Source of the DNA: Sminthopsis crassicaudata
Lineage: Eukaryota
Assembly: GCF_048593235.1 (NCBI RefSeq)
Contig: NC_133620.1
Coordinates: forward strand, 458,271,261 to 458,335,260
DNA: 64,000 nt
Direction of reading: 5' to 3'
Positions 1 through 64,000 of this stretch are shown in pieces. The notes beneath the pieces are model-generated. The model worked only from the letters and a program-made list of their open reading frames with translations. It was not told where the DNA came from and made no database searches. The translations under genes and the position numbers were made by a program. How positions within the stretch are numbered: position 1 is the first letter of the stretch; each line of letters starts with the position of its first letter.

Positions 1-439
1 TTTTTTAAAGCTAGCTAGCTCATGATGAGATAGTTCTGTTTCTTCCCTTGCCATTTCCAGTGGCAAATACCTAATAAGAAGTCCTTAATGAAGGTGTTTG
101 GATTGGGGTTCTATCCCCCCACATTTAGTTCCATGATGACTAAATATTAACTGGAAAATGTTTCTATTCATGGAGTCGGAATATTTGTACATGTGCCTTA
201 ATTTAAAGGGAAGGCCCAACCCAGGCAGTGAGAGGGTGGGAACCCAAAGACAATTAGTCACCAGAAATGCCGTGGGGAAGGAGGCTCAGGTTCAAGGGGA
301 GGGATGGCTGGGAGCCGCTCTTCTGCTCACCTGGGGGCCTCCCGTGACTGCACTGGGCTCCCTTTTTTCTCCTCGTGAGTCCACGGGAGCCATGGAGCGA
401 GCTTCAGCGATTTATTAAATATAGTCCTCCAGGACTCGT

Positions 440-1270
440 CCTCTTAATGAGTCACCAGAATGGTGATATGTAGGCCACTCTCCCCACGCCTAATTATACA
501 GCACCAGATAGGAAAGCAGAATAGAAAGTGGGTGGCTCTGCAGACAGCCTGGCCCATGGGGGAGGCGCCGGCTCTGGACCCAAAGGGCTTCTGGGCCTGT
601 GGCCCACGGTCCTGGTGGCCCCTCTGGACCTCATCTCATCCCTCTCCATCTTTCCCAGTCTCAGGCTTTCCTCATCAGGGCCTTGGCTTTAAGTCTCTCC
701 TGTCCCTTCTGACCCGGCTCTATCACCCTGCTTCCCAGGACTCCAGAATAACCGGAGCCGAAGAGACGCCTTTTGCTGGTGTTGTCATTTTAGAAAGCCC
801 AACTCAGAGGGAGAGGAACTTTTCTAAGGAGAAAGGTGACGGGGTTCGAGGGGATGCCCCTTTCCATGGGATGGAGTCATTTCTGGGGAAGGGCCAATTA
901 GGTCATTAGAACCAAGAGCATCAAAGTGCTGGCAAGAGAACTGTTGGATCCGATGCAGGCCTAAGGTGGTGGGTACTAGACCAAGTGTCCTGATTGGCTC
1001 CTGCTGCCCTCTTAAATGGGCACACCCTGGGCCTACCTGGTTCCCAGAGAAGCAGGGTCAGGAGGGAGGCTGGCAGTGAATCATTTGTCTCGGGTCAAGC
1101 CCCTTTCCCACACTGGGTGGGTGACTGCCAGCTGATACCTCCTCCGGCTAAGGAACAGAGAGGAATTCTACCTTAAAAAGGGAACCACCTGCTGAGTCAC
1201 TGAGGAGGCAGCATGGCGGGTCAGGGAAAGTTCCTGGCCAGGCTGAGGAAGAGCGAGCTTGAGTCATGGC
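440..1270. promoter_or_regulatory. AP-1/ARE/NF-kB motif cluster (enhancer candidate)
   Basis: TGAGTCA at 448, 1193 and 1260; TGCTGAGTCAC (NRF2/Maf ARE) at 1190-1200; GGGAAAGTTCC at 1224-1234. Confidence 0.45.
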
Positions 1271-2144
1271 TGGCTGGTTACCACAGGCCCCTGGAGGAAT
1301 GAAGGTGTTCCCTCCCTCTTGCCTTATCCTGACACCCTCAGCTCCAGGCTCTGCCCAAGGTGATTATCTCTAACCCTCCTTTTGGTGCTAGAATCTGGAT
1401 TCCCATGGGAACTTTTACTGGGGCTTAGGAAGGAGAGGGAACATACATACCAGAACTATGGAGGAAGATCCAGGCAGGAGTAGAAGGGGGACAGCTCCCC
1501 GAAGCAATGTGGTCCTTTTGGGGGCCCTGACCCTTTCCTTCCATGCCATGCTGTCTCCACTTGGTCCTGCTTCTCCAAACCTAGAACCCTAGATCAATGC
1601 TGGCTCTAGAACCTGCCCAGACCCAGGTTTCTAGTCTGTTTTCTGGCCCTCTCTCTCTCCTCTGTCTCTGAGTTTCTCTCTGTCTCTGTCTCTGTTTTTG
1701 TCTCTGTCTCTCTGTCTCGCAGGCCTTCCATGGACTCTCCCTCCTCTTCTCCTGTCTGTTTTTTTTTTTTTTTTTCTCTTTCTCTCTCTTGTCTTCCCTC
1801 ACTTCTGGGAAGCTTTTTGAGGGCAGGGGCTTCCTTGCTTTTATCTGTATTCTCAGCACATTGTAAGCCTTTGAATAAACACTTTATCTCCAGGAGAAAA
1901 AAGAAATCTTATCTTACCTTCAGTATATCTGTAGCCTCATTATCCTGCCCCCCCCTCCTTCCAGGCCAATCAACCAACTCAAACCTTCAGGGACCAAGCA
2001 ACTGCCATCTATGCCCATGTCTATCAAGGGGTCTGCCCAACCATCTGGAATGAGGGTCTTTCTCTATTCACTTACTTAGCTTTAGGAGTACCATCAACAC
2101 ATAGAAGCCAGCAAGACTCCTGTACAAATCCAGCCATATTAGGG

Positions 2145-2320
2145 GTGTGATGCTGAGCGAGTCTCTTAACTGCTGCCTGCCTCAGTTTCTGCATCTGCAA
2201 AACAGGGATGGTGAGAGCACCCAGCTCAGAGGATCATTGGAAGGATGACGCAAACTCAAGCAAGCTAATGCTCATAAAGTGCGTTGCAAACCTTGGGGGC
2301 ACTATGTGAATGGTGCTACC
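2145..2320 (+). mobile_element. MIR-family CORE-SINE fragment
   Basis: CORE sequence cctcagtttctgcatctgcaaaacaggg followed by a MIR-type tail. Confidence 0.7.
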
Positions 2321-2597
2321 CCTATTTCTCACAGCTGGGTCTCCCGACACAATTCTCCCAATTCCACTATTGGTCTGGCTCTCTTTGACACCTTTCATAT
2401 AGCTTCCTTTACTCCTATTCATTGTTGCTAAAATATTATGGCTTGTTTATACGCTGAGTACTTTTTGTTGTTTTACATCAGATAAAATCCGCATTTCCCG
2501 TCAAAGGCTGCAACAAATACCAAGAGTTGAAAATGGATTTTGTCCAACTGGGCACTCCCCCTGCAGTCAACATGTTGTACAAGGCAACTTGTCTATC

Positions 2598-2825
2598 TTT
2601 GTTGTTCTCAACCATGTCCGACTCTCCGTGACCCCCTTGGGAGTTTTCTTGGTTGGCCATGTCCTTTTCCAGCTCGTTTGACAGATGAGGAAACTGAGGC
2701 ACATAGGGTGAAGTGACTGGCCCAGGGTCACCCAGCTAGGAAGTGTCTGAGGCTGGATTTGAACTCAGGAAGTTGAGTCTTCCTGATTGATTCCCAGCCC
2801 GGTGGTCTGTCCACTGTGGCACCCC
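2598..2825 (-). mobile_element. MAR1-type SINE
   Basis: CORE acagatgaggaaactgaggc plus the reverse of the MAR1 tail (gactctccgtgacccc...gttttcttgg). Confidence 0.75.
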
Positions 2826-4129
2826 ATCTTTTGGCAGGTGATCTTGGCGGGTTGCTGTAGCGGAGTTCCCTTAACTTTCACCCAATCCCATGAGCCTGTG
2901 AGCCTCCTGGATTAGTCTTCAAATGATCAGCATTTAATCCTTTACCGAGACTGAAGTCTTGGGCCCTTGATTTATGCCAGTCAGTGCCAGAGCTAGGCCA
3001 GCCTTGAATGGCTCGTAAAATAGTGGCGACTGCTTCAAGCACTGAAGGAAAACTTTGGTGAAGGCAAAGTAACAATTAATTTTCATAATTTCTGAGTGTT
3101 TGTCTTGTTGGGTCTGGGTTTAACAGAACCTTAGCTTTGTACAATTAAACTCCCATTAATGCAATTAAAAGGAACCTCAAAGATCATCTACGTTTCTTAT
3201 TTCACAGATAGGGAAACTGAGGCCACAGAGTCTCAGTATGTACCCAAGATCATACCAGTTATGAGACAGTACGAGAAATGTTTCCAGTTGGGTCCAAGCT
3301 GGTCTCAATTTTTTTGAAGGGTGAAATTAAAAGATCCAAGACTTTTCTAAGCTGAGTTCATCAATCTGACACTGGGACTAGATTCTGCGATGTAGGAAGT
3401 CCCACGTGAGGAAATTCCTTCTCCCAGTGAGGTGGGTCCCTTCTCAGAAATGTCTGAGAGTTGTCTGGGAGCACTGAGAGGTTGAGTGCCTTCCCAGGGT
3501 CCCCAGGCCACTACGTCTTAGAGGCTGGGCCTTAAATGCTCCATGGGGTGAGGTTCTCCATGACTCTCCTTGGGGTAAGAATGCTACTGGGAAGTAACTC
3601 TGTGAGTTGGAAAATCAATGAAAGAATGACAAAATTAGAAGTTGACTATATCTCTTTCACCACTATGAACAGACAATGTAGAATTGTCCAAATAAGAAAC
3701 TCCTCCAGAGTCTTCTAAGACAGCAGTGAAGAGGGCTGCGGATGGCCTGGGAGGCCGTGGAGGACTTCTACTTCTTCTGCATGTGCCCATGCTCTAAAAG
3801 CTCCATAGCACCTGCTTCGGCCTTCATGGCCTGCTCATGGCCGCCCTTTCTGCCGCCGGAAGTCTTCAGATACTTGAGGGAGACCTTCCCTGACTCGCCT
3901 GCTGGTTACCCTCAGCCTGTCTGCTGAGAAGGTTTCCTCAGGGCCCGGCCATTGAACACACTTCAGCTTCTTCAGCCACAATATTACATTATATATTCAT
4001 ATAAATACATATGTTTATGTAAACCGTTTATATATAATAATATGTTTATAATAAATACATAATAATATAATAAATAATAATTACATATAGTACATATGTT
4101 TATATAAGCCTAATAGAACAGGTGGCTAT

Positions 4130-4800
4130 AGGATATTAACAAACAATTGACAAAAAAATCACATACAGACACATAAAGGAACGAGCCATATCACTACTAA
4201 TTAGAAAAATCCAAATCCAACCCCCGAGATTTCACCTCCCACCTTAGATTGGCAAAAATAACAGTATGGAAGTAAGCAACGTGGAGGGAGGGGGTGCTGT
4301 GGGCAGACAGGGCCCCGTATGTCTTTTGTGCCGCTTTTGGAACCATTTAGGAAAGCAGATTGTTGTTACGCAATAAAGCGATTAAGCTATGCGTGCCCTT
4401 TGCCTCAGAGCTTCCTCTGTTGCATTTTTTTTCCCCAAATAGGTCACTCACACAGGCCAAAATAGTTATTTATTTATCTATTTTGCTTGTCTGGGATCAC
4501 ACCGCAACGTGTGCCAAAATATTTAGGACATGCTTTTCAGAGTGGCAAAGAAATGGAGACTAGGAATGGCTGGCTGTGAATGGAAGGGATATTACCGGGC
4601 TAGGAGAAATGAGGAATATGATGAATACAGAGAAAGAAGATAAAAGATATGCAAATCAAGATAAAAATGTAAATCACACACAGATGAATGGGGCCCCAAA
4701 GAAGAGATACTGAAGAGGTGGGGAGGTCCAAAGAGATGGCAAACTACATATATCATTAGACTTTCTGGATGACCTGATTGGTCTTGCTCATTTCTTTTTC
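4130..4800 (+). mobile_element. Old L1 3' fragment
   Basis: Degenerate ORF2 C-terminal sequence (cactactaattagaaaaat...agattggcaaaaat). Confidence 0.55.
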
Positions 4801-4820
4801 TAAGAAATAAAGATATTTTA

Positions 4821-4979
4821 GGGGCAGCTAGGTGGCGCCGTGGATAGAGCACCAGACTTGCAGTCTGGAGGACCTGAGTTCAAATTTGACCTCAGACACT
4901 TAACATTTCCTAGCTGTGTGACCCTGGGCAAGTCGCTTAACCCCTATTGTCTCTCAGAGAGAGAGAAAGAAAGAAAAAC
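4821..4979 (+). mobile_element. WSINE1-type tRNA-derived SINE
   Basis: ggggcagctaggtggcgccgtggatagagcacc...gagttcaaat (A/B boxes), body and A-rich tail. Confidence 0.88.
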
Positions 4980-5825
4980 ATTTCATGAGCTGAGGGAGTA
5001 GAGGAGGAATATTAGAAGAAATTTTAGTCATGTGAAAAAGACAGAAGATACAACACAACTTTTTAATTTTGTTTTTGTTTTAAGAAAATAGATAAGAGAC
5101 ACAAAGAAGCAGCACTAACCAACAGCCTGGCTATCTTTGATTATAGAAGTGTATACAGAACATTCTCTGCAAGGGCACTGGACTGGAAGTTGGGAGAGCT
5201 GAGTTCTAGTCTCGCCTCCGAGATTTATGTATCATATTACTATAGATTTGAAACTAGAAGCTAGTCCAACCTCTCAGACCAGAAGAGGGGGAGCGCCTGG
5301 CTCAAGATCACACACAAGCTAATGGCAGGTCACAGATGGACCACCTGGACCCAGACCTGGAGGGGGCCCAGGGACCATCTAGTCCAACTCGATCCTTTAC
5401 AGATAAGCAAACTGAGGCTTGGGAAGAGTAACAGAGGTTTGTTAAGAGGCGCTTTTACTTCTTCTCTTTCGCCAGTCATGTGACTTCAGACAAAAAACAC
5501 TTTCTGGGCCTCAGTTTCCCCAAGTGAGGAGAGAGGACCAATGGGCTGCTGGGGTGTCTTCCAGACCAGGCCTGAACAGACCCCGTGATGCTCAGAGAGG
5601 AGCCTGGCTCAGGGATGCCCAGGGCCTGCCTCAATGTCCTCCTCTGAAAAAGGAGGGGGTCGGAGCAGAGGGACTGCCCCCCCCAGCTCTGGCCCTCTGC
5701 TTTCCGGCTCTTATCGTTCCAAGATCTGATTAAACATCATTGGATAGGTCCTGAGGAGGAGGGGCTATGCTGAGGCATTCCGGGAGAGAGACAGAAACAG
5801 TTAATGACATAGATAATTATTATAG

Positions 5826-6495
5826 GCAAAGCACTCTGCAGCCCTCAAAGTAATATATACCTATCAGCCATTATTATTATTAGAGATGTTCTGATAGACA
5901 TATGAATATATAACATGCAAAGCACTTACAGATCTGGAAGACCTACACATACACTAACTACTGTTATTGTGAGAGTTAACGGGCAAACGGCCTTGTCCAT
6001 CACGGGAAAGCGCTATTATTAGATGCAGAGGCAGATACAGCTGAATGTAAAGCACTCCGCAAATCTGAAAGGCCCATAGGAATCCCAGCTACCGGCAAAC
6101 GGCCTTGTCCATCTTAAGGCGCTATTATTAGATACTCTGATAGATACGTGATTACAACATATGCAAAGCACTTTGCAGATCTGGAAGGCCCAGGTGAATT
6201 TCAGCTACTACTAATATTAGAGTTAACAAACTGCCTTGTCCATCACGGGAAAGCGCAATCAGGCGCAGAGGCAGACGCCGCTCCTTGAGAAGCGCTCTGC
6301 AAACCTCCAGACGTCCGGATTGGATCCCACCGAGTGAGCGCTTTATGCATTTAGTGACGGCGGCGAGGTAGCACTACCGGTATTCTATATTGCTTTAAGG
6401 TTCGAAAAGTGCTTTAAAAGACATTACAAGCTAGTTGCAAAGTGCTTTGCAAACCTTAAAAGGTTATATAAATAGCATTAGTCATTATTATTATT
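5826..6495. repeat. Degenerate tandem array (about 90-130 bp unit) of MIR/MAR-tail-derived sequence
   Basis: gcaaagcact...gcagatctggaagg recurs at about 5827, 5917, 6047, 6163 and 6288. aaacggccttgtccatcacgggaaagcgc recurs at about 5985, 6097 and 6227. Confidence 0.7.
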
Positions 6496-6779
6496 AGGTG
6501 GACAGGCTGATATCTGTCAAAGTAGAAGGACGGATGGACGACTGCACTTGTTAAGCCACTCACTTTAAGATAGCTCATCTAAGTCCTTTAGCTCCGTCGC
6601 TAAGCATGCTGGGATCGGTAGTTCGGGCGGATCCTTAAGCCGCGAAAAGTCCCGCGAGAGGATATTGAGGCGAGAAAGCACGTGGAGCGAGAGCGCCCTT
6701 CCCCCCTTAAAGATTCTACCAGGAGGGCGGGGGCTGAGTCGCCAACTCAATCTCCCGGAGAGGGCTTTTCTGGCTTGTG

Positions 6780-6960
6780 ACTAGGTGGGAGGGCGTTAGG
6801 GGGAGACAGGTGACATAAGTCGGACGACTATTGGTTGAGCGCTCTGTGACGCAGGACGAGGGGCGGGAAGCGTAGGTCCCTCCCCCTCGGCTAAGCCAAT
6901 GGTCGCCCCGGGCTCCTGTCACGTGGGGGGCCCCTAACTCACGCGAAGTGTATTGGGGCC
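6780..6960 (+). promoter_or_regulatory. NUPR2 proximal promoter within CpG island (about 6250-7620)
   Basis: CCAAT/ATTGG boxes (about 6830, 6896, 6952), GTCACGTG E-box (about 6918-6925), TGACGCA half-CRE (about 6846) and GC boxes. Confidence 0.6.
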
Positions 6961-6978
6961 CCCTAGTGCGCCCCCGGG

Positions 6979-7317
6979 ATGGAGAGGGAAGCGGAGCGGC
7001 AATTGACACCGCCCCCGCCGCAGTCCCCGCCGCCAGTTCTGTTCCTGCCCCTGGCTCGGCAGAAGTCACAGGAAGAACTGCCGTTGGGGAGCTTCGAGGA
7101 GGAGCACTACGACTGCTACGATTACTACAACCTGCGGGAGAGTCCGCTCCGCGGGCCCGGCTGGAGCAAGGGCCGCACCCGGCGGGAGCGGGAGCTCCGC
7201 ACCAACCGCCCGGTTCCCGCGGGCCATGAGCGGAAGATCGCCCAGAAACTGTACAACAGTCAGCGGAAGCGGCGCCAGCACCAGCTGCAGCCCCGGCCTC
7301 GCACCCGCCTCTGCTGA
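6979..7317 (+). CDS. NUPR2: Nuclear protein 2, transcriptional regulator (NUPR1-like), 112 aa, single coding exon
   Basis: ORF contains FEEEHYDCYDYYNLR...SKGRTRRERELRTNRPVPAGHERKIAQKLYNSQRKRRQHQLQPRPRTRL, matching the p8/NUPR family. It lies in a CpG island upstream of CHCHD2, as in human and mouse. Confidence 0.93.
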   Translation: MEREAERQLTPPPPQSPPPVLFLPLARQKSQEELPLGSFEEEHYDCYDYYNLRESPLRGPGWSKGRTRRERELRTNRPVPAGHERKIAQKLYNSQRKRRQHQLQPRPRTRLC

Positions 7318-7669
7318 GGGGGGCGGCCTCCCGCTCCCCTCGTTCTGCGCCCCGGTCACGGTGCGTGTGCGCGGCCCGGCCCCGGCGGGGTGGGGGGCGC
7401 CCGCTTCCCCCTCCCTCGGCCCGAGCCCCATGAGCTCGGTCCCAGCTGCCGAGGTCCTCGTTTTTCACATGGAGAAACTGAGCCTAAGAGTTCAGGGAGC
7501 GGCCCAAGGTCACATAGGCCCGCCCGCAGGGGCCTTCTCCTGGGGCCCGGTACCCAGCACGTGCATCCTAAATGCCGCAGGCTTCCGTCCCCGAAACTCC
7601 TGCCACCCCGTCCCCCCAGCCTCCCTCCCTGAGGACGCCCCCATCACCTGTTTGTCTAATTTTTTGCAG

Positions 7670-7880
7670 GACACACAAAGGACACGTTAAAGTCTTATCT
7701 CTGACTCCAGCTGTAACTGTTGCCATAAGGAAAGAGAGTCCATGGGGGTCCCCAGGGCGCTCTCGGGGCCTCGGTGCCTTTGGGCTTTGAGCCGGCCCTT
7801 CAGTAAGATCTGTGTTCAGTCCCTGGGACTGTATCTTCTCTTTAGGATTCCTCATTAAAGGAGAGCAGCAAGAATGGCTT
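7670..7880 (+). other. NUPR2: Putative NUPR2 non-coding 3' exon
   Basis: Donor ACG|GTGCGT at 7360/7361, acceptor TTTTTGCAG|G at 7669/7670, ATTAAA at 7854-7859. Confidence 0.5.
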
Positions 7881-8623
7881 TTCAACTCTTCTCTTTTGGT
7901 CAGTTAATGTTACTCCGAGCACAAAAGTGGTTATAAAATAGGTGCTTATATGGCATTGATGAGATTATGCAAAGTGCTACTCTGCAGCTTAGGCACCAGA
8001 ATAATAAAGATCAAATCTGTTCTTGTTCCACGGAGCACTTGTGCTTGTACTTTTTCAGCACTCCTCATGTGTTGTTGGCGGAGTAAGAGGGATCTGTGGG
8101 TACCCTGCCCCTTAACGGCCCCGTCTGTAAAAGTAGCACGAGTGATCTCTAAAGGCCTAATCTAGGGCAGCTGGGTGACTTCCGGTCCAGCCACAGACAC
8201 TTCCCAGATGTGTGACCCTAGACAAGTCACCTCCCTGATTGCCTGTTTCCTCATCTGTCAGATGAAGTGGAGAAGGAAATGGCAAATCCCTCCAGTATCT
8301 CTGCCAAGAAAACCCCATCTGGGGTCATGAAGAATTGGATAGAATTAAATTAAAAATTTTAAAACATTGAAATGATGCTTAGAATTACTATGCAAAATAC
8401 TTCACTCCAAGGCTAATGTGATGAAATAAAAACACCTTTTAAAAAATAACTTTAAAAATAGATATTTTAATTAATTTCCCAGAGGCCAAGATAAAGTTTG
8501 TTTTTATGTGACTAAGAATTCTGGATTCTCAGAAGCGTTTGTTTTAAAGCTTTGTGCTTTTGTCCCCTGCTATTGGGCACTATTTAACCCTAGTATTTCT
8601 AGGGATGAAAGATAAAGGATAAG

Positions 8624-8753
8624 AGAGCAGCTAGGTAGTGCAGTGGATAGAGCACCAGCCCTGAAGTCAGGAGGATCTGAGTTCAAATCTGCTCTCAAGA
8701 CACTTAACATTTCCTACCTGTATGACCCTGGGCAAGTTACTTAATCCCAATTG
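8624..8753 (+). mobile_element. WSINE1-type SINE
   Basis: gcagctaggtagtgcagtggatagagcaccagccctgaagtcaggagg...ttaatcccaattg. Confidence 0.85.
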
Positions 8754-9202
8754 TGATAATAAATCATGAAATTACACTGATTAAATGTGGCAAAATTTTT
8801 TCTATCTTATGGTGAGTCTTTCTTCTGTTAGATTTATATAGCATCTCCCACCTTCTGATAGCCAGGATGGGCTTAAAGTGGAGACATGGAGACAGACAGT
8901 GGGGATTTTGCTTTGCTTTGACTTTGCTTATTAATTAGAAGAGGTTTGGGTTGTGTTAAAGGGAAAGAAAATAAATGCTTGCTAACTGAAATAAAATTTC
9001 TATATCCTCATTCCTCACCATAATGCCCTAGATTTAGTTTCTGGTCTTAAATATAGCCAGTTAGGAAGTTGATTTTTTCATTTTGAAGAATCCTTGCCTG
9101 CAACAGTATGTTTTATGCGTTCCTTCCTCTCTGTTTCTCCAGATGATACCCTAATCTAGTCCAGGCAGGCTCACCACTTTCAAATTGAGTTTAACAACAT
9201 AC

Positions 9203-10160
9203 TTTTTTTATATATATAATTATAATTTTTTATTGACAGAACATATGCATGGGTAATTTTTTTTTACAACATTATCCCTTGCACTCACTTCTGTTCTGAT
9301 TTTTCCCTCCACCCCTTCCCCTAGATGGTAAGCAGTCTCATTAATGTTAAATATGTTACAGTATATCCTAGATACAATATATGTGTGCAGAACCGAATAG
9401 TTTTCTTGTTGCACAGGAAGAATTTGATTCAGAAGGTAAAAATAACCTGGGAAAAAAACAAAAATGCAAACAGTTTACACTCATTTCCCAGTGTTTCTTC
9501 TCTAGGTGTAGCTGATTCTGTCCATCATTGATCAATTGGATCTGAATTAGATCTTCTCTTTGTCGAAGATAATCCACTTCCATCAAAATACATCCTCATA
9601 CAGTATTGTTGTTGAAGTGTATAATGATCTCCTGGTTCTGCTCATTTCACTCGGCATCAGTTCATGTAAGTCTCTCCATGCCTTTCTGAAATCCTCCTAT
9701 TGGTCATTTTTTACAGAACAAGAATATTCTATCATATTCATATACCACAATTTACCCAGTCATTCTCCAATTGATGGGCATCCATTCATTTTCCAGGTTC
9801 TAGCCACTACAAAAAGGGCTGCCACAAACATTTTGGCACATACAGGTCTCTTTCCCTTCTTTAGTATTTCCTTGGGATATAAGTCCAGTAGTAGCACTGC
9901 TGGATCAAAGGGTATGCAGAGTTTGATAACTTTTTGGGCATATTCCAGATTGCTCTTCAGAATGGTTGGATTCATTCACAACTCCACCAACAATGCATTG
10001 GTGTCTGTTTTCCTGCATCCCCTCCAACTTTCATCATTATCTTTAACTGTCATCTTAACCAATCTGACAGGTGTGTAATGGTATCTCAGAGTTGTCTTCA
10101 TTTGCATTTCTCTGATCAATACTGATTTTGGAACACTTTCATATGAATGGAAATAGTGAA
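9203..10160 (-). mobile_element. L1 3' fragment (ORF2 C-terminus plus 3'UTR)
   Basis: Minus ORF ...KLCIPFDPAVLLLDLYPKE...CAKMFVAALFVVARTWK is the L1 ORF2 end; marsupial L1 3'UTR and poly(T) follow. Confidence 0.9.
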
Positions 10161-10496
10161 ACGTATTATTGGTAGGATGTAACATGTACACAAGGAATGA
10201 ATTCAGATCATATATAGACAATAATTTATGAAGTAAGCCATTGTGGGAGATACACCTTAGCTTTAAATACTTTTAAGGAAAATTTGGGCAGAAGGCTGTG
10301 TGGTTTTGTTCTCCCTAATAACTGTTCATGTTCTACCTTTCCTGATTCAAAAATATTCTCTTGAAAGGAGGACTCAAAAAACAAAATAAGCTATCTGGTA
10401 GGTTCTAACTGCTCCCCTACCTTGGGTCTTGTCTTTTTCCTTCTCTATTCCAAAGATGTCACTGCTATGTCAATTTTCTCAGCATCTGTGTAACAC

Positions 10497-10720
10497 AGTG
10501 CACAGAGCACTGGGCCTGGAGCCAGGAAGACTCCTCTTCCTGAATTCAAATAATGGCCTCAGATATTTATTAGCTGTGTGACTGGACAAGTCATTTCACT
10601 CTGCCTCAGTTTCTTCTGCTAAATGAAGCTGGAGAAGGAAATTGCAAATTACTCCAGTGTCTTTGCCAAGAAAACCCCAAATGGGATCACTCAAAGTCAG
10701 ATATGACTGAAACAATAAAA
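10497..10720 (+). mobile_element. MAR1-type SINE
   Basis: CORE followed by ggagaaggaaattgcaaattactccagtgtctttgccaagaaaacccc. Confidence 0.8.
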
Positions 10721-11934
10721 CAATTTTTAAAAGCATTGTTTGTGTCATGAAGCTTCTTTATGTAAAAAGCTGTAATGGCTTTCCAGATGATACTCTCCAT
10801 CATCTGGTCCTGTCCCAAGTGGCCAACCTTGCCCAAACTCCGACAGCTTCTTCCCATCCATCTATCCATGGGCTTCCTTACTGGACCCAGAATATATTTC
10901 CCTGAGTCCCCCCCTTTACCCCTTTTTTATCTAGCTAAATCTGATCTGATTAAGGTGTTTTGCCACCCTGGTTCCTTCAAGGTTCCCTTCAAGCCATCTT
11001 GGATTCAATTTGTATACTTTTATGTTTAGAATTGTACATTTTCATGGCACCCCCCCCTCCATGTGTGAAATCTCCTGAAGGGCAGGAATTGTCATTTTTT
11101 GTCTATATCTCCTGGATTTAGAGGCAGTGTGCGTAGAGAGTTGGCCAGATTTTGGAAAGGGGCATTTTAAGTCAAAGTGACTCATATTGGTTAGGTAAAT
11201 GACCTTGGGAAAGTTGGTGCTCTTTAGTGGAAGGAATTGCCTCATCCAGGAGTTCCCTAACTCAGGGCACAGCACATTGGCACATAGAGAACAATTAACA
11301 AAAGTTCATTGATTGGTGGTGGGAAAATCTAAGCATGCCAGCCCCCTACCTAGTAGAAGGAAACCAGTATACTTATTTCAAACAAAAAAAAGATGGGGAG
11401 GGGAGGATGAGGATCGGGTTCTAGTATGGAAAGAGCTGGCCTGTGGAAAAGGCTTTTATGATCTTTATTTTTTGATTATTAAACCAACAAACTATTGGAT
11501 GCCTACTCTATGCCAAATGCCGTGCTAGGTGCCAATATGAATACAAAGAGAAATGAAGTTGCTGTGAGGAAGATTTTCCTTGACTTCAAGCCCAAACCAT
11601 CTTAACAAGCAGATCTACTGAATAGTCATAAAAGATTTGGCATAGAAAAATAACTTTTCTCCCCAAACTTCAATAGTATTTAATTTTATGATTACATGTA
11701 AAGACAATTTTTAATATTAACTTTTTGAAAGATTTTGAGTCCCAAATTTTTTCCTTCCTCCTACTCTATCCCCTCCCCAAGATAAGCTATCTGATACTGT
11801 ATACTTGTGCCTCACATAATACATATTTCCACATTAGTCATGTTGTGAAAGAAACAGAAAAGGAAAAAACTACCCACACACACACCTGACCAAAAGTGAA
11901 AACAGTATGCTTCTGTTTTCAGACTCCATCTACT

Positions 11935-13030
11935 AAAGCATTTACTAAGAAATGATCCAAATGGATAATCTAGTGATAAATGAATATATTACAAAAGAAT
12001 CAGAACATGGAACGTATTACCTATCAGACATATAGATAAAACAATTTATGAATAAATCAGTGTTATGAAGTATAAAATGGATAATTTTGATTACATTTAA
12101 GTTAAAAGGATTTTCTACAACCAATCAGTATAGCCAAAACTAGAAGAAAATTAGAAAACAGGGGATATGTTTATAGACACTCTCAGATAAAGGTCTCATT
12201 TCATAAATATATAAAGAACTTTGTCATTTATAAGAATACAAGTCATTCCCTAATTGAAAAATGGTCACAATATATGAGCAGACATTTTTTTATGATGAAA
12301 TCAAAACTCTTAGGAAAAAATTCTAAATTATTGATAGAGAAATGCTAATTAAGAAAACTTTGAGATATATTTTGCCTATCAGAGCTGCTAAAAAGGATAG
12401 ATTCCCTTCAATTGGGAAATGACTAAACAAGTTAACACGTTAGATTGTGATGGAATACTACTGTGTTAAAAAAAAAAATGAGCTGGTTGATTTTAGAAAA
12501 AAACATGGAAAGACTTGCATGAAATGAAGTGAAATGAGCAATCCCCAGAGAATGTTGAACATAATAACAGAACTATTGTCCTGAGAACAATTTTGAATGA
12601 CTTATTATAAATCTCCAAATTAACTACAAAACTACAAAAGACCTAAGAAGAAAGATGCTCTTCACTTCCAGAGAAAGAAGTGATAAATAGAAGTATGTAT
12701 AATGTGGTTTTACACATGTGTGTCTGTATGTGTGTATGTGTGGGAGATATACATTTAATCATATCCTTCTCTAGGTAGGGTGGGAAGGAAGTGAGAAAAT
12801 ATGTACACAGCAGTGAACAAAAGAAAACTTAGAAGCATAGAAAAAGCAGAGTAGCTTTGAAAACAATGTATAGTATTATATAGTATTCAAGAAAAAATAA
12901 ACAGTCTGAAATGAAAATTCATGGTCTTATATTAGTCTATGTTGTGTTGTGTACACTGAAAAGATTTTAGGCTTTGTTTTGTTTTTTCTTTTTGTATTTA
13001 AGTTCAAAGTAAATAAAAAAATTTTTTTTT
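11935..13030 (+). mobile_element. Old L1 3' portion
   Basis: Degenerate ORF2 sequence (gatactactgtg, gaagtgaaatgagca) and A-rich 3' end. Confidence 0.65.
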
Positions 13031-15654
13031 AAAAGTGAAGTCAATAAGATGTACAAAGGACAGTGTGGTTAACACTTTTTCCATAAGGGCCTTTTGGCAG
13101 CCCAGTGATGTCTATGTTATTAAATGCATAAAATAAAATATCTAAGATTACAGAAACTAATTATGTTCAAATATAGTGATCAAAACATTTTAATATTTTA
13201 TTTTTCCCCAGTTACATAAAAAATTTTAACAGTTTTTAAAACTCGAGGTTCCCGATTCCCTTCCCTTCTCCCCTCTTCCCTCCATTGAGAAGGCACAAGT
13301 TATGCAAAACATTCCCTAAAAAGTCATGCAAAACATTTTTTAAAAACAAGTCTATGGAATATGTTTAATTTCATATTATTGAAACATATATATTGCACAT
13401 ATATAACATATATGAGATTGCTTGCCATCTTGGGGAGTGGGCAGAGGAGAAAAAAATAGAAATAAAAATCTTAGAAAAGCAAATGTTGAAAACTATTTTT
13501 ACATGTAATTAGAAAAAAATTTAAAAATACTATTAAGTGGGAAAAAAAGTTCATGGGACCCCAAATTAAGTACCCTTGCCCTATAGTGGTTTCCAAGAGA
13601 TCTTGAGTGAAGGAGGCTGCCTAATTCTTGAACAGGTAGAGGGAATCCTTTTAGTTCTGTGAAGACTTCCTCTATTGGAACCCATAGCTACAGCTGCAGC
13701 CTTCCCCCCCCCCTTAAACTAGATCAGTTATTTTTTGTATCATTATCTTTGGCACATATTCCTGTCATCTAACAATCTTATGTGGGTATGACTTCCCTCT
13801 TCCAGAAAACCTCTTACCTCCAGATGATTAGGACTATAGATAGTCCTGTAGACTCCTGATACTTTTTAGGGGACTCTATAATGTGCTTACATAATAAAAC
13901 AGCTTTTTGGGTTGCCATCCCTCTGAGACACGAAGTTTTTTTTTCTTATATAAACTTTTTCTCTTCCTCAGTAATTTGAACCTGTGCTTATGCATTTATT
14001 GTATTCATTCTCCAGCAACATTGGATGTCAGGCCCTTTTTAAAAATAAGTATGTTAGACTTATTGGAACTTACAAAAACAGGCAGTAGTCACAAACATGA
14101 CACTCCTTTTTCTCTCCTGCCTTAAATGATCATTTCTATGCAAAGGACTCCCTGAGTTTTATCTCCCACTTCCACCTTTTCTGGTCCACATTTCTAAATA
14201 CCTGGCAAGTATACTATAACCTCATCTGCCCTTATTAGCCCTCACACTCAGTGTGATCACTTAGCTCAATCTCTCCTCTTTGATACCCTTTTCCCAACTA
14301 CCCTTACCATGCTTGAGCAGACTGGATAACGACACAGGCACAAAATGGGTCTGCTGCCCTTCAGTCTAGTGACACCTATGGACCTGTCTTAGAATTTTAA
14401 AATGCAAAAAACCCAAAACACATTGGATTATAAAGGAAAACAGTTACATTAAAATGCAATTAGAAAAATAATTTTTAAAACATACTGTTTTTCACTTTTT
14501 TGTTTGAATCTTCTTGCATAAATGTCTTATGGAAATGTTTTATATCATTGCACATATTTAATACATTAGATTACTTATAGTCTCAGGAAGGAGGTATCGG
14601 GAAGGGAGAAATACAATTTGGAACTCAAAAGTTAAAAAAAAAAATGTTAAGAATCATTTTTATTTGTATGGAGGGGGAAATAAAATGATTTTTTAAAAAG
14701 GCTATTACTCTAGGTGATTTTATCAGTTCTCATGCGGTTTTTTAATCCTATTAATTATGCCCTTCCAGATATACATATTTAGTCTCAGGCTTTCTCCTTG
14801 AGTTTCAGTCTTGAATCAACAACTAATTGCTGTTGGACCCTTCAAATCAAATGCCCTGAAAAACTCCCAAACTCAACATGTTCAAATAGAATTATCTTTC
14901 CAAATTCTTATTTTTATTTTCTTGCTGAGGCAATTGGGGTTAAGTGATAGTTACATAGCTAGGAAGTGTTGAGTGTTTGAGGTCACATTTGACTCCTGAC
15001 TTTAGGGTTGGAGTTCTATTCACTGCGCTCCTAGCTGCCCCAGCTTTCCAAATTCTTTAGTAATCAGGGTTTAGTTCTTTGTTTTCTAGGTTGAAATTGT
15101 CAATTTCATTGTTGAAGGTGGAATTTGAACTCGGTCTTCCTGACTCCAGGCAGAGCTCTATCCTTTGAGTCACTTAGCTCCTCGACTTGTTTTCTAAAGA
15201 TAACATCCTCCTCCTAATCTCCCAAACCCATAATCTTGGTGTGGTGTCTTAACTTCTCATTCTAATTCCAAGGTACCAAATCTTGCCATTTTTGCCTCCA
15301 CAAAATCTCTTGTAGCTAACTTAATTTTAAAAAATGATCTCTTCTCATTGCATGTCCCCCTCCATTTTTTAACAAAAACAAAGAATTAAACCCGCCCAAC
15401 AAACTCAGAGAGCAGCAAAGTAACCCCTCCCCCCACTAGCCATGTCCGAAAGTCCAAGTCTCATTCTGGATTTTAAGGAGGTCAACCCCTGGAGCAGGAC
15501 GTGATTCATGCTCAGGCCTCTGGACTTCCATTGTCTCATTGTGAGCATATTTCTAAAGACTCTCAGAAGTGTCTTTTCTTTAAAATGTTCAAATTTTGGT
15601 CATTGCATTCATTGTTTCCTCTGAATCTGTCATTTCTCCATTCTTATGCTACAA

Positions 15655-16110
15655 TATCACATAACTTTTTTTTTTAAATAAAAGCTTTTGATTTTCAAAC
15701 CACATGCAAAGATGGTTTTCAACATTCACCCTTGCAAAACCTTCTGTTCCAAATTTTCCCCTCTCTTCTCCCCCCCCCCTCCCCAGGCGGCAAGTAATCC
15801 AATATATGCTAAACATGTGCAATTCTCTATACATATTTCTACAATATCACAGGAAAAATCAGATCAAAAAGGGGAAAAAATGAGAAAACAAAACGCAACT
15901 AACAAGGAGAAAATCCTGTGCTGTGATCCCACGCTCGGGCCTCCCAGCGCCGCGTCCCGAGCGGACTCTCTCCGCTCTCTCCGTCACAAGACATTTCTAT
16001 ACCCGATCTGTTCGGCGGCTCCCTGATAACTGGGCCCCAACCTCATATCCATTTTTGGCTACCGTGAAGAGAGCTGCTACTAAAGTTTTTGTCCGTATGT
16101 GTGCTGAGTC
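15655..16110 (-). mobile_element. L1 3'UTR fragment, distal part CpG-enriched
   Basis: ttttcaacattcacccttgcaaaaccttctgttccaaattt matches the L1 copies at 46.1-46.75 kb and 55.15-55.47 kb. Confidence 0.8.
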
Positions 16111-16447
16111 CGCCACTCCGCTCAGGCTCCCATCGCCGTCTCCTCCCTGTTCTCCTTCCACTGCTTCTTCGTTCCATCCATCTTCTGTAGGACACCCGGG
16201 CAGAGCTGACGGTCACTCCCCTCCTCCTTAGCTCCCATGGCTCCCTACCGCCCCAGACCACTTTCCTTTGACTTTTAGCATCCCTGCACCTGGTTCTATG
16301 CTCATTATATAACAGCCATGTGGACGCTTCACATACACTGGGTTCGGTTCCCACAACTACCCTCGAGGCGGATGCTACGAAGGTCCCTCAGCGTTAGAGC
16401 CGAGGTGGCTTCGGGTCCCGATTCCGCGTACGGCCTGCGAGCCACTG

Positions 16448-16461
16448 GCGCCACCTAGAGG
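16448..16461. promoter_or_regulatory. CTCF-like site
   Basis: GCGCCACCTAGAGG closely matches the CTCF core GCGCCACCTAGTGG and lies in a CpG island. Confidence 0.6.
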
Positions 16462-17379
16462 CCGCCTCCTGCGCCGCTGCCCCCTGCCTCGGCTTCCCAT
16501 AACCCCCCTCTCGGGCGCCATCAGCCCCCAAACCTCTGAGGCTCCCGGTGGCCTGGAGTGCCAGGCTCCTCCGGACGGCCCTCCATTTATAGGCTCGCGC
16601 AGATGCGCGTCTTCTCCTGATAGAAGGGACGTGGGCCCCCCCGGAGCTGGCGAGGCACCTGGCACATAATGGGCACCGACATTTGGCGACTCCCATTGTC
16701 ACATGGAGCTACTGACCAAATCCGGCCGATTCTACCTTTCCCCCACTTCCCCCGGTTCCGGTCTCCGTCTCTTGCCACTTTCCCCTTTCCGCCTCCCTGA
16801 TTTGTTCCTCCCTTCACCTCCCCACGTTAATGCTCACTTTCCCGTCTCGCAGTTGCTCTAACATCATCGCCAATCCCCCGACAGTCCTGGAGAAATGCTC
16901 CCTCTTTTCCCCTTCCCTGGGACCTCTGAAACTCAGCTCGTCTCCTTATTGAAAAAGCCGTCCTGGGCCGTCCCCTTACACTGACAGAATTACTTCTCTG
17001 ACCCTCGAGGGCAGGAATCGGTTTCTGGGTTTGTTTTCCCCCCCATATGATCAGCCCCGAGCATAATGGCAGGCACACAGCAGGCGCCTAATAAATTGCT
17101 TATTGGCGGAATGTTCCTACAAGTGGGCCAGTCCAGCTAGAACTATTGGGGGAAGGGGATGGAACAACAGACCCGGCCACAGGTCTTCGGGACCAGGGTT
17201 AGGCTGCCGAACCCGCACCGTGGGGGGAGGGATACGAAGAGCTTTCCCACAGCCGGTGCAGCTCTGTCCCTAGAGTCAAAGACCCCGGGGTAGACCCAGA
17301 ACATTCCCAGAGTACTTCCAGCACAGACTCCGAACCTCGCGGGCCAATCCCACCTTTCCCCGCTCGAAGGAAAGGATCG

Positions 17380-17720
17380 GTAAACCCATTTCCGGGATCA
17401 AGCCGAACGGCGGTTGCTGGGTAACGACGCCTACTTCCGGCTTACGAACGGCTCGTCAAATGACGTTCAACGGGCGCTATGCGAGACTCTGCCCCTCTTT
17501 CTAGTGACCTTCACGATGCGGTCAGAGGGGGGCGAGCCGGAAAGGCCTTGCGAGAGAGACGATGATTGGCTGGTGGTGGCTCGAGGAGGTTGGCGGCCGT
17601 TGATTGGCCGAGGGCGCGCAGATGGCTGGTCCCTGATTGGTTGGGGACTGTAGACAACCACCCCAAAGAGCCGCCACCACTATTCGCCTCTCACTTCTCC
17701 CCAGGACCTCTGCCCCTAGG
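17380..17720 (+). promoter_or_regulatory. CHCHD2 CpG-island promoter
   Basis: Three ATTGG (inverted CCAAT) boxes at 17565, 17603 and 17636, spaced 38 and 33 bp as is typical for NF-Y. ACTTCCGG ETS site (about 17433) and TGACGT CRE half-site (17461). Confidence 0.7.
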
Positions 17721-17728
17721 AGTCGAAT

Positions 17729-20700
17729 ATGCCGCGCGGAAGCAGGAGCCGGACCTCCCGGGTGGCCCCACCGGCCAGGTAAGAGACGAGGCGACGCCGG
17801 GTGACGAGACCGTGGCGGGGTGGCTCCGGGGTAAAGCCAGAAGGCGAAGAACGGGAGCTCGAAGCGCTGTGACGCAGCCGGGAAGGCCGCGGGAGGAGGG
17901 GCAGCTGCTCCTTGGGTTCTCGTCGTCCCTCCTCCACTCTTCTCGCGGGCCTCTAGCTCCCCTCGAGGGCCATGTGATTCACGAGGGGGGGAGGGGAGAA
18001 AATTTCCAGCAGTTTCTTGGAGGCCCGGGCTGCGCAGTTCATCTCCCGGCTCTGGGGAGGTTGGGAGGAACGAACTAGGATCGGACCGCGGCCACACTGA
18101 CCCGGATCTTGAACGTCCGGGGCATAGGGGTGGGCCCCAGAAGGGCGGATCTCGGACCTTGTCCCGACCGTTACCACCCGCTCCCGCCCCGGGCCCATGC
18201 TTTTCCTCCCGAGCTTTTGGGCTTCGGGCCTTGATTACTCTTAATGACTCAAAGGCTGGATGAAGAAAATTGAAAAAGAAAAATCTAGTTTCAAATAAAT
18301 TGTAATGAGATTTCTGGCGTTAACACCGGGATGTAAAGTCCCCTTTCCCGCAACCCCGAATAATCATTCCTGGCCCTTCTCCCCCTCCCCCCTCCGAGCG
18401 CTCTTGTCAGTGATCTCCAGGGACTCCTCTCACTATTGGGAGAAAGCCCAAATCTCTGAGCCCATCCTGACTCCCCTCCCCCAGTTCTCTCGTCAGTGTC
18501 TGGAGCTCGCTCCCACCTCCCTCCAGCTTCTCCGAGCCGCAGCTAAAATACTGCCTCCCTGGGTGATGATTTCGGATTTATCCTCTCTGCGTCTCCCCCG
18601 CAGCTGCTTTTGCACTCCCTCCCCCGTCCCCTGCCGCCTTAGACCGACCTCTAGCTCTAAAGCAGCTGGTACGTAATAGGTGCTTAATAATAGTAGTTGA
18701 CCAAAGAAACCAATTACGTTGACTTGCGGTTATCAAAAGAAAAAACTCAGTTCATGGAAAATGAACTAAATTAAGAAGCTTAAGTTTTGGTTTTGAATTC
18801 TTGATCAGGTCCTAGAGCCAGCATCCACAGCTCCTGTTGCCCCATTTGGGGAAGGTCCTTGCCTTCCTGCTCTGCAAACGCGGGATTGCATTAGATTGGA
18901 GGACTTTGCTGCTTCCAGTCCTTTGAGCCTAAATGAAATCCACTGCCTGATTGGGTCTTGGGGCCACCCTCAGTCCCATGGGACTTGAAATACTCAACCA
19001 GTGTTATACAGGACCCTAATGATGGATGTCTCCTGCTTGCCACAGGGAGGAGAGTGGAGTTTATCTCCTCCTTGCTTTTTGTGGTTGGTTTTAAGAGGCA
19101 TGATCTGTTTTCTGCCTGAAGCTTCCAGATTGCTTTTGTGTCTCATTTCATTGAGGCTTCAAATTGCTTTATCCTATCTATCTACATAGGACGGAGAATC
19201 TTTTAAAAAGGGGGAGGGATAATCCAGTGACAGCCATTAATTGAACCCAGTTCTTGATCTGTGAACATTTTTCTTTTATACCAGAAAGATTTTTGAGGTC
19301 TTTTACTAGTATGGAGGCAAATATAATTCCTGGTTTGGGACTAGAGGTATAAATACTGTTTAATATGATTATGCTTTTAAAAAGTTTTTTGTCAATATCT
19401 TTCATTTTTATATCCCCTATACTTTCTTCTTTTCATAACTTAATACAAAATCACCATAAAACCCCAGTGTTATTGGGGTTTGCATAGCAATAATAAAAAC
19501 AGATGATATTTTAAATAAAGATGCAGGTTATTCAAATGGTAAATGTTCAAGACTCTTTCCCTTTGCTAATTATCTTGGTCATTTTGTAATAGCATCTTGT
19601 CTGTCTTTTTACAGTCGGGCACCCCCCATGAGAGCTGCACCTGCACCAGCAGCCCACCCTCCAGCAGCAGTCCCACCATCTGCAGTTGCAGCTCCTGCTG
19701 CTGCACCCAGGCAGCCGGGTTTGATGGCCCAAATGGCTACCACCGCAGCTGGAGTAGCAGTGGGCTCGGCTGTGGGCCACACTATTGGTCATGCCATTAC
19801 TGGTGGCTTCAGTGGTGGGAGTAATGCTGAGCCTGCAAGGCCTGACATCACCTACCAGGTAAATATGTCCAGAACATGCTATGTACATGCCTCATTCTTC
19901 TCCAGGACTGTCTTATTTCCTTATTCAGTAAGGGGCATTTATCAGAGGGCTCTGGTCATGTTGCACCTAGGATCGTGAGGTATCAGACTGTATTAGAAAT
20001 TAAACTCATTCATCTTCCCAAAAGGGGAGATTTTAGAGGTTAGTCCTGAATCATTTCCTCAGTTTCCTTTTGGATTGATCTTTAAGTGCTAATTGTCTTA
20101 GAGCTTTCAGCCTTTTCTTGCCTTTGAGTCTTTCCCTTACTCATATGTTCATTCTTCTGTGTTTTGTGGCCTTAGTTGTTCCTCCCTCTCTCTGTCTCTC
20201 TGTGTCTTTTGTAGGAGTGTATAAAACTCCAATCTAGCCATCATCTAGTCTAATTTAAAAAAAAGAAAATTGTTTGGGTGGTGATCTTTGAAAAGTATTT
20301 GCTCAAGATGCCTTTCTCCAGTATCTTAAGTGTTGTCTTTTCAGGAGCCTCAGGGAGCCCAGCCAGGGTACCAGCAGCAGCAGCAGCAGCAGCAGTTCAG
20401 CCCCTGCCACTATGAGATGAAGCAGTTCTTGGAGTGTGCCCAGAACCAGGGCGACCTCAAGCTATGTGAGGGCTTCAGTGAGGTGCTGAAGCAGTGCAGG
20501 TTTGCAAATGGTAAGCGCCAATGCGCCCTGGGGCCTCCCTTTCTTGTGTTCTGAAGGCATTGTCAGGAGGGCTGCTGGGAAGCCCAGGGCCTCTCCTAAG
20601 GAGAGCAAGCGCTCTGAAAAGAAGTGATAGCAGACTGCTTTTGTGAGAGCTGCCTTTCTGCCGAGCACAAGGAAAGCTGAGCTGTCAATAGAAGGGACTG

Positions 20701-20988
20701 CTGAGGGCAGGATGGGTTCCCTGTGGTTAAGGTCCTCAAACTGAGCCTCTTATCTTCTGTGCAGCCTTCTGAGGCACGGGGGCTGTATGACTAACCTCAT
20801 TATGCCAGGGAAAATGGGGGCTCAGATCAGATGACATGCCTATGACAGCACACAGTGAGATTTGAACTGGGATCTGCTGGGCTCTCTGCCACCACCTGGC
20901 CAACTGTGTGGGTTATGATAGTGCTAGAACTTCTGAAGTTGTTAGTAAATGTAATATTCATCTTTTTTCTTTTGTAGGATTAGCCTAA
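17729..20988 (+). CDS. CHCHD2: Coiled-coil-helix-coiled-coil-helix domain protein 2 (mitochondrial), 156 aa
   Basis: Exons 17729-17778, 19615-19858, 20345-20510 and 20978-20988 total 471 nt, all introns GT-AG. Protein reads [17 protein letters not shown]...[34 protein letters not shown]...CX9CX9CX9C...ANGLA*. AATAAA at 21298-21303. Confidence 0.97.
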
Positions 20989-21914
20989 TTGAGACCTTCA
21001 AAAAGAAGAATGAAAAAAATCAACTCTGAAGACCAATCTAATTTAACATAATTCATAATTGGTAGTGAAATGATAAAGAAAGATGAGACCATCCCTACTT
21101 TGTTTCTTTTGTCTATTTATCACTAATGTCCTTTTGTTTCAGAACAACCTTCAAAAGAAAGGTATTCCCACTGGAGAGGATAACATGAGATGATATAAAA
21201 TGTTGCAATGAGGCAAATGCTTGTGTTCTCATCTAAACGAATGATTGTTATGTGAGCTCTCAGCAGAGTGGCTTGAGTCATTGTGGCTAGCAATTCAAAT
21301 AAAGTTATTTCCTCCTGGATATGACATCTGTAAGTGTGGAAATCAGAACTTGATTTATCTTTGGTTGGGGGAAAGGGTGTGATAAAAGCCTTAGAAGATA
21401 CCAGGTGGTCCTTGTTCCTTATTAAAAGTTTATTTAAAAGTTTGGGGCAGAATTGTTCAAAGGAGAGAGAGCTAGTGGAAGCTTTGTCACCAGAGAAAGA
21501 GAAATGGATCTTTAAAAACCTATGAATATTGGGTGGATTCCTTTGTTTTCATTCCTGTAGTGGTGACTTTTTATTTCTGAGATGAGGCTCAGTCTGTGGA
21601 TCCTGCCATTCACACGTGGCTTTTGTGAGCTTTGTCCAGCCCATGAGATCACAGGATCAGCAAGAAAACTGATTCTGTTCTTGTCAGCTTGTTGGTGATG
21701 AAATCCAGACGCAAGTGGTTTGTAGGACAGGCTGTTCTCTTAAGAGGTGCCAGAACTGCTTTGGCTCGATTGACTTGTTTCTTGGGTTTCCTGGAAATAA
21801 TCAGGCATTAGGTGGAAAATGGGATTTTTGTTGGGATCTAGGAAGGTGGGGGGGGGGAACAGTAGGGGAGAGGTGTAGGGGAAGAACAGTGTCATTGGGT
21901 CAGAATATGTAATT

Positions 21915-22760
21915 TAAGAAGATTGGAAAGGTAGGAAGGGTGAGGTTACAAAGGGCTTTGAATGCCAGACCAAATGCTCTTTTAGTGACTCCTGTGGACA
22001 TTAGGGAACCTGAGCAGAAGAGTGATACAGTCTGACCTGTGCTTTAGGAAAATGACTGCCACGGCCAAGTGGAGTGGGCAGAATACTCCAGGCAGGCTCT
22101 CCCCTCAGTTTGGACACAAGCTGATGGGGGGACTGCAGAAGGGGCCGTATGGAGCCCAGAAAGAGTGAGTTCCAGTGAAATGGAGGGTGGAGATTTTGAG
22201 CTTGGGGGAAGGGGAGGATGGTGTTAGTTTCTACAATAAAAGAGTGGTGGGGAGGGCCTGCAAGAGTGTAATGTAGGGCAAAAGAGAGTGTCTGGTTTTA
22301 GTCATATTTAAGATGTATCTTATTGGACACCCAGTTCAAAGTGTCTAAAAGACACTTGGAAATAAGAGGCCAGAGGAATTGGGTCGGGAAGGGTAGATCA
22401 GCATTAATCCATGGGAGCTGATGAGGTCAAGTGAAGTAGTTCAGAAGCAAAGAGGGCCCTGGGCAGAGCAGGTTTCTGAAGGACACCCACCATGAGAAAG
22501 GGGTCTGTAAGGGGATCCTGCCACCCCCATGGGCTGCTGCAGAACAGACCAAGAAAAGGATTTAATGGATAACTGGAGAGAGCTGGTCAGAGGCCAGATA
22601 AGGAGATGTGGAGTGGGAAAAGTGGAGGCACATGCTGAAGAGACCTCTAGAAGTAACTGGTGGAAAAGTCAAGGAGAGTTGGATGGGAAGAGGTCTAGCA
22701 GACCTTGAGGGTGCTGAGACTGAGCGGGGTAAGCCAAGCTTCTGTTCAGGGAGCCAGGAG
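21915..22760 (-). mobile_element. L2 LINE fragments
   Basis: aagggctttgaatgccagac...gagtgatacagtctgacctgtgctttaggaaaatgact is typical of antisense L2. Confidence 0.6.
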
Positions 22761-25700
22761 CCTGTTTGGTCCCAAGACTCTGAACTGGAGGCCCCTTAGA
22801 GGCCGGCAGTCCCTGGGGAGCAGGGAGGCTGTTGGAGCCCTTCATGAAGGTAGGTGTGCTTTCAGAGGCCCAGGATGCCCACTGGCACTTTGTGAACTAG
22901 CCTCTCCTGGGGAATCTGGCATAATGTAGCAGGGCTGGGCACTGGATGCAGGAGAGAGCCACTGTTAAAACTCTCTCCTTGCTTAGAGAATTGTCCAAAC
23001 TGACAATCTCCCATCCATAACATCTGCCATTAACCCAATCTTGAATTCATCTTGAACAAGGTAAGGTTAGGACAAGATGGGGAACATTCTGTGCTGCAAA
23101 CAAAAACCACTTAATCCAATCTCAAAAGCACTCAGTTCTTCCTTTGGCTATTTCCTTAGAGACTGGTTTTTTAAATTCAGTGAACATTTAGGTGTTTACT
23201 GGATGTGTGCCACTGTGCTAAAGTGCTGGGGTTATAAGAAAAAAGGAAGCTCGGACGAGGACATGGGGGCACAGGATGCCAGGGGTTGCTAAAGGTGGGG
23301 GCATCTGTTACAAAGGTAGGGCCAGGAAGAACTGCAGCTCATGACTCACCCCTTCAAGGAATAGGGGAAACTGTTCTCAGACTTTAGGACATGGGTCTAA
23401 ATTTGGTTGCCACCTTTAACCCATTTTCTCTGCACCTGTCATTTTAACCTTTGCTTGACTTGTTTAGGGAAGAGTCTGGAAAGGCCTTTTGAGAAATTAG
23501 TATTTCAGTGGAACAAAAAGGGTTTCTAACATGCTTTCCACATGAGTGAGAGGGCCCAATCTTTAAGGACAGCCACCCAATTGTAATGTGTGATATTATT
23601 CCATGGCCTTGATTGATTGGAAAAGCTTTTTTCTGAGAAACAAGTCGATGTTGATGGACTCTGGACTTGCTGTCCCAAATTAGGCCCCTCATGCAGATTA
23701 TATCTCATGAAGAACTCAGAGAAAGCAGGGAAACACTGGCTGGGCTGACTGTTTATACAGGCTTATGTGTTGTGTCCTCGTGGAGGTGCATGTGGTCAGG
23801 GAACAGACTTCATTTTTAAGGACCCTGTCCTGGAAGGCAGCTCCCTGCTCTCCCGACAGGCCCTAGAGGAGGGCCAGAGGTGTCGTGGGAGGAAAAACTT
23901 CCTGAAGATAAGAGCTAGCCAAAGGTAGAGTGGGTGACCTAGGAGGCGCTCTGCCTGGGCACAGATGGGGTGGTTTGCAGAAGGGTCACATTGCGGCCCT
24001 GAGTTAGCCTCCAGAATCCCACTTGGAAGGCTGCACCATACCAACCAGCGGTAAGAACCTGGGCATCTGGTGATAACCCACATCTACTCAACTTGGCCGC
24101 TTGCCCGGACGTCAGCTCGAGGAGCCATTCCCACAAACGGCTGAGTGAGGAAGCGAGGCAGCACTGGGAACAAGTGACTTGGATTTGAATCCAGCACTGT
24201 CCCTGGGTGTGTAATGCTGGGTGAAATAGGGGGACGTTGAGATGAACAAAATTAACTTATGGCAAATTCTGAAGGAGCCAAGAGACATGCAGATAAATAC
24301 ATTCTCCTTGTATAGGGGAAGTCAGGATGTGGGCTCAGATCCTTTAGTGACGCACATTTTTGCTAAATGTCATTTTCTCCCATGGAGTGAAGGGCTTGGG
24401 TCAGATGGCCCGAAGAACATGGGGTGCTTCCAACTTTTAAGTGTAAGCACCCACTTGTAAGGGCTTAACTGGAGCTTTCCTTCCATCGGTTCTTTTGCCC
24501 TTTATGGGTGTAGGAGTTCAGGTGTTGTCTTGTCTTCCTCTCTTGGTACGGGAGCAAAGGCAAGGAGAGATTTACTTCTTCATCTTCTTAGCCTTGCACA
24601 CAATAAAAAGTGCTTGCTAACCGACAACCTACTTAGGGTCCTGAATTTACACAAACTAGAATACATGTTAAAGACTAATAATGTTCCTGACTTCATCTGG
24701 GGTTTCCTTGGGAAAGATAGTTCTCGGCCACTTCCCTCTGAGGCAAAGGGTGAAATGACTTGTCCAGCATCACACAGCAGGATCTGAGGATCTGAATGCA
24801 GGTCCTCCTGACTCCAGGCCCAAACTCTATTGTGCCACTTAGCTGCCCCCAGTCACTATAATAGCTTCCAGTTGTAGAACAATTTCAGGGTTATAAGTAT
24901 TTCTCCTCACCCAGAGGGAGGTGATTATCATGATTATGTGTTACATATGCTATCATGTGCATTACATGTTGTCACGCATGTGTATGTGTGAAATATCCCC
25001 ATTTTGTATATCAGGAAAGAGGCAAACCAAAGTTAAGCGACTTCTCAGGACCACACTGTTCGTAAATGAGAACTTGAACTTGGGCCTTGATGATACTCTT
25101 AACATGCTTCTGTTTGCCTAAACAGTCTGGTATAGCAATTCTGGGTTCCACTCTCTCCTTTGTAACACAAATTCTCTAAGGATTTAAGTCAAATCATTAA
25201 CTTGTTCAGCCATTCCCCATTCGACGGGCATCCATTCCTTTTCCAGTTCCCTGCTACCACAGAAAGAGCGGCCACAAACATTTTAGACGTGTGGGTCCTT
25301 TTCCCTCCTTTGTGATTTCCTTGGGAAACAGACCCAGTGATCAAGCCATTCACTTTCCCTCAACCTCAGTTGCCTCATCTGTACCGGGAATTGGAGGGTC
25401 TGGATGCTCCGTGATGATCCGCATCCCCTTTGTGCCTAGAACCCAAGCTCTAAGCTCCAAATGGAAGGCAACCCAGGAGGTAAATCAATGGCTGAACAAG
25501 TTAATGTGCTCCCCCATCTGCAGGAAGCCGGGATGGGGCCCCCGAAGAACTTCTCCCCAAAGAGAATTCCTGAAACTGCTGTTCCTGATGGGGAGGAGGT
25601 CAGCACCCCGAGACCTTGGTGAAGCAAGAGGTCATTTCTGCTTTGTCTTGGGGAGCATCTTTGGGCCCCAAGCAAGTTAAAGCTCCTTAAATAGCTCAAG

Positions 25701-25975
25701 TACAAAGCTCAGATGTGGGGAGGGGGGGGTTCAGAGGGCAGGGCCTACACCATGGTGGCTCAGGGACTCTGTAGGCTGGTAGAGCCCAAGATTGCATTTG
25801 TGCAGACAGGAAGGAACAAGCTGGGTGGGGAGTCTGGGAGAGCGCAAAGTTAGGAGGGTTTTGGGACACTGCTGTCTAGGGAGCAACAGAAATTCTCCGA
25901 TATTTAGGAGTCTCTGGCAGATGTTTAACAACTGACTCAAAAAACCCCAAAGAAAACAAAACAAAAAAACACACT

Positions 25976-26120
25976 TTTTTCCCTTGCTGAGGTAATTGGG
26001 GTAAGTGACTTGCTCAGGGTCACACAAACAGGAAGTGTTCAGTGTCTGAGACCAGATTTGAACTCGGGTCCTCCTGAATTCAAGGCTGGCGCTCTATCCA
26101 CTGCGCCACTCAGCTGCCTC
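25976..26120 (-). mobile_element. WSINE1-type SINE
   Basis: Reverse head ...ctctatccactgcgccactcagctgcc; flanked by TSD-like aacacactttt. Confidence 0.88.
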
Positions 26121-29100
26121 CACAACACACTTTTAAATTTAATTTGAATTAACTTCTCACTTTGTCTATGCAATAAAAAATATAATAAATGAAGCCCCAA
26201 TTTGTAGTATCTGCTGATTTCTGAGGTAAGCTTACTGACCCGCTGTCCTGAGGCGGTTCCGGTCCACTCTAAGACAGTTGTCCTTTCTGTTCCTTCTGCT
26301 GGGAGGTCCCCAGGGTCCCTGCAGCGAGGGGCTGGCCATGACCTAGTAAGGATCATCCCCAAGTACAGGGTTCCCTCAAGTGGAACTGGGGAGGGGGAGG
26401 AGAGGAGTCACAGAGGAGGCTCCAATCCCCAGGCTCCTGGGGCTGGGGGCGGGGGCAGGCCGGTGCCATCACCTCAAGGGAGGGGTTTGGGACCCAGATG
26501 TGGGTTTGGGGGGGCGGTTCTCCGGATGCCAAGGACTCCTCCAAGAATCTCTATTTCTGATTGCAGACGCGCTCTTAGTAGCAAAGGGTCACAGATTAGA
26601 ACCTGAAGAGGGCGGGATCCTTTCATGTCACACAGAGAGATGGTGACTTGTGGGAAGACTGGAATCCAGCTGCCCCCTGGGTAACAGGCCCTGGGCTATG
26701 GGCACAAAGCCTCTGAGGTCACCTTGCTTGGCCAGGCAGGGCCCCCTGGGTTCTCCCCGCCAGGGGGCGCCCCTGGGGGTTCCCCTCTCCCCAGCTTTTC
26801 CCTTCCCCCATCCTTGCCTGCAGCTTCCAAAGGCCCTCAAACCAAGCTGGAGGGCTCTGTCTCAAGAAGGGCCTGGCTGGTCCTCCGGGGCACCCAGACA
26901 GCCCTCGGGCCGGAGCCTGTGACCCGAGACCAGAAAATCCCCAGGAGGGGCTGTTTGCTTCCCTTTGTGGAGGGGAGAGGAGTTACAAGCCCAGTCAGGG
27001 GTCAGAGGTCCCGCCCCGCCCCCACCCTGTCCTCCCTGCCCTAGCCTAGGATTACATTCAGTGCTTCATAAATGCTCCTGGCCTTTCCTCCAAGCCCCTT
27101 GGTATTAAGGAGTCAGAGGACGGCCATCTTGTTGAGACCCAGAGGCAAAGACCAGAAAGGCCTAGTTCACGTGCAAGTGTGGGCAATGCTCTTTATTCCT
27201 GCTTGAGTGGCACCGGGCACGGGCATGCTGACAACCAGCAGGTACAAGGTCCCTGGCCAGGCTCAGGGGGCGCCATGTGGCAGTCAGACCAAGGCCTTGT
27301 CCCTTGCGCTTCTGACCAGGCCGCCCCACACTGAGGAATGGCCTGTCTCCCCCAGACCAGGCCATCATCCTCTCTTGCTCAGGGTTGATATGCCAGCCGC
27401 CCATTCGTGTAACTTCTCGGGGACAGCCAAGTCCTGACCAGGGGCCTAAGGAGAACCACGGGCAGCCTGGCTCTCCCTCCAGCACAGCCATAATTTCTGG
27501 GGACCCCCATTGTGGCCAGGTTTCCCCCCAGCCTCTTGGCAGGTCTGTCCAGCCCAGATGGTGGAGCATCTTCTTGGGGAGCAGCACTTAAAGCACTTTA
27601 TGAGAAACGAGACCAGCTGGGGGGGGGGGGGAAGGAAGCAGGGCCCTTCTCTCCTCCTCCCCAGATGATTTTACATGTCTTTTATGGAAAGATCACAAAA
27701 GTATCAAATATTGCTGGGGAGTGGCTATAACCACTGAAGGGCCTTTGCCTACAAGGATGGCATTTTCTTCCAAACCAGTAGATGGCACAAGGGTGAGAGC
27801 TCAGATACCGGGGACTGAGGGAACAAACCTTTAGATACCTGCTGTGTGCCAGGGATTGTGCTCAATTCAAGCTTTATAATGTCTTTATCAAGCTCTTCCC
27901 AACAGCTTTGGGAAGGCAGCGCTGCAATCATGTCCATTGTGTCGTGGAGGAACTCAAAGGGAATCAAGGCTGAACTTGGGCCTTCTGACCCAGCTCTGCC
28001 ATCTACTTGTGAGCCCCAAGTATAGATCACCTGCATGATCGGACCCAAGCCAGGGTTGGGGCTGCCTCAACCTACCCTCCCATGCTCAGTGCCTTGAAGA
28101 ACGATGCAGGCCGCATGCTCCCTGCTGAGATCTCTAAGGCCACTGAGGCTGCCCCCCCCCCACGTCGAGTGCAGAGTCCTCCCTCGGTCTCCTGACTTGT
28201 AGGCATAACAGGGGGTTGTGTGACTAAAAGCTATTTATTGGGCAGCTCCTGTGACCTGTGGCCACCTGTTAGGATGAGGATAAAAGGCTTTCCCATTTCA
28301 AACCCAGTCTGTGCCAGCCTCTAAACCTCTCAGAGATCCCATATACACCCTTGTGAAGGATCAATGAACTGCTGGCATCCCTGCGCTCAAACCTGTCCCC
28401 CCCCACGTATGCTCCCAGAGGGTAGGGCAAAGATCCCGTTCGAGCTGGTACCAGTCACAGGACCTGCGTTAGGTACTTTTCTCTTATCTAGCCCAGCAAA
28501 GACCTGCCTATGACAGATGAGCCATTAAAGCAAAGTAGTAAAAATGAATGAGACAATTCTGACCCCCCAAGGCAGAAATGGCAGATGAGAGGCTGAGTTG
28601 CTGCCCCCCCCACCGTCCCCTGCTGCTGCTGCCTTGACTAGTCTGGCTCTTCCTGATCTCCCCCCCACCCCAAATCCTATCTTCTACCCACACATGGTGT
28701 TCTGCATAGACTTAAGGCAGCCATGGGGACTCGGAGGATAGAACTTTGCCTAGCTAGACAAGCAATATATTAGCTGGTTTTATGCTGTTTCTGTTTTATT
28801 CTTGGTTTCAAAGAATGGATGTCTGAGAAAAGGTGGAATATAGTCAGAAATCAAAGTGATATAAAAACAAAGTATCAAGAATTAAAAAAAATATCAGTTA
28901 ATACATTTCATACACACTCAGGAATGAGCTCTACTATTTTACATCCAACAATTAAAAGGGCACAGCCCCGCTCCCAAGAACCCCAAGCCCAACCCACCAC
29001 AGGACGGACAAATACACTTTTGTAAGACCACATACTAAGGCAATTGGATTTTTGTCAGAATAACCTAAATAGAAAGGTTTAAGTTAAAAGCTGATAAGGA

Positions 29101-29768
29101 ATAGGTTAAAGTCAATGTGTATATAAGTTATGAGAAAGACTATAATTTGACTAATACACAGCATTACTTTTCTAAGTGCATACTAAATATCCATCAACTC
29201 TTGCTCAACACAGGAAAATCTTGGAGAGAAGATACAAACTAACAATCTACTTGCAACAAAAGCTTTTATGCTTTAGGGCTTGCACTAGAACAGAAAAGTG
29301 GTGGCAGAAGGTAGAATTCATCTAAATTTTGAGAAACCTTTCATGCCCCCTTTGTGTCTAGATTTAGACAGAACGAAGCCACGGGAGGGGTCAGACGCTG
29401 TAAAAGCTAACACTACTCTATGGAACACAACAAAGAAACAAGCAGGGTCTACACCAGCTACTACATTTGACACGAAGCCAGGCAGGACAATAATCGATTG
29501 GGTAAAAAGGACCGCAGCTTTAATCATAGGCCTCAGTGCAATTAAAAAAAAAAAATAAATACTGTAATCCATTTTAGAATCTTACATTTGAATAGGGGCC
29601 AATAATTTCAGTTTTAGGGACAAGGTTTACTGCAACAGTAAGAAAAACAATTATTCTTTGGGAAATCCTTTGGCAGCTGGGAAGAACAACCACCACTAGC
29701 CACACGTTGCGGTTCTTTCTGTAGGACCTTGTGATTCCACTGCTTACAGTGGAAACCTGAGATTCCGC

Positions 29769-32700
29769 TCAACCTTTCAGAGAAGACATCCCAGCGCGCA
29801 TGATCTCATCAACCAGGAGGATATTGGTGGCAATCACAGTGCTGGAAGGAGATTGGAGGCATTAAGAATCAGGAAAATCAATTTTCATTTCTTGGAACCC
29901 AGAATTTCTTAAATTTGCCTAAGGATACAATTGTCTGATCCCATTTCTGCTGTCCTAGTAACTTTATTTTAAATTTGATCAAGACATCTTCTTACAAACA
30001 TGCCATTTGGAGAAGAATTACATAGAAAATAACAGATGTTTCCTTTAAATATAAAAAAAAACACAAAAAAAAAAAAAAAAAACAAAAAAAAAACAAAACC
30101 ACAAAAACCTACCCTCACCCACCCCTCATTCATGGACTCGATTATTCATTCAGATCTTCCCCACTTACCAAGAGTGAAGCAACTGCTTCTTGACACAATA
30201 GTTATCCCAGATGCCGGCTTCAGCAGCAACAATGGGCTCACCTGCAAAGGAAACACACTGATTGCCTTAACTAGGCTGCTGCCTTCCCTGGTGACAAGGA
30301 ATACTTCCTGCGTAATACCAGCTACCTTTTGGGTCTCAAAACTATTTACTCATGTACTTAAAGCTCATTCTTAAGCTGGAGGTTGTTTAACTTGTTTTGT
30401 CAAATATTTTTGACAAGGAAATTTCATTATGATTGATTTCCTTTGTAATCCTCTTTTATGCATTTTAAAATACTGTTTGAAAAAAAAACTTTACCAAAAT
30501 CTATCTTCACTGCTATTAAATTACTCAACAATGTACATTTTGAAATTAAGGGTAAAATAAACTGTCGAATATTCATTGTTTGAAGAAATAAACTGTCTAA
30601 TATTCATTGTTTGAAGGACTTCTTGGTACCCATGAGCATCACCTGAGTGACACTGAGAAGCCAATGAAAAGACGCTCCTACTTAGGCTCAATTTTCTTAC
30701 CTGTCTTTAAGTCAACACCAACAAGTTGTCCTGATTCTGCATGTTCAGCCTGTATCTTAACTAGTGTTTCCTGAAGGTCAAAACCAGAGTTCTGAGCAAG
30801 AACCTTCAAAAACAAAATAAAGACATTTAATCTTCCTAAACACTAAAGGCAAATGAGAGTGAGAAAGTGAGTTCTTATTACATTTGTCAAGCAAAGTGGA
30901 ATATGTATGAGAATGTACACCTCAAGGTAGTAAAGATCTCCAGGTAGTTAGGGGGCATACTAGATAAAAGGTTGGACCTGGAAGCAGATCTGAATTCAAA
31001 TCCCACCTCAGACACTTACTCAGCATGTCTGTTTGCTTCCTTATGGGTGAAATGGGGATAATAAGAGTATTTACCTCCCAAGGTTGTGGTGAGGATAAAA
31101 TATTTCATAAAGTGCTATGCAAACCCGAAAGCACTATATGTAAAGGGCAGTTATTATTTCAGGTCATTTAACAGAACATTCTCCCTTACAGGTGAGGAAA
31201 ACAATACCGAGAGCCAGCCTTAAAGCCAGGAAGCTCTTGATTCTGATACTCATAAATCAATTGTTAATTCACACAGGGAGAAAATCCTCCCTGAAAACTA
31301 CCCAGCTCAATGGGATCACAAGTTCAAGCAAAAAATAAAACCAAACCCCTTTCTGCCTCCCGCTAATAGGCTTAGAACAGGGCTGTAGCAAAGCCGCCTG
31401 AGATGGAGGCCTCCAATCTGAACCTGGTTGAGGGTGGGGGTGGGGGCTGCACTGAGGATTCCTAGGTGTGACAAGAGTGGTTTCTTATGGGCCACACTGT
31501 GAACTGGGCAAGCAATAATTGACTCAAAGAAGTATTTTAATTTTCATCAAACCTTCTCTGGATGACTTGTCTGATACAGAGTTTGCCCTGAGAAAAAAAA
31601 CACATGGTAGGAGCTCCTTAGGATACCCAGTCAGCCTGGTGGACCTTGGTTACCACTTTACAGACAAACCACATTAGACTCAAACTAGGCTCAAACACAA
31701 CAGGTTTCTAAAGATTAATGATATAAACAAACCATCAGTGGAACTCCCACACACCTTGGGAATAATGAGCAGTGCGTCAGCAAAAGCTTGGACTCCAAGA
31801 CGGGCTCTTCCCTTAACATTGGGCTTATGTTTAATGAGAGCTTCAGCGATGGCAACTTCCACTGCACCAGCCCCAGGTACCACACAGCCTGGCAAGGGGA
31901 CAAAGACACAAGAGGATGTGTCACCATGGAGGGTGGAATAAAGGACAGAGAGGTACAAACAAGCCACGTGTCCGCTATAGTATGCACTGTTGTTCTGGAG
32001 GAACCTCAGGACAGCCTCACAGACTGTAGGGACCCATGCTCTGAGCCCCTGGAAGAAATGGGGCCGCCATGTCTGCTGTCAGACCATTGGCTTCAAGCGC
32101 TATGATCTTGGGTCGTTTTTCCATTTCTCACGCTATTGTCCAAATCAGGGCAAGCACCTGTGATCCCCTTCCGTAATGGCATGCCAATGACAACCCTTGG
32201 CATCCTTTCAAGACGTTTCAGAGGAGAACTTGCTTTTGCATGGTGTCTGGCTGTGTTGACTACTGACAAAGAGAACACAGTATTCGTCCATGCACTTGAA
32301 GGGTAAAAGGATTAAACAAGTTTACCATATACCATCCATTCATCAGCCCAGTTCTGGAAACAAAGAGATGCCCATTGGTTTGAAGATGGCAAACCAAATG
32401 TGGCGTGAATGTCAAAGGGAGGAATCCAACCATGGGGAGGCATGAGAAACACTTGTGAACTGATGCTGAGTGGAGTCGGCAGAACCAGAAAAGCACGATG
32501 ACAATGGAACAACCCAAGACAGAAATGCAATCTGTGGCCATGTTCCCAAAGGAACAACATGACAGCACATCCCCCAGCCCCCAGCCTTTGTGGATCCACT
32601 GCTCTTATGGAATTGTCTTTCTCCCCCCTGAGGGAGTGAAGATCTAATGGGAAATCAGAGCGACAAAAAGCTGCCCATGGCGAAGCTCACCATCTTCGAT

Positions 32701-35700
32701 GGCATTCTTGACTGCTCGCAGGCCGTCTCTCACTGCATCCTTGATCTGGGTGATCGTGTGCTTATTGGGTCCCTTGATCAACAAGGTGACAGATCGAGGG
32801 TTGACACACTTCTCGATGAAGGTGAACTTCTCTTCTCCCTACAACATTCAGCATGTCAGAAAACAGCAGAAAGGCAGCACCAGAGCTCTTGTTTTCAGAG
32901 GAAGCTGAGACAAATGCTTGAATGACGCTTAGTCTGGCACTCGGATCAGACAACTCTTGTGTCTGGTCATGAAAACACAGAGGCTGCATATTAGGTTATC
33001 TGCTCTCACCAGTGTTGTCTTTTCAGAATGTATTTAAAACAGCAATTAAAGTTCGAGTCAGGGTTATTATGCAGTAGGCAGCTGTCATCCAGAACAAACT
33101 GAATTTAACTTGGTGTCAGCTGCCATTTAGAAGAAAGATCTATTCTAGTGCTATTTGCAAAAAAATCCAAGAGGCCACAATTCTTAAAGATGTGGCAGCT
33201 GCACTTTGCCTGAAGGACCCCAAATAGGGTGATATGAGAAAAAATACTACACACAATGGAAGGCCAACGGCTTAGCCTCCTCTTCTCACCATGAAGCCTC
33301 TATTACTTCTGAAGTTATTCCATGGCCACATTCCTAGTCTGTCATATGCTAGGTCTAACATGCACCTGTATTTTCATAAAAAGCATTTTTAGTTCAAGGG
33401 ATACCTTTTATCTTCAATGATCAAATGTTTATTCTATTTTTTTTTAAAAGACAGTATAACAGATGGTGTCCAACCTCAAATTTAATGTTAGATTTGACCA
33501 GTCTCTACAGATTAGGGACCAGAAAGTCACTGAAATATACATGAAATGACTGATCCCAATATTTCCTCACCAAAATCAATGTAATCACAGGTCTGCACAA
33601 GAGAAAGTTTTGTGAAATTTCAGATGCAAAAATGAAACTTGAAATAATCAAGAATGAAAAAATATTACTTACTCAAAGAGATACTTACTAGTGTGTATTC
33701 ATAGACAAGTCCTGCATGTCCCAAACAGTCAGGATTTAAGTCATCTAGAGAATTCATAGCCATTCCACCACATGCAAGAGTCAACCTGAAATAAGGAAAA
33801 TTTACTTTATAAATTCCGTGGCAAGAATTAATTTACTCCCCTCCATACCCAATTCATTAGCATAATTAATTTGGGGGAAGTTTTCGTTTGTATTAGGACT
33901 GTAATTTTTAATGTTCAGAATGCTTCCAATTCCCCCTTGCAGGAGTTGTATAGATAAGAATTGTAAAAACACTTCCCACAGTGCAGTAAGGGTATTATAA
34001 TCATTTACATAGAGGAATCAGCATCCTTTTAGTCCGTTCACTCTCAGGTTCAATAGACTCAATTATGCCCTCTTGCCAAGAATTTTGTCTTTAGGCTCAA
34101 AATGCCCAGGGCTGTACAGACAAAAAAATTTGGAAAAGCTGTAGATAAAAAAATCATTTATTTTTTGTAAAATTTGCATTACGCAAATGTAATTTGGCAG
34201 GCATGCAGTCACGGATGGTTCATTCCATCCAAGCCCTGAAGCTGCACCAGGTGCAAGGATTCAGAAAGCCTCAGGAGGGGAGGGGAAGGGCTACAGAATG
34301 GGTTGTGTAAAATCCCAATCATACATAGTAAAAGTAAATTCAGATCACTCAGCCAATCCGCCCAAACTTACCTCTCCATATTTCTTCTTTTTGCTCTGCG
34401 GAGAGCTACTATGCCTTCTTTTGCAAGAGCATGTAAAGAAAATGGGTCAATTCCCTGCAATGATTAAAAAAAAATCTTAAAATGGGTTGGACTATGTAGA
34501 TAACTGACATCCACAGCATTCAAGTTTTGTTCTCACCTTTTGATTAATAACAACAAATCCTTTGTCTGAATCACCACACACTTTTCTTTTCAGTTCTACT
34601 ATTTTCTTTACTCTATCTTCAATGAATTTCCTTTCTGCTTTTACTAGTTTCTCTCTTTCCTCCGCACTTTTGTAAAAAAATCCAGAATTCACTTCTCTAA
34701 AAAACATAAGAATTAAAATTATTAAAAAAAAAAGAAAAAAAAAAAAAAATCAAGAAAACGAAATTCATACATTCGTTTCTGAAAATTCAAATTCCATAGG
34801 ACCACAGATTCAGGGTTGCCAGATAGCTTACGTTTTTTCATATTCTAATGATACATTGCACGTAAGAATGTAAGCATCTTCTAGTCTTTTCTTCATATCA
34901 GGATGGCGGGCACCATGGTCCAGAACCAGCCCTCTGATCAACCTATTAAAATAAGCATTTCCTTGTATAAGTATCTTATACTCTATCAAGCAATAAAATA
35001 GAAGAAAGTATATCCAAGTGACAAAATTTTAAATTTGAGCTGATCCCACGTACTAAAAGTAACTGGGTTTTTCTTGCAATTGGGGTTAAGTGATTTATCC
35101 AGGATCATATAGCTATGAAGTGTTAAGTGTCTGAGGTCAAATTTGAACTCAGGTCTTCCTGACTTCAGGGCTGGGGCTTTACCCACCGCACCACTTAGCT
35201 AACTGTCCCTGCAGCTAGATTTTAACAAGACCCCCCTAAGGGAGAGGAACGAACATTATGATTGCGCCTCCCCCACAGATGCCATTCTTCTTTTGATCTA
35301 CCAATGGACTGGGTTTTATGACAGGTTCTCCCCACAATAACTTTGGCAAAGGCTTGCTCCTTTATACCATTACCCCAATGAACAAGATGAGGTGAGATCT
35401 CTCAAGACAGTTGTGAAAATCGAGTAAGGCTTCATCTACTTCAGAGTTTTGGGTAGGCCTGAAGGACTTTGAAGATTGAGTCAAGGGCATACTTAAGTCC
35501 CTTTCATGCTATCCTCCCATGACATCATTTTCTCCCTATTTCAGTCAAATATGGACAACTATGTACTTATTGATCAAGTTCAATTTCTTGGGTAGATTTC
35601 AAGTTTAGAATGTAAGATCCTCAGCCAATGAGGATGAAGGTCAGTGGTGGGAGGGGGTATTTGCCTTAGGGATAAAAAGTGTTAACCCTGCCCCAGAAGA

Positions 35701-38700
35701 CACTCCCTCCCAATAAACTTTGCTTTGCTTCTAGAGATCTCTCCAGCTTTTTTTATTAAATGGTGATCCCTCACCATTTCTGTACCACACACCAACAATG
35801 CTGAGGGTGGGCTCAGCATATTATACACAAATTTACTTCTTGAAAAATCATGCCAATCAACACATTAGCAAAACTTGAATATTATGTGATATATAAGATT
35901 CAGCTATGCAATATACCTATTCCATTATTCACCCAAATATGTTACTAAAAAAGAGGCAAAAATATGCCTCATGGAATATCTGTTCTGAAAATTTCTCTTC
36001 AAAATTAAAGCATTTCAACTAATCTATAAATTCAGGAGTTAAATTATAATAATCAGCATATAAAATTTAAATTTTAAAATCTTTAAGACAATAAAATGCC
36101 AGTCAATATTACCAACAACTTTTTAACTCACGTTGTGTCAGTTTCCGATTTATGCTTCATCTCCATGATTTCTACCATGAAAAGATCAACAGGTTCACCT
36201 GGTCTTCTGACAGCCAGAATTGAGTCCACCACTGCCTGCAATAGAAGGGGAGGGGGAGGGGGGGGACGGACACAAAGATAAAATAAGGCAGATGCCTGCA
36301 TTTTAACTCAGTCCCAACTTTTCCCTTTTCTTATAGATCAATTTTTATGCACACAGGTCAAATTAAACTTCAAAAGAAATCTCTGTATTTGTGTACGTAT
36401 CTACAAAGCTCCAACTGATGGTAAGAAGACAAGAGGTTTGAACCTCATGTGAAACAGAACTCTAATACCACACACAGAATGGCACGTAGGACAGTGGCAG
36501 AAGGATCAAATGAATGCTTTGCATTATTTTCAATTTTACTGAATCATCTCCAATATTTGTTTTTACTGGCAAATTACAGACAGTAGTGGTGGAGCACTAA
36601 GTTCACGGGTCCTAAAGACCCATTCTGGTTTCCACTTTTCTAATTTACAAACGATGTCTGCCTGCTTCCTTCGTGTGGTTTTTGGGCAGCTCCAACGAGC
36701 TAATTTATGATCTATCGTGACAATCTGGGTACTCCACGCGCCACCTACCTCTGTCAGCACGTCGGCCAGGTCAGCATTGACTTTGGTGCGCAGGGATGTT
36801 CGGGCAACATCCATGAGGATTTCTCTATCAATCTCTTTGCTTATTTTGATTTGATCCAAGACTTCAAGGGCCTTTGTCTTGGCAGCTTCAAACCCTTCCG
36901 TTATGATTCTAGGGTGCAGACCCTGGTAACAACCACCATAAAGCCAACCATTAGCCTCCACAGGAGTTAAGTCTGGCTGTTACGGCAAAGCTTTTACCAT
37001 TTTTGTATGGAATGTGAATTTCTAGTTATTGCTAAATCTTAGAAATGTGCTGCCCTTCTGAATACACATAAAAGGATAGACAATCCTTCCAATGCAGAGG
37101 AAAAGAGCAGATGTTATTCTAGCACAGACTAGAAGCCAAGGGAACTACAAAGCACGCTTGGGTGTTCTCTGTGCAAATAGTAAAAAAAATAAGGGACACC
37201 CTCCACCTCCCAATTTTGTTGATGCTTTGGGGTTAAGCATATTTTAATAAGTTATCTGGAATTCCACTGACATTTAATAGTCACTTAGAAGACAATCTCC
37301 TTTTTTGTAAATAAAATTTAGAAAATCTACGGCACGGAAAGAACCTCAGGCTAGTGCTTATGGTCGTCTAGGACACGAAGTCCTATTTTCCTCCTTTTTT
37401 ACTAAATTGGTTAAATGTACAAGAGGTTCGGATCGGTCTCAATAGAAGCAATGAGGGCAAAACAAAAGCCCTGGTCCACTCCCTACTTTGCTGATTCTTT
37501 TCCTTTTGCAATCCAGTTAAACATATCCCCAGAATCCTTTCATTGGATTTAAAAAATTAGAAGACATTAATTTTTCTTTAGTCAGATAAGGGGCAAATCA
37601 CGATTAGCCCCTTAACTCCTGCCAAGAGTGAGCACAGAAAACGTTTCCTATTCAGGAGAAAATACCACAGGAATGTGACAGTCATGTGTACTTCGGAGAT
37701 GTAGAGGTCCGCCTGCTTCAGCAGCTCCCCGATGATGAGAACGTTGGAAGTGGTGCCGTCGCCAGTAATATCATCCTGCGCTGTAGCTACTTTTGCAATC
37801 AAGGAGGCCGTGGGGTGTTGAATTTGCTAAAAAGAGAAAGTGGAAATGATCCGTTTAAGAATGGAAATAAAAGAATAAATAAAGGAACTTGTAATCATTT
37901 CTACCAAATAACAAAAACAACCCGCCCCAACATCCTGCTTTGAAGAGCTGTCCTCATACAGAGGAAATATGGGACCAAGAACCTCAAAAGCGAGTATCAA
38001 CAGATGATTGTTACCTAAGACACCAATTAACACAGAAACAAGAAGAATCCCGTTATACAAAACTCTCAGAGGAGGCTTAAGTTTTTTCTGTTATTTCGGT
38101 ATTACTGAATGGACTTCGGCTAACTTAGATCCCTGGTAAGCGGATTCCCTTTCTGACCACGTGAGCTCCACTTCTGCGAGTGAATTACCAACTCTGCATT
38201 ATTTCATGAAGATAGGTCGGACCCGCGGACGCCTTTGGGGGTCACCCCTCCCACTCCGGGCCATTCCTCACCATCTCGTGTAACAGCACGTTGCCATCCT
38301 TGGTGAGCTTGATGTCTCCGGCGCCAGAAACAAGCCTGGGGTAAGAGAGACCAGACCCACGCGTCAGAGTCCCCCAGGGCGGCCCCCGGCGAGCCGGAAC
38401 CCACGCGCACACGAATTCGGGGCGCCCCGGCTTCGTCCGGTCTTTAAGCCACGACCCGCGGCACAGCCGAGGACGGCCCTCCCCTCCAACAAGGCCGAGA
38501 GCGGACAGAGCCGGGGATCGCTCGTCCACGTGAGCCCGGGAAAGCCGGAAGGCTCGGACCGGATGCTGGGCCTGGTGGACGGCGGCCGCCGAGGCCCCTC
38601 CCGTCCCCTCCCCCACCCTCGCCCGGCGCGTGCTCCCGTCCCCAGGGCCTCACATCTTCATGGTGCCCTTGGGCCCCAGGTTGGTCCTCAGCACGTCCTG

Positions 38701-38790
38701 CAGCCCTCGGGCCGCGCTGATGTTCACGGCCAGCGCCGCCTGGGCCCGGGCCACCTCGGCTTTGGGATTCAGCGCCTTCACGGCCGACAT
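29769..38790 (-). CDS. CCT6A: T-complex protein 1 subunit zeta (CCT-zeta), 531 aa
   Basis: 14 exons: 38654-38790, 38272-38335, 37692-37826, 36749-36922, 36132-36235, 34832-34942, 34537-34696, 34372-34454, 33689-33785, 32691-32838, 31755-31888, 30701-30803, 30169-30241, 29769-29841. They total 1596 nt in frame with GT-AG introns. Protein runs [46 protein letters not shown]...GDGTTS...[11 protein letters not shown]. Confidence 0.96.
32156..32293 (-). ncRNA. SNORA15: H/ACA snoRNA SNORA15 (ACA15) in CCT6A intron 10
   Basis: Minus strand reads GCATGGACGAATACTGTGT...ACACAGCCAGACACCATGC, then H box AAAAGCA region, a second hairpin and ACA+3 nt. The 5' hairpin is nearly identical to human ACA15 as I recall it. 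Confidence 0.88.
35057..35200 (-). mobile_element. WSINE1-type SINE in CCT6A intron 5
   Basis: gcaattggggttaagtg...tttgaactcaggtcttcctgacttcagggctgg. Confidence 0.85.
37043..37176 (-). ncRNA. SNORA22: H/ACA snoRNA SNORA22 (ACA22) in CCT6A intron 3
   Basis: Minus strand reads TTGCACAGAGAACACCCAAGCGTGCTTTGTAGTTCCCTTGGCTT...GTATTCAGAAGGGCAGCACATTT, matching human ACA22 as I recall it. ACA box 3 nt from the 3' end; known host gene. Confidence 0.9.
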
Positions 38791-38799
38791 GGCTGAGGA

Positions 38800-39200
38800 G
38801 CGGCGGCAGCAGAGCTGGAGGCGGGCGCAAGAGAAGCAAGTCCGAAGGTATTCAGTCAGCCGCAGCCCCAAATCTCGTTCTGCAAAGCCCCGCGAGACGA
38901 GATGAGACGAGACACAGCCCTTTCTAGAAACCTCCAGCGCCCCCTGGGCCGCCTCTTCACGCCTCTCGCCATTGGGCCACGGAGCTGCTCATCGTCTTTA
39001 GCCCCGCCTCCTTTACTGCGGCTGCCAATCCCCCTCCAGCTCCGCCTCCTCGCGTACGTCGTTGACATATGGACAAGCTTATTCCCATGGCAACGAGAGA
39101 TCTCTTCCGTTCTCGCTGAATTGGGTCCGGGGAGCGCAAAGCTTGTCGGATCTAGGGCCTACCGGGGCAGGTAGAGAATGGACTGAGGTCTTCCTCTGAA
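38800..39200. promoter_or_regulatory. Bidirectional CpG-island promoter of CCT6A and a divergent + strand transcript
   Basis: HSE-like tTTCtaGAAacCTC at 38921-38935 (CCT genes are HSF targets), CCAAT boxes on both strands (about 38971, 39025), Sp1 box and RFX X-box-like ATTCCCATGGCAAC (about 39081-39094). A YY1 site CAAGATGGCG lies further out at 39617-39626. Confidence 0.7.
39060..39170 (+). other. Putative non-coding first exon of the divergent gene (PSPH by synteny)
   Basis: GC-rich segment ending in donor CAG|GTAGAG at 39170/39171, with only short ORFs. PSPH is head-to-head with CCT6A in human, but no PSPH coding exon is seen in the window. Confidence 0.35.
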
Positions 39201-40123
39201 GTTCCCGAACACTGACCCTTTGGGAACGTCTGCCCAAAGTCCCGTGAAACCCCGCGTCCAGAGATGGATCTCAGATCCCCCCTCTATAAAAATGTGCTAA
39301 AGCAGACTTTGTGGGTGCTGCAGGTGCCAGGCACGTGGTGCCATGAGCGCCCTGAGCACCGCAGTGAAAAAAACCTCTGTAACCGTGAATGAACCCAAGG
39401 GAAGAAACCGAATTGTAATTAAACACGGGAGAGTGTTCCTGTGACTCATTGTTATAGGGAGATCCCGGTGGGAAAATTCCCTCCATCAACCCAGACTAGG
39501 GCCTTCCCTGCAGGCCTGAGAAGTTGGAACTAATTATCTAGCAAACTGGACATGTAATTAAACAGCATTGGAACTCGGATCTCCGTGACTCCTTAGCCGG
39601 CCTTTATCCCCTTCACCAAGATGGCGCCCTGTGATTATTCCATTATTAGCAATTTTAAAGCACAAAACGGGTTAACCTTAACAAACTAATAAAAACATTC
39701 TTTCTGCTTCCCCCATTTGATCTTTTTCTTTGTATTTTTATTTTGTTGCTATTTTTTTACAATTAGAGTTGAACAAACAACAAATCACAACAGTGATTGT
39801 CAGCCCGTGTTTTCCCATGTTTCCCATGTTTCCTTAGGTGTACTTAATTACATTCATATACCACAATTTTTTCTGTCTTTACACTTATTGACTATTACAA
39901 ATAAGACCATTATTCACATACTTATGCTCCCTTTCAATAACATCCTTACGACTGTGATTCTCAATTTTTTTACTCCTGAGAACCCCTTTAAAAATTATTG
40001 AGAACTCCAGAGGAGTTTTAACTATAAGAGAGCTAGAAACATTTTTTGTGTTGGGAGCTAAAGCTGGTAAAATTTTAAAATATTTATTAATTTAATAGTA
40101 AATCTGTTACTTGATAAAGTATT

Positions 40124-40420
40124 AGTTGTGGTTGTTTTGTCCTCAAAGACAATCATCACATCAGGCAGCTGATGCTATGACGTGCAAGTGAATGTAAGTG
40201 AGGAAGGGCTGGATGAGGTCACCAGCCTCACTCTCCCCTCCAGAGATATCTGGGCCCAGTACCCAGATAGAAATCAGGATACCTGGAGATGGCCCTGGAT
40301 GCAGTGGGAGACCTTGGCCTTTTTAGGCTAAAGTCTCTTAACAGGTCTCAGTTTGACTGAGGTAACACCCATTCAGTGATTAAGGCTTAAATAAGAAAGA
40401 AATGAGGCAGAGAATGCCCT
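40124..40420 (-). mobile_element. Marsupial non-autonomous RTE-related SINE
   Basis: Shares sequence with 42490-42725 (+, ends gaagaacaaacaataat) and 54530-54770 (-). Confidence 0.6.
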
Positions 40421-40524
40421 GTTCAAAAAAAAAAAAAAAAAAAAAAAAAATCAGTTTGATTGACATAATAATGTAACATTTTTAATAAACAAAATAACTT
40501 TATTTTCCAAAACAAATTTTAAAA

Positions 40525-41147
40525 TTAATTTTATAATTATAACTTTTTTTTGACCATATATATGCATAGGTAATTTTTTACATTATCCCTTGCACTCACT
40601 TCTGTTCCAAATTTTCCCCTCCTTTCCTCTACCCCCTCCCCTAGATGGCAGGCAGTCCCATACATGTTTAATGTGTTATAGTATATCCTAGATACAATAT
40701 ATGTGTGCAGTACCGAATTCCTTATTGCACAGGAAGAATTGGATTCAGAAGGTAAAAATAACCTGGCAAGAAAAACAAAAAATGCAAACAGCTCACACTC
40801 ATTTCCCAGAGTTCCTTTTCTGGATGTAGCTGATTCTGTCCATCATTGATCAATTGGAATTGGATTAGCTCTTCTTTATGTTGAAGTTATCTACTTCCAT
40901 CAGAATCCATCTTCATACAGTATCATTGTTGAAATATACAACGATCTCCTGGTTCTGCTCGTTTCACTCAGCATCAGTTGATGTAAGTCACTCCAGGCCT
41001 CTCTGTATTCCTCCAGTTGGTCATTTCTTACAGAACAATAATATTCCATAACATTCATATACAACAATTTACCCAACCATTCTCCAATTGATGGACATCC
41101 ATTCATTTTCCAGTTTCTGGCCACCACAAAAAGGGCTGCCACAAACA
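40525..41147 (-). mobile_element. 5'-truncated L1 with TSD
   Basis: ORF2 end MFVAALFVVARNWKMNGCPSIGEWL on the minus strand; tttccaaaacaaa flanks both sides (about 40503 and 41148). Confidence 0.88.
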
Positions 41148-41732
41148 TTTCCAAAACAAAATTTAATAAGAGTGGCATTGTTTTACACATTTTACAAATC
41201 TCTAAAGTCTGATTTACTAGAAGTCATGTCTGTTTCTGCATTCAATCAACTGAGAAATGTTTGACTAAATAAAAGTATATGAAGACTTTTTACAGATAGG
41301 TAGCTGGAAAAGGGAAGAGCATTTTAATAGGCACATAACATATTAGTATTATTCTGAAAATGGTTTTGACCTTGTAGACTCCTAAAAGAATCACAATGAA
41401 CTCCAGGAGTTCCTGATCTCTGCTTTGGGGTAGAAACTTAGTGGAATTACTGGGTCCAACAGGAACAGTTTTATAGCTTTCTTGTGCATTGACATATTCC
41501 TTTCCAAAAAGATGGCACCAACTCAATTTCAGGGCAAATGGGTGCTCTTTCATTAGTTCTTTTTACATTCTACGAATGTTCATTTTCAAATTTCAGTAAA
41601 ACTGACAATATAGCCTTTATTTATTTTTTCCATGATGTAAAATATGTTGGAAGTAATTAGAAAAGGTAGCAAATGTATTTTGCCAATATTGGTCACAAAT
41701 ATATTATTCAACATATTAGAACTTAAAATACT

Positions 41733-41734
<2 letters not shown>

Positions 41735-41772
<38 letters not shown>

Positions 41773-41901
41773 AGGCTGGAGTTAAGTGACTTGTCCAGGG
41801 TCACACAGCTAGGAAGTATTAAGTGTCTGAGATCATATTTGAACTAGGGTCCTCCTGAATTCAAGGCTGGTGCTCTATCCACTGCGCCACCTAGCTGCCC
41901 C
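41735..41901 (-). mobile_element. Young WSINE1-type SINE
   Basis: Long poly(T), intact head, and TSD-like ttaaaa(t/c)act. Confidence 0.9.
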
Positions 41902-42489
41902 TTAAAACACTTTTCAAAGAATTTTAAATAAAGGTTCCATTAATAATGTAAGAAATTCATGTGCTGGGGCTGGAGAAATCTAGGTGGCATCCAGTTCCAG
42001 GATCTAAAACTCAGGAAATATATTTGCAGTCTTGGAGTTCAGAAAATAAGCATATTTTGAATTTGAAATAATTCCTCAATTCTCATAGCATTTGATATTC
42101 AATGAGTGTTCACAATCATCATTTGATTTGATACTCATAACAATGTTTCATTCCATTTTTAAAGATGTAGTAACTGATTAAGTGATGAATCTGGTAAAGA
42201 CATGATTAGAGTTTTAGTCTTTTGATTTCTGGTGATTTTTTTTTTTCTTCTACATCAAAAGATCAATTAAAAAGAAATAGGGAAGGGACATCTAGATGGC
42301 GCAGTGCATAGTTAATGGCCCTGGAGTCAGGGAGATCTGAGTTTTGTGACCCTTGGCAAGCTGTTTACCCCCAATTGCCTAGACAAAACAAACAAAAAAT
42401 AAACCAAAGGGAAAAAGTTGGTTGAGAAGATGTAGACAGTTACTTTAAAATTATAGGTTTAACCTAGCCTTAATTACTGAATAAGTAGT

Positions 42490-42725
42490 TGCTTCAGTCA
42501 AACTGAGACCTGTTAAAGGCCTTAGCCAAGGTCTTCCCCTGTATCTGGGGCCATTTTCAGTCTTCCTATCTATATCTGGCCACTGGACCAGATGGCTCTG
42601 GAGGAGGAAGTGAGTTTGGTGACTTTGCATAATCCTAATCCCTCATTAGCATCTAATTCATTTGCATGTCATAGCATCACCTCTCTGATGTTATGGTCAC
42701 CTTGGAGAATGAAGAACAAACAATA
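42490..42725 (+). mobile_element. Marsupial non-autonomous RTE-related SINE
   Basis: Reverse complement of the 40124-40420 element; CAA-like tail. Confidence 0.55.
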
Positions 42726-42999
42726 ATAATGTTTAACTTATCATCACATACATTGGCAGAGTTGAATAAGATTCAAATTTTCATTTAAATTTCAATTTCG
42801 AATTTCAATTATTCTGAGGAATTATAATTATACTTTATAATTATTATTATTGTTTGAAGATTCATTAATGGTTAAATCTATGTTCAATGGGGGAAATTTA
42901 TAGCTTAGATGAATTTTAACAATATTTCAAGGAGTGAAAAATTCTAATTTGGTCATCAATTTTGGATATATTCTAAAATTAGTTACATGAGTTGGAAGA

Positions 43000-43975
43000 A
43001 TAAATTCAAACTGCATCTTATGAATAGACAGCTTTCAGATATCTATAGTCATATGGAAAAAATGTTCTAATGCATTATTAATTAGAGAAATGCAAATTAA
43101 ATGCCATTTCATACCTATCAGATATTGAGGATAGGAAAATGATAAATGTTGGAGAGGAAGTGGGAAAACTGGAACACTAACACATTGTTGGTGGAGTTGT
43201 AAACTGATCCCACCATTCTGGAGAACAATTTGGAACTATGCCCAAAGGGCTATAAATTGTGTGTACTCTTTGATCCAGCAATACCACTACTAGGTCTCCA
43301 AAAAGATCATGAAAAAGGAAAAGGCCCCACATGTACAAAATTTGTTTATAGTAGCTCTTTTTGTAGTGGTAAAGAAATGAAAATTGAGGGGATGTCCATC
43401 AATTGGAGGAATGGCTGAACAAGTCATGGTTCATAAATGCAATGGAACCCTCTTGTTCTATAAGAAATGATGAGCAAGCAGATTTCAGAAAAACCTGGAA
43501 AGATTTACATAAACTGGGATGTTGAATGAAGTGAACAGAATTATCCAGTGTAACAGTAACATTGTGTGATGATTAACTATGAATGACAACTCTTCTCAAT
43601 AATACAATGATTCAAGACAATAATTCAAGACATACGTCTTTAGACTCATGAGTCTATCATATCCAGAATGGAGTCTGAATGCAGATTGAAGCATACTATT
43701 TTCATTTGGTTTTTTTTTTTTGTAGTTTTTCCTTTTGGTTCTGATTCTTCTTTTACAACATGACTAATGTAAAAATAGATTTAATATAATTGTACATGTA
43801 TCTATATCAGATTGCTTGCCATCTTGAAGAAGGGAAATGGGAAAGAGGAAGAAACAAAATTGGAAATCATTATTGAAAATAATATATTGAAAACTAAAAA
43901 TAAATAATAAAACTTTAAAAATATAATAAATAAACAAATGAAATAAAAAATAAATTTTTAAAAAGGTTAAAAAAA
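43000..43975 (+). mobile_element. L1 3' fragment
   Basis: ORF remnant LCVLFDPAIPLLGL, 3'UTR and A-rich tail. Confidence 0.85.
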
Positions 43976-45584
43976 AAATCTGCATTCTCTCAATCCCATA
44001 TGTAGCCTTAGAGAGAAATCTCAAATAGTGTGGAAAAGAAGCCAGGCTTCCAACAGTCATCCAGACAGATAAAAGAGAAGGCTGAGTAAGCTGGGAAGAC
44101 AGAATAAATACAAATAGTGTAGGGAAAGGGAAATCATAGGAGGCTCAGAGATCATCCTGGCCCTGTGCCCTTAAGAAGGTAAGGTATCAATACATTTTAT
44201 AGGTAGGCAAATAAGACGCAGGAAAGTTAAATTACTTACCCTAGATGTCATGGAAATAACCAGGACTAGGTTTTCTGCCTCCTAGTACAATGTTTCTTCT
44301 TGTTGGAGTCTAGTTCCTGTAGTGAGATGAAGGATATGACAACATACTGGGCAGAAAAGTCCTGTTTATGGACTCTTTGAAGTTTATTGATCAGAGAGAC
44401 AAATATATATATACTTCAAATGCTCATAGGTTCGATACAAAGTACACTCTTTAAAAATCTCTATAGTCTAACAAAATTCTACTATGATGTAAATGATTAA
44501 ACCCCTTAAGCCCCGGATCTTGGCTACTTAGTTGAGATACCATCAAAGTAAAGTTTATTATACCATTTTCTCAGATATCTTTCTCCCAAATACCTTTAGT
44601 CTCCTTGTGGACATTTTTTCCTGTCCTAAATTCAAAGATTTAGCTTTTAATCCAAAGAGTAGTGTTCACATTTTGCTTCGGTCACTAGGTTATTAATTTA
44701 TTATATTGACAAATAGTCTCTGCTATTTCAATAAGGGAGTTTTGGTGAGCCAAGTTACTGTAAGACTCAAAACCTGGAATGGAGTCTTACCTCCTGGCTC
44801 TCTACACAATTCTAAATATCTTAGAGATTCTCTCCCTTCTTTATTCCTATAAAGTGTCAATATTTGGGCCACAATCTATGACTTTTGTCCAAAAGTTAGC
44901 AAAAATCTTTGAAATGTAAGCAATCCTAAATCCTAAGAAACATGGATAATCTTTAATTCTTTAAATTGTCTGTGAATCCTTAGGTTGATTCTTTACCTAG
45001 AGTGTGATGTAGGACTCTATGGTCCCAAGTGGCTTAGGTGGACCACAGTTTACTGGCTGTATTTTTTCATTCTAAACAATTGTCACATGATACAAAATGA
45101 AATTGTTTTTAGCATACGCTCATTGCAGATATTAGAAAATAATTCTAAAAGCATCACCTGTTGACAGTGGATCAATAGCGTTATCATTTTAATAATAATA
45201 GAACCTTCGATTTTGAATTCATCTTAAGGCAATTCATCTCAGTCCTTTACCTGAAATATGGATCTCCTCTAATATGCCATGATAGTGGTAATAATAATGG
45301 GCTCAGTGATAATTAAGAATTTCAGGTTTGGGAAAGATTCTCTTTTTTGATGAGATCTGTCCCCTGCAACTTCCATCCATTTGCCTTAGATCTATGCTCC
45401 AGAGCAGAAATATTAAATAAGTGGTCTGCCCTTCACTTTCTCCATGGGAGCCCAAACCATGTATTTGGGGAAGATGTAATTTGGGAAATCTTCAACAAAA
45501 TAAATGAAAATACAATAACATGTAAGTAATGTAAAGTTTTTCAAGTCAATATAGTTGGCAGAATTCCTTAGGTATAGTTCAGAG

Positions 45585-45775
45585 CAGGAGTTCTGAAACT
45601 ACAGCCTGCAGGCCAGATGCGGCTGCTGAGGACGTTTATGCGGCCCCCCGGGTTATGGCAAATGGGCTGAGGGGGGGAGACAGAGTGTAAGCTTTTGTTT
45701 TTACTATAGTCCAGCCCCCCAACAGTCTGAGGGACAGTGAACTGGCCCCCTATTTAAAAAGTGTGAGGACCACTG
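45585..45775 (-). mobile_element. Non-autonomous hAT MITE, OC1 (OposCharlie1)-like
   Basis: TIRs caggagttctgaaact / agtgtgaggaccactg; 8-bp TSD gttcagag / gtttagag (1 mismatch); 191 bp. Confidence 0.85.
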
Positions 45776-46139
45776 GTTTAGAGGCTCAGTTTCTGGATGT
45801 AGAACATCACAAAATAAAGCTAGATAGCAATATGGCATATATCTGGAGATATCTGTAGGAAGCTATCATACATCCCCCAAGTCTTCTTTCCTTTAGCCTA
45901 AAAGATGATGTAAATCTTGGTCATCTTTTTTTATTTACAAAGGATAGTGAGCTAAAATTATTTAAATTATGAACCTCAATAAAATTTTTGATATAATATT
46001 TTGGATAGAATACAGTACCCTTTGAAATTGAAGATTCTAAAATGAAATGTTAATATTTAGTGGTAGCAGATTAGCACTTAGGACAGTACCTCACACACAG
46101 CAGGTGCTTAATATATGTTTCTTGATTGATTGATTGTTA

Positions 46140-46755
46140 AGAATGGGCTCTAGTGAATGGATGCCCATCAGTTGGAGAATGGCTGAATAAGTTACAGTAT
46201 ATGAATATTATGGAATATTATTGTTCTATAAGAAAATATCAGTGGCCTTTCAGAAAGGCCTAAAGAGACTGCCATGAACTGATGATCTATGAAGTGAGTA
46301 GAATCAAGACAACACTGTATATAGCAACAAGATTATGTGATGGTTAATTCTGATGGACATGGCTCTTTTCAACATCGGGATGATTCAGGTCAGTTCTAAT
46401 GGTTTTGGGATGAAGAGAGCCATTTGCACCCAGAGAGGACTGTGGATCACAACATAATATTTTCACTTTTTTATTGTTGCTTACTTGCTTTTTATTTTCT
46501 TTCTTATTTTTTTCCTTTTTGATCTGATTTTTCTTGTGCAGCATGATAACTGTAGAAATAGATATAGATATAGATATAGATATAGATATAGATATGAATA
46601 GCACATGTTTAACATATATTGGATTACTTGCTGTTTAGGGGAGGGATGAGAGAGAAGGGAGTGAGAAAAAAATTTGGAACACAAGGTTTTGCAAGAGTGA
46701 ATGTTGAAAACAATCTATGCATACATTTTGAAAAGAAAAACCTTTTTTTAAAAAA
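46140..46755 (+). mobile_element. L1 3' fragment with internal (ATATAG)n
   Basis: gatgcccatcagttggagaatggctgaataag...tttggaacacaaggttttgcaagagtgaatgttgaaaa. Confidence 0.85.
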
Positions 46756-49700
46756 AAGAGTGGTCTGTAGGCTGGAATTCTGTCACTAAACTTCACTATC
46801 TATTTGATTCTGCTTGTAGTTCCAGATTGGGCTGTTTGTATAGACCGAAGTGCAAGTTCCTCATGACTAAGGCAATTAAGTAATATACAGAGCCTTTAGA
46901 ATGTTAGTATTAATAAATACTTTGGCCTATCATTCATTAGTTTGTAAAAGCTATCCATAACTTGTCTTCTGAAAGATAGATCCAGTCTACTCAATATATT
47001 GAAGGCTTCCTTCTAGATTTCTCCATTCTGCCTGGATGGATGCCAGTGGAACAACTCCGGTTATCCATTAGTTACTGCTCTCTCTTAACTCATAACTAGC
47101 CTACCATCTTTTCAGAAAACATTTCCTTGATGATATCTTTTATACAGTTTCTTCTTTGAATATTTTCATGCATAATAATACTGCAGTCTAATCATGCTCT
47201 ATCTGTCCTTCTTTCGGCAACCTTCAACTTGAATTCTTAAACAAGTGAGTTGGTCCCTGCATTCTGATGGTATCATCAGAAGGATAATGGCATTTTACAA
47301 AAATGGGTTTTTATTTCAAGAATTTGAATTCATCAGAAGCATCTGGCAGTTTCCCAAATGGCCCGCTCTCCTTGTGCTATTTCATCTCTGGTTCAGTTCA
47401 AGATGAAATGAGAGATAATTTTATTCATCACCCTCCTGATCCTGAAGCATAAATCAGCGAGAGAAGTGCTCATCAAGGGTATTTGTCATTGTCGCAGAGT
47501 TCAAGAAGAAAAGGAATTTTATCTACATGGGGAGGTCCTCTAAGGGGTTTTTATTATATGGAACTAGTCCCAAACACTAAAGCACCTCATAAAGGAAAGT
47601 TATAATCACTTTAAAGTGTTCCAGGTGGATATAGAAAATACCAGTTATCTAGATTGTGACGGGTGGTTGGACAGATTCCTGAAGCTGTTTCATCAAAACA
47701 TTCATCATGGATGAACATTATACATATATATAAAGCACATAACCCATAGTTGAATGTGATTGATTTGCTCCTTAGAAATTCTATGTAAATTGTATTTCTG
47801 CAAGTTAAATTTTAAGTCAAATGAAATAAATTTAATATTTTCAAGTTACTCCACAGTAACAAGGTGAGTTCTCATCTTGTAATCCTAACAATTCTACTCT
47901 TTTTAAAAATAAAGTGAAGATTTTTTTTGTCATATTTAGAATTACCTTCTGAAGTCTTGATTTTTTAAAAATTCACATTTTAGGTCCTTAAAGGCCTTTA
48001 AAGAGGGTATAGTTTGCTGCAAAGGTAGAGACTGAACCCTTCAGAGTATACCTACTATACTAGTTTTGCTTTCAGAACAAGTCACAAAGACATTGCTCTA
48101 CTACATTAACCTGATTTTGTTATATAGCATCTTAGTGTTCCACAATTATAAATCAAGGAACTGATATGATATACACTTGCTTTACAGAATGTAAAGTCAC
48201 CCTTAGCCAAACTAAGAGTTGGTAAATATCTTTGACTTATATTTTTAATATTATGTTTATTCTGGGAATTTTAGTGGCCAATTGCTGCTAGTGTAGATCT
48301 CTAGTGTTGTATCACTACATACATGTATTACTCCATGCTTGGGCTTCCCTTCAGACCAGTGTTAATCAGATTTAGATCATCTCAGGCATCAGTTAGAGAC
48401 TGATTGTGAGGCAACAGAGCAGAATCCAAGGCCATAGTTTTCTCATGGCAACTCTCCAGTCACAGTCCAGAGGAACCCATCCTTAGTACCATGAATGGGT
48501 GCCTTCCTAGGTCACGTGGAGGACCACCTGGGGCCTCTATTGGCTGGAAGGCTATCACGGTCATCAGGAACAACTGAAGAGCTTCTTCCTCACAATATCT
48601 CCTATGCTACAAGCTCCCACTGAACAGTTATTACGGCTTCCTCTGCCTCTTTCCACAGCAGGTGCTGGATGGATGGATGGATGAGACCCCATGCAAGCTC
48701 ACTGACCAACAAACAAATGATAGTTCATGGGAAAATTGTTGCTTCCAGAAGCCCATTTTTACCATATCAGTCACTTATTAAATATCTGGGAACTATGAAT
48801 ACAATACACTTTTGTGTATTGAATTCATAGAACACTTTTCTATTCATTCATATTTGTTGAATTTTAAAAATATCTGTAATTTCCCCAAATAAATGCTTAG
48901 ACTCACTACAGTTTCAACATGCCACAGAACATTTGCTGTTAACTAATATGCTCTTCCTATGGGAACTCTTGTGAATGAGTTTATTAACACACAAATAGCT
49001 TCAAATTTACTTAGCTTATTCATCTCTGGTTCAGCTATTGCTATCCCCTAATTGTTATCTCAGGTGACTTAGCAGTTTTGCTGGGAAAGGCTGTGTGAAT
49101 GAACAAATTCTCCCAAGAGAGAGACCCAAGTCCTCTGCTGATCTCTCTTTGCTTAACTCAGGATTTCTCTTGTGTATCTGTTGAACACAGCATGGGATCC
49201 CTACGGCTTTGCCCCAGAATACTGACCTGATTGGATGCCAGCCTTCCTGCCCTCCTCTTCCTTCTACCCCAGGCCCAAATTATCCATCTTACCCCCTAAG
49301 ATTCCTAAGTTCGCCAATTTACAATTGGAACTCCTGTTAACAAACATTTCTCCAGCCAAGATCTCTTGGTTTTACATTCCTTCCATGACTGGTGTTGAGG
49401 AGAATCCAGTTTTCTCCAGAACCCACCATATCTCTTGGTGCTCCCTCCAAGAGTGCTCCTTCTCTCACTATCACCCTTGAGTTAGAGCAGTAAATGGCAT
49501 GTTTTGGGTGCTCCCAATGACACTTTCAGATCCTTTTTCTGCCTGTATTACTCATTCCTTCTTTCCTCTAACGTTCACTCCATGCTGTTCAGATCCCTGT
49601 TGATGTTCCCAGGAATCTCCAAGTCATTCTCCCTGAATAGTAGGTTCAGTAAATGGGCCATCATCTTCTTCTTTGCCCCAATGAACGTTGACTTTTAATG

Positions 49701-50377
49701 AATGAATGAACAAATGAAAAAATTATTAAGCTCAATTTCTTCTTTTTAAAAATAAGAGGGTTGCACAAAATGACTTCTAAGGGTCCTTCAGGGAGACATC
49801 CCTCAAAGGGAAATGACTCCTACTTTGGTGTAGAAAGTAGACTGTCTCTAGCCTCCCTCAACCATGTACATATTTAGACAATGCCCCTAACTCAAAGGAA
49901 TTTGCCAGTTATGCTTGTTTTCCAGTATCTTTCCTGGCTTACATCCTAGCTTTATATCTACATTCAAACCATCCTAGAACTCCGTGACTCAGTCACTCAT
50001 TCTCATTGATGGGTGAATGGATCACTAATCACTCAGGTCAATAGGATTCCTTACCTCAATCAATAATAATAACAGTTCACATTAATGCAAAGCTTTAAAG
50101 TTTGCAAAGTACTTCTTATATGTTACCTCTTTTGACTCTTATAAGCCTGTACCATAGATGCTATTTTTGTCATCACCATTTTACACATAAAACATAGGTC
50201 AGGAGAGTTAAACAATTCGCTTGGGGTCACACAGCTAGAAAGGGGCAGTGGCAGGTTTCAAACCCAAGTCTTTTCTTATTCCAACATTCTGTGCTGTATT
50301 CACTTGGTAAAACTGTTTCATCATCAACATCTAAGAATTGTGATTATCAGTCATCTCACTGTAGAGTTTATAGATAG

Positions 50378-50564
50378 CAATGGTCCTCAAACTTTTTAAA
50401 TAGGGGCCAGTTCCCCGTCCCTCAGACTGTGGGAGGCCGGACTAGAGTAAAAACAAAAGCTCCCACTCTGTCTCTGCCCCTCAGCCCATTTGCCATAACC
50501 TGGCGGGCCACATAAATGTCCTCAGTCCGCATCTGGCCAGCGGGCCATAGTTTGAGAACCCCTG
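50378..50564 (+). mobile_element. Non-autonomous hAT MITE, OC1-like (second copy, inverted relative to the first)
   Basis: TIRs caatggtcctcaaact / agtttgagaacccctg; internal sequence is the reverse complement of 45585-45775; TSD not clean. Confidence 0.85.
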
Positions 50565-50655
50565 GCTATAGTAAACCCAGACTTTCTGCAGAGATATACA
50601 GTGAAAGACTTCATCCTTTACAACATGTAAGGAATTGAAAAACATGCTGATTTTA

Positions 50656-51067
50656 GAGAAGAGCTAATCCAATTCCAATTGATCAATGATGGACAGAATC
50701 AGCTACACCCAGAAAAGGAACATTGGGAAATGAGTGTAAACTGTGAGCATTTTTTTTTGGTTTTTCTTCCCAGATTATTTTTAGCTTCCAAATACAATTC
50801 TTCCTTTGCAACAACAACAACAACAAAATTTGGTTCTGCACATATATATTGTACCTAGGATATGCTATAAGATATTTAATTTGTATGGGACTGCCTGCCA
50901 TCTAGGGGAGGGGGTGGAGGGAAGGAGGGGAAAAACTCGGAACAGAAGGGAGTACAAGGGATAATGTTGTAAAAAAAAAAAAATTACTTATGCATATGTA
51001 CTGTCAAAGAAAATGTTATAATTATAAAATTAATTAAAAAAATAATAAATTAAAAAAAAAAGAAAAA
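50656..51067 (+). mobile_element. 5'-truncated L1 3'UTR with perfect 19-bp TSD
   Basis: gaaaaacatgctgatttta at 50637-50655 and 51068-51086; A-rich tail. Confidence 0.92.
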
Positions 51068-51668
51068 GAAAAACATGCTGATTTTATGGAAGGAGTATGA
51101 GATCTCAGGTCAAATCCTGACTGTGCCATTTATTCCTTCTAGATCTGATCTTTTAAGCACCTCAAGTTTACCATAATTCTTGGTCTATCCTCTCAGTTAA
51201 AAATTGGAATTGATGCTGAGTGAAACAAGCAGAACCAGGAATATATTCTAACAGTAACAGCAATATTGGGTGATGATCAACTATGAAAGACTTGGTTCTT
51301 CTCAGCCGTTCAGTGATCCAAGGCAACCCCAATAAACTTTATGATAGAAAGTGCCATCTGCATCCGGAAACAACTATGGAGATTGAATATAAATCAACAC
51401 GGGCTATGTTCTCTTTATTTATTTTTCCTCTTGTAGTTTTTCCCTTTTGTTCTGATTTTTCTCTCCCAACATGATTCATGAAGAAATGTGTACTTAAAAA
51501 GTTAATATGATTGTATTTAATTTATACTTTAACATACTGAGCATGTATGGGTCAACCTGCCATCTGGGAGGGGGGGAAGGAGGAGAAAAATTAGGACAAA
51601 AGGTTTGGCAATTGTCAATGTTGTAAAATTACCCATGCATATATCTGGTAAATAAAAACTATTTAAAA

Positions 51669-52156
51669 AAAAGAAATTGATTATTAAAAAAAATTAATAT
51701 GAGGGGCAGCTAGATAGTGCAATGGATAGAGTACCAATCCTGAAGTCAGGAGGACCTGAGTTCAAATCTGAAACTCCTTGAAAGCAGGAACAGTCTTACT
51801 TTTCTTCTAAACTTAGCAATTGTACCTGGCATGCAGTAGGCGTCTAATAAATGCTTGTTGACTTGATCTGCCTTGCAGGTTATTGGGAGGATCAAATAAA
51901 AAAAAACAATAAAAAAAAAGAAATTGATTATAAAAAAAAATTTAATATGAGGGGCAGCTAGATGGTGCAGTGGATAGAGTACCAATCCTGAAGTCAGGAG
52001 GACCCGAGTTCAAATCTGAAACTCCTTGAAAGCAGGAACAGTCTTACTTTTCTCCTAAACTTAGCAATTGTACCTGGCATACAGTAGGCGCCTAATAAAT
52101 GCTTGTTGACTTGATCTGCCTTGCAGGTTATTGGGAGGATCAAATAAAAAAAAACA
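51669..52156 (+). repeat. About 243-bp tandem duplication of a SINE-head/L2-tail composite
   Basis: aagaaattgattat...gaggggcagctagat...gagttcaaatctg|aaactccttgaaagcagg...aataaatgcttgttgacttg...ggatcaaataaaaaaaaacaa occurs twice with few substitutions. Confidence 0.92.
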
Positions 52157-52159
52157 AAC

Positions 52160-52800
52160 TTGTAGACCACGGCCTCCCCCACACACTTGGCTCTACCTGT
52201 TCTCCCTGGGGGAGCGCACAGAACCTCCCGGCTCGGCCCGGTGCGAGAGAGGCAGAGACCACGCTGTTTCGGACTTTGGGAGCGCGGCCGGGTCTGCTGG
52301 TCCTCCCCGACCAACAGGAGCAGGAGGGGGCGGGGCGGAGGGAAGCCACGCCCCGGGGCGGGGCCTCGGCTCTCTTCTCCACAGGTCTCGGAGCGGCGAG
52401 GTCCTGGAGGCTTTAGTTTAGGAAGGCGTTATGCAAAAATGCCCCGAGCTTGCTCAGCAGATCTGAAATGAGCATTTGTTAGAGCCAGCCTCGTCCCGGG
52501 AGGGTCACATTCTCCGGATCCCCAGCATGTGACTGGGAGCCCAGGCTGGACCTTCGTTCCCGTGCAGCCGGAAGGACTCCCGCGGGGACCTCGGCGCTCC
52601 GTAAGTCCCGAGGCGCGTTACCGATTCTTGCCGGACTAGCCCTGCGCTCCCCTCAGGTCCACTGGGCTGGGTCCGGGAGCCGGCGGAGGGGCAGCGCCTG
52701 GGCTTCCAGGGCTCCCCCGGTCGCCGGCGGAGCTGCGGTTTCTCCGGCTCCATTCTCCCCACGCTGCTTGTTAATTTCAGGATGAATGAATGATGCAATC
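52160..52800 (+). promoter_or_regulatory. CpG island promoter with non-coding exon 52385-52600
   Basis: Sp1/KLF boxes (GGGGCGGGGC twice, CCACGCCCC), acceptor CTCTTCTCCACAG|G at 52384, donor CC|GTAAGT at 52600/52601, and ATF4-C/EBP element TGATGCAAT at 52791-52799. Confidence 0.6.
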
Positions 52801-53269
52801 CTCTGTGGGAGAACCATCAGCCCCTGTGGGGGGGGGGGCTCCCCAGAGTTAGGGGCTAGCCACCCGATCCTGGGACACCCGGCACCCTCTCCTTCCGTCC
52901 TGTTAGCTTTTTAAAGCAGTTTTACTATTTCTGTGCACTGCTGCAAAAATTCAAGTGGGGGCTGAGGACTCATTCATTCAATGGCTAGCCTTTTGTCCGG
53001 GGCTTGTGGACTGATACTGTGTGAAAATCAATGAAGAAATTAGATCAACGCTTTTTAAAAAAGTCTTTTTATTTTCAAAATATCTGCGTAGCTTTAAACG
53101 TTAACCTTGCAAAGCCTTGAGTTCCAAAAGTTTTTCTCCCTCCTTCCCTCCACCCCCTCCCTTAGAAAAGCAAGTAATCTATAACTAATCCATATTAAAT
53201 CTATAATTAATTTATACTAAACAGTGCAATTCTTCTCTCTATATTTCCACAATTTAGATCACCACTTTT

Positions 53270-53530
53270 TATGTTTTATTACCATCCCTCGGTGTGTTTT
53301 ATTACCATCCCTCGGTGTGTTTTATTACCATCCCTCGTGTGTTTTATTACCATCCCTCGGTGTGTTTTATTACCATCCCTCGGTGTGGTTTTATTACCAT
53401 CCCTCGGTGTGGTTTTATTACCATCCCTCGGTGTGTTTTATTACCATCCCTCGGTGTGTTTTATTACCATTCCTCGGTGTGTTTTATTACCATCCCTGGT
53501 ATGTTTTTATTACCATCCCTGGTATGTTTT
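53270..53530. repeat. Minisatellite, 22-24 bp unit (gtgttttattaccatccctcggt), about 11 copies
   Basis: Read directly from the sequence. Confidence 0.95.
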
Positions 53531-54271
53531 CTGTGTCCTGCTAAGGAGAAGCTCAGAGCAGAGAAACCTGAGTTGAGTCTTTGCCTCTGACACAAATGAG
53601 CTATCAGTGCAATCAGTCACTTGCTCTTTAACATCGTATGGATCAAAAATAATAACAAAGAGAACTGTCCTGTACGGTTCTAACCCATTGGGGACTGCAG
53701 ACAGACATGGCAAGGTGCTAGGGAGGAGTCTCGTCTGGACACTTAGGCTCCAGTGCTGCTTTTGCTACTCTGTATGTGGCTGACCTTACTCAGGGCACTT
53801 TTTAGTAAGGCCCATTTTCTCGTCTGCAAATCCTCTCAGCCATAAATGCAGAAACTTCTTTGGGAACTAGGAAAACCCCCAAAGGGTGTTGGTTGAAGTC
53901 CAGGTATTTCACAAATGCCTCCGGAGCTTCTGAAAAACTCTGGGCAGCCAAGCTGGGTTTGAGGAACACCTGGGGCACCTATGTCTCCTCCTGCTGGCAG
54001 CACCGAGCTCTCTAAACTACAGTTAAATAGAATACTCAAGTTGGTTAAACATTGGCAGTGAAAAAAAAAAATAAATAAAAATAGTCAGTGCCCAAGGATT
54101 AAAAAGACAGAAACAAAACAGGCCCTGCCCTCGAGGAGCTGACATTTCTCTTGCCCTGGTTCAGGACTCAGGAAGTAACGGAGAGGATCTGATTCCTCAA
54201 TTCAGAAAAATTCAAATATTATGATTCTTTCCCCAGTCTCTATTTCTACGCCCCTACACACACTGGCTTTG

Positions 54272-54303
<32 letters not shown>

Positions 54304-54529
54304 TGCTCAGGAATAAAAAAATCAAAGCCACCGGGAAAGCCTGGGTTTTCTGACTTGTAGTTTTTAGCCATTTCAGTTATAGCGTGCTGACCTCTGGACT
54401 GTTCCTGGAAAGTCCTGATGCTCCTTGTTATAGCAGTGACCAGTCAAGCAGTAAGCATTTATTAGACTCCTGCTATGGGATCTCCCTGTTCTCACTGGGG
54501 ACAATCTCCTTAAAAGTCATTTCTTAGGT

Positions 54530-54770
54530 GGTGGTTGCTATTTGTCCCTCACTCTCTAAGAGGACTGACATCAGGGAGGTGATACCGTGACATGCAAGCG
54601 AGGGAGAGCTGGGCAAGGTCACCTGCCTCACTGTTCCCTCCAGAGCCGTCTGGGCCCAGTGCACAGATGCAGCTCAGGATGACTAGAGATGGCCTTGGAT
54701 GCAATGAGAAACTTTGGCCTTTTTAAACTAAGGCCTTCAATGGGTCACAGTTTCACTGAGACACCCATTC
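54530..54770 (-). mobile_element. Marsupial non-autonomous RTE-related SINE
   Basis: gacatcagggaggtgatac...ggagatggcc(t)tggatgca...cttggcctttt is shared with 40124-40420. Confidence 0.6.
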
Positions 54771-55933
54771 CACTGTAGCTGCCCTCCCAAAGCTCATCTG
54801 TGACTCAATAGATAAATCCTAGATTTTTGCCTGAGGCACAGAAAGAAGTTACCTGCCTAACTTCACAGAAATGGGCATCAAGGTAGGATTGGAACTCAGA
54901 TCTTCCTTACTCTAATTTGGCCATTGATGATAATAACTAGCATTCATGTTATGTTTTCAGTTTTGTACACTGATACACAAAAATCTCATTTGATCCTAAT
55001 ACTGATTCTGGGTGTAATTTTAGGTTTTTCAGAGTTCCAAGCCCAGTCCAGGTGGGAAAGGGCTCTTCCTGCTCAACCAACTGAGAAGAAGGACATGAGG
55101 ATGTCCCTTTTGGCACATCTTATTCTCTTAGAGATGAGCGTCATTTATTTATTTATTTATTTAATAGTAGCTTTTTATTTTCAGATTGCATAAATGGTTT
55201 TCAACATTCACTCTTGCAAAACCTTGTGTTCCAAATTGTTTCATCCTCTCTCCCCCCTCACCTAGATAGTAAATAATCCAATATAGGTTAGACATGTACT
55301 ATTCTTCTAAACATATTTCCACACTTATCATGCTGCACAAAAAAAAGATCAAAAAGGAAAAAAAAAAGAAAGAAAAAATAAGCAAGTAAACAACAAAAAA
55401 GGGGAAAATACTATTTTGTGATCCACATGTAGTCCCCATAGTCCTCTTTCTAGAAGTAGATGGCTCTCTCAGATGAGTATTATTTATCAGAATGAGCCTC
55501 CTTTCCTCTCCATCTTTCCTTAGTAAAGATAAACTAGTGAAGGTGGAAGGTATCATGGAAGAATGGATAGATTTGGGCTGTAATCTTGTGTCTGTGGTCA
55601 ATAGATAGTTAACCTTAGAACCAGGAAAGTCTGGGTTCAATCCCTGGCAGGATCATGGTCCTCCATATTATGAGGCAGAATGGTGAAGTAGAAGGAGCAC
55701 TGGGTTTGGAGACGAAAGTTCTGGGTTTGAATACTGTTAACTGTGTGACACTGGACAGATAAACTCTGTGGACCTCCACTTTTCCATCTATAAAATGAAG
55801 AGTTGGAGTAGTTGACCTTCAAGGTCATCTGTGAACCTCTGTTCCTGAACTGAGTTGCCTGTCTGCATTATGGAATTTCTAAATAGTATTTTACTTTTTC
55901 TATAGTTACATGTCAACAAAATTTTTAGCATTT

Positions 55934-56132
55934 TTTTTTTTTTTATTATAGCTTTTTATTTACAAGATATATGCATGGGTAATTTTTTAGTATTGACAAT
56001 TGCCAAACCTTTTGTTCCAACTTTTCCCCTCCTTCCCCCTACCCCTTCCCCCAGGTGGCATGTTGACAAATACATGTTAAATATGTTAAAGTATTAGTTA
56101 AATACAATATATGTATACATGTCCAAACAGTT
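55934..56132 (-). mobile_element. Short young L1 3' fragment nested in an older L1 (about 55880-56640)
   Basis: Poly(T) + tattatagctttttatttacaagatatatgcatggg...catgtccaaacagtt; TSD ttttagcattt. Confidence 0.85.
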
Positions 56133-57424
56133 ATTTTAGCATTTACTTTTACAAGATTTTGAGTTCCAAATTTTTCTCCCTCCCTTCCCTTCTTCCAAAG
56201 ATGATAGGCAGTTTTATATAGTTATTATACATGTGCTATCATGTAAAATATATTTCCATATTAGTCACAGTTGGAAAAGAAGAAACAGATCAAAAGGAAA
56301 AAAAAAAAACAGGAGAATTAATAAAGTGAAAAACTTATGTTTTGATCTGCATTCAGCATCCACTAATTCCTTATCTGGATGTGGATAGAGTTTTCCTTCG
56401 TGAGTCCTTTGTCCTTGTCTTGGATCATTATATTGCTGGGAAGAGTTATCATCACACAATGTTGCTGATACTGTATACAATGTTTTCCTGGTTCTGCTTC
56501 TTTCGCTTTGCATCAGATCATACAAGTCTTTCCAGATTTTTCATTTCTTCTTGCCTGATAATATTCCATTATGTTCATATACCACAGCCATTCCTCTACT
56601 GATGGGCACCCCCCCAGTTGCATTTTTCTTTTTTTTTTTTTATGAGACACACAGCTGGTAAGTGTCAAATAAATATCCGAGGCTAGATTTTGGACTTCTG
56701 ACTCTAGACCGATGCTCTATCTAGCTGCTCCTGGGGAGGGAATTTCTATACTGGAAGATCACAGATTCTGACCAATATTCTCCCCTGAACAACCTGTCAT
56801 AGCTACGTCAGAAGGTTATTGTGAGGACCAAATGATAATGCCTTTGTAAAGTGGAAGCTTTTTGGAAATGTCAGCTATTATTGTTATTTTGGAAGATTCT
56901 ATTATATGGAATATTCTGCAGTATTCACCTGTCAAAAAGATCTATTCTCATACTTTATCTTGACTTAAAAAGCTACCTGGAGTTTTCAACAGGTATGCTA
57001 ATGTTGCATCACCACAGGCACGTTCTCCTAAGCTGGTAGAAAGGCTTTGAGTTTGGGTCCAGCATTGGACCTGCCTGGTTCCACTTTAGAGAGTCCCTTA
57101 TCCTGAGGGTTGGCCAACTAATCCATGAATATTTGGGCTGTAGCGACTCATGAAGCCCCTGCTAAGGTATGGAGGGGTTGTGGTCTTCATTGTACCCTCA
57201 ATTCCATTCTCTTGTTCTATGTGACTTCTCCCTTAGAACTTCCAGATACTCAGAGAGCCAGAGGTCCATTCTAACTGTATAATTTTCTACCTCTCCCCCC
57301 ACCACGTTCCTCAAAATGGATCTTAACCATTGGCCCAAGCTTTCCTCCATTGAAAAGCGCAGCTTTTCCACACACATCTTGAAGGGTGCTCTGGGCTCAG
57401 AAAGGGAAAAGTTGTATTTACTAG

Positions 57425-57660
57425 ATTGTTTTCCTTTGTCTTTCTTTTCTTTTCTTTTTCTCTTTCACTCCTCCCAACTTTCCCTTTCTTCTTTTTCTCT
57501 CCCTTTCCCTTTTCTTCTCCCTCTACATCTTCCTCTCTTCCCTTTTCCCTTTTCTTCTTTCCCTTTCTATTTCTTCCCTCTCCCTAATTCCCTCTTTGTC
57601 TATCTCCTTTTGACTTTACTTACCTGATGTCTTTCATTCTTTGTTTTTCCTTCTTTCTTG
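57425..57660. repeat. Polypyrimidine/polypurine low-complexity tract
   Basis: About 230 bp of almost only C/T on the + strand. Confidence 0.85.
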
Positions 57661-58330
57661 GTCCCAGCCCACTTATCCTTCTCTCTAGTCTTTTCATCTC
57701 TCATGAGGCGCTCATGTCATAATTTCCAGCTACTTGCTCTGCTTCTTTTTGCTCATGCAACAGGCTCCATCCCAGATTCTAAGATCTACCTGTTCCTTGG
57801 AATTTCATTGAATTTCTTTTCTCCTTTGATAGAAGCTGTCTTTTCTTGCTCTTGGAATCTCTATAATGTACATGGAGTTTTCGTCTTTCCCATTTTTCCT
57901 CCCTTTGTAACCTGCTCATCAGGTACAAGCTGATCTCAGGGTTACACCCCGGGTTCTTGCAGGGTTGAAGCAACAGAACAGGATATGCTCCATCTTTGTT
58001 GCTCTTGAGTCTTAGCCAAATATTTGAAAGAGATGGGTGTGTTAGACTAAGAAAGCTCAAGTGACCTGGCCAATCTTTATTTACCAAATTTTTTTTGTCA
58101 TATATTCAGTATATGTCAAAGGCAGTACTTCCTACCTCCAAGATAGGCTGTGTTATGTCTTGTTGCTTCTGCTTTTCTTTATGTCTGTTTCTGGCTCTGT
58201 CTTTATCTTTCTTATACACACACCAACATATATGCATATATGTATTGTAAATATGAGTTTACATATTTATTGTATTGAGTATGAAGCCATTTTGTATAGC
58301 AAAAAATTAAAAAAATTATTTTTCTAAGGG

Positions 58331-58660
58331 CCCATTCCCCTCAATAAATTCCAATGGATCCCTGTTATTTCCAAGATTAAGTAGGAAGTCATTTAATGTT
58401 TTTTTTTTTATTATAGCTTTTTATTTACAAGATATACGCCCCATTCCCCTCAATAAATTCCATTGGATCCCTATTATTTCCAAGATTAAGTAGGAAGTCA
58501 TTTAATGGTTGTTTTTTTTATTATAGCTTTTTATTTACAAGATATACGCCCCATTCCCCTCAATAAATTCCAGTAGATCCCTGTTTTTTCCAAGATAAGT
58601 AGGAAGTCATTTAATGGTTTGTTTTTTTTTAATAGCTTTTTTATTTACCAGACATATGCA
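58331..58660. repeat. About 110-bp tandem triplication spanning an L1 insertion junction
   Basis: Units start at 58331, 58440 and 58550 (cccattcccctcaataaattcca). Confidence 0.92.
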
Positions 58661-58816
58661 TGGGTAATTTTCCAGCATTGACAATTGCAAAACCTTTTGT
58701 TCCAACTTTTCCCCTCCTTCCCCCATCCCCTCCTCCAGATGGCAGGTTAACTAATACATGCTACGTATGTTAAAGTATAAGTTAAATGCAATATATGTAT
58801 ACATGTCCAAACAGTT
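58617..58816 (-). mobile_element. Short L1 3' fragment
   Basis: Same subfamily as 55934-56132; TSD catttaatg (58608-58616 and 58818-58826). Confidence 0.85.

Positions 58817-64000: not shown

Follow-up and report, generated by a model that had tools for sequence, protein, structure and literature searches.

Very probable relocation of PHKG1 and SUMF2 from the CHCHD2-CCT6A interval of Sminthopsis crassicaudata

Introduction

What became of PHKG1 and SUMF2 in the fat-tailed dunnart, Sminthopsis crassicaudata? PHKG1, the muscle glycogen kinase gene (muscle phosphorylase kinase gamma), belongs with SUMF2 to the amniote block CHCHD2-PHKG1-SUMF2-CCT6A, which in human lies at 7p11.2. A preliminary description of a 64-kb stretch of dunnart DNA (here called the window) cited this order, reported both middle genes to be apparently absent between CHCHD2 and CCT6A, and proposed either that they had truly been lost, PHKG2 replacing PHKG1 in muscle, or that the pair had been translocated as one block. 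Our analysis points strongly to the interval being intergenic DNA left by an old rearrangement, with PHKG1 and SUMF2 relocated on the same chromosome.

Genes flanking the interval

CHCHD2 occupies positions 17729-21320 of the window on the plus strand, as judged from exon translations, splice sites and a poly(A) signal, with exon 1 beginning at 17729, exon 2 ending at 19858, exon 3 at 20345-20510 and exon 4 beginning at 20978; a stop codon (20986-20988) and AATAAA at 21298 follow. The exon translations are identical to the annotated S. crassicaudata CHCHD2 protein (P0548). Upstream lies a NUPR2-like open reading frame of the p8 family (6979-7317, plus strand; Pfam Phospho_p8, E = 5.5e-25), the neighbour expected in this position and likewise found upstream of CHCHD2 in a pika locus. 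The pika locus, which contains NUPR2 and CHCHD2, ends short of PHKG1.

CCT6A was placed at 28781-38790 on the minus strand from exon translations, with its ATG at approximately 38790, its last coding exon at 29772-29861, AATAAA at 28800 and a 3' UTR from about 28781. Platypus CCT6A exons match the window at 29772-29843 and 30168-30260 (tblastn), and the Antechinus annotation has a 531-aa Cpn60_TCP1 gene at the position collinear with CCT6A of the window. Two snoRNAs lie in CCT6A introns on the same strand: SNORA15 (32156-32293; Rfam RF00398, 90.6 bits) and SNORA22 (37043-37176; Rfam RF00414, 133.4 bits). CHCHD2 and CCT6A are therefore convergent, tail to tail across about 7.5 kb (roughly 21320-28780), and the exon, stop codon and poly(A) positions bear out the orientation and ungapped spacing first described.

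PHKG1 and SUMF2 are absent from the interval

The CHCHD2-CCT6A intergenic interval (21321-28780) contains no N, no CpG island and no PHKG1 or SUMF2 coding remnant; the sole run of N in the window (63769-63914) lies outside it. A cluster of high-copy SINE-like repeats at 24730-26130 (approximately 24730-24870, 25100-25500 and 25970-26130) was recognised by Logan contig depth, which ranges there from 10^3 to 10^6, and by recurrence, as repeat pieces of the interval are found many times in the unrelated loci L005-L009. Contig ends and repeat joints also fall within the cluster. Outside the repeats, the interval is CpG-poor (CpG observed/expected at most 0.36).

A regular-expression search of all six frames of the whole window for the kinase motifs HRDxKPxN, the APE context and DIWS gave no match, and the few loose DFG and GxGxxG matches are all in non-kinase contexts. 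Among 177 stop-to-stop pieces of at least 30 aa from 20900-29000, none matched Pkinase or FGE-sulfatase in Pfam, and only scattered chance matches were obtained (E of 0.0076 or higher). Exons of PHKG1 and SUMF2 from bird and platypus loci were also queried singly by tblastn, and no exon piece from either source matched the window. In the corresponding positive controls, CHCHD2 and CCT6A exons of the bird and platypus loci match the window (1e-11 to 1e-27), and bird and platypus PHKG1 exons match the marsupial PHKG1 loci L005, L006 and L007 (1e-10 to 1e-46). The tblastn result is the stronger negative, because Pfam is only partly sensitive to single exons: a bird SUMF2 exon was recovered at 1.5e-10 and a PHKG1 exon piece at 4e-7, while pieces of 31-48 aa were missed. 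Thus motif scan, Pfam and exon tblastn all uphold the reported absence, and neither Pfam nor tblastn with bird and platypus exons revealed decayed exons or a pseudogene of either gene at the ancestral site. In a DNA comparison with the platypus block, only the last exon of CCT6A and its UTR align to the interval. No breakpoint footprint was seen, as the interval and the relocated loci share only SINEs at the DNA level.

Both genes are intact elsewhere in the genome

The S. crassicaudata annotation includes an intact PHKG1 protein (P0304, 387 aa, with all catalytic motifs) and an intact SUMF2 protein (P0543, 306 aa), both from the chromosome record that carries CHCHD2 (P0548). Since the CHCHD2 exons of the window exactly match this annotated genome, PHKG1 and SUMF2 are very probably present in the genome from which the window derives. 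The dunnart PHKG1 protein matches Pkinase over residues 20-287 (2e-78) and has the complete kinase domain, catalytic motifs and C-terminal regulatory region that identify PHKG1; SUMF2 matches FGE-sulfatase (6e-82). In the PHKG1 alignment, AVK, HRDLKPEN, DFG, GTPSYLAPE and the C-terminal regulatory region are invariant, with 94-96% identity among marsupials and 89%, 85% and 83% identity of the dunnart protein to a eutherian, platypus and bird, respectively.

PHKG1 is annotated in at least seven other marsupials, among them Antechinus, Dromiciops, Monodelphis, Gracilinanus, Vombatus and Petaurus, and SUMF2 in 12 marsupial species, that is, eleven besides the dunnart. Each of the three marsupial PHKG1 loci gave nine separate exon matches spread over 8-9 kb, and the SUMF2 exons located in L009 likewise have their introns. 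We therefore rejected retroposed copies as the source of the relocated genes. No SUMF2 exon was found within 10 kb of the marsupial PHKG1 loci. A Dromiciops 'CHCHD2-like' match (L002) is an intronless retrocopy and was discarded as evidence of synteny.

Gene order in marsupials and outgroups

All four genes are found in the order CHCHD2-PHKG1-SUMF2-CCT6A in platypus (L008), and a bird locus (Pitta sordida, L003), which ends inside SUMF2, has identical order and strands for three of them; the order cited in the preliminary description is correct to this extent. Fused PHKG1+CHCHD2 gene models in a whale (P0279) show that in eutherians these two genes lie side by side on one strand. As platypus and bird keep the four-gene order, the marsupial order is derived.

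On Antechinus CM028220.1, CHCHD2 lies at 23.43 Mb (minus strand) and CCT6A at approximately 23.42 Mb (plus strand), so that the adjacency of these genes is seen in two dasyurid genera. PHKG1 is located at 18.88 Mb (plus strand), 4.5 Mb off on the CCT6A side of the old site, and SUMF2 at 118.85 Mb (minus strand), 95 Mb off on the CHCHD2 side. The two are thus 100 Mb apart, and both have been inverted with respect to their former neighbours; random reinsertion would invert both with a chance of 1 in 4. The suggestion of a translocation holds in that both genes were relocated, but not in that they moved together as a block.

The flanks of relocated PHKG1 are orthologous in dunnart, Antechinus and Dromiciops (L005 versus L006, and L006 versus L007), from which we infer that PHKG1 moved before the split of Dasyuromorphia and Microbiotheria. 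A date before crown marsupials is probable, since in the opossum annotation, too, PHKG1 lacks a called neighbour within 10 kb. In the wombat and sugar glider annotations, the 10 kb around CHCHD2 contain no called gene.

Relocation, loss or artefact

The outgroups retain the old site, and in marsupials intron-bearing orthologues occupy a new site whose flanks related species share, as is characteristic of relocation at the DNA level. Deletion of PHKG1 and SUMF2, with PHKG2 serving as the catalytic subunit of muscle phosphorylase kinase, would account for the lack of any coding remnant throughout the window, but is refuted by the intact proteins annotated on the very record from which the matching CHCHD2 protein comes, and by the annotations of PHKG1 in the six named genera and of SUMF2 across 12 species. 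Gene loss presupposes that the species' genome has no intact orthologue, and here it has one of each gene; we regard true loss as extremely improbable. Equally little credence can be given to a collapse or misjoin that dropped some 15-20 kb with both genes, which the preliminary description had named as grounds for doubting the absence. Short-read contigs do break in the repeat cluster at 24.8-26.1 kb, with thin coverage at 25.5-25.9 kb, and among the contigs listed none bridges 25320-26080, where support comes from the Antechinus alignment. However, positions 10383-30758 of the window are collinear with positions 48-23495 of the Antechinus flavipes locus L001, an independent assembly from another genus, and the interval aligns to it at 75-82% identity through the repeat cluster with small indels only. 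In the Antechinus annotation, CHCHD2 is followed 9 kb on by CCT6A, with no gene called in between; contigs of four independent studies span 22501-25319 and 26080-28500 at single-copy depth; and PHKG1 and SUMF2 are present at other sites, whose flanks are orthologous in three species. Assembly error does not explain the interval. Least credible of all is an ancestral marsupial order, with PHKG1-SUMF2 entering between CHCHD2 and CCT6A outside marsupials. Nothing in the analysis favoured it, and the same insertion would be required at least twice; against it stand the identical order and strands in platypus and in the three genes reached in bird, and the PHKG1-CHCHD2 adjacency of the whale fused models.

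How the two genes may have moved

In the rearrangement that we favour, an ancestral mammalian order CHCHD2> PHKG1> <SUMF2 <CCT6A would have been altered in the marsupial lineage at the DNA level, with PHKG1 and SUMF2 taken to two new positions within their chromosome and CHCHD2 and CCT6A left behind, tail to tail. The mechanism may have been nested inversions, occurring in pairs and reusing breakpoints, by which each gene would be inverted and deposited at the segment's far end. Segmental duplication to other sites, followed by removal of the original pair in a single deletion and involving no inversions, is a less likely course, although one to be taken seriously: it fits the retention of all introns in both relocated genes and the clean resealing of the old site with flanking genes in their original orientation. 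Against it, though not decisively, no locus read has a second copy or pseudogene trace, and the finding that both genes are inverted, one to each side of the old site, is predicted by nested inversions but not required by duplication and loss. More doubtful still is the broader proposal that the CHCHD2-CCT6A block is a reused fragile site, from which the two genes were excised separately in the marsupial stem, each inverted and dropped on either side, with the flanks resealed. The present arrangement would then be the footprint of two nested-inversion pairs with exact breakpoint reuse, or of one multi-break event. In primates, this block has been a source of segmental duplications.

Implications and comparison with known systems

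This is an ordinary marsupial-specific change in gene order, and it would imply no change in muscle glycogenolysis. A false lead is thereby removed: marsupials keep the catalytic subunit of muscle phosphorylase kinase, and substitution by PHKG2 is needless. The change might be used as a rare genomic character and offers a small example of closely spaced breaks within one gene block. Our literature search found no paper on the relocation of PHKG1 and SUMF2 in marsupials, which can be read from public annotations.

The window preserves the order and strands that NUPR2, CHCHD2 and CCT6A have in the amniote block, including SNORA15 and SNORA22 in CCT6A introns. The two middle genes, by contrast, are missing, and the flanks are 7.5 kb apart in the window and 9 kb in Antechinus. 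A new genomic site is common to retrogene relocation, as in the Dromiciops copy of CHCHD2, and to PHKG1 and SUMF2, but the latter have introns; in keeping their exon-intron structure over 8-9 kb and in staying on the ancestral chromosome, strongly conserved, they resemble intron-bearing genes moved within a chromosome by evolutionary breakpoint or gene-transposition events. They differ from such events in that two neighbours went to separate destinations, one 4.5 Mb to one side and the other 95 Mb to the other, and in that the old flanks came together again with their orientation unchanged, for which at least three closely spaced breaks are needed.

Gene content of the window

CHCHD2 (+) and CCT6A (-) are convergent in the window, with about 7.5 kb between them (21320-28780). 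The first exon of CHCHD2 begins at 17729, the second ends at 19858, the third spans 20345-20510 and the fourth starts at 20978, with a stop codon at 20986-20988 and an AATAAA at 21298; CCT6A has its ATG near 38790, its last coding exon at 29772-29861 and an AATAAA at 28800. The only run of N in the window is at 63769-63914; orientation, spacing and the lack of a gap are thus as given in the preliminary description. SNORA15 (32156-32293, -) and SNORA22 (37043-37176, -), both well over the Rfam gathering score, are intronic snoRNAs expected for CCT6A as host gene. An NUPR2-like ORF at 6979-7317 (+) matches Pfam Phospho_p8 (5.5e-25). A tandem DNA repeat occupies 53220-53590 (+), where each of the three forward frames gives a recurring FYYHPSVCFITIPRCVLLPSLGV-like peptide; the adjoining DNA at 52-53 kb is rich in GC.

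PHKG1 and SUMF2 are absent between CHCHD2 and CCT6A

A regular-expression search of all 64 kb in six frames found no kinase motifs in a kinase context. Each of the 177 stop-to-stop pieces of at least 30 aa in 20900-29000 was run against Pfam on its own, without a match to Pkinase, PK_Tyr_Ser-Thr or FGE-sulfatase; a few scattered matches to other families all had E of at least 0.0076. As Pfam proved only partly sensitive to single exons, detecting a bird SUMF2 exon (1.5e-10) and a single piece of a PHKG1 exon (4e-7) but missing exon pieces of 31-48 aa, we turned instead to tblastn with exon pieces from real loci of the bird Pitta sordida and of platypus. CHCHD2 and CCT6A exons from these species match the window at 1e-11 to 1e-27, and their PHKG1 and SUMF2 pieces have no match in it. 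This negative result is meaningful, as the same PHKG1 pieces find every exon of marsupial PHKG1 loci (1e-10 to 1e-46). The interval contains no CpG island (CpG observed/expected at most 0.36) and has only SINE-like repeats in common with the other loci. No part of PHKG1 or SUMF2 is present in the window, and the absence noted in the preliminary description is confirmed.

Nor is the interval an assembly error. Window positions 10383-30758 are collinear with the Antechinus flavipes CHCHD2 locus at 75-87% identity, with small indels only across the whole interval, and in the NCBI annotation of that species the next gene after CHCHD2 is CCT6A (531 aa, Cpn60_TCP1), 9 kb on. Logan contigs of S. crassicaudata from four separate studies give uniform single-copy coverage of 22501-25319 and 26080-28500; their breaks are confined to high-copy repeats at 24.8-26.1 kb. 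None of the Logan contigs listed spans 25320-26080, a stretch supported by the Antechinus alignment. The collinear locus and the single-copy depth in four studies together argue against an assembly collapse, which the preliminary description had considered.

A short SINE-like element at 25970-26130 is present in extremely many copies (contig depths sum to >10^6 in DNA runs), and each of the marsupial loci retrieved contains it many times over. Over 26150-28260, contigs from two other studies (X5 and X7) depart from the window at about 38 sites in 2.4 kb, with several small indels common to both; they represent a divergent haplotype in intergenic DNA.

Both genes are intact elsewhere in the genome

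Exons 1, 2 and 3 of CHCHD2 in the window, when translated, match exactly within the S. crassicaudata CHCHD2 protein (P0548), including an AAPAAAP stretch that is different in Antechinus and Tasmanian devil. A bird C-terminal PHKG1 exon was searched against a representative library, followed by residues 137-417 of a full-length match. This second search lists PHKG1 for Sminthopsis (P0304, 387 aa), Antechinus, Dromiciops, Vombatus and Petaurus; Monodelphis and Gracilinanus are found among the members of its protein cluster. P0304 and P0548 share one record of 478,676,348 bp. The kinase domain of P0304 is complete (2e-78), all catalytic and C-terminal regulatory residues are present, and the protein has 94-96% identity with other marsupial PHKG1, 89% with one eutherian and 85% with platypus. 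For SUMF2 the query was a stop-free stretch of 204 aa from the platypus gene, of which the exon part alone was scored; it retrieved SUMF2 from 12 marsupial species, including Sarcophilus, Antechinus and Sminthopsis (P0543; FGE-sulfatase, 6e-82), the last again on the record of P0548. True loss, one of two readings offered previously, is therefore ruled out by two intact, annotated genes on the record that carries CHCHD2.

In the Antechinus PHKG1 model (P0316), residues ~293-303 read SSGSPAMPFFP vs YVVQEVRHFSPRGKF in all other species, and the model is 3 aa shorter. The normal exon is matched by tblastn at L005:16785-16898 in the Antechinus PHKG1 locus, so the difference appears to come from a displaced splice site in the model rather than from a real change. 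One 90% protein cluster (of P0301) mixes PHKG1 and CHCHD2 proteins, a database artefact that can mislead name look-ups; fused gene models such as whale P0279 are probably what joins the two.

Relocation of PHKG1 and SUMF2

In platypus, CHCHD2 (+), PHKG1 (+), SUMF2 (-) and CCT6A (-) lie within 26 kb; the first three have the same order and strands in Pitta sordida, and the whale model, which fuses Pkinase and CHCH domains, places PHKG1 next to CHCHD2 on the same strand in a eutherian. The order given in the preliminary description thus holds for all four genes in platypus and for the first three in the bird, and the marsupial order is derived.

On Antechinus CM028220.1, CHCHD2 (-) is at 23.43 Mb with CCT6A (+) just below, PHKG1 (+) lies at 18.88 Mb, 4.5 Mb past CCT6A, and SUMF2 (-) at 118.85 Mb, 95 Mb past CHCHD2; compared with the neighbour whose strand it once shared, each relocated gene is now inverted. 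Introns are retained in both, which excludes an origin as retrocopies. Relocation, the second of the earlier readings, is thus correct, but the two genes no longer stand together as a block. In Antechinus, Sminthopsis, Dromiciops and Monodelphis alike, PHKG1 has no other called gene within 10 kb, and no SUMF2 exons were found in the 10-kb marsupial PHKG1 flanks. Noncoding DNA flanking PHKG1 aligns collinearly in Antechinus and Sminthopsis, and likewise in Sminthopsis and Dromiciops, so the move of PHKG1 predates the split of their two orders; the opossum gene, without a called neighbour within 10 kb, suggests that the move is of marsupial-stem age.

Antechinus SUMF2 (L009:21165-28029, -) lies tail to tail with, and 3 kb from, a gene whose 1503-aa product has a kinase domain after its ankyrin repeats and is putatively TEX14-like. 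A CHCHD2-like copy in Dromiciops gliroides (L002:10001-10465), intronless, with an open 154-aa frame and far from any called gene, is a retrocopy.

The strands and sides seen in Antechinus would fit two pairs of nested inversions, with one breakpoint reused in each pair. Each gene would have moved to the distal end of an inverted segment and stayed there in inverted orientation, with the order and strands of all else restored and CHCHD2 and CCT6A brought together. Under random reinsertion, both genes would be inverted with a 1-in-4 chance. Duplication followed by deletion of the original PHKG1 and SUMF2, or a single multi-break event relocating them, could also have given the present arrangement. 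The gene-order change is readable from public annotations, and we found no paper describing it. The absence of PHKG1 and SUMF2 from the CHCHD2-CCT6A interval is an ordinary case of a conserved gene block broken up in one lineage.
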